In this document: piece after piece, positions 1 to 64,000 of the stretch
Layout of the letters: the number at the start of each line of letters is the position of its first letter
How positions within the stretch are numbered: the stretch's first letter is position 1
Assembly: GCA_965660445.1 (NCBI GenBank)
Contig: CBFIAK010000001.1
Location: forward strand, 64,001-128,000
Origin: Patescibacteria group bacterium
Lineage (GTDB): Bacteria > Patescibacteriota > Gracilibacteria > UBA4473
Direction: 5' to 3'
Length of the DNA stretch: 64,000 nucleotides
Program-made: the position numbers and the translations under genes
Notes under the pieces: generated by a model
What the model was told of the DNA's origin: nothing
Seen by the model: the letters and a program-made list of their open reading frames with translations, nothing else
Databases searched by the model: none

Positions 1-24
1 TTTCTCTTTAAGCCTTGTTATGTG
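1..24 (-). repeat. Partial attC-like site of cassette 2 (continues beyond the left window edge)
   Basis: Minus strand reads CACATAAC-AAGG at 24->13. It has the same AAC-AAGG start as the complete site at 730->719 and is complementary to GTTATGTG (654->647) that opens this cassette. Confidence 0.7.
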
Positions 25-91
25 GTTTTTCTGCAAGAAAAACTGCTGGAGAAAATCTTTGATTTTCGTAAGCACAGTATGACGGAGGACA

Positions 92-589
92 CTATCTACT
101 AGAATAAAAATCCTGTATTTCTTTCCAACTTCCATCAATCTTTTTTGCTAAAGAGTATCTTGAGATTCTATCTTTTCGACTAATTAATTCTTTTGAAGTT
201 CTATCAAATTGTGAAGATGATTTTGAAATTGTTAAATGTGGATTATAATTATCTTCAAAATATTGTTTTGCGATTACATCAAATTCTGAATCAGCATAAT
301 TTCTTACAACAGAAACAATTCCTTTATGCAATTGCAAAAGCTCATCAGAACGAGATAATTTTAACACTAAAGAATCTTTATCAAAATCATCGAAACCTAA
401 AGTTTCAAATTCAAAAGGATTAAAACTAATTTGAGAAAAATCAGTAACCAATTTATTTTCATGTTTAGGTTTCATATAGAAAAAACAAAGTGTAGAATGT
501 AAACCAGAACTTGGTAGAACTAAATTATTTTGTCTCGAAATTAAATTGGACAATTCTTCGTTTGGTCGAAAATAAGCAAGATACTTCAT
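92..589 (-). CDS. 2H phosphoesterase / 2'-5' RNA ligase family protein (cassette 2 gene)
   Basis: 165 aa with two HxT motifs (LHSTL, NPHLTI) about 85 aa apart. Confidence 0.75.
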   Translation of the reverse strand: MKYLAYFRPNEELSNLISRQNNLVLPSSGLHSTLCFFYMKPKHENKLVTDFSQISFNPFEFETLGFDDFDKDSLVLKLSRSDELLQLHKGIVSVVRNYADSEFDVIAKQYFEDNYNPHLTISKSSSQFDRTSKELISRKDRISRYSLAKKIDGSWKEIQDFYSSR

Positions 590-646
590 AAATTAAGGAA
601 AGAAATACAGTAATATAAATATTTGGATAGTGTTCGAGTAATATTG

Positions 647-730
647 CACATAACATCAGGATTTAACAAAGTTCGCGGAGCGAATTTGGGAAATTCCTGC
701 AAGGAATTTCTGTTAAATCCTTGTTAAATG
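647..730 (-). repeat. attC-like recombination site of cassette 1
   Basis: Minus strand reads CATTTAAC (RYYYAAC) A AGGATTTAACA ... TGTTAAATCCT GAT GTTATGTG. It forms an 11-bp perfect stem with two internal hairpins and lies 60 bp after the stop codon of the preceding gene. Confidence 0.75.
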
Positions 731-790
731 AGGGTGAGCGAAGCGAAAGGCTGCAAGCCGTCCCCGACTGACTGCAAGGAAGGAGAGTTT

Positions 791-1297
791 CTACAAACAA
801 ACGTCATCAGTCAAGAGAATTTGCTTTTTACCAAGAATATGTTTTAAACTATCAATTGCCGAATCATGATTATTTTTCCCATGTAAAGAATTACAAGCAT
901 CTTCAATTACAAAAGTTTCAATATTATTATCAAATAAATCCATCGCAGTTTTGATAATACAAACATCCGTGTAAATCCCAGTAAGATAAATTTTTGTAAT
1001 TTTATTAGTTTTAATGAATTCTTTTAATTCATTATTTAATACAGTATAAGTATTATGCTGAATGTTTATATTGTCTGATGTTTGTAATTCGGAAAATAGT
1101 TTTTGATCTTCTTTATTTTGAAATTTAGTCCAACTTAATTGTTTTTCAAATAAAGATTTTCCATCATTAACAAATGTTGGAAAAACTATTTTTCCATTAA
1201 ATGATTCTTTCAATTTTAAAAGATTCGGCAATATATTCTCAGATTCTTGGTATCTAAAACCTTCTTGCATATCAATTATTAAAAGCAAATTCTCCAT
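791..1297 (-). CDS. Isochorismatase-family cysteine hydrolase (cassette 1 gene)
   Basis: LLIIDMQEGF N-terminal Asp motif, GIYTDVCI catalytic Cys motif and IEDAC. Start taken at MENLL. Confidence 0.85.
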   Translation of the reverse strand: MENLLLIIDMQEGFRYQESENILPNLLKLKESFNGKIVFPTFVNDGKSLFEKQLSWTKFQNKEDQKLFSELQTSDNINIQHNTYTVLNNELKEFIKTNKITKIYLTGIYTDVCIIKTAMDLFDNNIETFVIEDACNSLHGKNNHDSAIDSLKHILGKKQILLTDDVCL

Positions 1298-1347
1298 AAT
1301 ATAAAACATAAATTACTTTGTATATAAAAGTTTGTTTGTAGAAATTT

Positions 1348-1372
1348 CATTTAACTCGTTTTTATCCAACCT
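1348..1372 (-). promoter_or_regulatory. attI-like site (first cassette boundary)
   Basis: Minus strand GGATAAAAACGA-GTTAAATG lies about 75 bp from the divergent integrase start. It resembles the attI1 simple site (TAAAACAAA-GTTRRRY). GTTAAATGA is the exact complement of TCATTTAAC ending cassette 1. Confidence 0.55.
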
Positions 1373-1431
1373 TTGTATTTCAAATATAGCAATTTCTTGT
1401 ATGTTATGCAAACTTTTATTATTCTTTGGAT

Positions 1432-2244
1432 ATGGAAAATATTTTGGACAAAACCGAACGAGTTTGGAAATTGAGAAACTACTCCCCAAAAACTCGCAAA
1501 GCATATCTGTTCTACATAAGAGAGTATATCAGTTTTTCTAAAGGAAAAGGAATTAAAGATAAACAAAAAGCGATTGAAGATTTTTTGCTTGATAAATACA
1601 ATCGTAAACAATCTCCGCAAACAGTTAATCTGGCACTCAATGCGGTAAAATTTCTGTACGCGGAAGTTTTGAAAGATCCACAAAAGATTGACTTGAAGTT
1701 TGCGAAGAGAGACAAGAAATTACCCATTGTTTTGTCTCATGCAGAAATTAAAGAAATTATCCAGGCGACTGAAAATGCAAAATACAAACTCATGATTTCG
1801 CTTGGCTATGCTTGCGGTCTGCGTGTGAGTGAAGTTATAAATCTACGTGTTGCAGATTTGGATATTGATGAACTCGTCGTACATATCAAAGGAGCAAAGG
1901 GGAAAAAAGACAGAATCAGTGTTTTGCCAGAAAAATTACAAAATGATTTGCGAAATATCATTGCAGGCAAAAGTAATAATGATTTTATCTTTGCCTCTAA
2001 TCGAGGAGGAAAACTCACAACAACGTCTTTACAAAAAATGTTCCGCAAAAGTTTAGCCAATACGAACATAAGAAAACCCGCTACCTTTCACTCATTGCGT
2101 CATTCATTCGCCACGCATTTACTCGAAAATGGAACCGATGTGAGATATGTGCAAGAACTGCTTGGGCATTCCAACATCCGCACCACACAAGTGTATACGC
2201 AAGTAACAAATCCAAAGTTAAAGAACATAAAAAGCCCTTTATAA
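1432..2244 (+). CDS. Tyrosine recombinase, integron-integrase-like (SAM-like N-terminal domain, no IntI-specific insertion)
   Basis: N-terminal RNYSPKTRKAY. Catalytic motifs GLRVSE, KGKKDR, HSLRHSFATHLL and LLGH...TTQVY. Divergent from the cassette genes. Confidence 0.9.
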   Translation: MENILDKTERVWKLRNYSPKTRKAYLFYIREYISFSKGKGIKDKQKAIEDFLLDKYNRKQSPQTVNLALNAVKFLYAEVLKDPQKIDLKFAKRDKKLPIVLSHAEIKEIIQATENAKYKLMISLGYACGLRVSEVINLRVADLDIDELVVHIKGAKGKKDRISVLPEKLQNDLRNIIAGKSNNDFIFASNRGGKLTTTSLQKMFRKSLANTNIRKPATFHSLRHSFATHLLENGTDVRYVQELLGHSNIRTTQVYTQVTNPKLKNIKSPL

Positions 2245-2402
2245 ATATTTTTAAAACTGCCCTTATCGCACATACCTCATAGGAAGCAAAAACTCCTACC
2301 CATGCGACGACTTTGAAGGCTTTATCAACGCTAAATACCCCAAATGTCCCAATGCCCCATCCACCATAGTGGAAAGGAACCAGGTGCCATTAGTGCGTTG
2401 TC

Positions 2403-2493
2403 TGGCGGAGAGAGAGGGATTCGAACCCTCGGTTCCGGAAAACGGAACACACGCTTTCCAAGCGTGCGCATTCGACCACTCTGCCATCTCTCC
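2403..2493 (-). tRNA. tRNA-Ser(GGA)
   Basis: GGAGAGA acceptor stem, CACGC-TTGGAAA-GCGTG anticodon arm, long variable arm, GGTTCGAATCC T-arm and encoded CCA. Confidence 0.97.
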
Positions 2494-2587
2494 TTTTCAT
2501 CGCATTGGCGGTATCCTATCACAAACGTTCCTTCATTCAAGCAAAAAAAGTTGAAAAAAATCCGAAAAACTCCCACAATCAAAACAC

Positions 2588-3616
2588 ATGAATCGATTAT
2601 TCTGGCTATCAAGTCTCTTTTTATGCACCGTCGCATGGGCATCTCCCATGCCTTATAAGGCGTCATTACAGTCATATACCAATCAAAGAATCCCTCAAAA
2701 TGCAGTTGGGGCGCATATAGCCACGCTTCATATACAGGCTCATGAAGACATTGCTGTTTCTGAAATCCATGTATGGGCGAAAGGACTCGTCACCAGTGAC
2801 GATTTTGAAAATGCATGGATCGAAACGAGTACTCAAGTTTCAAGCTTTCAATCGCCTTTTTTTAATGATAACACCAGTCATATACGGTTTCGAGACCCTA
2901 TTTATATCTCAAAAAACGAAGAAATAAGTTTTGATATATTTTTAAGTCTGCGCCAGAACATTGCGAATCGAAATTTTTCACTTGATGTCCAAAACATAGT
3001 ACTTGAAAACAAAAACCACAAAACAACGCCTATCACTTTACTCGAAACACAGCAAACAACTATTTCTGGATTCGAAGCACCTGAAATAAAAATCATACCG
3101 CTTGGTTCAGATACCGTAATTCCCATGGGACGCACACGAGAACTTGCACGGTTTCAAATACAAAACACAAACGCAACACCTATAAATCTTAAAAACATTC
3201 AACTCGAAAACATTGGTACGGCGAACTTGCATGAGAGTTTTTCTTCTCTCAGTCTTATACATCAAAACACCGTACTCGCAAACGCATCACCACAACAAAA
3301 TGAAACGATTACTTGGGAAATTCCTTCGTTTGTTATCGAAAGAAACCAATCGGCAACATTCCAAGTCAGCGGACAACTTCTCTACGCACAAGACGGAAAA
3401 ACTCTCCAGTTTCAAATCAAAAACGCTACTGATATAAAAACAAAACACAATGATCAGTCTTCATATGCTCGTATTATCTCATCATTACCCGTTTCACTCT
3501 CTACTCATACACTTCGCGGAGGCGGACTATTTACACGCCCATATAGACACAAATATTCTGGATTGCGTCGATCAGGAATCGAAATAAAAAACCCGTGGTA
3601 TTTTCGCAATCACTAA
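2588..3616 (+). CDS. Hypothetical secreted protein (predicted beta-rich surface protein)
   Basis: 342 aa ORF with an N-terminal signal peptide (AWA cleavage-like). No recognised catalytic motif. Confidence 0.6.
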   Translation: MNRLFWLSSLFLCTVAWASPMPYKASLQSYTNQRIPQNAVGAHIATLHIQAHEDIAVSEIHVWAKGLVTSDDFENAWIETSTQVSSFQSPFFNDNTSHIRFRDPIYISKNEEISFDIFLSLRQNIANRNFSLDVQNIVLENKNHKTTPITLLETQQTTISGFEAPEIKIIPLGSDTVIPMGRTRELARFQIQNTNATPINLKNIQLENIGTANLHESFSSLSLIHQNTVLANASPQQNETITWEIPSFVIERNQSATFQVSGQLLYAQDGKTLQFQIKNATDIKTKHNDQSSYARIISSLPVSLSTHTLRGGGLFTRPYRHKYSGLRRSGIEIKNPWYFRNH

Positions 3617-3818
3617 AGAACAGAAAAACCCGCAAAACAAAGCAAAAAAATTTGACTTATTCTGTATCACAATTATTATCGCCCCCGATTATAGTTTGTA
3701 TACAAATCTTGTGTTTTTCTTTCCATGCAAAAAAAACTTCTCCAATAAAGCATTACTGATCTTGTTTGGTAAAGCTCTATAAGAGTGTTTATTTTTATTT
3801 TTTCACCCTTCTTGTTCT

Positions 3819-6800
3819 ATGGTTGCCGTACAAAAATTCAATTTTCCAGCAAAACTTTCTCCTGTAAAAAAAGAAGGAGAACGATATTTTTTCACGTCTG
3901 ATATCGGAGATGGGTTTGAGTTCCCAGATCTTATTCAAGTACAAACCAATTCTTATGACTGGTTTTTAGGAGAAGGACTTCAAGAACTCATTGATTCTAT
4001 AAATCCTATTGAAGACGCAACAGGAAAAAAACTAAAACTAGAAATAAAAAGTTACGACATTGAACCTCCTAAATACGATTTAGATACGTGTCATAAAAAA
4101 GGATTGTCATATGAATCAATCATTCGAGCACAAGTAGCGCTCACCAATCTTGAAACTGGAGAAATCAAGGAACAAGAAGTTTATTTTGGACAAATTCCAC
4201 AAATAACAGATCAAGGAACATTTATTATTAATGGGATTGAACGGATTATTGTTTCTCAAATTGTACGAAGCCCTGGAGCGTTTTTTGCAGAAATGCAAAA
4301 CATGCCAAATGCATTTACAGCAAAACTGATTCCAAAACGAGGAGCATGGATTGAAATTGAAACTGACAAAAGAGGTCTTATTTGGGTGAAAGTCGACCGA
4401 AAACGAAAAATACCAGTGACCATGTTTTTGCGAACATTCGGGTATGATACGGATAAAAAAATTCTAGACTTGTTTAAAAATGAAACAAAAGGACTCACTG
4501 AAAACCCAATTTTAAAAACACTTGAGAAAGACGAAGCAACAACTGAAAAAGAAGCATGGCAAGGAGTTTATAAACGAATTCGTCCAGGAGATTTAGCAAC
4601 ACCTGAAAACGCTAAAGTGTTTTTAGATGATATGTTTTTAAATTTTCGAAAATACGATTTAGGACCTATTGCGCGATACAAAATCAATAAAAAGTTTGAT
4701 TTAAAAACGCCAAACACTCCAGAAGGCCGCACTTTTCAATTAGAAGACTTTATTGAAATGGTACGTGAAATTATACGACTCAATAACGGATCAGGACAAG
4801 GTCCTGACGATATTGATCATTTAGCGAATCGACGTATCCGAGGGGTAGGAGAACTCGTACAAAACAAGTTTCGAATCGGATTGCTTCGAACAGAACGTAT
4901 TATTCGAGACCGAATGTCTATTGTCGATCTCGAAACCGTGACTCCAACTCAAATTGTAAACTGCAGACCAATCACAGCTGCAATGCATGAGTTCTTTGCA
5001 TCTGCACAACTTTCGCAATTCATGGATCAAACAAATCCTTTAGCCGAACTTGAACACAAACGACGAATTTCAGCTATGGGTCCAGGGGGGCTTTCACGAG
5101 AACGAGCATCATTTGAAGTACGTGACGTACACCCATCTCAATACGGGCGTATTTGTCCGGTCACAACACCAGAAGGTCCGAATATCGGACTCGTATTACA
5201 CTTAGCATCGTATGCAAAAGTGAATGAATATGGGTTTTTAGAAACTCCATATCGAACAGTCTCTCATGTAATTGCAAATGATGGAACTGCTGTCATAGGA
5301 CGAAGAGTAAAAGAAGAAATCCTTGATGGAAAAAAAGTTATTATCTCAAAAGACCAAATCTGCACAAAAGAACAAGCAGAAGCCATCAAGAAAATAAAAG
5401 ACAAAAAAGAAATTAAAGTACAGGCTTATATCACAGATGAAGTACAATATTATGACCCAGATGCTGAACGAAAAATGTGTATTGCACAAGCGAACACCAT
5501 TTTAAACGACAGAGGAGAATTTACGAAAAGTTTTATTTCTGCTCGTAAAAACTATGAACCTGGAACCTATGATGAATCGATGGTGACACATATTGATATT
5601 TCTCCAAAACAGATTGTGTCTCTTTCTACATCACTTATTTCATTCCTTGAACACGACGACAATACTCGTGCATTGATGGGATCAAACATGCAACGACAAG
5701 CAGTTCCTCTTATTATGCCAGATTCCCCTATTGTTGGAACAGGAATGGAAAAGATCACATCACGAGACCAATGTATTCGAGCTGAAGAAGATGGAGAAAT
5801 TAAGTATGCTGATGCGAATGAAATCGTATTTGTCAGCAAATCAGGAAAAAAGAAAACATATTCACTCAAAACATTTTATCGATCAAACCAATCGACTTGT
5901 ATCACACAGAAAACAAAAGTAGTGAGTAAACAAAAAGTAAAAAAAGGTGATGTCTTAGCTGATGGAGCTTCTGTAGAAAACGGAGAGCTTGCCATTGGGC
6001 AAAACTTGATCGTTGCGTACATGTCATGGAGTGGGTACAACTACGAAGATGCGATTATTATTTCTGAACGGTTAGTAAAAGAAGGGTCATACAATTCTAT
6101 TCATATTGAAAAATATGAACTCGATGTTCGTGACACAAAACTTGGGCCCGAAGAACTCACTGCAGACATTCCAAACGTAGCAGCCGCAAAACTCAAAGAC
6201 TTAGACGAAAATGGATTGGTTCGTATTGGATCAACGGTTCTGGCAGGAGATATTCTTGCCGGAAAAGTGACTCCGAAAGGAGAAAGTGAATTAACCGCTG
6301 AAGATCGATTATTAAGAGCTATTTTTGGAGAAAAAGCAAACGATGTAAAAGATTCTTCTCTTCGGCTTCCACGAGGATCTGGAGGGAAAGTGATTGACGT
6401 AAATATACTTGATCGATCACAAGGTGACGATTTACCAAATGGAGTATTGAAACGAATTCAGATTTTAGTAGCACAGCTACGACATTTAGAAGCAGGAGAC
6501 AAAATGGCAGGACGACACGGGAACAAAGGAGTTATTTCTCGAGTTGTACCAATTGAAGATATGCCACATATGGAAGACGGAACGCCAGTTGATATTATTC
6601 TTAATCCTCTTGGGGTATCGTCTCGTATGAACATTGGACAAATTCTCGAAACACATTTAGGAATGGCAGCCTATAAGATGGGTATAAAAGTAGCAACTCC
6701 AGTACTGAATGGAATCTCGTTAGACAAAATACAAGAGTTCCTCAAAGCAAACAATTTACCGGAAGACGGAAAGTTCCAACTCTATGACGGACGAAGTGGA

Positions 6801-7466
6801 GAAGCGTTTAAAAACCGAACAGTGGTAGGGATTGCCTATATGGTAAAATTAAGTCACTTGGTGGAAGACAAAATGCATGCTCGGTCTGTTGGACCATACT
6901 CATTAGTAACCCAACAACCGTTTGGAGGGAAAGCACAAAACGGAGGTCAGCGGTTAGGAGAAATGGAAGTTTGGGCACTCGAAGCATACGGAGCAGCACA
7001 CACACTTCAAGAAATGTTAACTATCAAATCCGATGATGTACATGGGCGAGGAAAAGCGTATGAAGCAATTGTAAAAGGTGAACCAATCGAACTTATTTCT
7101 ATTCCTGAATCGTTCAACGTGCTTATTAAAGAGCTTCAAGCATTAGGACTCAAAGTAGAACTCTTAAAAGACGGACAAGAAGTAAACGATAAGATTATTC
7201 AGTCACTTGATCCAAAAGAAGACCAGAAACGACAAGAGTATGAAAACGAAAAACTCAAATCTGAAAAAAGTTTATTAGAAGAATCAGAAGATTTTCAAGA
7301 AGTAGCCGATGAAGACGATGTTATCGCTCATGAAGCAGGACTCGGAATTTCATTAAGTGATGAAGAAACGGGAGTCGATGACGATGACGATGACGATGAC
7401 GATCGCCCACAAGATGAGAATGAAGATGGATTTGACGATGACGACGATATTCGAGAAGACAACTAA
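3819..7466 (+). CDS. rpoB: DNA-directed RNA polymerase subunit beta
   Basis: Conserved motifs SQFMDQTNPL, TPEGPNIGL, GDKMAGRHGNKG and GGQRLGEMEVWALEAYG. Acidic C-terminal tail. Confidence 0.99.
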   Translation: MVAVQKFNFPAKLSPVKKEGERYFFTSDIGDGFEFPDLIQVQTNSYDWFLGEGLQELIDSINPIEDATGKKLKLEIKSYDIEPPKYDLDTCHKKGLSYESIIRAQVALTNLETGEIKEQEVYFGQIPQITDQGTFIINGIERIIVSQIVRSPGAFFAEMQNMPNAFTAKLIPKRGAWIEIETDKRGLIWVKVDRKRKIPVTMFLRTFGYDTDKKILDLFKNETKGLTENPILKTLEKDEATTEKEAWQGVYKRIRPGDLATPENAKVFLDDMFLNFRKYDLGPIARYKINKKFDLKTPNTPEGRTFQLEDFIEMVREIIRLNNGSGQGPDDIDHLANRRIRGVGELVQNKFRIGLLRTERIIRDRMSIVDLETVTPTQIVNCRPITAAMHEFFASAQLSQFMDQTNPLAELEHKRRISAMGPGGLSRERASFEVRDVHPSQYGRICPVTTPEGPNIGLVLHLASYAKVNEYGFLETPYRTVSHVIANDGTAVIGRRVKEEILDGKKVIISKDQICTKEQAEAIKKIKDKKEIKVQAYITDEVQYYDPDAERKMCIAQANTILNDRGEFTKSFISARKNYEPGTYDESMVTHIDISPKQIVSLSTSLISFLEHDDNTRALMGSNMQRQAVPLIMPDSPIVGTGMEKITSRDQCIRAEEDGEIKYADANEIVFVSKSGKKKTYSLKTFYRSNQSTCITQKTKVVSKQKVKKGDVLADGASVENGELAIGQNLIVAYMSWSGYNYEDAIIISERLVKEGSYNSIHIEKYELDVRDTKLGPEELTADIPNVAAAKLKDLDENGLVRIGSTVLAGDILAGKVTPKGESELTAEDRLLRAIFGEKANDVKDSSLRLPRGSGGKVIDVNILDRSQGDDLPNGVLKRIQILVAQLRHLEAGDKMAGRHGNKGVISRVVPIEDMPHMEDGTPVDIILNPLGVSSRMNIGQILETHLGMAAYKMGIKVATPVLNGISLDKIQEFLKANNLPEDGKFQLYDGRSGEAFKNRTVVGIAYMVKLSHLVEDKMHARSVGPYSLVTQQPFGGKAQNGGQRLGEMEVWALEAYGAAHTLQEMLTIKSDDVHGRGKAYEAIVKGEPIELISIPESFNVLIKELQALGLKVELLKDGQEVNDKIIQSLDPKEDQKRQEYENEKLKSEKSLLEESEDFQEVADEDDVIAHEAGLGISLSDEETGVDDDDDDDDDRPQDENEDGFDDDDDIREDN

Positions 7467-7478
7467 AGAAAAAAAATC

Positions 7479-7510
7479 AAAAGGCAGAAACTTATTATTT
7501 CTGCCTTTTT
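7479..7510 (+). terminator. Intrinsic terminator-like hairpin after rpoB
   Basis: AAAAGGCAGAAA-loop-TTTCTGCCTTTTT. Confidence 0.7.
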
Positions 7511-7512
7511 AA

Positions 7513-7587
7513 GCACGTATCGTATAATGGCTATTATACGGCCTTGCCAAGGCTGAGACACGGGTTCGACTCCCGTTACGTGCTCCA
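7513..7587 (+). tRNA. tRNA-Gly(GCC)
   Basis: GCACGTA/TACGTGC acceptor stem, CGGCC-TTGCCAA-GGCTG anticodon arm, GGTTCGACTCC T-arm and CCA. Confidence 0.95.
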
Positions 7588-7813
7588 CAGTTGAATTTGA
7601 GATAAGCAAGGAGCGAAGTGACGCAGTCGAATCCAAAGATACGGTGTCCCAAATACATCGGGACTATTTCAAGTACGTCATCATCCTAGAAGCGACAAGC
7701 GAAGCGAGTCGGAAATGGAATGTTGTCGGAACAAAGAAAAATAAACATAAAAATTAAAAAACAAGTTTCCATGGAAAAAGAAAAAGATTAATATACGATT
7801 AAGAAAAAAACTC

Positions 7814-8533
7814 ATGGAAATAATAACACTTGTTGTATTCACTTTTATTGCATCGGCAATTGGTACAACGACAAGTTTTGGGACATCAACATTTATGGTT
7901 CCTGTTCTCGGTTTTTTTTACCCACTTCCCATCACATTACTATTTAGTGGTATTATCCATTGGCTTGGGAATCTTTGGAAAATGCATTTTTTCCGTTCGG
8001 GAGCCCAAACAAAACTTATTCTTTTATTTGGTATCCCCGGAATCATAACGAGTTATTTGGGAGCGCAACTCATTCCTGATATTTCAGAAGTATTACTATC
8101 GCGATCACTCGGAATATTTTTTATACTCTATGTTCTTTTTTTGTTCAAACACAAAAACTGGAAAATAATCGCCAATACACCAAGTGCTTTGATTGGAGGA
8201 GTTTTATCGGGGTTTAGCTCTGGTATATTTGGAGTAGGTGGTGCTATTCGAGCGGCGTTTCTCTCTGCATACGATTTAAAAAAAGTAAGCTTCATTTTTA
8301 CGGCAGGAGCGATTGGAGTCTTTATTGACACAGGAAGAATAACAAAATACATGCTTGACGGAGTAACACTCGAAAACAATTTACTCATTGCTCTGGCATT
8401 CGCTATTCCTGCTTCATTTCTTGGTGGATATGCTGGTCGAAAAATAAACGACAAAATTCCTCAAGAAAAATTTCGAAACGTTATTGCATTTGCATTATTA
8501 CTTATGGCTTTTAAATATATTTTTTGGCCATAA
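7814..8533 (+). CDS. TSUP / TauE-SafE family membrane transporter
   Basis: 239 aa with about 8 hydrophobic segments. Shows the duplicated G-rich motifs (IGTTTSFGTS; SGIFGVGG) typical of the family. Confidence 0.8.
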   Translation: MEIITLVVFTFIASAIGTTTSFGTSTFMVPVLGFFYPLPITLLFSGIIHWLGNLWKMHFFRSGAQTKLILLFGIPGIITSYLGAQLIPDISEVLLSRSLGIFFILYVLFLFKHKNWKIIANTPSALIGGVLSGFSSGIFGVGGAIRAAFLSAYDLKKVSFIFTAGAIGVFIDTGRITKYMLDGVTLENNLLIALAFAIPASFLGGYAGRKINDKIPQEKFRNVIAFALLLMAFKYIFWP

Positions 8534-8579
8534 GGATATATTCAAAACCAAAAATAAAAACTTAATATAATTTCCAATT

Positions 8580-9233
8580 ATGACACAAAAAAACATGTAC
8601 ACATTCTTCATCATTTTAGGCAGCCTCCTTACTATCTGGTTTTTATATAGCTGGCTATCGGTTCGTGCTATTGAAAAACCAAAGTATAGTGTAATATCAA
8701 GTACTCAAAATTATGAGATACGTGAATATGCTTCATATATTATTGCCGAAACAAAAGTAAGTGGTGTAAAAAATCGTGATAAGGCAGTTCGAAAAGGGTT
8801 TCCGATAGTAGCAGATTACATATTTGGAAACAACACCTTACAAGATAAAATTGCTATGACCGTACCAGTAAATACGCAAACAGATAATTCAGAAAAAATA
8901 GCCATGACTGTTCCTGTTAACACAGAAGAAGAAAAAAAAGACGGTATCTATAAAGTATCTTTCGTAATGCCGAGTAATTACACACTTGAAACATTACCAA
9001 TCCCCAATGACAACCGAGTAATACTTAAAGAAGTCCCCTCTCGAAAAGTAGCGGTAAGAAAATTTACATGGTCTGCACAAGATTTTATCGTAAAAAAACA
9101 AGAAGAAGCACTTCTTTCTGCTCTGAATAATGATGGAATTAAAACTGTGGGAGCAATAAATTTAGCACGATACAATCCCCCATGGACCATTCCTTTTATG
9201 CTTCACAACGAAGTACAGATAGAAATTGAATAA
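8580..9233 (+). CDS. SOUL family heme-binding protein
   Basis: EKPKY..YEIREY, YIFGNN, KIAMTVPV (x2), FVMPS.YTLETLP.P and ARYNPPWT motifs. Confidence 0.9.
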   Translation: MTQKNMYTFFIILGSLLTIWFLYSWLSVRAIEKPKYSVISSTQNYEIREYASYIIAETKVSGVKNRDKAVRKGFPIVADYIFGNNTLQDKIAMTVPVNTQTDNSEKIAMTVPVNTEEEKKDGIYKVSFVMPSNYTLETLPIPNDNRVILKEVPSRKVAVRKFTWSAQDFIVKKQEEALLSALNNDGIKTVGAINLARYNPPWTIPFMLHNEVQIEIE

Positions 9234-9506
9234 CAAAAATTGACAAAATATTTTACAGAAAAATATACAATTATTATCAATATTCAAATTAGGGAAGCAC
9301 AGGAGCGCTAAGGCGCTCGAATTCAGAATCTTGAATCTGGAATCTTGGTAAAATTACAGGAATCACAAAAAAATCACAAGGCTGTGCAAAATCTTGTGAT
9401 TTTTTCCATAATTCATAATTCTTAATTCACAATTCCAATATGAGCGAATGAATTCCTATACAAAGGAAGGGGGTATATGGGGGAAACCTTTGGTTTCAAC
9501 CCATAA

Positions 9507-9890
9507 TCAAAGTTCCCCCCCCGAATCCACATTCCCTGCCCCAAGCAATGTATTAGCAATAGCAAACGAGAGAAGTATTACAAGGATCCCTAAAGCCGCA
9601 TAAAGGAGTATTTTTTTCGGTTTATCAGTGTCATCACCGGCCGCCACAATATACAATACGCCTCCGTAAATAAACATAACCACGGCTATAAGCCCAACAA
9701 ATGATAAAACATAGTTTATAATAGTGAGGACTCCTTCTCGAAAACTCCCATCATAACTGGTTGATTGTTGAATAGCTTGTGGGTTATCTGTTGAACGAAC
9801 CATTCCTCTGTTTTGTGCAAGAGCCACAGAAGGTGCTATAAACACTGATCCACAAAACAAAAAAGCCAAAGCCAAAACAAATTTTTTCAT
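9507..9890 (-). CDS. VirB2/TrbC-like pilin (CPR type)
   Basis: Signal peptide (ALA) and two TM helices linked by YGG..YI.A.GDD..K.KK.L.YA..G. Paralog at 29881-30297. Confidence 0.75.
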   Translation of the reverse strand: MKKFVLALAFLFCGSVFIAPSVALAQNRGMVRSTDNPQAIQQSTSYDGSFREGVLTIINYVLSFVGLIAVVMFIYGGVLYIVAAGDDTDKPKKILLYAALGILVILLSFAIANTLLGAGNVDSGGEL

Positions 9891-9946
9891 AAGAGTCACT
9901 ATAATTTCGGTTGAATTTTAATTGTATTTCCGAAAAAATACAATTA

Positions 9947-11968
9947 ATGGATCTCTCTTTTCCGCTTGAGAATATTCTCAAGACAACAACAGCTCATATA
10001 AAGAAACTCAAAAAAATAGGCATTCATACTCTGGGTGACTTATTGCAATACATGCCGAGAACTATTGAGTCGACCGAACTGATTACTGATTTTAATGATA
10101 TTCAGTTTGGAGTAAAAAATTCACTGTCTGGAACGCTCTGTGATATACGAAAAGAACGCACTCCTCGTGGGAAAACACTTACCAAAGCTGCATTCGTACT
10201 GCCCAATGGGGCAACCCTTGATGTCATTTGGTTTCAAACCCCCTACATACTCCGAACTATACAAGACGAAACACACGTATTTCTCGTTGGAAAAGTCAAC
10301 CGACAATACGGAAAAATTCAAATACAGAACCCTGAAGTCCATATAAAAGACACGATTCATGTTGGGAAACTTCGAGCGGTATATCCCGAATCTCCTCCAC
10401 TGACTTCAAAATGGTTTCGTGAAAAAATAGCAGGCGTTCTTCTCTACACAAAAAAATTTCCCGATATTATTCCATCTCATATCCGAGAATCTGAAAACCT
10501 CCTCTCAAAACCAGAAGCCCTTACCTGTATTCACAATCCTGACTCTACCGAACAATGGAATCTTGCTCGACGCACACTCGCGTTTGAGGAACTTCTTATT
10601 CTTCAGTCTCGGGTACTGCAACGAAAGAAACAGTACCAAAATGACCAAAAAAGCAAATACCGTATTCCATTCAATCCAGAAGAAATAAAGAAAGATTTTC
10701 AGATTATTCCGTTTGAACTCACTAATGGACAAAAGAAATGTTTACTCGATATACTCAAAGATTTTGAACGATCTCAACGAGCCCATCGACTGCTCCAAGG
10801 CGATGTCGGAAGCGGAAAAACCATTATTGCGTTTTTAGCCATGCTTCAGATTATAAAACAAGGCGGACAAGCAGCGCTCGTTGCACCAACAGAAATTCTT
10901 GCAAAACAACATTTTAAAAATGCCTTACAATTTTTTCCAACACAGTATCGAACTGAACTTTTGACAGGATCGGTAACGGAAAAAGAAAAATCTCGTATAA
11001 AAACTCAATTACGAACAGGTCAAATTCAAGTTCTAATTGGTACCCATGCTTTGTTTACTCCTGACACTGAGTTCAAAGACCTTGGTATTGCTGTTATTGA
11101 TGAACAACACCGATTTGGTGTAAAACAACGTGCTGTATTGGGACAAACCAATGCGCATGTGCTTTCCATGACAGCAACGCCAATCCCTCGAACACTTGCA
11201 CTCACTATTTACGGAGACCAAGACATTTCTCAAATCACAGAACTCCCCCCCGGAAGAAAACCCGTTATTACTCGTATTGTTAGTGACCAAAAGACACAAA
11301 CACTGTGTTATCGATTTATAGAAGACCAGATGGTCAAAGAGAAACAAATATTTTGGGTTTGTCCTCTTATTGATGAATCTGATGCCATTGAAGCAAAAAA
11401 TGTAAAAGCACAGTATGAACATATTGCAAAAGATCTCTACCCTGCACGACGAGTAGAGTTATTACATGGCAAGATGAAACCAAAAGAAAAAGATGCTATC
11501 ATGACTCGGTTTAAGAACAAAGAGTTTGATATTTTGGTATCGACATCGGTTATTGAAGTAGGAGTCGATATTCCCAACGCAACTATTATGGTTATTGAAA
11601 ACTCAGAACGGTTCGGGCTATCTCAACTTCATCAGTTTCGAGGACGTATTGGAAGAAACGATCGGCAGTGTTATTGTTTTTTAATGGTTGGCAAACAAGA
11701 AGACAAACACAAAGAACGCCTTCGTGCTCTGGAGAAAACCACTGATGGACTGAAGCTCGCTGAAATAGATTTGAAACTGCGTGGTATGGGAGAAATATAC
11801 GGCACACGACAATCGGGACTGCCACAATTTAAATGCGCAGACATCAGTGATGTTGCTTTGCTTCAATTAACCCGAGACTACGCACTTTCTCTGATAGAAG
11901 ATGACTCTTCTCTACAATCGCATCCATACTTAAAAAAAGCAGTAGAAGAAGAAAGCATAGAACTCTAG
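9947..11968 (+). CDS. recG: ATP-dependent DNA helicase RecG
   Basis: RLLQGDVGSGKT, APTEILAKQH, IDEQHRFGV, MTATPIPRTL and ERFGLSQLHQFRGR motifs. Confidence 0.97.
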   Translation: MDLSFPLENILKTTTAHIKKLKKIGIHTLGDLLQYMPRTIESTELITDFNDIQFGVKNSLSGTLCDIRKERTPRGKTLTKAAFVLPNGATLDVIWFQTPYILRTIQDETHVFLVGKVNRQYGKIQIQNPEVHIKDTIHVGKLRAVYPESPPLTSKWFREKIAGVLLYTKKFPDIIPSHIRESENLLSKPEALTCIHNPDSTEQWNLARRTLAFEELLILQSRVLQRKKQYQNDQKSKYRIPFNPEEIKKDFQIIPFELTNGQKKCLLDILKDFERSQRAHRLLQGDVGSGKTIIAFLAMLQIIKQGGQAALVAPTEILAKQHFKNALQFFPTQYRTELLTGSVTEKEKSRIKTQLRTGQIQVLIGTHALFTPDTEFKDLGIAVIDEQHRFGVKQRAVLGQTNAHVLSMTATPIPRTLALTIYGDQDISQITELPPGRKPVITRIVSDQKTQTLCYRFIEDQMVKEKQIFWVCPLIDESDAIEAKNVKAQYEHIAKDLYPARRVELLHGKMKPKEKDAIMTRFKNKEFDILVSTSVIEVGVDIPNATIMVIENSERFGLSQLHQFRGRIGRNDRQCYCFLMVGKQEDKHKERLRALEKTTDGLKLAEIDLKLRGMGEIYGTRQSGLPQFKCADISDVALLQLTRDYALSLIEDDSSLQSHPYLKKAVEEESIEL

Positions 11969-12055
11969 AAAACACAGAAAGACGCAAAAAATATTTTGCG
12001 AAAAACGAGTAATACTGCTATCGTCGGAAAGCATTATTTTCAAACAGACATACTT

Positions 12056-14374
12056 ATGGCACAAAACCTTGTTATTGTTGAGTCTCCTGCAAAGGCAAAA
12101 ACAATCGAAAAATTTTTAGGAAAAGATTTCGTTGTAAAATCAAGCTTCGGACACATTCGAGACCTTCCATCAAAAGGAATGAATATTGATATTGAAAATG
12201 GGTTTGCTCCTCATTATGAGATTAATACCGATAAGAAAAAGGTCGTTAATGAGCTCAAGAAAATAGCAAAAGAAAGTACTGTCTGGCTCGCATCCGATGA
12301 AGACCGAGAAGGAGAAGCTATTGCATGGCATTTAGCGGAAGCACTTCATTTAGACCCCAAAAAAACAAAGAGAATAACGTTTCATGAAATCACAAAACCA
12401 GCTATTTTAAAAGCGATTGAGAACCCACGAGTTATAAACAAAGATCTCGTTGATGCTCAACAAGCACGTCGAGTACTTGATCGACTTGTGGGATATGAAA
12501 TTTCACCAATATTATGGAAGAAAATACGAACAGGACTTTCTGCCGGAAGAGTGCAATCAGTGGCTGTTCGGCTTATTGTTGAACGAGAAGAAGAGATTCG
12601 AAAATTTGATTCAAAATCAAGTTTTAAGGTAATGGCTGAGTTTGATTTAAAAGACGGAAAAGTTTTAAAAGCAGAACTCAAGAAAAAAATTCCAACAATC
12701 GAAAAAGCTCAAACATTTTTAGAGACTATTAAAGACGCTTCGTTTCAGATTTCTGATATTATCACAAAACCAGGAAAACGCACTCCGGCTGCTCCATTCA
12801 CAACATCAACACTCCAACAAGAAGCCAGTCGAAAACTTGGATTTTCGGTAAAACAAACCATGACTGTTGCTCAAAAACTCTATGAATCAGGGAAAATAAC
12901 CTATATGCGTACTGATTCTATGAATTTGTCAGAAACGGCTATTTCACAGATAGAATCTGAGGTAAAAACCGAGTTTGGAAAAGAATATTTTCAAAAACGC
13001 GTCTTTAAAACGAAGTCTTCTACAGCGCAAGAAGCACATGAAGCAATCCGTCCAACCGATACATCCAAACGAGACCAAGGATCTGATTCTAATGAAAAAC
13101 GGCTCTATGAACTTATCTGGAAAAGAACAGTAGCCTCACAAATGGCTGATGCTCTTCTTGAAAAAACAGTTGTACACATTGATATTTCTACACATGAATC
13201 ACAATTAGTCGCTGAAGGAGAAGTGATTCAGTTTCCAGGATTCCTAGAAGTCTATATTGAAAGTTCTGATGACGAAGATGATAATGCACTCGAAAAGAAC
13301 ATTCTTCCACCTCTTGCAAAAAATCAGATATTACCTTTGAAGACACTACAAGCAAAAGAAGGATTTGATCGATCTCCTCCTCGATACACAGAGGCAAGTT
13401 TAGTAAAGAAAATGGAAGAAATGGGAATTGGACGACCATCAACCTATGCTCCAACGATTTCAACTATTCAAGACCGAGGATACATTGAGAAAAAAAGCAC
13501 CGAAGGCACAAAACGTCATTATGCCTTTTTAGTACTCAAAAAAGGGGCTATCATCAATGAAGAAAAAACCGAAACCACAGGAGCTGAAAAAAACAAACTA
13601 TTCCCTACCGATACTGGAAAAGTCGTCAATGAGTTTCTAATGAGATGTTTTCCTACTATTTTAGATTATCATTTCACGGCAAAAGTTGAAGAAGAATTTG
13701 ATGCCATTGCTCATGGAAAAGAACGATGGAATCGAATGATTCAAGAATTCTACACTCCGTTTCATGCATCAGTAGAAGAAACAGGGGAAATATCTCGAAG
13801 TGAAATTTCGTATGCACGAGAAGTTGGTATTGATCCAAAAACAAAAAAACCTATTTTTGCTCGTATTGGACGATTCGGCCCCATGCTACAACTCGGAGAA
13901 ACTGAAAGCGAAGAAAAACCACGGTTTGCCTCTATCCCAAAAGATGTCTCTATTGACGATATTACACTTGAACAAGCTCTTCCTTTATTTGAACTTCCAC
14001 GTGTTATTGGAAAAACAAAAGACGGTACCGAAATTACCGCTCAGATCGGACGATTTGGTCCGTATATTAAACACGATAAGACTTTTGTATCAATCCAAGA
14101 AACAGAACTTTTTGATATAACCCTTGAAGAAGCTGAGAAAAGAATCAATGAGAAAAAAGAAGAAGCTCAAAACCGTATTATTCATGATTTCACAGAAAAA
14201 GGTATTCAAGTACTCAAAGGTCGATACGGTCCGTATATCACAGACGGAAAGAAAAACGCAAAAATACCAAAAGACAAAGCACCCGAATCCCTTACGCAAA
14301 AAGAATGCGAAGACCTGCTTTCAAAAGCTCCTGACCGAAAAAAACGAGGATTTGTACGAAAAACAAAGAAATAG
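12056..14374 (+). CDS. topA: DNA topoisomerase I
   Basis: LVIVESPAKAKTI, DEDREGEAI, SAGRVQS and ITYMRTDS motifs. C-terminal GRFGP/GRYGP repeats (zinc-finger-less type). Confidence 0.98.
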   Translation: MAQNLVIVESPAKAKTIEKFLGKDFVVKSSFGHIRDLPSKGMNIDIENGFAPHYEINTDKKKVVNELKKIAKESTVWLASDEDREGEAIAWHLAEALHLDPKKTKRITFHEITKPAILKAIENPRVINKDLVDAQQARRVLDRLVGYEISPILWKKIRTGLSAGRVQSVAVRLIVEREEEIRKFDSKSSFKVMAEFDLKDGKVLKAELKKKIPTIEKAQTFLETIKDASFQISDIITKPGKRTPAAPFTTSTLQQEASRKLGFSVKQTMTVAQKLYESGKITYMRTDSMNLSETAISQIESEVKTEFGKEYFQKRVFKTKSSTAQEAHEAIRPTDTSKRDQGSDSNEKRLYELIWKRTVASQMADALLEKTVVHIDISTHESQLVAEGEVIQFPGFLEVYIESSDDEDDNALEKNILPPLAKNQILPLKTLQAKEGFDRSPPRYTEASLVKKMEEMGIGRPSTYAPTISTIQDRGYIEKKSTEGTKRHYAFLVLKKGAIINEEKTETTGAEKNKLFPTDTGKVVNEFLMRCFPTILDYHFTAKVEEEFDAIAHGKERWNRMIQEFYTPFHASVEETGEISRSEISYAREVGIDPKTKKPIFARIGRFGPMLQLGETESEEKPRFASIPKDVSIDDITLEQALPLFELPRVIGKTKDGTEITAQIGRFGPYIKHDKTFVSIQETELFDITLEEAEKRINEKKEEAQNRIIHDFTEKGIQVLKGRYGPYITDGKKNAKIPKDKAPESLTQKECEDLLSKAPDRKKRGFVRKTKK

Positions 14375-14511
14375 ATTGACACAAAGCATGAAATATTTTA
14401 TAAATAAAATAGTTCTTTTCAAACGTGATTGATAGGATGAGAAAAATATTTTCTTCACCTATCACACACCTATAAATAGCAACACATTTCAAATTATATT
14501 GGAGGTCAGTA

Positions 14512-14658
14512 ATGGCAAAATTACTCGGATGGATCATTTTGATAATGCTTGGAATAGCACTTATATCAAGCTTCGCGCCTGCAGTTGTTATCGGTGGAAT
14601 TATACTCTTTGGTGCCGGATACTACTTAGTAAAAGGCGATTCTAGCACAAGCAGTTAA
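14512..14658 (+). CDS. Small membrane protein (48 aa, absent from the ORF track)
   Basis: GGAGG at 14501-14505, ATG at 14512, MAKLLGWIILIMLGIALISSFAPAVVIGGIILFGAGYYLVKGDSSTSS, followed by a terminator hairpin. Confidence 0.65.
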   Translation: MAKLLGWIILIMLGIALISSFAPAVVIGGIILFGAGYYLVKGDSSTSS

Positions 14659-14669
14659 TTCCCGAACAC

Positions 14670-14702
14670 AAAAACACTTATGGAACTCATAGGTGTTTTT
14701 TT
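14670..14702. terminator. Bidirectional terminator-like hairpin
   Basis: AAAAACACTTATG-gaact-CATAGGTGTTTTT between convergent genes. Confidence 0.65.
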
Positions 14703-15574
14703 TATACGCTATACAGTTTTTTTGCGTTCTCAAATAATTGCAAACCGCATTCATATTCATCAATATTTTTAATGTGTGCAATCAATTGCACAACTTCTTT
14801 TAAAGTTGAGGCATCGTTTCGCTTTACTCCATTTTTTCGAGCTTGTTGTGGCACTAAAAATGGGCTATCAGTTTCAGTCACAAGGTATTCAAGAGGAACC
14901 GCACGAACAACATCTCTGAGTGTGTCTGATTTTGGATACGTGAGCACACCACCAATACCAATAAAAAAACCGTATTCTTGAGTCATCTTTAAAGCACACG
15001 CCGTATCACTTGAAAAACAATGCACAACTCCTGAAAGTCCTTGAACTTTATAAGTGCGAAGGGCTTCTTCAAATTCGCGATAGGCATCACGCACATGAAA
15101 CACAAGCGGTTTACGAAACAATCGTGCAAGTTGAATATGCATTTCAAATGATTCATATTGCCGTGCCAGTATTTCAGGCGAATTATTGTGGTACAAATCA
15201 AACCCAGTTTCTCCAAACCCAACGACGTTCTCGTTCTGTTTTTTCGTTACATCCGAAAAAAAGGAAAACAGTTCTTGAAAATTATGTGCTTGTAATTCAT
15301 ATGATTCAAACCCCGAAGGTCTGTAATTTTTTTTTGCAGAAAAACAATCCAATACATCACACGGATGTACCCCAAGTGTTGCATACATACCTTCATATTT
15401 TTGAGCGAGTGCCAAGGCTGCCATACTTGATACTTCTTCACATCCAATTTGAACTTGATGAGAAACCCCTGCGTCCTTACAAGTACTTAAAACCGATTCA
15501 AGATCGTTATCAAACGCAGAAAAATAAAGATGGGTATGCGTTTCAAAAATTGGATATAATGTATTGTCAGACAT
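14702..15574 (-). CDS. tatD: TatD family deoxyribonuclease
   Basis: ETHTHL, GVHP, GETGFD, GVVHCFS and ETDSPFL motifs. Confidence 0.92.
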   Translation of the reverse strand: MSDNTLYPIFETHTHLYFSAFDNDLESVLSTCKDAGVSHQVQIGCEEVSSMAALALAQKYEGMYATLGVHPCDVLDCFSAKKNYRPSGFESYELQAHNFQELFSFFSDVTKKQNENVVGFGETGFDLYHNNSPEILARQYESFEMHIQLARLFRKPLVFHVRDAYREFEEALRTYKVQGLSGVVHCFSSDTACALKMTQEYGFFIGIGGVLTYPKSDTLRDVVRAVPLEYLVTETDSPFLVPQQARKNGVKRNDASTLKEVVQLIAHIKNIDEYECGLQLFENAKKLYSV

Positions 15575-15587
15575 AAATAAAAAAACA

Positions 15588-16391
15588 CTAAAAAATTGAA
15601 GGGCGAGATGTCCCTTTCCACTTCCAAAGATACTGAAAAACCGATCGTACATGAATCCAAAACGTTCGTTTTTTCATACTCCGAAACACGCCTTCTCCCG
15701 ATAATCGTTTTTGTTCATGAAAAGCTTTCACAGTCGGTACCTGAAGAACCCTATACCCTGCATGCCAACACCGACGACATAAATCCGTATCTTCTAAGAA
15801 TAAGAAAAAACGGTCATCAAACCCGTTGAGAACTGACATGAAAAAATCTTTCTTCATCAGTAAAAAACTCCCTTGTGCCCATTCAACCGGAAACGCATCT
15901 TTCCGATGTGGGTGAACATGTTTCACATGAAAAAATCGTTTTTTCAGTAACGAAAAAAAGGTAGGAAACTTCCACGTATTTGCTAATGGCACATGATCGC
16001 TTGTCTCTAACAATGGGGTTACAATACCGTTTTGAGGATTACTCAAAAGCACAGAGAGAAGTGATTCAAACACCGGTTCACAAAACTCTATATCGGGGTT
16101 TATAAACGCAACATAGTTTCCCATAGCAAATTGAACGCCTTGCATATTTCCTTTTCCAAACCCAATATTTTGTTGTAATTCAACCACATGCACTCGCTTA
16201 TCATGCGCTACGGCCTCCACACACACACGAAATCTATCTTTCCCTGAATGATTATCCACAATAATCCATTCCCACTCAATATGAGGTGGAAATTTCTTTA
16301 AAGACTCATATAACCGCAACAACTTTTGTTCTGTTCGATAATGAACGGTTATCAACGAAATGGTTTGTGAACCTGTATCACTCATATTCAC
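15588..16391 (-). CDS. Glycosyltransferase family 2
   Basis: IIVDNHS, NIGFGKGN, FINPD and GFDDRFFLFLEDTDLC motifs. Confidence 0.9.
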   Translation of the reverse strand: MNMSDTGSQTISLITVHYRTEQKLLRLYESLKKFPPHIEWEWIIVDNHSGKDRFRVCVEAVAHDKRVHVVELQQNIGFGKGNMQGVQFAMGNYVAFINPDIEFCEPVFESLLSVLLSNPQNGIVTPLLETSDHVPLANTWKFPTFFSLLKKRFFHVKHVHPHRKDAFPVEWAQGSFLLMKKDFFMSVLNGFDDRFFLFLEDTDLCRRCWHAGYRVLQVPTVKAFHEQKRLSGEGVFRSMKKRTFWIHVRSVFQYLWKWKGTSRPSIF

Positions 16392-16399
16392 TCATCAGT

Positions 16400-17749
16400 C
16401 TAAATATTTTTTTCAAAAAAGGAAACGATATCTGATTGACGCACCGTTTCTTGTGTTCCAGTTTTCATATTCTTTACACAAACTGATTGCGTTTTTATCT
16501 CGTCTTCACCAATAACACACACCCACTCTACCCCAAGATAATCAGCATATTCAAACTGTTTCTTCATTTTCTTTTGTTCCAAATACGTTTCTACTCGAAA
16601 CCCACTACAACGCAGCATTTTTTGCAGTGCAAACGAAGTCCCCATACCTTCCTGATCGTGTTGCACAATTAAAATATCACAAGGAGATAGAAACGTATCA
16701 ACAACAACCCCTTCATCGAATAACTGATGAAGTAACCGAGTTAACCCAATAGACATCCCAACTCCTGGGTACGATTTTCCAGTAAACAAAGAGGTTAAAT
16801 CATCATATCGCCCTCCTGAACAAATAGATCCAAGATGTGGAAACCGAGTCAGCGTTGTTTCGTAAATCGTACCCGTATAATAATCAAGCCCTCTCGCAAT
16901 AGATATATCAGGGCGATAATACTGAGCATCGCCTTGCATACACGCTAAAGTATCAAACACAATCCGTAATTGATGCAACCCTTCTTGCCCTTCTTCCGAT
17001 AATGAAAAAGACTGAAAAAACTCAAAAAAATCAGCGTAATTATTATCTGGAGATGGTTCGAATGCCATTATATCTAAAAGTTGTGCTTGCTGAGCATCCG
17101 ATAACCCAAGAACACGCAAAGACTCTTTCACAAACCCAATTCCTTTTTTCTCCATATCGTCGATAATATCGATACATTGTTTCAGGTTTGTTTCATTCAC
17201 TCCGCAGTGTTGTAAAACACCACGCAATAATTTTCTATTACTGATACGTACTACAAATTCGCCAATATTCAGTTTTGAAAAAACATCAATCATAATAGAA
17301 GGAAGTACTCCGTCATGTTCAATCGCCAATGATTCTGATCCAACAATATCAATATCACATTGATCAAATTGTCGAAACCGTCCTTTCTGTGCTCGTTCAC
17401 CACGAAAAACAGGCCCTATACAATATCTGCGAAAAGGAAACCGAATATCGTTCAAATGACGAGCAATATACAACGCTAAAGGTACAGTATGGTCAAACCG
17501 CAATGCGTTTCCAGAATGAGACGTATCAGTTTCATCATCAAGTAATCGTTTCAGAACATACATTTCTTTTGGATTTCCTCCTTTCGCCAAAAAATTTTCT
17601 TCTCGTTCAACCATTGGTGTAGTCACCGGAAAAAATCCATACGATTCAAAAACATGTGTAATTGTTTGTACCCATTGTTGTTTTATTCGTTCTTGTGAAG
17701 GTGTAAACTCTGGAAACCCACTCGGACACGAAACATTGTGAGAAGACAT
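16400..17749 (-). CDS. hisS: Histidine--tRNA ligase
   Basis: LRFDHTVPLA, FRGERAQKGRFRQF, ARGLDYYTG and GGRYDDL motifs. Confidence 0.97.
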   Translation of the reverse strand: MSSHNVSCPSGFPEFTPSQERIKQQWVQTITHVFESYGFFPVTTPMVEREENFLAKGGNPKEMYVLKRLLDDETDTSHSGNALRFDHTVPLALYIARHLNDIRFPFRRYCIGPVFRGERAQKGRFRQFDQCDIDIVGSESLAIEHDGVLPSIMIDVFSKLNIGEFVVRISNRKLLRGVLQHCGVNETNLKQCIDIIDDMEKKGIGFVKESLRVLGLSDAQQAQLLDIMAFEPSPDNNYADFFEFFQSFSLSEEGQEGLHQLRIVFDTLACMQGDAQYYRPDISIARGLDYYTGTIYETTLTRFPHLGSICSGGRYDDLTSLFTGKSYPGVGMSIGLTRLLHQLFDEGVVVDTFLSPCDILIVQHDQEGMGTSFALQKMLRCSGFRVETYLEQKKMKKQFEYADYLGVEWVCVIGEDEIKTQSVCVKNMKTGTQETVRQSDIVSFFEKNI

Positions 17750-17760
17750 ACCATAAAAAA

Positions 17761-19023
17761 TTAAGAGATGAGACGTTGCAGTTCTTGTTGATCAATATCG
17801 GGCCCAATACCGCAAAACCGTAAATGTTGAGGATCAAGAATCCGTTGAGCAAGATTTTGTACCTGATCCGCTGTTACAGCTCGATACTGATCTTTCAGTG
17901 TTTCGAAATGAACTGTCGTATTATAGAGAAGTTGATCTTTTCCAAAATGATGAGCGATATCTTCTGTATCTTCTGTTAATAAATCCATCTTCCCGCACAG
18001 ATAATTCTGTGCTTTTTCGAGTTCTCCTTCAAGTAAACCATGCTCTCGTATATTTTTATATTCATACACTATTGCTTCCACGGCTTTGAGTACATCTTGC
18101 AACCGAACCCCTGCGCGAGTTGTTAAAAGCCCTGTGTCTGTAAACTCATCAACACTGGTCCGAATAGAATAACACAAACCCTTACTTTCTCGAACGTTCT
18201 GAAACATACGAGCACTCATATTGCCTCCAAGAACCGCGGCTAATACTTTTAGTACTGGAAACTCTGGATCGTTTTCAGCCAATGCCCGACACCCAATCGA
18301 TATATGATATTGTTCTGTTTTTTTTGTTCGTATTTTATATTTCTCCGTCACGATATCCGCATCAAACGGAGGGAAAGAAAGTGTTTGTGATTGGTGTGGA
18401 AACTGAAAATATGATTCTAACACATCAAGTGATGTCTCATCTACCGCTCCTGCAACAGTAATCACTGTGTTTTCCGGCACATATAATGCATTTTTATAGG
18501 CTATAAATTGATCCTGAGTAACAGAACGAATCAATTCCTTTGTTCCAATTTGATCTCGTCCTAAGGGTTGATCACCAAAAACAAGTTGTTCAAAATCCCA
18601 ACTAATTTGATACATAGGAGCATCTAAATACATGGCCATTTCTTCTAAAATAACCCCTCTTTCTTTTTCTATTTCTTCAGGATCAAACCGAGAGTGAAGC
18701 ATCATATCAGAAAGAACGTCACAGGCTTTTTCAAAATGAGCTTTCCCGCTCTTTACATAATATCCAGCATACTCTTTCCCTGTAAACGCATTAAAAGCCC
18801 CTCCAAAGCAATCGACCGCTTCTGATACAGCCTTTGGAGTTGTGTATTTTTTTGCCCCCTTAAAAAACATATGTTCTAAAAAATGCGAAATTCCAGCAAT
18901 TGATTTATCTTCGTAACGAGATCCAGCCCCAACCAAGATAAGGGTTGTCACTACTGATGTTCCTTCAAGAGCAACCGCTTGCAATCGTAATCCATTTTGA
19001 GTAGTTCGTGTATAAACTTTCAT
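17761..19023 (-). CDS. M16 family (pitrilysin-like) zinc peptidase
   Basis: GSRYE..GISHFLEHMFFKG (HxxEH), NAFT and ERGVILEE motifs. Confidence 0.93.
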   Translation of the reverse strand: MKVYTRTTQNGLRLQAVALEGTSVVTTLILVGAGSRYEDKSIAGISHFLEHMFFKGAKKYTTPKAVSEAVDCFGGAFNAFTGKEYAGYYVKSGKAHFEKACDVLSDMMLHSRFDPEEIEKERGVILEEMAMYLDAPMYQISWDFEQLVFGDQPLGRDQIGTKELIRSVTQDQFIAYKNALYVPENTVITVAGAVDETSLDVLESYFQFPHQSQTLSFPPFDADIVTEKYKIRTKKTEQYHISIGCRALAENDPEFPVLKVLAAVLGGNMSARMFQNVRESKGLCYSIRTSVDEFTDTGLLTTRAGVRLQDVLKAVEAIVYEYKNIREHGLLEGELEKAQNYLCGKMDLLTEDTEDIAHHFGKDQLLYNTTVHFETLKDQYRAVTADQVQNLAQRILDPQHLRFCGIGPDIDQQELQRLIS

Positions 19024-19109
19024 GCTTGGATTGTACGAGAATAAAGCAGAAAAACAACACAAAATGAAGAAAACTTGATTCTTTTATTGAGAAAAATCAT
19101 ACTCATAGT

Positions 19110-20324
19110 ATGAAACGTACTTGGATCACAAAAGCAACTCTGATTCATCTCAATATACTTTGTTTACTCCTTCCTTTACACGGAAGTATAACTGTATTTT
19201 TCCCCGAACCTTTTCGATTCTGGAAAGAATACATACTTCTATTTTTTCTCTGTGTCTGGATATTTCAAGAAATACAGACCCCTCAAAAATGGATTTTTAA
19301 AAGTACTGAAACACTGAGTGCAAGTATGGTCATCCTCACAGGACTTCACCTATTCACCGCTCCACACACACTCACGGCTTTACATGCAGCCCGATATATA
19401 ACCCTTGGATTTCTTCTCTACACTCTATTCAAGCGACTCATCTATACTCACAACTACCCAATTACACTGCAAAACATAAGTCGATACCTATTCTGGGGAT
19501 GTGGTTTGTCTGTTCTTTTTGGTTTATGGGCACATTTTGCAGGCGGTTACTCTGTACTTCAACAATGGTATTCAACCACTATTTCATCATGGGTTCCAAG
19601 CCAAACAATCCCCCTTTACCATGCTGTTAATGATATACCTCGAATGCAAGGTACTGCATCAGGTCCCATTGAGTTTTCACACCTACTTCTCGCATCACTC
19701 ATGATACTTCCCTACGCAAAACTCAAGAAATGGGTTCTTTTCATGGGGATATTACTCCTCTTAACAGGTATACTTATGAGTGCATCACGATCTGCTTTTT
19801 TTATCGCTTTTATTATACTCGCATTTCAAAGTGCAAGATGGTACAACCTCCCAAAAACGACCCTGCAAACACTTATTGCTGGACTCTTTGTTCTTATTAC
19901 CATTGGTATGTCATTCAACCCAACACTGCCCGCAAAAATAGTCTACAGAGCCGGCACATCCGATCACATAACTCGTCCCATAGAAGGAATCGGAAAAGCA
20001 ATAACTAATCCCCTTTGGGGAGATCTCGGATCTGTTGGCCCAGCGGCGCGAGCGTACAATCTAACTCATCACAATGATGATAAAGCTTTCATTGCTGAAA
20101 ATATATTTATTGATTACTGGATTCAGCTTGGTATTTTGGGGTTATGTATATCAATTTCTTTTTTCATTGCCCTGTGGAAAACAATGGGAAACAATGGGAG
20201 AATTTGGGTTTTGTCTATTCTTATAGCAGGAAACATAGCCACTATTTTTGATATGACACCCATAAGTATCTTGTTTTTTATTCTATTAGTGGTATTGTCA
20301 AACAAACATAATCCTTCCTCATGA
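19110..20324 (+). CDS. O-antigen ligase (Wzy_C)-like membrane protein
   Basis: Multi-TM protein with RMQGTASGP, SASRSA and AENIFID..QLGILG motifs. Confidence 0.7.
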   Translation: MKRTWITKATLIHLNILCLLLPLHGSITVFFPEPFRFWKEYILLFFLCVWIFQEIQTPQKWIFKSTETLSASMVILTGLHLFTAPHTLTALHAARYITLGFLLYTLFKRLIYTHNYPITLQNISRYLFWGCGLSVLFGLWAHFAGGYSVLQQWYSTTISSWVPSQTIPLYHAVNDIPRMQGTASGPIEFSHLLLASLMILPYAKLKKWVLFMGILLLLTGILMSASRSAFFIAFIILAFQSARWYNLPKTTLQTLIAGLFVLITIGMSFNPTLPAKIVYRAGTSDHITRPIEGIGKAITNPLWGDLGSVGPAARAYNLTHHNDDKAFIAENIFIDYWIQLGILGLCISISFFIALWKTMGNNGRIWVLSILIAGNIATIFDMTPISILFFILLVVLSNKHNPSS

Positions 20325-21403
20325 ATGGTTTAGCCCATCATATCGATAATTTATTTATTATACTCGGGTATATGGTTTGTAGTTTTGTAATTGCTATACT
20401 CTTATTTCCTGATTTCATACAGTTTGTAAAAGATTTTAAGATAACCCAAAAAATCAGAGAAGATGGTTTAAGTGGTGGTACTGCAAAATTATTTCGTGAA
20501 CTTCATGCTCATAAATCAGGAACTCCAACAATGGGAGGAATTGTGATTATAACTGCCATTCTCTCAACAGTCCTTATCTCACGTATATTGTCTTATTATG
20601 GTATTATCGATAGCTCTCTCTTAAACCGAGGTGAAACCTATCTCCCTATTGCAACGCTCATTAGTGTTGGGATATTGGGCGTTATTGATGACTACTTAAA
20701 TATTAAAGAATCCTCCAAACAAAAAGGGTTATCGGCACGAGTAAAACTCTGGAGTCTTATTGTGTTTTCAATTGCAGGCGCCTTATGGTTCACCTTAAAG
20801 CTCGAATACTCGAGTATTCATATTCCAGGAATAGGAGATTTCGAAATAGGGTTCTTTTATTTTCCTTTATTTATTTTGGTACTCGTAGGAACTTCAAATT
20901 CGGTAAACTTAACCGATGGGCTCGATGGACTCGCAGGTGGACTGCTCGCTATCGCCTATGGAATATTCGGAGCTATATCATATTTCTCAGGGCAACCTAT
21001 TTTAGCTACTTTTTGCGCTGTTATTATGGCAGCTCTTATTGCATTTTTATGGTTTAATGTTCCTCCAGCAAAAATATATATGGGGGATACTGGCTCTCTC
21101 TCTCTTGGCGCGACTCTCGGAGTGATTGCGATGATGACTAATTCTCTCGCTATATTACTTATTGTTGGGTTTATTTTTATTCTTGAGACACTGTCTGTCA
21201 TTTTGCAATTGTTTTGGAAAAAACATTTTCAAAAAAAACTGTTTCTTATTGCCCCTATTCATCATCATTTTGAAGCAAAAGGATGGTCAGAAACTCAAAT
21301 CGTAATGAGGTTTTGGATTCTCGGTGCTTGCATAGGAGTAGTCGGACTTCTGGTTGGACTTTTGGGTATGGGAAACCGAGAATTTTCTCTTTTTCTTTTT
21401 TAA
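20321..21403 (+). CDS. mraY: Phospho-N-acetylmuramoyl-pentapeptide transferase
   Basis: KSGTPTMGG, IDD, NSVNLTDGLDGL, YMGDTGS and APIHHHFE motifs. Confidence 0.97.
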   Translation: MNGLAHHIDNLFIILGYMVCSFVIAILLFPDFIQFVKDFKITQKIREDGLSGGTAKLFRELHAHKSGTPTMGGIVIITAILSTVLISRILSYYGIIDSSLLNRGETYLPIATLISVGILGVIDDYLNIKESSKQKGLSARVKLWSLIVFSIAGALWFTLKLEYSSIHIPGIGDFEIGFFYFPLFILVLVGTSNSVNLTDGLDGLAGGLLAIAYGIFGAISYFSGQPILATFCAVIMAALIAFLWFNVPPAKIYMGDTGSLSLGATLGVIAMMTNSLAILLIVGFIFILETLSVILQLFWKKHFQKKLFLIAPIHHHFEAKGWSETQIVMRFWILGACIGVVGLLVGLLGMGNREFSLFLF

Positions 21404-21435
21404 GTTTTTAAGTATAGTACAACTCACTTACACGC

Positions 21436-22614
21436 ATGCAAATACAAGGTACTACACTTCAACCAAAGAAAAAAAACATGATTGCTTTTCTTGATCAAGG
21501 AGAAACCCTTGGAGGAACAGAACGATTTTTACTTGATTTTATAAACAGTCTTTCACAAGAAGACCAAAAAAGAAATCCCTCTATTGTACTAGGCGGATCA
21601 TCAAGAAAATATAGAGAACGAATACCAGAAACAATCCCTATTTATTCATTTTCTTTTCCATCTGTAAAAGGAAACCTATTTACAAAAATATGGAGACTCT
21701 TTCAAATTATTTCTTCAGCACAAAAACTGAATAAAAAACTCAAAACTGAACAAATAACAACTGTTTTTTCAAACACTCCCCGAACAAGTTTTGTTATGTT
21801 TTTCGCAAAAATTTTATGGAGAACACGATCACGATGGATTGTAATGATTCATGATTTTTCTATTCCCGGAAAGATTCTTTCTCGCATTGTCGCTCAATGC
21901 AATACCGTTGTTGTTAGTTCTACAGCAGCACGTAATTACGTGCATGCTCATATTCGACCAAAAGATTATAAAAAAATAAAAATTGTCGAAAACAGTGTTG
22001 ATGTTGATGCATTACCAAATATATCGACTCCAACAGAAATCAAGAATATACTCATGCTCGGACGAATAGATCCGCAAAAAGGACAAAAATACGCTTTAGA
22101 AGCGGCTGATTTACTACTCGAACGAAACCCTGATCTGCAGTTTAAGATTGTCGGGAGCCCATTTGAAAAAGATGAACGAACCGTGAGATACAACCAAGAA
22201 ATTCATGAGTTTGTAAAAGAACGAGAACTTTCCAATGTATCATTTCAAGAAGAAGTATCAAATCCTTTTGAAGTTATTGCACAATGCGATTGTTTACTAG
22301 CACTTCCCACACAACCTGAATCATTTGGAAGAATTGTTATAGAGGCACTCGCTATGGGAAAACTCGTTATTGTGTTTCGTGAAACTGGGCCAAAAGAGAT
22401 TATGCAAAGCTATGAACAGTTTATAGGGGTATCGGTAAAACCCTTGGTTATAGAAAAAAATGCAATGACTCTCGCCGAAACCATTGGTCATTTTGCAGAT
22501 CATCCTGACGATAGTCATATTTACACAGAAAAAGCTCGTGAATTTGTTCGAAAACAGTTTTCTGCACAAGAAAGTAAAAAAAGACTTCTTCATATTTTAA
22601 CCCATTCTGACTAA
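21436..22614 (+). CDS. Glycosyltransferase family 4
   Basis: GGTER, GRIDPQKG and ESFGRIVIEALAMG motifs. Confidence 0.88.
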   Translation: MQIQGTTLQPKKKNMIAFLDQGETLGGTERFLLDFINSLSQEDQKRNPSIVLGGSSRKYRERIPETIPIYSFSFPSVKGNLFTKIWRLFQIISSAQKLNKKLKTEQITTVFSNTPRTSFVMFFAKILWRTRSRWIVMIHDFSIPGKILSRIVAQCNTVVVSSTAARNYVHAHIRPKDYKKIKIVENSVDVDALPNISTPTEIKNILMLGRIDPQKGQKYALEAADLLLERNPDLQFKIVGSPFEKDERTVRYNQEIHEFVKERELSNVSFQEEVSNPFEVIAQCDCLLALPTQPESFGRIVIEALAMGKLVIVFRETGPKEIMQSYEQFIGVSVKPLVIEKNAMTLAETIGHFADHPDDSHIYTEKAREFVRKQFSAQESKKRLLHILTHSD

Positions 22615-22637
22615 CAAAGAGGAACGGTTCTAAATAA

Positions 22638-22666
22638 TTGACAAAATTACAAAAAATGACTACAAT
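22638..22666 (+). promoter_or_regulatory. sigma70-type promoter of uvrA
   Basis: TTGACA-17 bp-TACAAT. Confidence 0.7.
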
Positions 22667-22726
22667 GGCGCTACCAAGAAAGCGCATATTGGGCGCTTTT
22701 TTTTGTATTTCACTGATTTATTTTTC

Positions 22727-25597
22727 ATGCAAGACCACATAATTGTTCGCGGTGCACGTATGCACAACCTTAAGAATATTAATGTGGATATTCCCCGTAA
22801 TAAGTTAACCGTGATTACAGGTGTTTCAGGATCAGGAAAATCATCACTGGCCTTTGATACGATTTTTGCGGAAGGACAACGCCGGTACATGGAAAGTTTA
22901 TCAACCTATGCACGGCAGTTTTTAAAACTCCAAGAAAAAACAGAAGTTGATTCCATTGATGGACTCTCTCCAGCTATTTCAATTGATCAAAAGACAATCA
23001 TTCGAAATCCTCGATCAACGGTTGGGACTGTGACTGAAATCTATGATTATATGCGGTTATTGTTTGCAAAACTCGGAACGCCTATAAATCCCCTCACAGG
23101 AAAAAAACTCGAATGTCAATCTCCAAGTCAAATTGCCGACACTATCCAAGAATGGAAAGAAGGTGAGAAATTCATGGTACTTGCACCACTCATAAAAGAT
23201 AAAAAAGGTGAACACAGACACATTATCTCTAAAATACAAAAAGCAGGTTTTGTACGCCTCAGGATTGATGGATTTGTAACGACGATAAATGAAGACATAG
23301 AGCTAGATCCAAACAAAAAACATTCTATTGAAATTGTGGTTGACCGTCTTGTGAAAGCCGATTATTCACCTCGATACAAAACACTCGAATCAGGAGACAA
23401 AATTGAAGAACAAAACGATGATCGACTTCGATTGATTGATTCACTTGAAACAGCTCTTAAGTTTGGAGAAGGAATTGTTGTTATCCACACTCTTTCTGAT
23501 GAAATGGATCATCTTTTTTCCGAACACTTATCGGACCCTGAAACAGGATTTTCATTTCCAGAGCTTGAACCACGACTTTTTTCATTTAATTCTCCCCATG
23601 GAGCCTGTTTAAAATGTCACGGATTGGGGTACAAACTCACACTTGATCAAGATTCAACATTTAATGATAATCTTTCTATTCGTGAAGGAGGTATTCTTCC
23701 ATGGGCATCACTCGGCATGAATGCACAACGATGGTACTTTTCAGTCCTCGAAGCCGTTGGAAAAATATATAATTTCAGTCTCGATGAACCACTATCGCGA
23801 ATATCAGATGATACAAAAACAAAGCTTCTTGAAGGGTTTGGATCAGAAGTATTTAACGTTCCACTGAAAGGTGCTTATAGCGGAAGACATACCGAAACAA
23901 ATTTTGAAGGCATCATTCATCAAACAGAGAAACGATATAACGAATCTGATTCTGAGTTTGTGCGCAAAAAACTCAGTGAGTTTATGCGTGAACAATCGTG
24001 TAGCGAATGTCATGGTACGCGCTTAAATATATACGCTCAAAATGTTTTTGTTGACGATAAAAACATAGCGCAATTATGTCAGATGTCTATTTCTGAGTTC
24101 AAAGAATGGATAGGATCGCTCAAGATTTCACAATTTAATGAAAAAATAGCTCGTCCAATTCAAAAAGAAATTGTCGATCGACTCGGATTTCTTGAAAAAG
24201 TAGGTTTGAGCTACTTAAATCTTTCTCGAACAGCCAACACTCTTTCAGGAGGAGAAGCACAGAGAATTCGGCTCGCCACGCAAATCGGATCGTGTTTGCA
24301 AGGCGTACTGTATGTACTTGATGAACCATCTATTGGACTTCATCAAAAAGACAACACAAAACTGATTGAAACACTCAAAAATCTCCGTGATATAGGAAAT
24401 ACGGTCATTGTTGTTGAACACGATGAAGACACCATTCGAGAAGCTGATTTTGTTATTGAAATTGGTCCCAAATCCGGAAAAAATGGAGGACATTTGGTAT
24501 GCTGTGGTGCATTAGAAGAAATAAAAGATATTCCGTGTGAAACTGCTGATTTCTTATTTGGAAGACAAAGCATTGATATCCCCCGAGTACGTCGACACCC
24601 AATTGGAAAACTATCGATTCGTGGTGCAAGAGAAAACAATTTAAAAAATATTGATATTGATATTCCATTAGGAATATTGGTAGGAGTTTCTGGCGTATCA
24701 GGGTCTGGAAAAAGTTCTCTTATAAACAAAATTTTAGTACCAACACTTGCTCGAAAACTGAATCGCGCAAAATCTTTATCAGGAGCTCATGACAGCATTG
24801 AAGGCATTGAACAACTCGATAAACTCATTTCTATTGATCAAACGCCTATTGGGCGAACCCCTCGTTCAAACCCGGCCACTTACACTGGTGTTTTTACGGA
24901 TATCCGAGATGTTTTTTCATCTCTTCCAGAATCAAAAATTCGAGGATATAGCAGTGGACGATTTAGTTTTAATATTAAAGGAGGACGATGTGAATCATGT
25001 AGTGGAGACGGAATCAAAAAAATAGAAATGCATTTCTTGCCAGATGTATATGTACCCTGTGAAGTCTGTAACGGAAAACGGTATAACCAAGAGACACTTG
25101 AAATTAAATACAGAGGAAAATCTATTTATGAAGTTCTTGATATGACCGTTGAAGAAGCGTTACAATTTTTTGAAAATTTTTCAAATATTGCTCATAAACT
25201 AGAAGCATTACACTCCGTTGGACTTGGGTATATTCATCTAGGGCAAAGTGCTGTAACACTTTCTGGAGGAGAAGCACAACGAGTAAAACTCGCCAGTGAA
25301 CTCATGAAAAAAGCTACAGGAAACACGATTTATGTACTCGACGAACCCACAACTGGACTTCACTTTAGTGATGTCAAACGATTACTCGAAACCATTCAAA
25401 AATTAGTCGACAAAGGCAACTCTGTGATTGTTATTGAGCATAATCTAGACGTCTTAAAATGTTGTGACTATTTGATTGATCTCGGTCCTGAAGGTGGACA
25501 CCGAGGAGGACATATCGTTGGCATGGGAACTCCTGAAGAATTAGCAAAAAATAAAGAGAGCTTCACAGGACATTTCCTAGAAAAGATGATTTCTTAA
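22727..25597 (+). CDS. uvrA: Excinuclease ABC subunit A
   Basis: Two ABC ATPase modules (GVSGSGKSS x2, LSGGEAQR x2) and zinc-finger CxxC motifs. Confidence 0.98.
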
Positions 25598-25657
25598 AAA
25601 GTTTCCTTGAAAAAAAGAGTAAAAGAGAGTATAATGATACGATTTTTATATTTTTCT

Positions 25658-26113
25658 ATGAAATCTATTACATACCAACACGCTCAAGCGAGAAATATCA
25701 TATTTCAGAATTTTCATGATCATGATGAAGATTGGTTTCCCAATAGATGTGAAATCGACAGTCCAGAAGTAGATAGTGTCGAAGATATGCAAATCATTCT
25801 GAAAGAGCTCGGATATTATGAAGGGGAGATTGATAATTTAGGAGGAAAAGTCAGTTCTTTTGATCAAACTTCAGACGCAGTAAAACAATTTATTAAAGAT
25901 TGGAATCGTGAAAACCCTGAAGATATAATCAATGGAGAAAATGAAACCGATACCATCACAAGCTATGTGACTCCAGAAATAATGAAACGACTTCAATATG
26001 TCGCTTTGAAAAAACAAATCAACTGGGAACTCAATGAACTCAAAGACCGATTCAAAAAAATAACCCCTCAAAATATTCAGAAGAAGAAAAAAAATAATAT
26101 AAGTCGACAATAA
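25658..26113 (+). CDS. Hypothetical protein with a peptidoglycan-binding-like motif
   Basis: VEDMQIILKELGYYEGEID..T..AVKQF resembles PG_binding_1. Start codon uncertain. Confidence 0.5.
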   Translation: MKSITYQHAQARNIIFQNFHDHDEDWFPNRCEIDSPEVDSVEDMQIILKELGYYEGEIDNLGGKVSSFDQTSDAVKQFIKDWNRENPEDIINGENETDTITSYVTPEIMKRLQYVALKKQINWELNELKDRFKKITPQNIQKKKKNNISRQ

Positions 26114-26214
26114 CTTGACAATATTATATATTTGTTTTATAAAGGAGATGCTCTTTGAGTCGACGAAACAACTCAAACATACAAATATTATAAACAATAA
26201 AAAAAGGAGTCTTT

Positions 26215-26751
26215 ATGCAAAAGCATATAGTTGCGATAATTCTTATCGCTTTCAGCGCACTGCTACTAAGCAGCTGCGGAACCAATTTTAACGGTTCACA
26301 AACAAACACATATGCCCCACAATGGTTTGATTATAACGGGGGTGAATCTGTAGGTCTTGATGTTCAACGATACTTCTCAAAAAGGCTTACAGAAGCTGGA
26401 AAAGGAGAAAGATCTGAGGACAAACTCTATGATCCTCGTTCAAAAACAGGAACACTGATAGTAGATGGCAAGCACTACACACTCAAAGAAATTACTCCTT
26501 CACATTTAGTGATTGAGTTCTATGCTCCTCAGGGTTGTGCTGGTGCGCAATCTGGAAGGATACAAATCAAAAATGATGCTGGGTATTGTACTAGTTGTTG
26601 CAAAATCCAGTATTATCCACAAGATCTCGCGGTTAGTACCCGACTTGATGAAGTGTGGAAAGAAGTCCAAACATGGTACGAACGTGCTGGATTTGGCCTG
26701 TTAATACCAGAGGAATCAAATGATATCCAATGGTTTAACAAATTTTTCTAA
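26215..26751 (+). CDS. Hypothetical lipoprotein
   Basis: AGGAG RBS, lipobox LSSC and a downstream terminator. Confidence 0.65.
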   Translation: MQKHIVAIILIAFSALLLSSCGTNFNGSQTNTYAPQWFDYNGGESVGLDVQRYFSKRLTEAGKGERSEDKLYDPRSKTGTLIVDGKHYTLKEITPSHLVIEFYAPQGCAGAQSGRIQIKNDAGYCTSCCKIQYYPQDLAVSTRLDEVWKEVQTWYERAGFGLLIPEESNDIQWFNKFF

Positions 26752-26770
26752 ATCGTCGACTAGAGCACCT

Positions 26771-26802
26771 AATCCTCGTTTCAATAGAAACGAGGATTTT
26801 TT
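26771..26802. terminator. Terminator hairpin between convergent genes
   Basis: AATCCTCGTTTC-aata-GAAACGAGGATTTTTT. Confidence 0.75.
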
Positions 26803-26810
26803 TAAAATTA

Positions 26811-28247
26811 TTATGATTTCTTTTTTCCTTTTTTGAGTCGTTCCTCATGTGATTCCATCGCATCTCGAAATTCAACCACAAGTGGGGTTCCAAAAAAACC
26901 AAATTTTTCTCTTAATTTGTTTTCAACATATCGTTTATACGAAAAATGAAACGCTTTTTTATTATTCACGAAAAAGAGAAACTTTGGAGGAAGCGTATCA
27001 ACCTGTGACGCATATTTAATCACTCCGCGTTTCGTCCCTACCATAGGCGTTATGTGCTGGTAATAAACATCTGGAATAAACCGATTCAGCTCCGCCGTTG
27101 AGACTCGCTTATTCATTTCTGAAAAAATTCCTCTTAAGGTTTCAAAAAGATCCTGCACTCCTTTTCCTGTTTTTGCTGAAAAAAAGACAACAGGCGCCCA
27201 TGATGCAAATGGTATTTTCTGATGCAAATAATGCCAATAATCTTTTTTTACCCGATCTAAGTCTTTTCCCCACATTGGTATTTCTTCTAAATCTCGTTCA
27301 TCTGTTTCCTCTTGTGCTTTTGTTTTTTCTCGTACTAAATCAAATTTATTCACCCCAATAACAAGCCCTTTTCCGGCATCAATAGCAGCACCTGCGAGTG
27401 CTAAATCTTGATGAGTAACTCCATCCAGAGCATCAATGAGTAAAATTGCCACATGGCACGTTTCAATCGCTCGTTTTGTTCTTACAGAACTCCAAAACTC
27501 AATATCACGTTCAATACGCCCTGGACGACGAAGACCAGCGGTATCTAAAAACATATACGATTGTCCTGATTCATCAGTGTATGCCACATCAATAGTATCA
27601 CGAGTTGTCCCTGCTATTTCTGATACCACTGATCGTTTTTGCCCCAAAATACTATTAAGCAAAGAACTTTTCCCAACATTTGGTCGCCCCAAAAATGCAA
27701 CCCGAAGAGTATCTGTTTCTTCTGTTACTTCTGGTTCTTTTCCATGCCCTTTTTCCATCAATAATGCCTCGAGGGCATCTTCAAGTTCCCACATCCCAGC
27801 ATAATTTTTTGCAGAAATAGCAAGTGGTACTCCAAACCCAAACTCTGCATATTCAAATAAATGCATATTTGAACCATCATCAATTTTATTCGCTACAAAA
27901 ATAAGTGGTTTTTTCTTTCGTCTTAATGACTCAATAATATCATAGTCATCAGTAGTGAGTGGATTCTTCCCGTCAATTAAAAACAAAATCAAATCGGCAT
28001 TATCAGAAGCTAATCGTGCTTGTGTTTGAATTTCCGCATCAAGATTTTCTCCCTTCGTATTCGTAAGCCCCGCGGTATCTAAAAGCCAGTAATCAACTTT
28101 TTCACCATGTATCTTTTCCATAAGACTATCTCGAGTAGTTCCAGATATTGGAGATGTAATCGCTTTGTTCTGTTTCGCAAAACAATTAAAAAGGGTTGAT
28201 TTTCCTACATTGGGTCTCCCAACGATAGCAACAAGAGGCAGTGACAT
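26811..28247 (-). CDS. der: Ribosome biogenesis GTPase Der (EngA)
   Basis: Two GTPase domains (GRPNVGKS x2, GTTRD x2, DTAG x2) and a KH-like C-terminus. Confidence 0.97.
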   Translation of the reverse strand: MSLPLVAIVGRPNVGKSTLFNCFAKQNKAITSPISGTTRDSLMEKIHGEKVDYWLLDTAGLTNTKGENLDAEIQTQARLASDNADLILFLIDGKNPLTTDDYDIIESLRRKKKPLIFVANKIDDGSNMHLFEYAEFGFGVPLAISAKNYAGMWELEDALEALLMEKGHGKEPEVTEETDTLRVAFLGRPNVGKSSLLNSILGQKRSVVSEIAGTTRDTIDVAYTDESGQSYMFLDTAGLRRPGRIERDIEFWSSVRTKRAIETCHVAILLIDALDGVTHQDLALAGAAIDAGKGLVIGVNKFDLVREKTKAQEETDERDLEEIPMWGKDLDRVKKDYWHYLHQKIPFASWAPVVFFSAKTGKGVQDLFETLRGIFSEMNKRVSTAELNRFIPDVYYQHITPMVGTKRGVIKYASQVDTLPPKFLFFVNNKKAFHFSYKRYVENKLREKFGFFGTPLVVEFRDAMESHEERLKKGKKKS

Positions 28248-28309
28248 AAAAAAAAGAATAGAGTGGATTTCAACTTAACAAATATTAAATACTTTGTAAA
28301 ATAAACACA

Positions 28310-29620
28310 ATGATAAATGCTCTCCGCCATATAATTCCAGAACGGTTTCCATTGCGATTATGGTACCATAAAACTTCTGCGATGCTTGCTAGCACTGTTT
28401 ATAGGTTTCCAGGACACCATATGAGCGTTATTGCTGTTACTGGAACAAGTGGAAAATCAACAACAATCGAGCTTTTGCATTATATTCTCAGTAGTGCTGG
28501 TTTTAATGTCGGATCTCTTTCAGGAATTCAGTTTCGTATAAAAGACCAAGTATTTCCAAACCATTCACTGCGAACATCTCTCAGACCATGGGATACGCAA
28601 AAATGGCTTCAGAAAATGAAAAAAGAAGGATGTGAGTATGCACTGGTAGAAATATCTTCACATGCTATTGATCAAAATCGACATTGGGGTATTGGTATAG
28701 ATACAGGCGTCATAACCAATATTTATGACCACGAACATCTTGATTACCACAAAACCTTTGAAGCATACAAAAACACAAAACTTCATTTACTCGAATCTCT
28801 CAATCACGAATACCGAAAACCAAACGTTCCAAAACGAGCTATTATTAATAACGATAATCCTGCATGCACAGAAGCACGTCATATTCATTGTGATGATATA
28901 TGGACGTATTCATTTTCAACCGAAAGCGACTATCATGCGACCAACATTGAACTTTCTCAAACAGATATTCAGTTTGATATTCGAATTCCGAACCACGAAG
29001 CCCACATTCGAGTCCCTCTTATTGGAATGCATAACGCACAAAACATACTCTGTGCCATCACTATAGCATCCGCACACGGGGTATCACTCCAACACATACA
29101 AAAATGCCTCGAATCGTTTCCAGGAGTTCCTGCTCGATTAGAACCAATAGGAGATAAAACCCTTGGTTTCTCTCTTCTTTTAGATTATACCTATAAACCA
29201 TCGGCACTCCAAAATGTACTCAAAACACTGAAAAACGTAACCAAAAAGAGACTCGTTGTTGTCTGGGGTGGGGCTGGAGGTCGCAGTGAAGAAAACTGGA
29301 AAGAGTCAGCAAAAGAACTCAAAAAATATGCCGATGAAATAGTACTCACAACTGATGATCCATACGAAAAGGATCCTCGATATATTAGCGAAGTTATAAA
29401 ATCAGTTATCGAACGTCAAGAAGGTGATGGATTTTTTGATATTCCCGACCGATACGAAGCAATACGGTATGCAATTCTAACTGCAGAAAAAGGAGATACG
29501 GTTCTTATTGCCGGAAGAGGACACGAAAGCATCCAAACCATTGGAAAAACAAAAATACAATTTGAAGACAAAAAAGTATGCGAAGAAATACTCCAACACC
29601 GAACTCATTACATAAAATAA
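28310..29620 (+). CDS. murE: UDP-N-acetylmuramyl-tripeptide synthetase (MurE-like)
   Basis: VTGTSGKST, EISSHA, HEHLDYH and IAGRGHE motifs. The DNPR-equivalent position reads DDPY. Confidence 0.85.
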   Translation: MINALRHIIPERFPLRLWYHKTSAMLASTVYRFPGHHMSVIAVTGTSGKSTTIELLHYILSSAGFNVGSLSGIQFRIKDQVFPNHSLRTSLRPWDTQKWLQKMKKEGCEYALVEISSHAIDQNRHWGIGIDTGVITNIYDHEHLDYHKTFEAYKNTKLHLLESLNHEYRKPNVPKRAIINNDNPACTEARHIHCDDIWTYSFSTESDYHATNIELSQTDIQFDIRIPNHEAHIRVPLIGMHNAQNILCAITIASAHGVSLQHIQKCLESFPGVPARLEPIGDKTLGFSLLLDYTYKPSALQNVLKTLKNVTKKRLVVVWGGAGGRSEENWKESAKELKKYADEIVLTTDDPYEKDPRYISEVIKSVIERQEGDGFFDIPDRYEAIRYAILTAEKGDTVLIAGRGHESIQTIGKTKIQFEDKKVCEEILQHRTHYIK

Positions 29621-29814
29621 TTCAAAAAAATATTATCATAAAAAAACAAGTCATATCCTTCTTTTTCCTTGCCAAAAAAAGCCCTACTCCTCTATAATAA
29701 GACAGCATTGAAAAGTGAAACACTTTGAAATGTACTATTTAGATTGAGAGAAGAGAAACCGTCTTTCCGGCGGTTTTTTCTTGTCTTTTTAAAAAAACAT
29801 ATTTCAATTGATAC

Positions 29815-29850
29815 AAAAAAAACATCTCGATTGCCGAAGCAATCGAGATG
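29815..29850 (-). terminator. Intrinsic terminator of the pilin gene
   Basis: CATCTCGATTGC-loop-GCAATCGAGATG followed by a T-run on the minus strand. Confidence 0.8.
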
Positions 29851-29880
29851 AAATAACTATCAAGAGAAAGGAATGATTCC

Positions 29881-30297
29881 TTAGTTTTGACCGCCACTGT
29901 TTTGGTTTCCCGCACCCAGTATAGTATTGACCAAAGCAAACGAAATCAAAACCACAATAATACCAATAGCTGCATACATAAGCACTTTCTTTGCTTTTTC
30001 TGTATCGTCCCCACCAGCTGTAATATACAAGAAACCTCCATAAATTACCATAATAGTAGCAATAAGCCCCAAAAAGAATAGAAAGTAGTTTACAATAGTA
30101 AGAACTCCTTGCCGTGCAGACCCTCCAAAGCTCGTAGACTGCATAACGTTATCTGGATTATCATAGTCATTAATCATTGGACTTGTTGATCCTCCTGTTC
30201 CCACAGTATTACTTTGCGCTAACGCTGGAGTCGCATCAAAAGCGAGAAGTCCTAAAACTGATAGAAATCCAAAAGCGAGAAGAAACATTTTTTTCAT
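29881..30297 (-). CDS. VirB2/TrbC-like pilin (CPR type)
   Basis: Signal peptide (ALA) and two TM helices with YGGFLYITAGGDD.EKAKK.L.YAAIG. Paralog of 9507-9890. Confidence 0.78.
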   Translation of the reverse strand: MKKMFLLAFGFLSVLGLLAFDATPALAQSNTVGTGGSTSPMINDYDNPDNVMQSTSFGGSARQGVLTIVNYFLFFLGLIATIMVIYGGFLYITAGGDDTEKAKKVLMYAAIGIIVVLISFALVNTILGAGNQNSGGQN

Positions 30298-30419
30298 GAT
30301 AATTTGAAATGAATAAAAAATATGTGATTACTTATGGAGTATAATTGCTCACACAAAAAAGCACAATATAGGTTTCGTGTTTTAGATTGACAATATATTC
30401 CAAACCTTTCAGTTTTACA

Positions 30420-31343
30420 CTACTTTGTTGTCAGATAATGTTCTACATCAAGAGCCGCTTTGCAACCCATACCAGCTGCAACAACAGCTTGTTGATAATG
30501 TGGATCAGCACAATCACCAGCAATAAACACGGAAGGAATATTTGAATGAGTATGATTTTTTATCTGTAAATACCCTTTGTCATCCATATCAAGATGTCCC
30601 TTTAAAAATCCGGTACTCGGAATTCTTCCAATAGCCATAAAAAGACCGTCAACTGGAAGTTCACTTGTACTCTTATCTTGAGTATCTGTTAGTTCTAAAG
30701 ATTCAAGTTTTATTTCTCCTTTTAAATCACTCACGGCTTTATTCCAAATAATTTCTATTTTTTCGTTCTCAAACACCCGTTGCTGCATTGGTTTAGAAGC
30801 TCTCAATGAATCACGCCGATGAATAAGATATACCTTGGAAGCAAATTTTGTTAAGAAAGATGCTTCTTCGCACGCCGTATCTCCACCACCAACAACAGCT
30901 ACCGTTTTATTACGAAAGAATGCTCCATCACATGTAGCACAAGCTGTATACCCCTTCCCAAAAAACCGTTCTTCATCTTTTCCTAAACGCAACCATCGGG
31001 CAGCCGCACCAGTAGCAACAATAACACTATCGGCTTCATATTGAGAAACATTGGTTCTTATTTTTAAGTTTTGAGAATCCGAAAAATCAACTGATTCAAC
31101 TGTTTCATACGCAAACCGAGTACCAAATTCTTGTGCTTGAGCTTTCATACGCTGCATAAGCAATGGTCCAGTCATTCCAGGGGATGTTCCTGGAAAGTTT
31201 TCAATATCAGTTGTCCCCATAAGCTGCCCACCAGGATCAGATCCTTCAAAAACAAGTGGTTGTAGGTCTGCACGAGAAGCATATAATGCAGCCGTAAGGC
31301 CTGCAGGGCCTGATCCAATAATGATAAGTTTTTCACGTGTCAT
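30420..31343 (-). CDS. trxB: Thioredoxin-disulfide reductase
   Basis: IIGSGPAG, CATCDG, VGGGDTA and IAGD motifs. Confidence 0.97.
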   Translation of the reverse strand: MTREKLIIIGSGPAGLTAALYASRADLQPLVFEGSDPGGQLMGTTDIENFPGTSPGMTGPLLMQRMKAQAQEFGTRFAYETVESVDFSDSQNLKIRTNVSQYEADSVIVATGAAARWLRLGKDEERFFGKGYTACATCDGAFFRNKTVAVVGGGDTACEEASFLTKFASKVYLIHRRDSLRASKPMQQRVFENEKIEIIWNKAVSDLKGEIKLESLELTDTQDKSTSELPVDGLFMAIGRIPSTGFLKGHLDMDDKGYLQIKNHTHSNIPSVFIAGDCADPHYQQAVVAAGMGCKAALDVEHYLTTK

Positions 31344-31463
31344 AAAAAAGAGAAAGAAAAGAAATACAGTCAAATGGTACTCAAGAAAGAAAAAACTTCA
31401 AAAAAAATATACCTCTGTTATACTTCGCGTTGATCTTGTATTTCTTTATTTATTCTTTCTATC

Positions 31464-32537
31464 ATGAGCATTGAACCATTAAAAACCATGTACACAAACG
31501 CTATTCCGTTTCTAGAAATAATGATTTTAGGAAACAGTGTCGGCAATATCATTTTTTCTTTTGTCCTCTTCTTTGTTTTGTTTTGGATACTTCGTATTTT
31601 TCGAAAAATAATACTCATCAAACTCTCATCGTGGGTCAAAAATACTGAAACCGATATCGATGATGAAATATTAAGTGTTATATCAAACGTATCACCGCTT
31701 TTTTATTGGGTAATTGCATTTTTCATTGCGACACAAAAACTCGTTCTCTCTCCATGGATTGGAAACCTTATTCACGGAATATTTATAGTTATTATTGTGT
31801 ACGAAATCATAAAAGCCACTCAAAACATACTCAACTACATTCTTCAAAAAGTCATCGCCGATAAAGACTCCACCGCGCTGGCTGGGATTAACCTTATTAT
31901 TCGCATTGTCTTATGGAGTATTGGTCTGTTGATGATATTATCAAACCTAGGAATAAATGTTTCAGCTCTTATTGCCAGTATGGGAATTGGAGGTATTGCT
32001 ATTGCCCTTGCCGCTCAAAATATACTCAGCGACCTTTTTTCTTCTTTTTCGATCTACTTTGATAAACCGTTTCAAATAGGCGATTATATTGTCGTTGGAA
32101 CTGATAATGGAATTGTGAAAAAAATAGGACTCAAAACGACACGAATTCAAACACTTCAAGGAGAAGAACTTGTTATTGGGAACAAAGAACTGACAAATGT
32201 TCGTGTACAAAATTTTAAAAAACTCAAAGACCGACGTGTAGTCTTTCATTTCGGTGTCACTTATGACACAAAACCAGAAACACTTCGCACAATCCCACAA
32301 ATCATCAAAGATATTATCAACTCAAAAGAACTCACAGAATGTGATCGAGTTGTATTCACAAAATTTGCTGATTCAAGTCTTGATTTCGAAGTCGTTTATT
32401 ACGTACATTCAAAAGAATATAACGATTATGCACACGTGCAACATGATATCAATATTGATATTAAACAAATATTTGACGAGAAAGGAATTAGTATGGCGTT
32501 CCCAACGCGCACTATTCATTTGGAACAAACGACGTAA
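31464..32537 (+). CDS. Small-conductance mechanosensitive channel (MscS family)
   Basis: GIGGIAIALAAQ, DKPFQIGD, IGLKTTRI and AFPTRT motifs. Confidence 0.93.
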   Translation: MSIEPLKTMYTNAIPFLEIMILGNSVGNIIFSFVLFFVLFWILRIFRKIILIKLSSWVKNTETDIDDEILSVISNVSPLFYWVIAFFIATQKLVLSPWIGNLIHGIFIVIIVYEIIKATQNILNYILQKVIADKDSTALAGINLIIRIVLWSIGLLMILSNLGINVSALIASMGIGGIAIALAAQNILSDLFSSFSIYFDKPFQIGDYIVVGTDNGIVKKIGLKTTRIQTLQGEELVIGNKELTNVRVQNFKKLKDRRVVFHFGVTYDTKPETLRTIPQIIKDIINSKELTECDRVVFTKFADSSLDFEVVYYVHSKEYNDYAHVQHDINIDIKQIFDEKGISMAFPTRTIHLEQTT

Positions 32538-35496
32538 TTCCAAACGATTGCCAAAACAAAATATCTTCATCGTTATTGGGGTCTCTCAATGGGAATTCGA
32601 ACCGTTGTAAATGCTCATGAGCGTCTTTAAGCTCCGCAATAACCTGTGCTCGATCTTCATCGGTTACTTGTAATGATCGCTGAGAAAACTTTCCGTTTTT
32701 ATCGGGAGTCAGGAAATCTAATTCACAAGAAGATACCGTCCAAGAAAACCCTTTTGCTGATCGGGCAAGTAAGTCATAAAAAACAAGCTGTCTCCAATAT
32801 CGACCACCTTGTTGTATAGCTTTTGGCATTCCTGATTTGTAATCGACTATTTTCACTTGTGTACGATTCGAATCTAAAAATAATAATTTATCAACCTTTC
32901 CTGTAATACGGATTCCATCAATGGTCGGCACAAAAGGACCAAAATCAAACTCTGTCATCGCATCAGCACTCAATGATTCTTGTCTTTTTTCGAAATACTG
33001 ATCCAATGCAGATAATCCATCTGCTTTCAGTTTCAAAAACAAATCATGTTCTAAATTCTGCCCCCGCAAAGCACGTTCGAATTGTTGTAATAAAACTTCT
33101 TTTGTGGGTTTTATCCCCGACTGATGCCAAAGTCTTATATATCGTTCCAATGCTTGATGAAGAGCTGTTCCATATGCCATAGTGGGCAATGGTCGACGTG
33201 GAAACCGATACAAGTTTTGGTATAAAAACTTTCGAGGACATTCTAAAAAGGTTTGTAAACTGGTTGCAGACCACACAAAGGATTGAACAATCGGCGCTAA
33301 TATATCTTTTTCAGACGGTAAAAGCTGGGGAGTATCGGCATGAGAAGATAAAAAAACTGGAAGTTTTTTTTGCAGTGCTCCTTCTTGTTCTTCTTGTGAG
33401 GTATAAACCACTTTTTCATCTGGTATTTCATCAAGGAATAAAGATGGTGTTTTTTGTTTTCCTGAAAAATCAGTATGGGCATACGATAAAAAGAGTTCCT
33501 TTTTAGCACGTGTAAGAGCTACAAAAAAGAGTCTTCGTTCGTCCTCATTTTCATTCGATTCTGATGCGAAAACATGAGGGATAGGCAATCCCGACCGAGA
33601 TCTCGTATTGCCCCAAACCCCGTCGAGCATACCTGGTAAAAATACGATATCAAACTCGAGTCCTTTTGATTTATGCGCTGTCATAATACGAACAGATCTC
33701 GAATCTAACGGCAACGGATCAGGGGACAAAGAAATCCCAAGCTCCTGATGCAGTTCAATACGGTGTAATAAATCATCAAGTGTTTCACAGCGTTGTTCTC
33801 GAATCCAATCTAAAAATTTACGAATATTTTGCCATGCAGAAATTGTTCGTTCAGAACGAAGAGTTGATAAATAAGAGCCCATACCCGATTCATACAATAA
33901 CTTTTCTGTGAGCACCTCTGGACGACAGTGCCAATACTCTTTTCGGAACGTAATGAGAACATCAATCGTTTCCTGCAAAGAAGGATATTGTTCTCCTTGT
34001 TCTAAAAGGAAAGAAATGAGTGCTGTATCTGGATCTTGTTTTTTTTGTTTATCAAAATCAAGCATCAAACGAATCAAGACTTCTTTTTCTATCGGAAAAA
34101 AAGGAGCATGTAAAATCTGCATTAGCTTATCATTGTGTGTTGGGTTTGAAAAAATCTGAAGCATTCCAATAAGTATTTGTACAAAATCGTGATCAAACAC
34201 GTTTTGAAACACTTGTGCTGCTACGGGAATACCAAAAAGAGGTAAAGCATGAGCTACTTCTTTTACTTCTCTATTATTGCGCACTAAAACAGCGATATCG
34301 TTTGGCTGAACACCTTCTTGTAAAGCGTTTTGGATCCGATCAACAATAAAGCCAAGCTCCATATATCGAGTTTCAAACTCTGATTTTGTTATTTTCCCTG
34401 CATAGTGAACATTTTCACCCGATGATATAAGCGATTTATGGGGATCCACTCGTTGTTCATTATTCTTAATACTTGAGAAGGCAACATCTAAAATACATTG
34501 TGCAGATCGATAGTTTTGAGTGAGTGTAATATTCGACCGTGTGGGAAATCTATTCTGAAATTCAAATATATTCTCAACACTCGCCCCCTGAAACCGAAAT
34601 ATAGCCTGATCGTCGTCCCCTACCGTAAAAATATTCGGCGATTGGTCATAGTCAGTCAGAGACCATAAAATTGAGTTTTGTGCAGTATTCGTGTCTTGAT
34701 ATTCATCCACTAAAATCCATTGGAACCGTTCTTGTAGATCAAGTTTTACGTGTTCATTTGTTTTCAGTGCTGAAACAACCCACATCAATTGGTCATCAAA
34801 ATCAAAAAAACCATGTTGAGCCAATACTGTTTCATACACTTCCCAAAACGCAACCGTCTCATGCATAAGGTTTATTTTTCTATCAATTTCTATTCGTTTT
34901 GTAGGTTTAAAATCACCTTTTTTATAATCTCCCATAGCACGAGAATAAAAATTTGATGGATCTGATTCGAGTCGTTCTTGTTCTTCTGGTATTCGGTTTC
35001 GATAATCTTGAGGCGATATGTTTTCTCGTTTCAAATGAGATATAAGCGAAAGAAAACTATTTTTATAATAAAAATCGTTCCATCGAGTCGAAAGATGCTC
35101 CCATGACCGAGACTGAACTGTTTCTTGGAATGCCAATGCTTTTTGAAGATCATCCGCAACCACTCGATCACCACGAATATCATAAAAATGGTCATAATAT
35201 TGATTCATAACCCATTCACAAAACCCATGAAACGTTGATATTTTAATAGCATACGCTTCTTTTCCAATCCAACGCCGAAGTCGGTCTTTCATTTCTACCG
35301 CTCCGTTTTCGGTAAACGTTAAGCACAATATATTATCAGGATTTGCTCCCACATCACTCGACAACAAATGCGCAATGCGCGTTGTCAATAAATGAGTTTT
35401 TCCTGTTCCAGGACCTGCCAAAACTAATACCGGACCCATAAGTGTCTCGACCGCTTTTCTTTGTTCGGGGTTGAGGGTTTTGAGTAAATCTTTCAC
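32512..35496 (-). CDS. UvrD/PcrA-like helicase fused to a C-terminal PD-(D/E)XK nuclease
   Basis: Helicase motifs LAGPGTGKT, VDEYQD, GDDDQAIFRF and TAHKSKGLEF. C-terminal nuclease motif GKVDK..IVDYKSG. Confidence 0.9.
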   Translation of the reverse strand: MKDLLKTLNPEQRKAVETLMGPVLVLAGPGTGKTHLLTTRIAHLLSSDVGANPDNILCLTFTENGAVEMKDRLRRWIGKEAYAIKISTFHGFCEWVMNQYYDHFYDIRGDRVVADDLQKALAFQETVQSRSWEHLSTRWNDFYYKNSFLSLISHLKRENISPQDYRNRIPEEQERLESDPSNFYSRAMGDYKKGDFKPTKRIEIDRKINLMHETVAFWEVYETVLAQHGFFDFDDQLMWVVSALKTNEHVKLDLQERFQWILVDEYQDTNTAQNSILWSLTDYDQSPNIFTVGDDDQAIFRFQGASVENIFEFQNRFPTRSNITLTQNYRSAQCILDVAFSSIKNNEQRVDPHKSLISSGENVHYAGKITKSEFETRYMELGFIVDRIQNALQEGVQPNDIAVLVRNNREVKEVAHALPLFGIPVAAQVFQNVFDHDFVQILIGMLQIFSNPTHNDKLMQILHAPFFPIEKEVLIRLMLDFDKQKKQDPDTALISFLLEQGEQYPSLQETIDVLITFRKEYWHCRPEVLTEKLLYESGMGSYLSTLRSERTISAWQNIRKFLDWIREQRCETLDDLLHRIELHQELGISLSPDPLPLDSRSVRIMTAHKSKGLEFDIVFLPGMLDGVWGNTRSRSGLPIPHVFASESNENEDERRLFFVALTRAKKELFLSYAHTDFSGKQKTPSLFLDEIPDEKVVYTSQEEQEGALQKKLPVFLSSHADTPQLLPSEKDILAPIVQSFVWSATSLQTFLECPRKFLYQNLYRFPRRPLPTMAYGTALHQALERYIRLWHQSGIKPTKEVLLQQFERALRGQNLEHDLFLKLKADGLSALDQYFEKRQESLSADAMTEFDFGPFVPTIDGIRITGKVDKLLFLDSNRTQVKIVDYKSGMPKAIQQGGRYWRQLVFYDLLARSAKGFSWTVSSCELDFLTPDKNGKFSQRSLQVTDEDRAQVIAELKDAHEHLQRFEFPLRDPNNDEDILFWQSFGITSFVPNE

Positions 35497-35543
35497 ACGC
35501 TACAGTATAGTACAATGAAAAAAAAGGTCACCTTATTTTCATC

Positions 35544-36638
35544 TTATACATTAAACCGAAAATGAAGAATATCTCCATCTTGCACTACATAATCACGACC
35601 TTCTGTTCTCATTTTTCCGTTTTCTTTTGCTCCAGCTTCACCATTAAATGCAACAAAATCATGAAATGCGATTGTTTCTGCACGAATAAACCCTTTTTCA
35701 AAATCAGTATGAATTGCTGCGGCTGCTCGAGGAGCAGTATCTCCTTTATAGATAGTCCAACTACGCACTTCTTTTACTCCCGCTGTAAAATAGTTTTGTA
35801 ATTTGAGTATCTCAAACCCTTTTTGTATCAATGATTCAAGTCCTGACTTCTCAGCACCAATATCTTGTAAAAACGCAAGCGAATCATCGGGAGACAACGA
35901 AGCAAGTTCCGCTTCAATTTGGGCACAAATAGGCACAATCGGAATGTCTTGGTATCCGCCAATTTTTTCTCGAAACCGATATTCATCAAACCCAGAAAAA
36001 TCCGATTCCGACACATTCGCCACAATAATAAACGGTTTATTCGTTAATAACTGAAACCGACGAGCAATATGCTCTTCTTTTTCATCACATTCTACGGTTC
36101 GGGCAAGCCCCCCTTCTTGCAACACTGTTTTATATCGTTCCAGTAATGCAACTTCTGCTTTTGCGTCTTTGTCTCCTGACTTCGCTTTTTTACTCGTTCG
36201 TTCTATTTGTCGTTCTACACTTTCAAGATCAGCAAATATAAGCTCTGTAATAATAATTTCTAAATCATTTTTTGGATCTACTTTTCCATACACGTGATGA
36301 ATATCGGTACTTTCAAAATCACGAAGCACATGGCAAATAGCATTACATTCACGAATATGAGACAGAAACTTATTTCCAAGCCCTTCTCCTCGAGAAGCAC
36401 CTTCAACCAATCCGGCAATATCAACAAATTCAACAATTGAACGGACAACTCGTTCGGGCTGAACGATTCGAGTCAATGTATCAATACGCTGATCAGGCAC
36501 TTCAACAATACCTATATTTGGATCAATAGTACAAAACGGAAAATTCTCTGCCGCTGCTTTTTGAGACTTAGTAAGTGCATTAAAAAGCGTTGATTTTCCG
36601 ACATTTGGTAACCCCACAATACCTATTTTTAAGTTCAT
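35544..36638 (-). CDS. ychF: Redox-regulated ATPase YchF
   Basis: GIVGLPNVGKSTLFN, FPFCTIDPN, IHTDFEKGFIRAE and FRFNV motifs. Confidence 0.98.
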   Translation of the reverse strand: MNLKIGIVGLPNVGKSTLFNALTKSQKAAAENFPFCTIDPNIGIVEVPDQRIDTLTRIVQPERVVRSIVEFVDIAGLVEGASRGEGLGNKFLSHIRECNAICHVLRDFESTDIHHVYGKVDPKNDLEIIITELIFADLESVERQIERTSKKAKSGDKDAKAEVALLERYKTVLQEGGLARTVECDEKEEHIARRFQLLTNKPFIIVANVSESDFSGFDEYRFREKIGGYQDIPIVPICAQIEAELASLSPDDSLAFLQDIGAEKSGLESLIQKGFEILKLQNYFTAGVKEVRSWTIYKGDTAPRAAAAIHTDFEKGFIRAETIAFHDFVAFNGEAGAKENGKMRTEGRDYVVQDGDILHFRFNV

Positions 36639-36760
36639 AAGAAAAAATTTTTAAATCCTTGCTAGTAAACAAAAAGTTATCAAAAGTGTCAACACGAAAA
36701 AAAACAAAAAAGATTCTTAAAATTTTTTGACCTTGAACAACTTTTGTGTATACTCAAAAA

Positions 36761-36916
36761 CGATACTGAAATGAGCGTCTTTCTTTCGATCTTTTTCTCC
36801 TAATCACCTTTAAAAGGGATTTCCGAACAGGTATTTCCGTGGAGATACCGTACGAAAACCCACCTGTGGTCACCTCAGGAAAATAGAGGCATAAAGGAAG
36901 GCGTCATTTTGGTAGC
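36761..36916 (+). ncRNA. 6S RNA-like structured RNA (candidate)
   Basis: TTGACC-16-TATACT promoter. About 155-nt rod: TACTGAAATGAGCGTCTTTCTTT pairs with AAAGGAAGGCGTCATTTTGGTA, with apical GGTATTTCC/GGAGATACC. Terminator at 36924-36950. Confidence 0.6.
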
Positions 36917-36923
36917 ACACATT

Positions 36924-36950
36924 AAAAATCGTTGTAAAACGATTTTTTTT
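36924..36950 (+). terminator. Terminator after the 6S-like RNA
   Basis: AAAAATCGTT-gtaa-AACGATTTTTTTT. Confidence 0.65.
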
Positions 36951-36993
36951 ATGTTACAGTGCTCAAAAACCAGTATTTATATTTTTAGTTTTC

Positions 36994-37338
36994 ATGACGA
37001 CTGACACAGACATTGCACACATTATTCATCAATTAATACACCTTATCGATCAAAAAGATGATAAAATAAGTATGGAAGAAAACACTTTAGCACACAATAT
37101 TACAGCGCTTGAAACTCGGTTTTCAGAAGAACTACAAAACCAACAAATTGCCGATATATACCTAGACCCTAATAAAGAAAAACTCTATCTAGAAACTCAC
37201 TGGAGCCCAGACTTAATTCCTGAAACAATTATCAGTGTGGACATCAACGGAATTATTACGAAAGAGAAAATAACGCCAGATCATGTTATTTTTGATTTAT
37301 ACGCAGCAGAAGAAACCGATGAGACTGATGAAATATAA
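36994..37338 (+). CDS. Hypothetical acidic protein
   Basis: 114 aa ORF filling an intergenic gap. No motif recognised. Confidence 0.5.
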   Translation: MTTDTDIAHIIHQLIHLIDQKDDKISMEENTLAHNITALETRFSEELQNQQIADIYLDPNKEKLYLETHWSPDLIPETIISVDINGIITKEKITPDHVIFDLYAAEETDETDEI

Positions 37339-37347
37339 AAATTACTC

Positions 37348-37719
37348 TTATCGGTAATACGGAGACACATTTGTAAAATATTCGATTGTTTTTTGAGTGA
37401 TACACACTACATCAATACGAAACTCTTGAGTATCGTATGGACGAGGAGCATACCAAAAAAAGTGGTGAGCCGTACGTTCTATTTTTTTTAGTTTCTGAGG
37501 TGTTACTGATTCTTGTGGTTTTCCAAAAAAAAGAGAGTTTCTTGCTTTTACTTCCACGAGAACATATTCTTTTTCGTTTGGGTCATAAAATATATGATCA
37601 ATTTCTCCAAACCGAGAATGATAGTTACTCGTTACCCATTCAAGTCCTTTTGACTCTAGAAATACGCGAGCATCGGACTCACCTTTTCGACCAAATTGTT
37701 GAGTGTTTCCCATATTCAC
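37348..37719 (-). CDS. yraN: YraN family (UPF0102) nuclease-fold protein
   Basis: GRKGE..A, GEIDHI, VEVKAR and RIDVV motifs. Confidence 0.88.
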   Translation of the reverse strand: MNMGNTQQFGRKGESDARVFLESKGLEWVTSNYHSRFGEIDHIFYDPNEKEYVLVEVKARNSLFFGKPQESVTPQKLKKIERTAHHFFWYAPRPYDTQEFRIDVVCITQKTIEYFTNVSPYYR

Positions 37720-38295
37720 TCATGAGTATGAAGAAGGGGCGAGAAAAATCAATTCTTCTACTTGTTCAACCATCATTTCAACCGTATCATTCAGCACCAC
37801 ATGACTATAAAACGGAGCCAGCGAAAACTCGTGTTCCATAGAAATAATGCGTTGTTGTAACTCGTCTTTACTCATCGCGCCCCTGTGTTGAATACGTCTC
37901 AACAATTCATCTTTTCCACCAGTAAGACTCAAAAACAAAGAAAGATATGATCCTTGTGGTAACTTTTTTCGAATTTGCTCAAACCCTTGCACATCAAACT
38001 CTTTCACGACTGTTTTTCCTTGTTTTGCTGGCACAAAAATAGAATCTCTATCGGTCCCATAATAATCTCTGTTATGCACAAAAGCATACTCTAAAAAATC
38101 ATTCTTTTTTATTTTTTCTTGAAACTCTTTACGAGATATAAAGTAATACGGGCTTCCATTTGATTCTCCTTCTCGAGGCGGACGAGTCGAATAACTCGGT
38201 GGAAACACCCAGTCACTGTGTTTCGTTTTGAGTTCTTGAATAAGCGTTCCCTTTCCAACTCCTGATGGACCAGAAACAAACACTATTTTGCCCAT
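37720..38295 (-). CDS. gmk: Guanylate kinase
   Basis: SGPSGVGKGT, STRPPREGE and YYGT motifs. Confidence 0.95.
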   Translation of the reverse strand: MGKIVFVSGPSGVGKGTLIQELKTKHSDWVFPPSYSTRPPREGESNGSPYYFISRKEFQEKIKKNDFLEYAFVHNRDYYGTDRDSIFVPAKQGKTVVKEFDVQGFEQIRKKLPQGSYLSLFLSLTGGKDELLRRIQHRGAMSKDELQQRIISMEHEFSLAPFYSHVVLNDTVEMMVEQVEELIFLAPSSYS

Positions 38296-40139
38296 TATGC
38301 ATTACTTGGTTCAAAATACGTTAAGAATTCTTCACGAGTCATGTTTTCTTTTGTGAGCAGGTCTTCTGCAATTTTTTGAAGCATATCTTTTCGTTGTGTC
38401 AAAATATCAATACATCGTGCCTCTGCATGAAGAACGAGTTTTTGAACTTCTTCATCAATAAGACGCGCTGTTGATTCCGAAAACTCTTTTTCATGGACAT
38501 CTACCCCCGCAAACCCTTTTGTTTTTTCAGCAAAAACAACGGGACCTATTTTTTCTGGATCCCCCATTCCATAGGTCATCACCATTGATCGAGCAATATT
38601 TGAAATTCGCTCTAAATCGTTTGAAGCTCCTGTTGTAGCCTGTCCAAAAAAGAGTCGTTCTGCAATACGTCCTCCATGCAGAGACACCATTTCGTCTTTC
38701 ATTTTTGATTCACTCGAAAGATATCGGTCTTCTCGAGGTAAAAACCATGTTAATCCCAAAGCCCCCCCACGAGAAATAATAGAAATTTTATGCACTGGTT
38801 CGCAATTTTCAGTAAAATGTCCCGCAATAGCATGTCCAACTTCATGATAAGCGATTATTTTTCGTTCTTCTTCATTGATACGGCGAGATCGTCTTTCTGG
38901 TCCCATAGAGACTTTTTCAACGGCTTCAAGTAATCGCGATTGAGAAAGAGATGATTCTCGTTGTTTTACTGTTGCAATAGCCGCTTCATTTAAAACATTT
39001 TCGAGATCAGCACCAGAAAACCCAACTGTTTTTGATGCAATTTCTTGAAAATCTATATCAGAAGCAAGTGTTTTATTTTTTGCATGAAGTGATAATATTT
39101 TTTCACGAGCATTCATGTCTGGCATATCAATATGAATACGTCGATCAAATCGCCCCGGACGAAGCAATGCTTTATCCAGAACATCTGGACGGTTCGTAGC
39201 GGCAATAACAATCACCGATGTATCGTTATCGAACCCATCCATTTCTGTAAGAATTTGGTTAAGGGTTTGTTCTCGTTCATCATGACCTCCTCCCATACCT
39301 TGTCCTCTTTGTTTTCCAATAGCATCAATTTCATCAATAAAAATTATTGACGGAGCATTTTTTTGAGCGGTTTTAAACAAATCACGCACACGACTCGCCC
39401 CCACACCAACAAACATTTCTACAAACTCTGAACCTGAAACTGAATAAAAAGGAACATTTGCTTCTCCCGCAATTGCACGAGCGACAAGCGTTTTTCCAGT
39501 TCCAGGAGCCCCTACCAAAAGAACACCTCTTGGGATTTTTGCTCCCATTTTATGATATTTTTTAGGGTTCTTAAGAAAATCAACAACTTCTTCTACTTCT
39601 TCTTTCGCTTCTTCTGCACCTGCAACATCAGCGAATTTTGTTTTCGCTTTTGTATGATCATACATTTTGGCTCGAGATTTCCCAAACCCAAACGGACCGT
39701 TATCGCCCCCCATATTACCCGCTTTTCGAGTCAGGAAAATAAGCAAGAAAACAATAAGAATAATAGGTCCCACCGCCAAAAGCACTTGCCCCCAAATAGC
39801 TCTTTTTGTGGTATCTATAACATTTATTTCAGCGGGATTCGTTTGGTCAGTGAGTCCTAAATCTGCGATAGTTGCTGATGGTTCTTTGACGGTTAAAAAT
39901 ATTTCTCCTGTTTCCGTTTCTGCTTTTAGTTCATTATTTTCAATAGTAATAGACGCAAACTCTTGGTTTTCATATGATCGCATAAATTCAGTAAGAGATA
40001 CTTCTTTTGTTTCTTGTGTTGTAAACAAAGTATCCGTATCACCAAAAACAAAAGTGAGCCCTGTGAGAATAAGAGCAATAAGGAAAACATAAAAAAAAGG
40101 ATTTGGTTTTTGTGGGAAATTTTTCGGTGTTGGTTTCAT
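38295..40139 (-). CDS. ftsH: ATP-dependent zinc metalloprotease FtsH
   Basis: Two TM helices, [23 protein letters not shown] and HEVGH motifs. Confidence 0.98.
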
Positions 40140-40215
40140 AAAAAAACAATAAAAAGACGACAGCATACTACCCAAACAAAAGGTTTTGGCAATACTTTCT
40201 CGAAAAAAAAATCTA

Positions 40216-40734
40216 TCAAGAATAGGAAACTGATTGCATCAATTTCTTTCTTTGTTTTTCAGATAAATAATCAATAAACAAGACTCCTTCTATATGATCA
40301 TACTCATGCAAAAAAATACGAGCATTCCAACCATCAAGTTTTGTTTCACACCAATGACCGTCTTCGTTTTGCCAACGTACTTTTATTTTTTTCGGACGAG
40401 ATACTTTCCCAAACATACCCGGAAGAGATAAACATCCTTCTTCTAAAGACACTTTCGCAGGAGACGTTTCCAGAATCTCTGGATTGATAAACGCAACGAC
40501 TTTTTGTTTTTTTGTATCATGAGCATGAAGGAGTACCAAAAAAATTCGTTTAGCAACTCCCACTTGATTTGCAGCAAGACCAACCCCCATAACACCATCA
40601 TCAGTCGGCTGTGTCATAGTTTGGGTCATATCTTCAATCAGCCTTTTTAAATCATCATCAAACTCTGTCACCGGCTCACTTTTTGTTCGCAACGGTTCTT
40701 TTTGTGTTCCTACAAGAATAGGGAGGAGTGTCAT
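40216..40734 (-). CDS. def: Peptide deformylase
   Basis: GVGLAANQVG, EGCLS and HEYDH motifs. Confidence 0.97.
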   Translation of the reverse strand: MTLLPILVGTQKEPLRTKSEPVTEFDDDLKRLIEDMTQTMTQPTDDGVMGVGLAANQVGVAKRIFLVLLHAHDTKKQKVVAFINPEILETSPAKVSLEEGCLSLPGMFGKVSRPKKIKVRWQNEDGHWCETKLDGWNARIFLHEYDHIEGVLFIDYLSEKQRKKLMQSVSYS

Positions 40735-42062
40735 TCTTGGTCTGTATTAAGATTCGTTTGTCGGTCTTCAAATGCTTCTTGTATACGGGTTCGCACCCCT
40801 GCTGGATTTCCTAAAATCCGCAAAGCCTCATCCATAACAGGATCTCTATCATTTTCATAGTCCTGTGATGTTCGTTCAATTTCAATATCAGGCGTAATTC
40901 CTGATTCATGAATAGAGCGTCCTAAAGGAGTAAGCCATTCAGCCATAGTTACTTTTAAACTTGATCCATCAGAAAGAGGAATTAGGTTTTGCACAGTTCC
41001 TTTTCCAAAACTTGTTTCTCCAATAAGCAAGGCTCTCTTATGGTCTTGCACTGCTCCAGCAAGAATTTCCGAAGCCGAAGCCGAACCTTTGTTTATAAGA
41101 ACCACTAATGGAATATCAAGAAATCCACCGCCTCGACGAGCCATAATTTCGGCTGTGTTTCCAAACTGTCCTCCTTCTGTTTTCACAATAACAACATTTT
41201 CAAGAAACTCTGAAATAATTTCAACAGCAGAATCTAAAAGTCCTCCACCATTATTTCGCAAATCAAGGATCATTCCTTTTGGTTCTAGTAAAAGTGCTTC
41301 TGAAAGGAAAGCTCGAAACTCAGAAAGAACAGTGTTTCCAAACTGAGAAATTTCAACCGTCAAAATTTCGTTTTCAAGGTTCCATTCAATAGCTTTAAGA
41401 ATAATATTATCTCGTACAATTGAAATTTTGAGAGGCTCGTCTTCTCCTTCTCGAATAACAGTGAGTTCTACTTTTTCTCCTTTTGGTCCTCGAATAAGAG
41501 TCACTGCCTCACTAATATTCATTCCTTGTGTCGATTTTTCGTCAATTTTAAAAACGACATCGCCTGCACGAAGTCCTGATGTTTCAGCGGGAGACCCTTT
41601 TAAAGGAGTAATAATAACGATACTTCCATCACGAATACCAATTTCAGCTCCAATTCCTTCAAATTCACCCGACATCGCATTTTCAAATTCAACCGATTCG
41701 GTTGGAGTCATAAAAACGGTATAAGGATCTTCTAAAGAATCAATGAGACCTTTTGTTGCCCCATAGATTTGATCTTTTGTATTAAATGCATCGGCTTTTA
41801 AATAATTTGATTCGAGCTGATGCCATGCTTCCCAGAAAATACTCAAATCAACTTCTTTCTCTTTTCTTTGTTTATCAAGGAACGTTTTGAAATTTGATGT
41901 TTTTGAAATAACAACATCTTGTAGTTTTTGGGTTGATTCTGGGTTTTCGTCTGACGAAGGACCTTGAAAGGTATGAAGACTTAAGTTCCAGCCGAGGAGA
42001 AAGCTAATAACAGGGAGCACAAAGATTAATAAAAGTTTTATATTTCGGTTATAATGAACCAT
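40731..42062 (-). CDS. S41 family C-terminal processing peptidase with PDZ domain
   Basis: DPYT, GIGAEI, LDLRNNGGG, SASASEI and FGKGTVQ motifs. Confidence 0.95.
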   Translation of the reverse strand: MVHYNRNIKLLLIFVLPVISFLLGWNLSLHTFQGPSSDENPESTQKLQDVVISKTSNFKTFLDKQRKEKEVDLSIFWEAWHQLESNYLKADAFNTKDQIYGATKGLIDSLEDPYTVFMTPTESVEFENAMSGEFEGIGAEIGIRDGSIVIITPLKGSPAETSGLRAGDVVFKIDEKSTQGMNISEAVTLIRGPKGEKVELTVIREGEDEPLKISIVRDNIILKAIEWNLENEILTVEISQFGNTVLSEFRAFLSEALLLEPKGMILDLRNNGGGLLDSAVEIISEFLENVVIVKTEGGQFGNTAEIMARRGGGFLDIPLVVLINKGSASASEILAGAVQDHKRALLIGETSFGKGTVQNLIPLSDGSSLKVTMAEWLTPLGRSIHESGITPDIEIERTSQDYENDRDPVMDEALRILGNPAGVRTRIQEAFEDRQTNLNTDQE

Positions 42063-42162
42063 GTATGTGTATTTAAAATCTAAATCTCAATAACAAAGAG
42101 ACCTCTGCATAATATAAATACGTCAAATTTTTGCAAATCAAGTCGATCAAAGAAACCGGTAT

Positions 42163-42552
42163 TTACTTTTTCTTTTTTGAGTATTCTCGACGAACAGAAG
42201 ACAACCTTTTTTCGTATTCACTCCAGATACTATAAGTGGTAGCAATCAAAAACCCAATACTTAAAGCAAAAAGAGAATACAACCAAAGTCGCATAGAAAA
42301 AAGCGGAATAAGGGCAAACCGAGAAAGAATCGCAATGATTCCAAGGACACCAAGGGCTATAAATTTACCCGTTCGGCGTTTAAGAGATTTTTTAAAATAT
42401 TTATCATTCGGCCCTAAAAAAAGAGCAATCGAACGAATAAACAGAAGTGCAACAAAAAATGCTAACAAAGGAAACCCAAGCAAAAAGTCTCCTTGGGGGC
42501 TCATATGCGTGTAATAATTCCAATCCAAAAGCTGAGAAAAATCAAAGTACAT
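42163..42552 (-). CDS. Hypothetical membrane protein
   Basis: About 129 aa with three hydrophobic helices and a basic tail. Start uncertain. Confidence 0.55.
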   Translation of the reverse strand: MYFDFSQLLDWNYYTHMSPQGDFLLGFPLLAFFVALLFIRSIALFLGPNDKYFKKSLKRRTGKFIALGVLGIIAILSRFALIPLFSMRLWLYSLFALSIGFLIATTYSIWSEYEKRLSSVRREYSKKKK

Positions 42553-42698
42553 TTCAAATAAATAAAAAAACAATCACATTGTGCCATAGAATTTATATTT
42601 TTCAAGTCCTTCTTTGCACAAATATCAAACACTATGCTTCACACAAGACTTCAAGTCAATTCACTGGTAAAAAAGAAGAAAAAAAAGATAATAAAACC

Positions 42699-43571
42699 AT
42701 GAAGTATATTATTGGATTTGGTGTGTTCTGTTTTGCAGTTGGTATGTGGATAATGCATATAAACCAACCAAAAGGAGTCATTCGGTTTGAAGAAAACTTA
42801 TTACAATACCAATGGCCAGAAGAGATTGAATTTGCTGGAGAAAAAGTTCCGCTTGATACATTTTACGTACGCGAAGCATGGGAACGTGATTTTATCGTCC
42901 TTCTTGATACTGATTATCAAAGTTTGTTATATCTCAAGCGATCCGGACAATATTTTCCTTTTATAGAAGAAAAACTCAAAGAGGCAGGGCTTCCTGACGA
43001 TCTCAAATATATTGCGGTAGCCGAAAGCGGGTTACGAAACACTGTTGTGAGTCATGCAGGAGCCGCTGGAGTATGGCAATTTATGCCGGCAACAGCTCGC
43101 CAATACGGATTACGAGTAGACGAATATGTAGACGAGCGTCTGCATTTTGAAAAATCCACAGAAGCAGCGATTCGGTATTTAACGTATCTCCATGGTATTT
43201 TTGAAAACTGGACACTCAGTAGTGCTGCATATAACGCGGGTGAAAACCGAATACTTGGACATCTTAATAATCAAGGAGTGACGTCTTATTACGATACATA
43301 TATGAACGATGAAACAGCTCGATATGTTTTCCGTATTATGAGTATAAAACAAGTCATGCAGAATGCCGATGATTACGGATTAGTTCTTACGAATGCTGAT
43401 ATGTTTTCGTTTCCAAAACAAAAAACCGTCAATGCGGAAGAAATAAGCGATTTATCAGTGTGGGCAAGAGAACAAGGAACGAATCTACGTATGATTAAAG
43501 AGCTCAACCCTTGGATTATAGGGTCGTCACTTCCTCTTGGAAACTGGGAGCTCAAAGTTCCTTTATCCTAG
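42699..43571 (+). CDS. Lytic transglycosylase (SLT domain, MltD-like)
   Basis: AVAESG, SHAGAAGVWQFMPATA, AYNAG and ETARYV motifs. Confidence 0.93.
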   Translation: MKYIIGFGVFCFAVGMWIMHINQPKGVIRFEENLLQYQWPEEIEFAGEKVPLDTFYVREAWERDFIVLLDTDYQSLLYLKRSGQYFPFIEEKLKEAGLPDDLKYIAVAESGLRNTVVSHAGAAGVWQFMPATARQYGLRVDEYVDERLHFEKSTEAAIRYLTYLHGIFENWTLSSAAYNAGENRILGHLNNQGVTSYYDTYMNDETARYVFRIMSIKQVMQNADDYGLVLTNADMFSFPKQKTVNAEEISDLSVWAREQGTNLRMIKELNPWIIGSSLPLGNWELKVPLS

Positions 43572-43591
43572 CTATATCTTTATTTTTTCCT

Positions 43592-46255
43592 ATGAAGAAC
43601 TTATCAGATCAACAATGGTACAAATACAACATAAAAGAGGTATTACAAACTCTTGCATCAACGCCCAGTGGTATACTGAGTGTTGAGGTTTTACAAAGAA
43701 GAAAAAAGTATGGAATAAACCAGATATCCGTTCAACAAAAAAACAACGGACTTCGTATTTTCATAAGACAGTTTAAAGATGCTCTCATTCTTCTCTTAAT
43801 TCTGTCGGGGATTGTATCGGTTTTAGTCAACACAGAAAAACCAGCAGAGTCATGGGCTATATTTATTATTGTGTTTATTAATGTGCTTATTGGTTTCTTA
43901 CAAGAATACCGTGCTGAAAAAGCACTTCAAGCACTCTCAAACATGGCGCCTAAAAAATGTATCGTCAAAAGAGACGGACACGAGCAACGTATTGATGTGC
44001 AAGATCTTGTTCCAGGAGACGTTTTAATACTCGAAAGTGGAGATAAAATCGGTGCTGACGCTCGTATTCTTGAATCTGATGAACTGAAAATAGATGAGTC
44101 TGCTTTAACTGGTGAATCGGCTGCAGTTGAAAAATATGAATGTAAATTAAGAGCCCATACGAGTCTTGCTGACAGAAAGAATTCTCTCTATATGGGAACT
44201 CTGGTTCGGAGCGGACGAGCTATAGCAGTGGTTACTGAAATTGGAAATCGGACTGAGTTTGGAAAAATAGCACAATCACTTGGAAAAGTAGAAGAAGAAG
44301 CGACGCCTCTTCAAAAAAAGTTTGCTCACCTAGCACGACAAATCACTTATTTTGCAATGGTTTTGATTGGACTTGTTTTTGTAGTTGGAACGCTTAAATG
44401 GAATGATTCTGTTGGAGAACTTCTTATTTTTGCGTTAGTTTTGGCTGTAGGAACAGTACCAAGCGCTCTTCCTTTAATTGTAACATTTAGTTTATCTATT
44501 GGTGCTCGTCACTTAGCAGAAATAAAACTATTATTACGGAAGTTACCTGCTGCAGAATCTATGGGGTCTGTAGATTTCATTTGTACGGATAAAACAGGAA
44601 CGCTCACCAAAAATGAAATGACGGTGACGCAGGTTTATGTAGGCGGTCAAGATATACCTGTTGACGGACGTGGTTATACAGAGAAAAAGCGGTTTCATAT
44701 AGACACTCCTCGATTACAAGCTGATTTAGAGCAACTCTGTCGTATTGCGATTAATTGCAATAATGCTCATATCGTAGAAAACAAAAACCGGTTTGAGATT
44801 TTAGGAGATGCAATGGAAGGAGCCTTAATTGTGTTTGCTCATAAAACAGGATGGAAAGAAAAAGGAGACCGAAAAAAAGAGTTTCCGTTTGATTCAAGTA
44901 GAAAACGAATGAGCGTGGTGATGAATGATGAACATGTTTTTGTTAAAGGGGCCGCTGAACAACTCTTACCACTTTGCTCGCATATGCAACACGAAGGAGA
45001 AGTGATTCTCATGACAAAAGAACATAAAAAAAAGATACTTGACCAACAAGAAAAATACGGATCTCAGGCACTGCGTGTATTGGGGTTCGCGTATAAAAAG
45101 TCAGGAGCAAGTACAGTAACAGAAGCTGAAAATAATCTTATTTTCTCCGGTCTTGTTGGTATTCAAGACCCACCAAGAGAAGGTGTGTTGCAATCGATTG
45201 CTGAATGTCGAAAAGCGGGTATTCAAGTTATGATGATTACAGGCGATCATTTGGTAACCGCAAAGGCTATTGCTCATCAAATTGAGTTACTTCAACCGCA
45301 TCAGATATGTGTTGAAGGCCGAGTGATTCACAAATGGACAGATGCCGAATTGCGGTCAAAAGTAGAAACCATTGGTGTAATTGCCCGAGCTACCCCAGAA
45401 CTCAAGATGCGTGTTGTAAGTATATTACAACAAAAGAAACACGTTGTGGCAATGACAGGTGACGGAATCAATGATGCTCCCGCGCTTAAAAAAGCTGATG
45501 TTGGGCTTGCCATGGGAATAACTGGAACAGATGTCGCAAAAGAATCGGCAAAAGGAATACTTCTTGATGATAATTTTTCAACGATTGTAAACGCGGTAAA
45601 AGAAGGGCGAAATATTTACGAAAAAATTATTAAATCAGCGAAATATTTACTGTCTTGCAATTTTAGTGAGATATCGACTGTGCTTATTACGATGGTATTT
45701 CTGAATCAGCTTCCACTTCAACCGCTTCAGATCTTAATGATCAATATTCTTACTGATACGGCACCAGCGGCAGGACTGAGTATGGAAAAACAAGAACACG
45801 ACATAATGCATCGCCCACCTCGAAACCAAAGCATTCCACCTATCACAAAAGAAAAACTCTGGATGATATTTCTTTTTGGAGGAATAATGGGAATTTTTAC
45901 AAGTTTTATATTTTGGATTTCAAGACCAGAGGGAATTATTTATGCACAAACAATGGCATTTACAACGCTGGTGATAATGCAGTTATCGGCGGTCACAAGT
46001 ATGCGATCGCATCACGCAAGTCTTCGGAACTTAAATCTGTTTTCTAATCCCGCATTATTGGTTGGTATTTTGTTTTCGATAGGGCTTCAATTGATGGTCA
46101 TTTATATACCATGGGCACAAAACATTATGGGAACCGTTGCCTTGGGGGGTTCCGAATGGATACTCATTGGAAGTATGGGGATTATAAGTTATATTTTGTT
46201 TGAAGTAGGAAAATTTTTCTTGCCAGAATATAAACATGAACCCCAACCCAACTAA
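43592..46255 (+). CDS. Cation-transporting P-type ATPase (type II-like)
   Basis: LTGES, DKTGTLT, KGA, MITGD and TGDGINDAPALK motifs. Confidence 0.95.
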   Translation: MKNLSDQQWYKYNIKEVLQTLASTPSGILSVEVLQRRKKYGINQISVQQKNNGLRIFIRQFKDALILLLILSGIVSVLVNTEKPAESWAIFIIVFINVLIGFLQEYRAEKALQALSNMAPKKCIVKRDGHEQRIDVQDLVPGDVLILESGDKIGADARILESDELKIDESALTGESAAVEKYECKLRAHTSLADRKNSLYMGTLVRSGRAIAVVTEIGNRTEFGKIAQSLGKVEEEATPLQKKFAHLARQITYFAMVLIGLVFVVGTLKWNDSVGELLIFALVLAVGTVPSALPLIVTFSLSIGARHLAEIKLLLRKLPAAESMGSVDFICTDKTGTLTKNEMTVTQVYVGGQDIPVDGRGYTEKKRFHIDTPRLQADLEQLCRIAINCNNAHIVENKNRFEILGDAMEGALIVFAHKTGWKEKGDRKKEFPFDSSRKRMSVVMNDEHVFVKGAAEQLLPLCSHMQHEGEVILMTKEHKKKILDQQEKYGSQALRVLGFAYKKSGASTVTEAENNLIFSGLVGIQDPPREGVLQSIAECRKAGIQVMMITGDHLVTAKAIAHQIELLQPHQICVEGRVIHKWTDAELRSKVETIGVIARATPELKMRVVSILQQKKHVVAMTGDGINDAPALKKADVGLAMGITGTDVAKESAKGILLDDNFSTIVNAVKEGRNIYEKIIKSAKYLLSCNFSEISTVLITMVFLNQLPLQPLQILMINILTDTAPAAGLSMEKQEHDIMHRPPRNQSIPPITKEKLWMIFLFGGIMGIFTSFIFWISRPEGIIYAQTMAFTTLVIMQLSAVTSMRSHHASLRNLNLFSNPALLVGILFSIGLQLMVIYIPWAQNIMGTVALGGSEWILIGSMGIISYILFEVGKFFLPEYKHEPQPN

Positions 46256-46589
46256 TACATTTGTTTTTATAGACAAAGAATGTCCTTTTTGTAGGCGCTG
46301 GAGTTATAGAATATGTTCTTGGCTTGGTGTTGAGAATCAAGTAACTATTATTCCGATTGATTATCGACAAGAATCAAGCAAGGAGGCATTGTGTATGCAA
46401 AAACTCAATTCGTGGGTTGTTCGTAAAGACATAATTCTGTACACAGAATATGCAGCGTTTACACAGCTTGTTTTTATTTCTCGATATGCGTGGACAAAAC
46501 CACTATTATCGAATAGAATAAGCATGGGCATTGGAACTTTTCTTTATCGATTTATTGCTCAAAAAAGAGGTTCTTGTGACCATTCTTGA
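46236..46589 (+). CDS. DCC1-like thiol-disulfide oxidoreductase
   Basis: N-terminal DxxCxxC (DKECPFC) and C-terminal YRFIA..R. Confidence 0.7.
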   Translation: MNPNPTNTFVFIDKECPFCRRWSYRICSWLGVENQVTIIPIDYRQESSKEALCMQKLNSWVVRKDIILYTEYAAFTQLVFISRYAWTKPLLSNRISMGIGTFLYRFIAQKRGSCDHS

Positions 46590-47269
46590 TTATGATTTTT
46601 ATGGAGATATCATTTTTCAGATCAGTCGGTCAAAGATTTTCAAAGTTCAGAGACCATCAACGACAAGAACAAGCTATGAAAAGCTTCAAGGCTGATATGC
46701 TTTCGAGTAATGAATTTATAGCCCTTATTGTTCTTGCTGCTGGAATTGCATCAATGGGGTTACTGAGAAACAATGAACCGGTGGTTATTGGAGCAATGAT
46801 CATTACACCACTTGTCAAACCGTTTGTAGGAATTCCTTTAGCGATCATAACGGGACATTTTGATGTTCTTTGGAAATCAATTATCAGGGCGATTATTGGA
46901 ATAGGACTTTTTTTTGGGACTTCGTTTGGATTTGGAGTTTGGTTTTTATCGGTTCATACAAACCAAGAAGTTGCGATTCGAACTGTGCAGGTAGGGATGG
47001 CAGAAATTATCATTGCTGCGTGTGCGGGGATTGTTGCTGCGTTAGCGTTAGCGTTTGAACGAGTGCATAATCGATTATCAGGAGCAGCGATTGCTCTTTC
47101 AATTGCACCTCCATTGGCTATTTCGGCGATTGATTTATCGCTTGGTCGTACGGAAACATTCGAAAAAGCCTTGCAACTATTCGGACTCAATGTATTGAGC
47201 TTGATGATAGCCAGTTTTGTGATTCTTATTTTGTTTGGGTTTAGAATTCACAGAAAAGAAGAAGTATAG
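46586..47269 (+). CDS. DUF389 family membrane protein
   Basis: IASMGL..N...VVIGAMIITPL and GAAIALSIAPPL motifs. Start uncertain. Confidence 0.75.
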   Translation: MIMIFMEISFFRSVGQRFSKFRDHQRQEQAMKSFKADMLSSNEFIALIVLAAGIASMGLLRNNEPVVIGAMIITPLVKPFVGIPLAIITGHFDVLWKSIIRAIIGIGLFFGTSFGFGVWFLSVHTNQEVAIRTVQVGMAEIIIAACAGIVAALALAFERVHNRLSGAAIALSIAPPLAISAIDLSLGRTETFEKALQLFGLNVLSLMIASFVILILFGFRIHRKEEV

Positions 47270-47418
47270 AGTGTTTTTTGAGATCGATTCAGAACATTTT
47301 ATATTTTGTAGTACACTAAAATCTGTGAATACCTCAACAAAACATTCGTTTTTCTATGGAATTTATATTTATCTTATGATTTTATATATAGCAAACCTAC
47401 TATCATCCAACAACCGTT

Positions 47419-48186
47419 ATGTCATATTCTAAAAATATATCAAAGAATCGCATTTGGGAGCTTGATTTGGTTCGTAGTTTTGCCATCATTGGAATGATTA
47501 TATTCCATATATATTACGTACTTGATTACGAAGGAATAAAAAGTTACAACCTATTTCAAGGGACATGGAATACTTTTGGAGATACAATAAGAAACACTTT
47601 TTTTTCTATTGTGGGGGTGAGTTTAGCCTTGTCTTGGCAACGACAAGCTTCAAAAGAAAAACCTATAAAAAACTACTATGTACGACAATTAAAAAGAGCA
47701 TTTTTTCTTCTTCTTATTGGGTTTGCTATAACACTTATAAGTATGAGTGTAACGCCAGATAAGATTATTCGGTTTGGGGTTTTATCTTTTATTGGAACAG
47801 GAATCATTATTGTATTGCCAATTATACGTTCCCCTGTGCTATTGTTCTTCTTTGGATGGAGTGTTCTTGTGCTTGAGGGAGTATTTGGAGACACAGTGTC
47901 TCATCAATCACTTTTGAGTTATATTCTGGGGTTTTATCCTCAGTATGTGCCGAGTATAGACTATTTTCCTATTATTCCTTGGGTCTCATCAATCGCCTTT
48001 GGAGGTTTTTTAGGACATATATTTTTTAAAAATGGAGAAAGAAATTACCCATTTTTATCAAAACCTCCTACATTTTTTATTTTTTTGAATTGGGTAGGTC
48101 GAAATGCTTTGTGGATATATATACTCCATCTTCCTCTTATTGTTTTTTTAATATGGGGATGGGGGCATTTGAATTCTTCCGTTTAA
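47419..48186 (+). CDS. DUF1624 / heparan-alpha-glucosaminide N-acetyltransferase-like membrane protein
   Basis: RIWELDLVRSFAI..MI.FH, FGVL, DYFPIIPW and GRNALWIYILH motifs. Confidence 0.8.
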   Translation: MSYSKNISKNRIWELDLVRSFAIIGMIIFHIYYVLDYEGIKSYNLFQGTWNTFGDTIRNTFFSIVGVSLALSWQRQASKEKPIKNYYVRQLKRAFFLLLIGFAITLISMSVTPDKIIRFGVLSFIGTGIIIVLPIIRSPVLLFFFGWSVLVLEGVFGDTVSHQSLLSYILGFYPQYVPSIDYFPIIPWVSSIAFGGFLGHIFFKNGERNYPFLSKPPTFFIFLNWVGRNALWIYILHLPLIVFLIWGWGHLNSSV

Positions 48187-48234
48187 AGAAAATAGACTGA
48201 ATATAAATCCGTCAGCTCCTTTTTTTCGATGTGT

Positions 48235-48360
48235 AAATTTTTTGAGAACCGAGAAATTCGAGGAGCCTAGTGCTGAATCGAGAAAAGCGTACCTCTAAAT
48301 GGTACGCGTTCGAGTGAAGTGCGTAGTGACGAAGAAGTTCGATGTGTTATCGGAAAATTT
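48235..48360. repeat. Imperfect palindromic REP/MITE-like element
   Basis: Ends AAATTTTTTGAGAAC / GTTATCGGAAAATTT and central GCGTACC-loop-GGTACGC. Confidence 0.4.
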
Positions 48361-48385
48361 GGCTGGGGCGGAGGGATTCGAACCC
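48360..48385 (-). repeat. tRNA-Gln 3'-end duplicate (att-like)
   Basis: TGGCTGGGGCGGAGGGATTCGAACCC matches 49304-49329 at 24/26 positions. Confidence 0.8.
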
Positions 48386-48496
48386 ATGATAAACACTGAA
48401 TGCAATCCCCATAAGGATCCTTGAGATTCACCGAAGAGGAAATTCGAATATTTTATGTCCTATAGTACATGGGTCTATTTGAACCCTTTTAAAATA

Positions 48497-48525
48497 TTGA
48501 CTTTTCTATAGAAATTCTATAGAAT
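48497..48525 (+). promoter_or_regulatory. Promoter with tandem palindromic operators
   Basis: TTGACT-17-TAGAAT, overlapped by two copies of the palindrome TTCTATAGAA (48504-48513, 48515-48524). Confidence 0.7.
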
Positions 48526-48551
48526 AAATACAAATAAATAATAACTGAAAA

Positions 48552-48791
48552 ATGAATTCCACTATCATGGTTCACAAATCGGTGAAAGATCTTGCTGCAC
48601 AAAAAGCGAAAGCAGAAGGTCTTAGCTTGAGTACGGTTGCTCGATTTCTTCTTCAGGGATACGCAGAAGGCAAATTAAATATCGGTCTTGTAATTGAAGA
48701 TTCAGAAATACATCGAGTTTCACTGGATTCAGCAACACAAAAAACACTGGATGATTCTGTGAAAAAATGGCGTCATAAATTTGCCCAATAA
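48552..48791 (+). CDS. Putative ribbon-helix-helix antitoxin
   Basis: 79 aa with an N-terminal beta strand then KDLAAQKAKAEGLSLSTVARFLLQ (RelB/CopG-like). First gene of a tight pair. Confidence 0.6.
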   Translation: MNSTIMVHKSVKDLAAQKAKAEGLSLSTVARFLLQGYAEGKLNIGLVIEDSEIHRVSLDSATQKTLDDSVKKWRHKFAQ

Positions 48792-49154
48792 ATGAAACGT
48801 ATTGTTTTTGCTCGTCAAATACTAAAGAAAGAAAAAATAACTCAAAAGGATATTGAGGTGATTTTGAAAATTGGTGGGAAAGATATTTTTCAACGAATTA
48901 AAGGCGAAAATTTGCCGACGGAATCCAGTTTGATAAAAATATATGCGACAACTATTGAAGGAGCTCGTCGATTAGTCTTGATTCTTGATGAATCGATTCA
49001 GGTGGGACATTTTCTCTTCTACCGAAAAAAAGAAGATCCGATTGGAAAAAATATCAGTATAAAAAATCCAGAATTCAAGAAAGCATTACAACAATATTTG
49101 AAACTTTGGGATGAGGATATGGAGAAAGATAATTTTGAAATTGTGGAATTATAA
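48792..49154 (+). CDS. Putative type II toxin (RelE/ParE-like size and pattern)
   Basis: 120 aa, starts immediately after the antitoxin stop. Basic N-terminus and GARRLVLI..FLFYRKK pattern. Fold is inferred. Confidence 0.45.
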   Translation: MKRIVFARQILKKEKITQKDIEVILKIGGKDIFQRIKGENLPTESSLIKIYATTIEGARRLVLILDESIQVGHFLFYRKKEDPIGKNISIKNPEFKKALQQYLKLWDEDMEKDNFEIVEL

Positions 49155-49303
49155 GCTTGCACTTAGTGCCCCTTCGCCATAGGTACATGGGTCTATCAGA
49201 ATTCTTTTTGACCGATCCAACCCCACAAAGCATACAAAAAAAACGGGTCTAGTACCCATTGAATCTTCTGTATGTCGGTCACAATGCACCTTAGTGCAGG
49301 TGT

Positions 49304-49378
49304 TGGCTGGGGATGAGGGATTCGAACCCCCGAATGGTGGGACCAGAACCCACTGCCTTACCACTTGGCTAATCCCCA
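49304..49378 (-). tRNA. tRNA-Gln(CTG)
   Basis: TGGGGAT acceptor stem, GTGGG-TTCTGGT-CCCAC anticodon arm, GGTTCGAATCC T-arm and CCA. Confidence 0.97.
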
Positions 49379-49467
49379 AAGTCTGAAAATATATTAAGAA
49401 GTCAGTTCTATTGGTCAAGTGATTTCTCAATGTATTGATTTTTAAAAAAGCTCTTGTATTATAGATA

Positions 49468-49950
49468 TTGATGAAGAAATTTATTGGTGTTTTGGCAACA
49501 ATAGGATGTGTATGGTTTGTAGGAAACGAACTATTCGGAACAGCGTCTTTGTTTCAGAAAGCAGAAACAATGCCATCGTTTATAACTGTTCAAACCCTTT
49601 CCCAAGCTATTGTACTTGATTCGGTCGAAAAAACAGGGCTTTCAAGTCGTTATAGCTACACTCCTGAAAAAATACATACACTCATTCAAGCTCGAAGCAT
49701 TGATATACCAGAAACAAATACATATCTTTATTTGTACTGTTTCGAGAGTAACTCTGCGCAATCACCAAAATCAAGTATGATTACACTTGCACTCCACAAA
49801 ACAAACGCACATGTCTTTGGAAAAGGGAGTGATCGATTTATGCAACTTCTTCCCGATATTGAGGCGTTGCCTTCCCAAGGAAGAAATAAAGACACTGTTC
49901 AAGAAATCCTTGATATTCAGCCAGAAACAGGGACTTGTTTTGAGATTTAA
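49468..49950 (+). CDS. Hypothetical exported protein
   Basis: 160 aa with an N-terminal hydrophobic segment. Confidence 0.55.
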   Translation: MMKKFIGVLATIGCVWFVGNELFGTASLFQKAETMPSFITVQTLSQAIVLDSVEKTGLSSRYSYTPEKIHTLIQARSIDIPETNTYLYLYCFESNSAQSPKSSMITLALHKTNAHVFGKGSDRFMQLLPDIEALPSQGRNKDTVQEILDIQPETGTCFEI

Positions 49951-49956
49951 GACTTT

Positions 49957-50574
49957 TTATCGGCGGTAATAGGTGTGCAATACACTTTTACCAAGAAATT
50001 TTCCCATACTGTTGATCATTAAATGCCCCGGAGTCCATTCGGGAATACTTTCTGTAAAAACTTTCTCAACAGCCCATACTTCAAATACAAAATTCGTTCT
50101 TTCTCCTACCTCAGGACAAGGCCCTCGGTATCCATAACTACCAAATTCATTGATACCAGCAGTAACTCCATCAAGATCAGTCTCATGGTCTATAAATGTT
50201 GTATCAGGGGGGATGTTCCAAAGTGACCAATGGACATCTTTTTGCCCGATTTCATTGATACTACTCAGAGTCATAATAAGCGATTGTGTTCCTTGTGGTA
50301 TATTCTGAATCGTTAATGGAGGAATAATGTTTTCTCCGTCACAAGTGTATTGAGCAGGAAACACTGACTCATCTTCAAACGCAGTACTGGTGAGTTGTAA
50401 ATCAGATTCTGGTACATCGGATGTAATAGCCATCTTTTTTTCGTCTCCCTGAATAGTTGTTTTTACTTGATCAGGAGATATTTCAACAGAAGTATTCGCG
50501 TCTGGTTCAGGAGAGTTTGGTTCTCCACATCCCCAGAGAAGTAAGCTGATAAGAGGTATTATAAAGATTTTCAT
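49957..50574 (-). CDS. YbhB/YbcL (PEBP, Raf kinase inhibitor-like) lipoprotein
   Basis: Lipobox LWGC. LTSTAF, YTCDGEN..PPL, HWSLWNIP and GYRGPCP motifs. Confidence 0.88.
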   Translation of the reverse strand: MKIFIIPLISLLLWGCGEPNSPEPDANTSVEISPDQVKTTIQGDEKKMAITSDVPESDLQLTSTAFEDESVFPAQYTCDGENIIPPLTIQNIPQGTQSLIMTLSSINEIGQKDVHWSLWNIPPDTTFIDHETDLDGVTAGINEFGSYGYRGPCPEVGERTNFVFEVWAVEKVFTESIPEWTPGHLMINSMGKFLGKSVLHTYYRR

Positions 50575-50655
50575 GCTTCAAAACCCTACAAAGAAAACCT
50601 CATTTCGTCAAGAAAACTCGTTTGCGTGTTTGTAACCAGTATTTATAATAAAGAC

Positions 50656-51555
50656 ATGAAGCTCTATTCAATCGGTTTTGTTTTCGTGGGACTTTTTTTG
50701 AGTGGGTGTATGAACCCTGTTCATGAAACAATTCCGAAGCAAACAATTGATCCTCAAAAAACAGTTGTTCGTGGGAGTTGTGATGCTCGTGAAGAAAACA
50801 GTACGTGTATCGATTTTCTGGGAACTTCGTGGGACGAAAAAGATACGCAAGAACTTTGTCAGATGGGAGTATGGTCTCATACGCCTTGTTCAGCTACCGC
50901 CGTTGGGGGATGCGCAACGAGTAACCACAAAGAAGCGGGGATTATTATTTGGTACTACAGTGATGGAGAATCTGGGTATACAGGTGATGATCTCGGGTTC
51001 GCAAAACGAGCTTGTAGCGACGAAACACAAACATCTCAGTGGATTGAAGGGGTTCCTCAAATAATAGAAGCAGAAGAAGAACCAGAAGAAAACACTGAAA
51101 ACACAACACCAGAAGAAAACACCGCTTCATCTGATACAGAAACAATTACTGAAACCATTGATGAAACTCAACCAACAAGCCCTGTGCTTGAATCAACCAC
51201 CGATGAACGGATTGAAGTAGAGTTTCCACAAGCCAACGATACGATCTCAAACCCAGTTATAATTACAGGAAAGGCTCGTGGCGGATGGTTTTTTGAAGCA
51301 ACGTTTCCGATTGATATTGTAAACTGGAATGGACTTATTGTTGGCGAAGGATTCGCACAAGCACAAGGTGAATGGATGACGGAAGAATTTGTGCCATTTG
51401 AAGCAACGGTCTCATACGATATTGATCCGCAAACTCCTTATTCTCATGGATGGATTATTCTCAACCGACATAATGCATCTGGACTTCCAGAACACGCGGC
51501 GGCTATTGAAATTCCTGTTGTTTTTGAAAGTTTAGTGACCGAATCAGAAAAATAA
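50656..51555 (+). CDS. Lipoprotein with a Cys-rich domain, acidic linker and Gmad2-like Ig domain
   Basis: Lipobox LSGC. C-terminal P..N..ISNP..ITGKARGGWFFEATFPI...GEWMT..FVPF..NASG pattern. Confidence 0.7.
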   Translation: MKLYSIGFVFVGLFLSGCMNPVHETIPKQTIDPQKTVVRGSCDAREENSTCIDFLGTSWDEKDTQELCQMGVWSHTPCSATAVGGCATSNHKEAGIIIWYYSDGESGYTGDDLGFAKRACSDETQTSQWIEGVPQIIEAEEEPEENTENTTPEENTASSDTETITETIDETQPTSPVLESTTDERIEVEFPQANDTISNPVIITGKARGGWFFEATFPIDIVNWNGLIVGEGFAQAQGEWMTEEFVPFEATVSYDIDPQTPYSHGWIILNRHNASGLPEHAAAIEIPVVFESLVTESEK

Positions 51556-51599
51556 CTTGACCATTTCTTTCGGATTCTTAAGATAAACAAGCTTATTTC

Positions 51600-51674
51600 T
51601 GGGGATTAGCCAAGTGGTAAGGCACCGGGTTTTGGTCCCGGCATTCGGGGGTTCGAATCCCTCATCCCCAGCCA
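51600..51674 (+). tRNA. tRNA-Gln(TTG)
   Basis: TGGGGAT acceptor stem, CCGGG-TTTTGGT-CCCGG anticodon arm, T-arm and CCA. Confidence 0.97.
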
Positions 51675-51968
51675 GTTAGGTCTAGTACATAAAGTCAAGG
51701 CAATAGATACTAGACCCTAAGACGCAGCCAAAATTTTCAATATGCGTCGGATAACTTTGTCGCTACGATTTTCGCTTGCTCATGTACCATTGAGAGGTAC
51801 ATTCGCTTCGTCTCAAATCTAAGCTCCTCATTCTCCTTGCATCTTGAAAATTTACACGTTGAGACGAAAGACTTAAGCCCGAAATTCCCAGCCACATTTC
51901 CCAATAACACATCGAACTTGTTCCTATGTGCTTCACTTGAGCGAAGCAGTATTTTAAGAGAACCACAC

Positions 51969-53114
51969 TCACTCATATCTCTCATTTTCAAACTCATCTG
52001 ATATTCGATACCGAAACAGGTCATACAGAAGGTGTATCGGAGATCGAACAAGGTGATTGAATGATTGTTGGGCTATGCCTTTCAAAAAGTGTTCGACTTC
52101 TTCAGGATACAATGTGGTTACAATTCGATCTTTTTCGTTCAGCAAAAGAAGGTGATTGTGTTTGTTTTTTCGTACAAAATATTTTCCCTGAAAAGCAGGA
52201 ATCACAAAGTTCTGTTTTTTTATCTCATCAGAACTGTCATCGGTTGGAATCTCTTTCTGATTCAAACTATCAGTGAAATATAAAAAATTATTATTCGTTT
52301 TTACATCTTGAACTCCGTTTCGTTCTTCTTCCGTTGTGTGGTCTTCTATCCAAGTAATAACTTCTTGTATTCGGTCTTTGAACTGCTCTTTTGTTTCTGA
52401 TATTTCCTCTGCATACTGAAGAAGCACTTCCAGAAACAAGGTTTCACCGTCTTGTTTTAAATATATACCTTCTTGCAACTGAGAAAAAGCCGGACGCATC
52501 TGAACGGTATTTCCAAAAGGGTCTTGTGTCGGGTATGGAGTTTTGTCTTCTCTCGTAATCCAAGAATCTAAATGTGTATTTTTATCCATACGCGTATACA
52601 TATTTCGTTTATCAGGAGTCTCGTATTCCCAACCGTATACTCTTTTATCAACCCATATATTTTTTTTCTTTTCGAGTATATACAAACTCAAAGCTTCTAA
52701 AAACACAAGCGGGTTCTCAAACCCTATATCCCGAAAAACAGTCCAAAACTCTTTTGGAGACAAAACTTTTGACGGAAAATATCCACTCGTAAGAAGTGCA
52801 TCATCTGTACTACACGGGATAACTTTTTTATCTCCATGGGTATCAATAATCCATTCTTTTTCTTGGGGATCCGTGCAAAGCGTTTCTATTGTTTCTGTAT
52901 ATTGTGACCGTACTTCTTCAGGAATATTTTCAAAGTATCCTGCGTGTTTTAGGTCTCGTAAACGCGACTGAACATCGTCTTGATACACCATGCCTACAGT
53001 CTGTAATGCCCCATCATCAATAATTTTTTCAACTCGTTCTTTTAGAAACGACTGTTCAAGCTTGTCATACGAAGGTGCATCAAGTACATATTTTTTCATG
53101 TATATAAAATACAT
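51969..53114 (-). CDS. Hypothetical protein
   Basis: 381 aa uninterrupted ORF. No motif recognised. The start may be at MKKYV. Confidence 0.6.
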   Translation of the reverse strand: MYFIYMKKYVLDAPSYDKLEQSFLKERVEKIIDDGALQTVGMVYQDDVQSRLRDLKHAGYFENIPEEVRSQYTETIETLCTDPQEKEWIIDTHGDKKVIPCSTDDALLTSGYFPSKVLSPKEFWTVFRDIGFENPLVFLEALSLYILEKKKNIWVDKRVYGWEYETPDKRNMYTRMDKNTHLDSWITREDKTPYPTQDPFGNTVQMRPAFSQLQEGIYLKQDGETLFLEVLLQYAEEISETKEQFKDRIQEVITWIEDHTTEEERNGVQDVKTNNNFLYFTDSLNQKEIPTDDSSDEIKKQNFVIPAFQGKYFVRKNKHNHLLLLNEKDRIVTTLYPEEVEHFLKGIAQQSFNHLVRSPIHLLYDLFRYRISDEFENERYE

Positions 53115-53176
53115 AATTATGACATTTCAACAACTGTTTTCTTGTATTGCGAATATATTAGTCGTATATTGAATAT

Positions 53177-53455
53177 ATGAATAATCCTTCAATGTTTGCA
53201 TTAGTTATATTATCTATATTATCAATCATAATATCAATGTTAATAGCTTATTATAGTTGGTATAGAAATAGATCTGTATTTAAAATAGAGCACGGTACAT
53301 ACTTTTTACACCCAGGTAGTCAAGAAAATAAAAATTGTAATGAAAAACTCGAAGAAAAACTTAGCTCTGGTCAGTATATGATTCTCTCAACTAATCCGCA
53401 TCAAGATAAAGGACCCATTGGGTATGACATTTTACTTGCAAAAATAAAAAAATAG
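53177..53455 (+). CDS. Hypothetical small membrane-anchored protein
   Basis: 92 aa with an N-terminal TM helix. Confidence 0.5.
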   Translation: MNNPSMFALVILSILSIIISMLIAYYSWYRNRSVFKIEHGTYFLHPGSQENKNCNEKLEEKLSSGQYMILSTNPHQDKGPIGYDILLAKIKK

Positions 53456-53468
53456 AAAACTACATTGA

Positions 53469-54179
53469 TTAATAAGAAGAAAAACGCAGTTCAAGTTGTT
53501 CTTTAATGACTTTCCAATTGTGACATCTTGAAGTCAAAAATCGGTAATATTCAGGACTATGATTTTGATATTTCATATGGCAAAGTTCATGCGTAATCAC
53601 ATAATCAATGCATTCTTTAGAAGCCTTTATAAGTTCTGGATTGAGTAAAACCTTTTTTTTCGTCAAAAAACTTCCCCAACGTTTTGGCATTTTTCGGATA
53701 GAAAGCTCCGGAGTAAAATCGTAATTGAATTTCTTTAACATCTGTCGATATCGCTCTTCAAATATTGATTGAGCTCTTTCTTCGTACCATTTGTCGAGCA
53801 ATTCCTTATTTCTGTGAGAATCTGTTACCGATCCGATCGTATGGAGAATTATTTTTCCACTTTCAAAATAAACCTGATCTTGGTCTGATTTTTCCACAAC
53901 AAGCTTGTACTGTCGCCCAAGGTATAACAAAGATTCTCCAGAGATATACTCCTTATTTTTATTGCTCCTCTGCAGTCTTTTGATGTCTTTTACTTGAGCT
54001 GTAATCCAACCACATTTTCGTGTCAAAAAGTTGATAATCTTATCTTCGGGGTGACCATTCGGAACATATAAAACAATCTTCAAATTCGGATACACAGTAA
54101 GGCGAAGCGTTTTCCGCTCCTCTCTGACCAAATAGTATTGGTATTTATAGTCTCCGTAATGAAAGGGTGTTGGTTCCAT
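53469..54179 (-). CDS. YgjP/DUF45-like zinc metalloprotease associated with type I RM
   Basis: SGESLLYLG, MPKRWGS and DYVITHELCH (HExxH) motifs. Translationally coupled to hsdR. Confidence 0.88.
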   Translation of the reverse strand: MEPTPFHYGDYKYQYYLVREERKTLRLTVYPNLKIVLYVPNGHPEDKIINFLTRKCGWITAQVKDIKRLQRSNKNKEYISGESLLYLGRQYKLVVEKSDQDQVYFESGKIILHTIGSVTDSHRNKELLDKWYEERAQSIFEERYRQMLKKFNYDFTPELSIRKMPKRWGSFLTKKKVLLNPELIKASKECIDYVITHELCHMKYQNHSPEYYRFLTSRCHNWKVIKEQLELRFSSY

Positions 54180-57100
54180 TAGAATAATTCGTGGTTTTCG
54201 AGTGCCAAACTAATGACTAAATCAAGGATGGAAGCAAGTTCTTCATGAGTAAGATCTAAATCCATATTGAGTTTCACTTCATCGTACAGATAGTCATCAA
54301 TCTTATTCTTAATAATTCTTTGGGTGTCAGATTGTTTGTGCCAGTCAATAATGGTTTCTTTTTTGAGTATCCCAAATACGTCCAAAATAATCTTACATAC
54401 TTGTTCATCATTGAGTCCCAATGCTACAAATCGATCCTTTAAATTTCTGTAAAAAATATCTGCTCCTTTGGCATTTTGTAAGATTTCAGGCAATTGATCA
54501 TCTTCTTTATTAACCATTTTCTCCCGAGCCTCTCTTAGTCTTTTAAGAGCTTCTATGTCTGCCATTTTACCCTCCCGCATTTTTTTCAAAATATCTTGAA
54601 TCTTATCTGAAAATCTTCGGTAAAATTCAGGATCGGTATCTGCCTTTTCGGTAATGGTTCGTTGCATTTGTGAGGCAATCGCTTCGGCTTTTGATTTTGG
54701 CGTCCCTAATGTTTCAAGAGCTTGCTCAAAAGCCTCTGAATCATTTATATTTATCGGTTCAGTGAGCAATTCTACTTTATCGGCATCAATGTATTCATCT
54801 AAAATCTTAACCAGTTGTTTCTTGTATTCAGAAAGGTCTTTTCTATCTGCAAATTTAATCTGACTTGATTTTCGGAGTTCTGCATATCTCTTGAGTTCGA
54901 GCTTATAGGTATCAATGTGTAGGAACCGTGCCGAAAAATCAGGCAATGACATACATTCATCTAGATTTCGAATGAAAGCATTAAAAAGGCTATAAAAATC
55001 ATTTCGTCGTTGTTCTCCTGCTTCCTCAGTGCCCAAAAACTCTAGATAGCTCTCTGTGTCTTTTTTGTTTTTTACGGTCTTAAAGTGCCCTTCAAGATTT
55101 GAATACGCTTGTTCTAGTTCGGATATCTTTTGAGTGGTATCGATCAATGTTCCTTTTACGTCTTCTTCATCAAAGTTCCCAAAGAGTTCCATTGCTGACT
55201 TAATATTCTGGGCATTCTCTGAATAGTCGATGATAAACCCTGCCGTTTTCGGCTTGTCTTTGTTTTCATAGAGTCGATTTACTCGAGCGATAGCCTGCAA
55301 AAGGTTGTGATCTTTGAGGTCTTTGGTGAGGTAAAGTACCGTATTTCGTGGAGCATCAAATCCAGTCAGAAGTTTGTCTACTACAATCAATATTTCAATT
55401 CCATCTGGATCATTTTTAAAGCTTTCTGTGACAGCTTTTTCATAACTCTCTAAATCTCTGTAGTCAGATGATTTTTTCTTTAGGAAATCAGATACTTCTC
55501 GTTTGTGGCTATCGGTTTCATCATCGTGTGCTTGAGCTTCTGATATTACCACTGCAGTGCGGAGCCTTTGTCCTTCTTCGAATACTTTTTGAAACAGTAA
55601 GGCAGAATATTTTGAAGGAGCTACCAATTGAGCCTTGAGTCCTGTTCCTTGGAAATAACTTCGAAAGTGATCTTCGATATCATATGCAATCTCCGTAATC
55701 CGATGAGGATTGTTTTTGATTACTTTTTGATTAATAAATCGTTGTAAATCTTTTACCGAATCAGGATCAAGTCCTGCGGTGATTCGTTCTACATGACGAT
55801 CTACTTTCTCTTTATTCTGATTGAGTTCGGTATATCGCCCTTCATAGATTAAGGGTAGAACTATCCCGTCTTCGAGTGCATCATCAATCGTATATTTATC
55901 AATAAATCCACCAAAACGATTGTGCGATTTATCATTTTTGAGAAGTGGCGTTCCCGTAAACCCAATAAAACACGCATTTGGAATCATCCGTCGCATTTCT
56001 TCACTTGCCATTCCGTATTGTGTTCGATGGGCTTCATCAATAAGTACAAAGATATTTTCGTCTTTATCTGCAAAACTTCCTCGTTTTTTGCTGAGACTAT
56101 CAAATTTATGTACGAGAGATGTGATAACCGCAGGATTTTTTTCTTTCAGTAATTTTAAAAGTTGATTTCCATTCTTTGTTTTAATGACGTCCTTTTTGAG
56201 ATTACAGTTCTTGAACGTATTTGAAATCTGTCGATCCAAATCGACTCGATCGGTGATAATCAAAATTCGAGGATTGATGAGTTCTGGATTTTCGATCAAT
56301 GCTTTTACAAAAAGCACCATCGTTAAAGATTTCCCCGATCCCTGCGTATGCCAGACGATTCCTCCTTGTCTCTTTTCTCCCTCTACGCCCTTTTCTTTCA
56401 GAGAAACTCGTTTAAGCATTTTACTAATCGCAAAGTACTGCTGGTATCGAGCAATTTTCTTTGTCCCACCGTCAAAGAGCATAAAGTATCGTGTCAAATT
56501 GAGAAGCCGATCTGGTCGTAAAATACAGTACAGCGTACGATCTTGCTTGGTCGTCAGCCGATCTGTAAGCTGACGATGATTGAGGGTTACCCCATTCATA
56601 TCCGTGCACATGATTCTGTAAATTTCTGAGTCAATATGTGTATGGATATGTTTTTGGATTTCTGTATCAAGGACATCCAAATCAGTTTCTTTCTCTTTCC
56701 ACGAAGCATAAAACTTCGTCGGGGTTCCCGTCGTTCCGTATAAACATTCCTCCACATTGGTTCCGATCAAAAGCTGAGGATACACAAAGAATTTTGGTGA
56801 ATACTCCGGTTTTTGATTTCGGTTCATTTGATTGAGTGCGTCTTTTACTTCGGTGCCTGATTTTTTGTTTTCAATTACCACGAAAGGAATCCCGTTTACA
56901 TAACACACGATATCGGGACGAATATTTTCATTTTTCCCATTCACAGGTACTTCAACCGCTACATGAAAGCTATTGTTTTTTGGATTCTGGAAATCAATAA
57001 ATCGAAAGTTTTGTGAAGAAGGTTTTCCATCAATCATAACGGGGAAAGTTTTTCCGCCTTCGGTCATGATAAGGTGATAGACTTCTTTGGCGGTGTCTTG

Positions 57101-57364
57101 AAGCCCATGAACTTGGATGTTTTCAAGTTCTTCAATCGCATCCCACACATTCTTATCACTAAAAGGATATATCTCCCCTTTGTATTCAAAGTGATTGATT
57201 TTCTTCAGGCTTTCAAAGGCAATATTCTTGAGGATAAATTTTCCATTCTCTTCTCGGCGTTGCTTTTTGAGTTCTTCGCACGAGAGATACGTGTACCCCA
57301 TATTGATCAGGAGTTCTACGGCAGGGAGTTGGGATTGTCGGGCTTCGTCAAAATTAGCTTGCAT
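54179..57364 (-). CDS. hsdR: Type I restriction endonuclease subunit R
   Basis: RPDIV..VNGIP..VIENK nuclease motif, WHTQGSGKS, IDEAHR, GFTGTP, LLTGFDAP and QAIARVNR. Confidence 0.97.
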   Translation of the reverse strand: MQANFDEARQSQLPAVELLINMGYTYLSCEELKKQRREENGKFILKNIAFESLKKINHFEYKGEIYPFSDKNVWDAIEELENIQVHGLQDTAKEVYHLIMTEGGKTFPVMIDGKPSSQNFRFIDFQNPKNNSFHVAVEVPVNGKNENIRPDIVCYVNGIPFVVIENKKSGTEVKDALNQMNRNQKPEYSPKFFVYPQLLIGTNVEECLYGTTGTPTKFYASWKEKETDLDVLDTEIQKHIHTHIDSEIYRIMCTDMNGVTLNHRQLTDRLTTKQDRTLYCILRPDRLLNLTRYFMLFDGGTKKIARYQQYFAISKMLKRVSLKEKGVEGEKRQGGIVWHTQGSGKSLTMVLFVKALIENPELINPRILIITDRVDLDRQISNTFKNCNLKKDVIKTKNGNQLLKLLKEKNPAVITSLVHKFDSLSKKRGSFADKDENIFVLIDEAHRTQYGMASEEMRRMIPNACFIGFTGTPLLKNDKSHNRFGGFIDKYTIDDALEDGIVLPLIYEGRYTELNQNKEKVDRHVERITAGLDPDSVKDLQRFINQKVIKNNPHRITEIAYDIEDHFRSYFQGTGLKAQLVAPSKYSALLFQKVFEEGQRLRTAVVISEAQAHDDETDSHKREVSDFLKKKSSDYRDLESYEKAVTESFKNDPDGIEILIVVDKLLTGFDAPRNTVLYLTKDLKDHNLLQAIARVNRLYENKDKPKTAGFIIDYSENAQNIKSAMELFGNFDEEDVKGTLIDTTQKISELEQAYSNLEGHFKTVKNKKDTESYLEFLGTEEAGEQRRNDFYSLFNAFIRNLDECMSLPDFSARFLHIDTYKLELKRYAELRKSSQIKFADRKDLSEYKKQLVKILDEYIDADKVELLTEPININDSEAFEQALETLGTPKSKAEAIASQMQRTITEKADTDPEFYRRFSDKIQDILKKMREGKMADIEALKRLREAREKMVNKEDDQLPEILQNAKGADIFYRNLKDRFVALGLNDEQVCKIILDVFGILKKETIIDWHKQSDTQRIIKNKIDDYLYDEVKLNMDLDLTHEELASILDLVISLALENHELF

Positions 57365-57366
57365 AG

Positions 57367-57972
57367 TCAGATAGTGGTTATTTGTTCTAAAATATTAGCT
57401 TTCGGGTTTATCATATATTTCAAATATTCAATAATGATTTCCCGAATTTTTTCATGGTTGTAGGTCAGTATCTGTTCATAGTGAAAAATTCTATTTCGAA
57501 ATTTTCTTATACGATCAAGATCTGTAGATATTTGTCCGAATTTAATCTTTTTTGTATTCGGAAAAACATGTTTTAATGTTGAATTTTTCCAAATATCTTG
57601 AGCATAGGCTTTATCACAAAGAGATGTCCAAAATCCAAAATTTAATTCCGATATCATTGTATCAACATTTAAATCTTTTTTATCTGCTAATATACGCTCA
57701 TATGCTTGCTCTAATTTTCCTTTATGTCTTGCATGTAAAACATTATTTGCAAAATAAGAAGAAGGGGCATACCAATCTTCCCAATTTTTATTGAGATGTT
57801 TTGCTATTTTATTTCGTAAGATTATTTCTGTAAAATGCATTAAATGATAGAATTTCTGTGATATTCGTATATTTTTTGTATAAACTTCAAATGGAGATAC
57901 TCCAGATTCTTCAGCTTTTCTAATGTAGAATTCGGCTCTTTTCTCTGATATTAATTTCTGTAAATCTTTCAT
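57367..57972 (-). CDS. Abi-like (Abi_2/AbiF-related) HEPN ribonuclease
   Basis: EIILRN, LNFGFW and RKFRNRIFHYE (RxxxxH HEPN motif). Confidence 0.8.
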   Translation of the reverse strand: MKDLQKLISEKRAEFYIRKAEESGVSPFEVYTKNIRISQKFYHLMHFTEIILRNKIAKHLNKNWEDWYAPSSYFANNVLHARHKGKLEQAYERILADKKDLNVDTMISELNFGFWTSLCDKAYAQDIWKNSTLKHVFPNTKKIKFGQISTDLDRIRKFRNRIFHYEQILTYNHEKIREIIIEYLKYMINPKANILEQITTI

Positions 57973-58000
57973 TAAATTAAGTGATAAATTCTATAAAACT

Positions 58001-58029
58001 TTGACAACTTAGAATATTTTTCATATAAT
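58001..58029 (+). promoter_or_regulatory. Consensus sigma70 promoter, antisense to the RM operon
   Basis: TTGACA (58001-58006), 17 bp spacer, TATAAT (58024-58029). Confidence 0.85.
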
Positions 58030-58035
58030 AAGCTT

Positions 58036-58123
58036 AGCATAATCCAGGATTCTTCCTTGCAAATAGCCTCTTGGGGGCTTAAAATAGCCCAAGTTCTCAT
58101 CGCAATAGATACCTGGATTTTTT
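58036..58123 (+). ncRNA. Candidate structured small RNA (putative RNA antitoxin)
   Basis: Follows the perfect promoter. Closing stem AATCCAGG/CCTGGATT plus a T-run, inner TTGC/GCAA and GGGCT-TAAAAT-AGCCC. No ORF. Confidence 0.6.
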
Positions 58124-58129
58124 GTATGT

Positions 58130-59314
58130 TCATTGTTTTGGCATGGTTAGATTTTCGGGAGTTCGAATCTGTCCTGTGATCAGGTTATTGAGCAGATATT
58201 TTTTTTGATCTTCGAGTATTTGTTTTTTCTTTTCGAGGGCGGTGATTTCTTCATCAACTGTCGTGAGGATTTGAGCAATGGCAGTTTGTTCTTCTATATC
58301 AGGCAATTTAATAGTCAAGTATTGATATTCAGATAGATATTTCCGCTTGTGTTCACCTACTATAAAATTTACAAGTTGCATTCTCTCGTAGATAAATTTG
58401 ATATTAAATTTTGAATTGTCCTTTGATCGTAAAAGTTTCATTGCTGATGATTTCACCTTGAACTCAAAATCAACAAACTTATTCGCTGTAGTGAAATCAT
58501 CAAAAATAATTACAGGCAAATTTGTACAGATGCCATCTGTTTCATTTGTGTAGCCAAGAATAAAGCTTTTTCCAGCAGTTAGCACAGGCGTTTTATTTAA
58601 GTCATCATATTGATCACTATCTACTATGTATTTCTGAGGTTGTTCATAACCTAAAACCTCTCCAAGTTCATAGTTTCTCCACTCATCATTAAATCCCTTC
58701 AATCGCCTTTTCCCCGTCAACAACTCCTGCATCAATCCTTTTTTGATGTTTTTCTTGAGTTCGATTTTTCGCGTGAGTTTTTCGATGGATTTGTCCCATG
58801 TTTCGAGGATTGTGACGATGCGGTGTTGTTCGGGGATAGGTGGGACTTTTATTGTTGTGTCTTGAATTTTTGTTGGAGAAGTGTGTCGTACTTTTGTTCC
58901 AGATGCAGTTGCAGATATCTCACTTCTGAATCTCTTCGTCTTGAACGCAAAAAACAAAAACTCTTTGATGCAATTCTTTTTTATTTCAACTAATCCCAGA
59001 CGTTGATTATGTAGAAAGCGATTACTATCAGGTATTATGGCAGCACTCCCCAAAAGTCCTTCCTTTTGCTCGGTCATGGCAATTATTACATCACCCTTAT
59101 TTAAAAGGTATTGCTTCGGGAATTCTCCTGTATAAAATCGATCTTTTTCTCCCCTAAACTTAAAGCCGCCTTCTTCGTAAAAATTCCCTGGAGTTAATAA
59201 TATAAAATCACCTCTTTCTGAAAAAAACTGGCTAGAAAAGGCAAAACCATGCTTAATTTCAATAAGCTCTCCTAATTTCACCTGTTTCCAATCTGTCGGA
59301 ATGGGGTTATTCAT
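58130..59314 (-). CDS. hsdS: Type I RM specificity subunit S
   Basis: Two TRDs with conserved helices (PPIPEQHRI..KKGLMQELLTG; LPDIEEQTAI..KKYLLNNLITG). Confidence 0.95.
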   Translation of the reverse strand: MNNPIPTDWKQVKLGELIEIKHGFAFSSQFFSERGDFILLTPGNFYEEGGFKFRGEKDRFYTGEFPKQYLLNKGDVIIAMTEQKEGLLGSAAIIPDSNRFLHNQRLGLVEIKKNCIKEFLFFAFKTKRFRSEISATASGTKVRHTSPTKIQDTTIKVPPIPEQHRIVTILETWDKSIEKLTRKIELKKNIKKGLMQELLTGKRRLKGFNDEWRNYELGEVLGYEQPQKYIVDSDQYDDLNKTPVLTAGKSFILGYTNETDGICTNLPVIIFDDFTTANKFVDFEFKVKSSAMKLLRSKDNSKFNIKFIYERMQLVNFIVGEHKRKYLSEYQYLTIKLPDIEEQTAIAQILTTVDEEITALEKKKQILEDQKKYLLNNLITGQIRTPENLTMPKQ

Positions 59315-60326
59315 GGTTATTCCAAATGTTAGCAGTACGATAATCATACAGGTGTAGAATCTTCTGTTTCGCAGGCGTTTTATCTCTATTAAACCCAGCT
59401 ATTCGTGAACGAATTTTTTCAACATCTGGGGAATCTTCACGAGAAACTCCCAAGAATATATTCTTTACTGTTCCTTGTAATAGCCCATCCAAAATATGAT
59501 TATCATTATCTTTTAAGTAAGTCCCCAAAATCACTAAATCTCGATTCACTTCTTTTAAACACCTATAACAATGGTTTAGGTAACCATTATGGATTATTTT
59601 TGTCATTTTTTGAGAACTATCACCCTCTGAGATAAAAACGGGGTAAATCCCTGATGATAAACTATTTCGAACCTGTGTAATAAGCTCAATTCCAGAATTT
59701 TTATATGTTTTTTTAATGATTTGATCTCCTGCATCAAAAAGATGAAGAGCTCCATGAAGGTAGTGTACCTTGAAACTTCGTTTGTTTTTGTAAACAACAT
59801 ATCCTTCATGCTCACTATCTTCATCATTTCCAAATCCGTCCGTAAATTCTGTTTCTTCCGAAGAGGAGTGAATTACAGACCAATACAAGAGAAGGTCATA
59901 ATTCAAGGTAAAAATTTTATCAAAATTCCTCAAAAAAGTGACACATGAATCCTTCTTTTTGGCATCGATATCCGTAGAATTTGTTGGATGATTATTTGTA
60001 ATAATCGTTACCAAATATTCTTTAAGATTATCTGCATCATCCAACAACTGTTTTCTTAGGTTGGGATCTGCCTCATAAACATCAACTACTTTTTCTGTCT
60101 CATTTAATATTCTCATCACACTTTCAAAATCTGCAGTCTCAAGTTTTTGAAAAACCTTATAAACGTAGCTATCTTTTTCGATAATTTTATCCGCAACTGC
60201 AGACTCAAGAAGAGTTGTAAAAGAGAATCTCTCAGGTTCGTATGCCATACTAAAACCATTCCCCAGCAATACATGGGGATTGTTTGCTTGCTCAATAACT
60301 TGATCAAATGTGAGTAATGGGGTCAT
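59307..60326 (-). CDS. DUF4917-like / SIR2-fold protein
   Basis: LLGNGFS, FTLNYDLLLYW, DGF, YLHGALH, FISEG and ND.HI motifs. Confidence 0.7.
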   Translation of the reverse strand: MTPLLTFDQVIEQANNPHVLLGNGFSMAYEPERFSFTTLLESAVADKIIEKDSYVYKVFQKLETADFESVMRILNETEKVVDVYEADPNLRKQLLDDADNLKEYLVTIITNNHPTNSTDIDAKKKDSCVTFLRNFDKIFTLNYDLLLYWSVIHSSSEETEFTDGFGNDEDSEHEGYVVYKNKRSFKVHYLHGALHLFDAGDQIIKKTYKNSGIELITQVRNSLSSGIYPVFISEGDSSQKMTKIIHNGYLNHCYRCLKEVNRDLVILGTYLKDNDNHILDGLLQGTVKNIFLGVSREDSPDVEKIRSRIAGFNRDKTPAKQKILHLYDYRTANIWNNHE

Positions 60327-60331
60327 GAGTT

Positions 60332-62155
60332 TTAAAATTTCAGAGCTGCTAAAAGTTTTTTGATCCTTTCCTTTGATTCATCATCAAGTTCAATTTTTTC
60401 TGTGCTTACTTTTTGTAAAAATAACCGAGCCAACAGGACTTTGTCTTTCTTTTGTTTCGAAACATACGCGGAGCTTTTTGTCGTGTATTTTGCCTTCTCA
60501 TTCCCCAAAACAAATTTCTTGAAATCCTGAATACTGAGAATGTCCTCAATTGCATCGCCCTCTTCTCCTGTAACTGCTTTTATTAAATCAGGACTTACAT
60601 GAAATGATTCCAGCCTTTTTTCTCCCTGATCTTTTCCGCTGTCATTGTCGAAAAGATATAAAACTTCAGCTCCCCATCCTTCGAGAATTGTTCCTACAAA
60701 TCCCATATTTGGAGCACCGCCTCCGTTAATAAAGTTGATATTTGTTTTGCTTGATGAAAGTTTTTTAAAGGCTTGCAAATAAAATACATCTGCAGGGCCT
60801 TCAACTACCACGTTCTTTTTTTGATCGATATTTAGAATAGAGTCATTAACCCCCAAACCAATAGCTGTTAGCACCGGAGTGAGAGTTTCTTTACTTGCTT
60901 CATTGTGAGCGTGAATTTTTCCCAAAATTTTACTCCCTTCAACATTGTCTTTTTTCTCAACAAGCCGAACAGCTTCCAGGTTCTCCGGTTCGATCAAATA
61001 GGGAGAATGAGTAGAGAAAAGTACTGGATAATTAGATCCATGTTCTCTAAGGACTTTTAATAAATCTTTTTGTGCTTTTGCGTGCAGATACAATCCAGGT
61101 TCATCAATGAGTATTATATTTGGTTTCCCATCTCTTATACGTGCTACGATCTTAACGTAAAAACTCAAATACCATTGCTGCCCCTTGCTCCGTTGAGATG
61201 GATAGTATTGTTTATCGTTCTCAACAATCCAAAAATTAACTTTTTCTCCATCTCTCTTGACCTCTAGTTTTATGGCATCTTGGGTCCAGAATTGTTTGAA
61301 CTTGTCGGTAAAATCAATATTAACAGCCCGCTCGTGATTTCCTCTCTCTTGAATATTGGTAGATTTGATTTTCTTGATATCAACCTGGCTCACTTCCTGT
61401 AAATCTTTTGCCCACTCATCATTTTCAAGAGCAGAAACATCTATTGATTGTGGGAACTCATCTTCAAAAGATGAGAAAAGTATGAAATAAGGAAGCTTTG
61501 ATGAGACAAATTTTTCTATAAAGTCCGTACAAAGCTTTTCCCTTGCAAAATATTGATCTATTGCGTCAATGACTGCCTCAGCCTTTTCATTGAGACCGTT
61601 TTTTTCTTCTGCACTGAAACCATGTGCCTGAATGTTTGTCTGGAAGCTTTTAATTTCTGTTTTTAAGGCTTTGAATGTTTTCGTTTTATCTAGACTTGGG
61701 ATCGCCAAATTCACAGTGGATCCATCTACGATTTTTTTAAGTTGCCCTAATCCATTTAGGACAATTTTTTTCTGTGGAAAATATATTAACTCTAGTCCTA
61801 AGGCCTTTCGAGACTCTAAATCCAAAATGTATTTCTTTTCTCCATAAGATTTTCTTAGGGAAATTTCTGTCTTTTTTGAAACACTTGATTCAAATCCTAT
61901 TTCACCAAATATCTCATTAATTTCCTTACTTGTTAGACTAAATGTAACAGATATTTCAGGATCTTCTTCTGAGTTTATTGATTTTGCTTCTTCTCGTATT
62001 TCATTGTTTTCGTGAAAATCTTCCAACGCTTCAAGTATAGAAGTTTTCCCTGACTCATTTTTCCCCGCCAATATGGTAAGACCTTTACTAAAATAACAGT
62101 CATTTGAGTCAACAATAGATTTATAGTTTTTGATTCTGAATTTAATAACTTCCAT
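60332..62155 (-). CDS. OLD-family ATP-dependent endonuclease (ABC ATPase + TOPRIM)
   Basis: IKNYKSI, Walker A GKNESGKT, SQRSKG, Walker B ILIDEPGLYLH and STHSP. TOPRIM motifs VVEGPAD and FDND. Confidence 0.85.
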   Translation of the reverse strand: MEVIKFRIKNYKSIVDSNDCYFSKGLTILAGKNESGKTSILEALEDFHENNEIREEAKSINSEEDPEISVTFSLTSKEINEIFGEIGFESSVSKKTEISLRKSYGEKKYILDLESRKALGLELIYFPQKKIVLNGLGQLKKIVDGSTVNLAIPSLDKTKTFKALKTEIKSFQTNIQAHGFSAEEKNGLNEKAEAVIDAIDQYFAREKLCTDFIEKFVSSKLPYFILFSSFEDEFPQSIDVSALENDEWAKDLQEVSQVDIKKIKSTNIQERGNHERAVNIDFTDKFKQFWTQDAIKLEVKRDGEKVNFWIVENDKQYYPSQRSKGQQWYLSFYVKIVARIRDGKPNIILIDEPGLYLHAKAQKDLLKVLREHGSNYPVLFSTHSPYLIEPENLEAVRLVEKKDNVEGSKILGKIHAHNEASKETLTPVLTAIGLGVNDSILNIDQKKNVVVEGPADVFYLQAFKKLSSSKTNINFINGGGAPNMGFVGTILEGWGAEVLYLFDNDSGKDQGEKRLESFHVSPDLIKAVTGEEGDAIEDILSIQDFKKFVLGNEKAKYTTKSSAYVSKQKKDKVLLARLFLQKVSTEKIELDDESKERIKKLLAALKF

Positions 62156-62158
62156 AGT

Positions 62159-63670
62159 TTATTGAATATTAAGTTCTTTAAGATATTGAGCCATTTGCCC
62201 CTCTAGCTTCTCAATCTCTGGCTCAAGCTCCGCCAACTCCTTTAAATTCGCTGAAATATCGATCGCTTCCTCTTCCTCAAAGGTATCTACATATCTCGTA
62301 ATATTGAGATTGTAGTCATTTTCTTTGATCTCATTAGCTTGAACAATTCTAGAAAATTTATCGATTTCTTTTCGCTTGGCATAGGTTTCGTAAATCTTGT
62401 CCGAGTTCTCTTCCGAAAGTGTATTTTGTGCTTTTCCCGAAACAAATTCTTTGCTTGCCTCAATAAAGAGGATGTCTTTTTTGTCTTCATTTGCACCACC
62501 TACTTCACGTGAGCGATCAAGAATCAAAATCGCCACAGGAATACCTGTTGTCTGGAAAAGTCCTGCAGGCAGACCAATGACCGCATCAATGAGATTTTCC
62601 TCAAGTAGTTGCTGACGAATTTTCCTTTCAGCCCCTCCACGGAAAAGAACTCCATGGGGTACAATTACTGCCACACGCCCCGTTTTGGGTTTTACGGTTT
62701 CGATCATGTGCGTGATGAAGGCAAAGTCTCCCTTGTCTTTTGGTGGTACTCCGCGATGAAAACGATTGTATGGGTCTGAATCCGCATTTTCTGCCCCCCA
62801 CTTCTTTAAGCTGAAGGGCGGGTTTGCCACACAAACATCAAATTGCATCAATTGGTCATTTTCAACCAATTGTGGATTGTTCAGTGTGTCTCCCCATTCA
62901 ATTCGAGCAGAATCTTGGTTGTGCAAAAACATATTCATCCGAGCCAGCTGGAAAGTACTCCCTGTGGATTCTTGTCCATATAGGGCGTAATTTTTTGAAC
63001 CGTCGTTTTTTTCTACTTCTTCCCCCGTCATAAGAAGAAGTCCCCCAGACCCCATCGCAGGATCACATATCCTTGCCCCATCTTTTGGTTGTGCGAGTCG
63101 AGCAAGCAATTGGGCAACTGATTTCACGGTGAAAAATTCTCCCGCTTTTTTCCCTGCGTCCGCACCAAACTTTTCAATGAGGTACATGTACGAATTCCCG
63201 ATCACATCTTCATTAATTTTCGTAAGATCGATCTTGTGAAAATCATGAATGAGGTGCCGAAGCATTTTGTTCCGAGATTCTAATTTCCCGAGTCGACTTT
63301 CTGAATTGAAATCAAGCGAGGTCAAAAGTCCTTCCAGTTTTTCTTTATTGCTATCTTCAATCTTATGAAAGGCTTTATTGAGCTCTTGTCCGATACTGTC
63401 GGTTTCTATTTTTTGATAAATCTCATCAAAGGATGTCCCTTCTGGAAGATAAAAACGATCCATTTTCATTTTTTCTCGAATACGAGTTTCATCCGCCCCA
63501 TATCTTTCTTTATATTTTTCATGCTGAACCTTTGAAAGATCGCTCAAATACTTATAGAAAAGCATTGCGAGTACGTAGTCTTTGTAAACTCCCCCGTCCA
63601 ATGTCGTCCGAGACGAATCAGCCGCATTCCAGAGGATTTTGTTGAGATGTTCTTGGGTGATAGTGGTCAT
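62159..63670 (-). CDS. hsdM: Type I RM methyltransferase subunit M
   Basis: AGKKAGEFFT, DPAMGSGG, ANPPFS and PHGVLFRG motifs. Confidence 0.97.
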   Translation of the reverse strand: MTTITQEHLNKILWNAADSSRTTLDGGVYKDYVLAMLFYKYLSDLSKVQHEKYKERYGADETRIREKMKMDRFYLPEGTSFDEIYQKIETDSIGQELNKAFHKIEDSNKEKLEGLLTSLDFNSESRLGKLESRNKMLRHLIHDFHKIDLTKINEDVIGNSYMYLIEKFGADAGKKAGEFFTVKSVAQLLARLAQPKDGARICDPAMGSGGLLLMTGEEVEKNDGSKNYALYGQESTGSTFQLARMNMFLHNQDSARIEWGDTLNNPQLVENDQLMQFDVCVANPPFSLKKWGAENADSDPYNRFHRGVPPKDKGDFAFITHMIETVKPKTGRVAVIVPHGVLFRGGAERKIRQQLLEENLIDAVIGLPAGLFQTTGIPVAILILDRSREVGGANEDKKDILFIEASKEFVSGKAQNTLSEENSDKIYETYAKRKEIDKFSRIVQANEIKENDYNLNITRYVDTFEEEEAIDISANLKELAELEPEIEKLEGQMAQYLKELNIQ

Positions 63671-63673
63671 GGT

Positions 63674-64000
63674 TTAGGCGGTTATGAGTTTATTAATAGA
63701 GGCTTCAGCGATTTCTTGGTGAAGCTGAGATCGACGCTCATAGAGTTCTGAGCGTCGAAGATGGTTTTTGTATATATCTATAATATACTCCTGAGTTTTT
63801 ATATCAGGAATTGGGATTTCAATTTCCGTAAGAGAACTTTTTGGTAAAGAACGAATAGTTGCCCCACGACTAAAATTCTCCAACAGTGCTTGTCCTTTTT
63901 GTGAATTCAGGAAAATAGATAAATATTCAGGGATAATAGATTTTTGATCTTGAACCCGAATTATATAAACCGATGAAGCGGCAATAATATTCTTTTGATT
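63674..64000 (-). CDS. HsdS-like protein, 3' part (truncated by the window edge)
   Basis: Reads ..[17 protein letters not shown]....[13 protein letters not shown], a TRD-end/conserved helix pattern. Ends 3 bp before the hsdM start. Confidence 0.7.

Follow-up and report, generated by a model that had tools for sequence, protein, structure and literature searches.

A cassette array of integron-like anatomy beside an IntI-like recombinase without the IntI-specific insertion in a CPR genome

Can a tyrosine recombinase that lacks the domain by which integron integrases are recognised belong to a working cassette system? The question is raised by the beginning of a 64,000-nucleotide stretch of a Patescibacteria (CPR) genome (the window), where a short IntI-like recombinase gene stands divergent from two co-oriented single-gene cassettes that lie upstream of it (Table 1). 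Integrons are both defined and found by software via the IntI-specific domain, and this domain is held to be what enables a tyrosine recombinase to act on attC sites folded from a single strand (PMC9024848, PMC9668308, PMC4792948). Given that, according to Messier and Roy (2001; cited in PMC9668308), attC recombination by canonical IntI depends on the domain that is absent here, activity of a short recombinase on folded sites is not to be assumed. We favor the reading, and consider it quite probable, that the locus is a non-canonical kind of integron-like platform, small and chromosomal, whose recombinase is related to IntI and lacks the insertion. A first-pass annotation of the same DNA had arrived at this interpretation, which our analysis supports; the three open reading frames are as it had described them, and the four core sequences lie where it had placed them and match within each unit.

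Table 1. Features at the beginning of the window (positions counted from its first base)
Feature	Position	Strand	Remarks
Short IntI-like tyrosine recombinase	1426..2244	+	272 aa from TTG 1426; ORF, Pfam, NCBIfam, PDB, Foldseek
Distal attI box TTTGCATAACATAC	1383..1412	-	Overlaps promoter-like match TTTGCA, 18 nt, TG-TATATT
attI-like junction	1347..1370	-	Minus strand GTTGGATAAAAACGA/GTTAAATGA; conserved left half meets first cassette's own bases
Cassette 1 unit	654..1354	-	Starts TTAAATGA..., ends at G of next GTT
Cassette 1 gene, isochorismatase-family cysteine hydrolase	791..1309	-	172 aa; PF00857 1.5e-28
G+C-rich stretch with CTTGCAG triloop hairpins, cassette 1 stop codon to R''	732..790	-	Sequence and folds
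attC-like site W1	643..731	-	R'' TCATTTAAC, 11-12 bp L stem, forked top, 3-nt bulge, R' GTTATGTG
Cassette 2, portion within window	1..653	-	Runs 62 nt past the left edge, to G at C1:63938
Cassette 2 gene, 2H phosphoesterase / 2'-5' RNA ligase superfamily	92..589	-	165 aa; PF13563 2.7e-9
Decayed attC-like site W2, R'' end	1..25	-	Whole site L002:17927-18025 = C1:63927-64025
tRNA-Ser(GGA)	2403..2493	-	ARAGORN; 3' end faces integrase 3' end, 158 nt off

The recombinase consists of a SAM-like core-binding domain (PF13495, 3e-15) and a catalytic domain (PF00589, 2e-43), with no arm-binding domain detected by Pfam, and an ATG at 1432 is likelier than the TTG at 1426 to be its start codon. Among 10 orthologues the catalytic residues R133, H222, R225, H248 and Y257 do not vary. 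Its best NCBIfam match is the integron integrase model TIGR02249, reached in two stretches and at 226 bits against a cut-off of 265, and its best sequence match in the PDB is VchIntIA/IntI4 (2a3v), again in two stretches, with chain residues ~211-241 skipped. The same entry heads the Foldseek matches of the predicted structure (TMq 0.72-0.73; pLDDT 84.4), and the recombinase of integrons such as Vibrio cholerae IntIA/VCR is its nearest relative by sequence as well as fold. Unlike the integrases of integrons, the window recombinase lacks the insertion of ~42 aa in the I2 region near patch III: the chain passes straight from LPEKLQNDL to DFIFAS, as had been noted at first pass, the KxR motif is separated from HxLRH by 58 residues where canonical IntI has 100, and the predicted structure has no helix at the place of the IntI-specific domain. 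This distance is 56-62 residues, mostly 58, in the 31 short homologues with both motifs (the window's included) and 100-101 residues in 9 long IntI-type homologues; in 4 more sequences the motif was not found. Because the recombinase falls below the curated cut-offs of both TIGR02249 and XerA, profile-based tools would not label it IntI, which is also what the annotation had anticipated.

The XerA score is close to its cut-off (209.7 bits against 220), and XerA is the second-best match of the recombinase, by structure too. XerA, XerC, XerD and the 'Cand' Xer-related subgroup (Smyshlyaev et al. 2021) moreover have the same two-domain 'simple' build and a similar length. That the protein serves a reduced genome as its Xer, resolving chromosome dimers, with inverted repeats beside it by chance, nevertheless strikes us as very improbable. 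The XerD and XerC models score far lower (182.5 bits, cut-off 329.6, and 178.6 bits, cut-off 335, respectively), and the short recombinase is patchy, occurring in 10 of 40 relatives, whereas another, Xer-like recombinase type of ~310 aa is conserved across most of the same 40; a second recombinase of that common type (316 aa) is encoded on contig C3 of the genome studied here. A housekeeping Xer would be conserved, syntenic and above the cut-offs, and this recombinase is none of these: it is found in a mobile context, at non-syntenic locations and tied to site arrays, and chance is excluded as the source of the repeats (see below). In a quick tree, whose backbone between clades is without resolution, the insertion-less CPR recombinases form one clade (17 rows, SH-aLRT 98) and the long IntI proteins another (10 rows, support 100), with no insertion-less forms scattered inside the latter, and both clades stand apart from CPR Xer. 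A supported clade of 17 sequences and invariant catalytic residues also argue against the locus being a dead relic, that is, a former integron integrase that has lost both insertion and activity and is accompanied by fossil cassettes.

The bases at the cassette ends carry a circular-cassette signature, each unit opening with GTT and 5-6 bases particular to it. On the minus strand, cassette 1 starts with GTTAAATGA (1355->1347) and its own R'' reads TCATTTAAC (731->723), the two being exact reverse complements (9/9, and 6/6 at the scored positions). Cassette 2 starts with GTTATGTG (654->647) and is followed by a site that reads CACATAAC (24->17); in the scored comparison (GTTATGTGC against its own R'' CCACATAAC) 5/6 positions agree. 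When 15 cassettes from 8 arrays were considered, comparison of the six bases after GTT with the R'' downstream in the same cassette gave agreement at 83 of 90 positions, as compared to an average of 2.48/6 for non-self pairs, and not one of 100,000 permutations gave so high a total. With coordinates supplied by the covariance models only, consecutive-site pairs agreed at 41/48 positions and same-site pairs at 54/114. Furthermore, in locus L061 a missing site had been predicted, and model R3 located it with a 6/6 fit on either side; sites in L071 gave 6/6 twice, which brings the running total for consecutive sites to 62/66 against 54/114 within a site. Chance is excluded as the source of these repeats, in agreement with the earlier claim that the signature is that of cassettes. 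The bases after G/TT at the start of a cassette are complementary to its own R'', the pattern that circular permutation would leave. A plausible scenario puts strand exchange by the recombinase at the GTT core. Recombination between two sites would free a cassette as a circle, with the bases after GTT rejoining their own site, and the circle would re-enter at attI. The cargo itself is mixed: 9 of 20 cassette ORFs across the arrays are without a Pfam match, the cassettes are mostly co-oriented with one or a few genes each, and the cassette 2 gene scores 28.6 bits with TIGR02258 (cut-off 65.7).

The sites that separate the cassettes are imperfect inverted repeats. Their cores are of the form RYYYAAC ... 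GTTRRRY, and structure is conserved above sequence. Their consensus of ~90 nt comprises R'' (nnnnnTAAC), a 1-nt spacer, an 11-bp stem, a loop, the returning stem, a bulge and R' (GTTRnnnn). The stem is free in sequence with a semi-conserved TATGCGG part, the loop (in W1, the forked top) holds conserved CCAAATT and AACTT, and the bulge before R' is 3-4 nt and AAAC-like, with the extra bases on the 3' arm of the coding strand. Covariance model R1, built from 5 sites in three other CPR genomes with W1 left out, finds W1 at E 4.1e-4 (295,628 bases, both strands), nhmmer finds it genome-wide at E 3e-7, and its fold as DNA (-20.9 kcal/mol, z -6.96) was equalled by 0/200 shuffles. All 9 non-redundant model matches in CPR-type loci lie upstream of the integrase on the opposite strand, and, as the first-pass annotation required of its interpretation, the same kind of site accompanies homologous integrases elsewhere (G019, G026, G029, the Peregrinibacteria MAG L048, and L053), always upstream and divergent. 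Four homologous loci (G004, G030, G006 and G034), each with 1.5 kb or more of sequence upstream, gave no model match, and 0/21 long-IntI loci, which may or may not have attC arrays in their flanks, were matched. Over 20 kb containing the array plus four related arrays, no Rfam family corresponded to the sites; the sole significant match was a tRNA, and three others fell far below their gathering scores. A separate GAGGGGG...TTTTCTC element also had no Rfam family and showed covariation in 0/7 pairs.

As to how such a site is recognised, covariation in the stem suggests that it is read as a fold. In an alignment fitted to the model, the L helix is 99% paired with compensatory changes in 10/11 pairs; slid controls gave 22-45% paired. 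We therefore picture a site that would be read as a folded structure, probably in single-stranded DNA, with a geometry of its own and without an I2 helix. An integron-like platform whose sites are instead double-stranded palindromic cores, recombined by two-strand exchange in the style of Xer or Cre, is in our judgement unlikely, yet of the alternatives weighed here it is the one to which we give most credence. It would account for a recombinase without the domain of canonical IntI's specialised single-strand pathway (PMC4792948), for the two strands of W1 folding equally well (-20.9 and -22.2 kcal/mol), and for CCAAATT and AACTT being conserved in sequence, as in duplex sites bound by protein. 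It would not account for stem pairing that is kept while sequence varies, nor for the 3-nt length asymmetry next to R', which is conserved in all sites and fits a folded substrate with no obvious use in a duplex; in addition, the half-sites are 60-350 nt apart in duplex, too distant for a simple core site. The build of the sites differs from the canonical one. Canonical attC sites have an unpaired central spacer and extrahelical bases. Compared by eye with that layout, the present sites differ in having a stem without extrahelical bases and conserved loop motifs, and the R box is joined to its perfectly paired 11-bp stem by nothing but an asymmetric junction, 1 nt on one side and 3-4 nt on the other. 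The extra bases would be placed as in a mirror image of canonical attC, and the opposite strand may thus be the reactive one.

Next to the integrase gene a conserved box (AAAAACGA/GTT) marks the putative attI. It ends GA/GTT 71 nt upstream of the integrase start codon, and a box ATAnAAAnGA followed by GTT is found upstream of orthologues in G004, G019, G026, G030, L045, L048, L049 and L053, the bases after GTT differing among these loci. Repeats of the form TTCGnATAAnA, related to the distal box, are found in other attI regions. The promoter-like match in the distal box points into the cassettes and is a candidate Pc; a consensus scan returned 20 such matches in the region where 9.8 are expected, so the match is weak. 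The integrase of G004 is 82% identical to that of the window, and only the gene and attI are common to the two: both flanks differ, with similarity stopping at the attI junction. A contig end lies <600 bp upstream of the gene in 11 of 19 homologues and downstream in 1 of 19, and two contigs (G035 and L047) end 5 nt past the attI GTT. Contig breaks and flank differences together point to hypervariability at attI.

The first-pass annotation had asked whether the array extends leftwards. W2 does continue beyond the first base of the window, to the left of which most of it lies; the site is decayed, and no third unit was found beyond it, either in the local sequence or in a genome-wide profile scan (991 kb), in which W1 and W2 were the sole matches. 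A lack of further units is among the outcomes that the annotation had named as speaking against its interpretation. W2 scores 22.1 bits with model R2 (E 0.1), reaches E 9e-4 by nhmmer over the whole genome with W2 outside the profile, and has no fold (z +0.36). Two further searches of the genome are less informative: a crude stem search was noisy, giving 32 matches in a shuffled genome, and a genome-wide search with R2, whose sites include W1, was an insensitive route that returned nothing. The array ends at a gene for a large serine recombinase, the stop codon of which overlaps the R' of W2. Since the array is short and its distal site decayed, it may be only weakly active here. The same observations, including the overlap with the serine recombinase gene, are those that a dead relic would explain, a possibility that we rate low; the differences among arrays of close relatives and the contig breaks at attI suggest that turnover is ongoing in this recombinase family.

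The integrase-attI module is non-syntenic between G000 and G004 and hence travels, as the integrase of a genomic island would. The 3' end of a tRNA gene is the usual location of island integrases, and here the tRNA-Ser 3' end is convergent with the integrase gene, an adjacency that recurs in L045 (tRNA-Ser at 32 nt), in G029 (tRNA-Ser at 1.6 kb) and in G019 (a tmRNA 425 nt off). The region also holds the large serine recombinase gene and a helicase gene with ~40-bp direct repeats on either side. In a tRNA-Ser island the two genes would be ordinary cargo and the palindromes terminators or unrelated repeats. Action of the integrase on a tRNA-Ser att site had been named as the alternative at first pass, and the adjacency is real; the tRNA-derived repeat that should go with it was not found. 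No repeat of the tRNA-Ser 3' end of at least 12 nt occurs within 20 kb leftwards, although shorter att cores would escape such a search, and the sole nearby 12-mer repeat falls outside the tRNA-Ser. The platform is apparently far from any tRNA in G004, G026 and L048, and the recombinase is without the arm-binding domain that, in Smyshlyaev et al. 2021 (PMC8138268), is the predictor of phage/ICE integrases. An island would moreover leave unexplained the circular-permutation signature, the conserved attI box and the restriction of internal, repeated recombination sites to the upstream side. For these reasons we think an island improbable as the explanation of the locus, with the caveat that the roles of island integrase and integron-like integrase could coexist. 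A close orthologue of the 342-aa neighbor of the tRNA-Ser was not found in 25 relatives, the best match having 32% identity over half the protein.

Returning to the integron-like reading, the CPR loci share with integrons a divergent integrase, an adjoining attI-like site and palindromes with AAC...GTT cores. Insertion-less relatives with similar arrays also occur in Flavobacteriaceae, in one Firmicutes MAG and in one Spirochaetota MAG. In two Flavobacteriaceae loci (L061 and L071) the array is downstream of the integrase gene and on the same strand. Integrons of the Treponema/Spirochaetes type have the integrase co-oriented with the array and a canonical IntI with the insertion; L061 and L071 are alike in co-orientation, whereas the array of the window is divergent. 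We found no published description of cassette arrays with insertion-less IntI-like recombinases in open-access papers (supplements aside). We offer tentatively, with slightly less than even confidence, the broader proposal that insertion-less IntI-like recombinases run a second integron class, with a differently built folded site, across CPR, Flavobacteriaceae (cultured strains included), Firmicutes and Spirochaetota. If this were true: (i) cassette capture at hairpin sites would need no I2 domain; (ii) hairpin-site capture may predate that domain, and these elements would be the closest living model of a proto-integron; (iii) surveys would be missing gene-capture platforms in CPR, Bacteroidota and Firmicutes, where integrons are reported to be rare or absent; (iv) one of the routes by which genes flow through very small symbiotic genomes would have an explanation and (v) there would be a direct experimental handle on how the single-strand pathway arose. 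Cultured hosts of insertion-less relatives are Flavobacteriaceae bacterium S0862 and Winogradskyella ursingii HL4150.

Site-like and cassette-1-like sequences are also present in public metagenomes. No excision circle, empty attI or alternative cassette order was seen in the assembled contigs of public runs, and apparent excision joints in metagenome contigs were discounted, as their sides were 25-32 nt and came from other organisms. In each of two other metagenomes (runs X2 and X3, Logan contigs, with 6% of sampled words present, so that uncovered parts carry no weight) ~100 contigs match mainly both site regions and cassette 1, and not the integrase or cassette 2. Contigs ~87-90% identical over the cassette 1 gene and not over its neighbors occur in these two unrelated metagenomes, and many contigs cover the G+C-rich stretch downstream of that gene together with W1.

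The tyrosine recombinase of the window is IntI-like and lacks the IntI-specific insertion. Pfam places PF13495 (SAM-like core-binding) and PF00589 (catalytic) domains in it, and no arm-binding domain was found. Among curated families it scored best with TIGR02249, the model for integron integrases (226 bits; cut-off 265), followed by archaeal XerA (209.7 bits; cut-off 220). VchIntIA/IntI4 (2a3v) was the best sequence match among solved structures (4e-46), the alignment skipping approximately chain residues 211-241, and it was also the nearest fold to an AlphaFold2 model of the protein (pLDDT 84.4; TMq 0.72-0.73, 33% identity), with XerA next. The first-pass annotation had claimed an integrase without the insert that defines IntI proteins, and our data agree: the TIGR02249 and 2a3v matches were both split in two stretches, and the KxR-to-HxLRH spacing was 58 residues, within the range of 56-62 in 31 short homologues (window included) and far below the 100-101 of nine long IntI-type proteins (the motif was not found in four further sequences). 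R133, H222, R225, H248 and Y257 were invariant across 10 orthologues. Together, the family and structure matches, the motif spacing and the invariant catalytic residues describe an IntI-like, insertion-less recombinase that, by its sequence, looks catalytically intact.

According to PMC9668308, which cites Messier and Roy, canonical integrons need the missing domain to recombine, and PMC4792948 presents it as the domain specialised for the single-strand pathway. In Smyshlyaev et al. 2021 the insertion is called 'not fully conserved' for an integron-like subgroup, and 'Cand' recombinases of candidate phyla are placed with Xer; in the passages concerned, neither remark is tied to cassette arrays (PMC8138268). 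We found no description of an insertion-less integron-like element in the open-access literature.

We also considered that the window recombinase might be the housekeeping Xer of this genome. There is a second tyrosine recombinase on contig C3 (7171-7644; ORF of 316 aa, 38% identical to that of the window), and this type, of about 310 aa, was matched in most of 40 relatives. The window type was matched in 10 of the 40 (39-82% identity over nearly full length), and on this distribution the housekeeping identity was rejected. A quick maximum-likelihood analysis of 63 sequences grouped the short CPR proteins in a clade of 17 (SH-aLRT 98) and the long IntI proteins in a clade of 10 (support 100), with the CPR Xer proteins of about 310 aa standing separately; the branches joining these groups to short proteins of Bacteroidota, Firmicutes and DPANN archaea lacked resolution, and the recombinase of one relative (G009) fell outside the short CPR clade. 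In a class-level relative (G034; loci L015 and L044), two different recombinase genes, one of them of the window type, contained in-frame TGA codons (2 and 6), and TGA is probably a sense codon there.

Both cassette ORFs lie upstream of the recombinase gene on the opposite strand, and on re-reading the sequence every coordinate claimed in the first-pass annotation was correct (see table). The genome comprises 991,330 bp in five contigs (36-40% G+C), and the window spans C1:64001-128000; the array thus sits mid-way in a long contig, so that the DNA left of the window could be read. W1, the attC-like site ending cassette 1, consists of R'' (...TTTAAC), a stem of 11-12 bp with a forked top, a 3-nt bulge (GAT) and R' (GTTATGTG). 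None of 200 shuffles folded as well as W1, and its complementary strand folds equally well. W2, which ends cassette 2, resembles W1 in sequence at both ends, with arms that no longer pair; on the other strand, a gene for a 424-aa large serine recombinase has a stop codon that overlaps R' of W2 (GTTAAAAC). It had been expected that further cassette units would lie leftwards. None did in this genome: a nine-site profile scanned over both strands of the whole genome found only W1 (E 3e-7, itself a profile member) and W2 (E 9e-4, not a member), and we therefore consider that the genome holds two units and no more.

Coordinates of the recombinase, cassettes, sites and associated features (L002 holds the DNA left of the window; other L numbers are fetched loci)
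Feature	Position	Strand	Remarks
Recombinase ORF	1426-2244	+	start likelier ATG 1432 than TTG 1426
Cassette 1 gene	791-1309	-	isochorismatase-family hydrolase; PF00857, 1.5e-28
Cassette 2 gene	92-589	-	2H phosphoesterase superfamily; PF13563, 2.7e-9
Cassette 1 start	1355->1347	-	GTTAAATGA
Start of cassette 1 downstream site	731->723	-	TCATTTAAC
Cassette 2 start	654->647	-	GTTATGTG
Start of cassette 2 downstream site	24->17	-	CACATAAC
Site W1	643-731	-	single-stranded DNA fold -20.9 kcal/mol, z -6.96
Site W2	L002:17927-18025 (window base 25 to 73 nt left of window)		z +0.36
CTGCAAG/CTTGCAG hairpins	25-45; 693-706; 750-761; 768-785		
Direct repeats of ~40 bp	L002:13469-13507 and 16548-16587 (window -4532..-4494 and -1453..-1414)		94% identical
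Facing tRNA-Ser/tmRNA	window 2403-2493; L045:1421-1511; L036:4644-5045; L040:4005-4094		
GAGGGGGnATAAGGnnTTTTCTCC element	L035:6321-6421; L038:6727-6827; L040:7805-7895; L048:5721-5806 and 7216-7290		
Firmicutes MAG sites	L055		three long sites, upstream of recombinase gene
Flavobacteriaceae bacterium S0862 sites	L061		four sites, downstream of recombinase gene
Winogradskyella ursingii sites	L071		three sites
Other sites beyond CPR	L057; L060; L065		single site each

Homologous integrases in other CPR genomes were found beside the same kind of repeats, as the first-pass reading requires, and the plan is the same, reading outward from the start of the recombinase gene. In one relative (G019) a conserved box ends ...AAAAACGA/GTTAGGCGA and is followed by one ORF and then by a site starting TCGCCTAAC; another (G029) has three successive cassettes of the window kind, and further examples came from G026, a Peregrinibacteria MAG (L048) and locus L053. 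The sites have in common a stem sequence that varies from site to site, loop motifs CCAAATT and AACTT, and a 4-nt bulge (AAAC, GGAC or GAAC) directly before GTT. With a covariance model trained solely on five G019, G026 and G029 sites, a search of 295,628 bases on both strands recovered W1 (E 4.1e-4), two L048 sites and one L053 site. All nine non-redundant model matches in CPR-type loci lay upstream of the recombinase gene on the opposite strand, and the site models found no match in four homologous loci with upstream sequence (G004, G030, G006 and G034). In a nine-site alignment, which was fitted to a covariance model and so favours structure, the 11-bp helix was 99% paired, with 10 of 11 pairs changed on both sides; sliding the partner by 1-3 columns lowered pairing to 22-45%.

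Some arrays held other features. In G026 (L039:7500-8040 and 9400-10420), one site is split, R'' and L'' following the first gene and L' and R' coming 430 nt later, with a 133-aa ORF in the loop, and two further units keep only the 3' half-site (ACATCAGATATnnGCGAAC/GTTA) without its partner arm. The arrays of four CPR genomes also share a conserved non-coding element (a T-rich run, GAGGGGGnATAAGGnnTTTTCTCC, a small hairpin and CGAAAA), often in a unit starting GTTATnTGAAAT; it had no Rfam match and displayed no covariation.

If cassettes were once circles cut at G/TT, the bases following the GTT at the start of a cassette would be expected to pair with R'' of the site ending the same cassette, and not with the R'' of the site that it abuts. 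Across 15 cassettes from 8 arrays, 83 of 90 positions agreed between the six post-GTT bases and R'' of the same cassette; the mean for non-self pairs was 2.48 of 6, and 0 of 100,000 permutations reached the observed sum. Using model-hit coordinates only, R' of one site agreed with R'' of the next at 41 of 48 positions, as compared with 54 of 114 for R'' and R' within the same site. Of the two weak pairs, the one in L061 was separated by 2.5 kb, and the third model found an intervening site whose R'' and R' fit both neighbours 6/6; this site and two further consecutive pairs from L071 (6/6 each) raised the total to 62 of 66. The other weak pair (L048, 3/6) spans a truncated boundary, where an R''-like 9-mer fits 6/6.

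The first-pass observation is confirmed, and comparative evidence supports the integron-like interpretation, under which the element would work in the manner of an integron. It differs from integrons in lacking the defining integrase domain, and also in site geometry. Enzyme-catalysed recombination, crossover at G/TT and use of a folded single strand are putative.

Upstream of the recombinase genes there is a conserved proximal box (ATAnAAAnGA, then GTT) with one or two distal TTCGnATAAnA repeats, and past the GTT of this attI the homologous loci diverge. G004, whose recombinase is 82% identical, has only the gene and the attI region in common with the window; its flanks match C1:735-738 kb of our genome, and a restriction-modification operon forms its first cassette. 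Among 19 homologues (window excluded), the contig ended within 600 bp upstream of the gene in 11 and downstream in one, and two contigs (G035 and L047) stop five bases past the attI GTT. Assembly breaks exactly at attI are what population-level variation of the first cassette would produce.

The recombinase gene adjoins the 3' end of tRNA-Ser in the window and L045, and tmRNA in G019; in G029 a tRNA-Ser is 1.6 kb off. Of 18 loci checked (the window and 17 scanned), 4 have the short integrase gene and a tRNA-Ser (three different anticodons) or tmRNA placed with their 3' ends facing each other. This suggests that the platform inserts at, or travels with, such genes, and it may be carried by a tRNA-targeting element or itself serve as one; no tRNA-derived repeat was found near the array. 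Left of the serine recombinase gene, a 900-aa SF1 helicase-like gene lies between direct repeats of about 40 bp that contain a GAGACAC...GTGTCTC hairpin, followed by ordinary genes. In the likely source run, depth at the repeat node was approximately double that of the adjoining nodes and several contigs met there, and the repeat-flanked region may be a separate mobile unit. Elsewhere in the window, 3819-7466 encodes an RpoB homologue (1215 aa) with a long acidic C-terminal tail that includes nine consecutive aspartates.

Outside CPR, loci with insertion-less relatives (recombinases 33-42% identical) gave matches to the second and third models as well, and the cassette signatures in these arrays were perfect. 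The insertion of about 45 aa, judged by match length, was present in 21 of 80 fetched loci; the same two models matched 0 of these 21, whose flanks may or may not hold attC arrays. The cassette ORFs of the arrays are a typical mixed bag (Fic, nucleotidyltransferase, NERD nuclease, methyltransferases, DinB-family and PF00144 serine hydrolase/beta-lactamase-family proteins), with no Pfam match for 9 of 20. The PF00144 (beta-lactamase/penicillin-binding-like serine hydrolase) cassette, L061:14122-15618, encodes 499 aa.

Finally, the stretch was compared with contigs of four public runs. The likely source run covered the whole stretch; a hydrothermal-vent run gave 105 matching contigs and a brine run 97. 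These matched mainly the two site regions with their adjacent G+C-rich stretches, and the cassette 1 gene (in one case with 57 differences over 622 bases); cover in both runs was scant or absent for the serine recombinase, for the cassette 2 gene and for the greater part of the integrase. Such a pattern is consistent with a family of repeated sites joined to various genes. Since rare forms are not visible in contigs, it does not count as evidence that cassettes are excised. A CTGCAAG/CTTGCAG core (triloop) recurs in small hairpins that lie between each cassette stop codon and R'' and, once more, within the loop of each site; contigs of two other metagenomes cover these stretches heavily.
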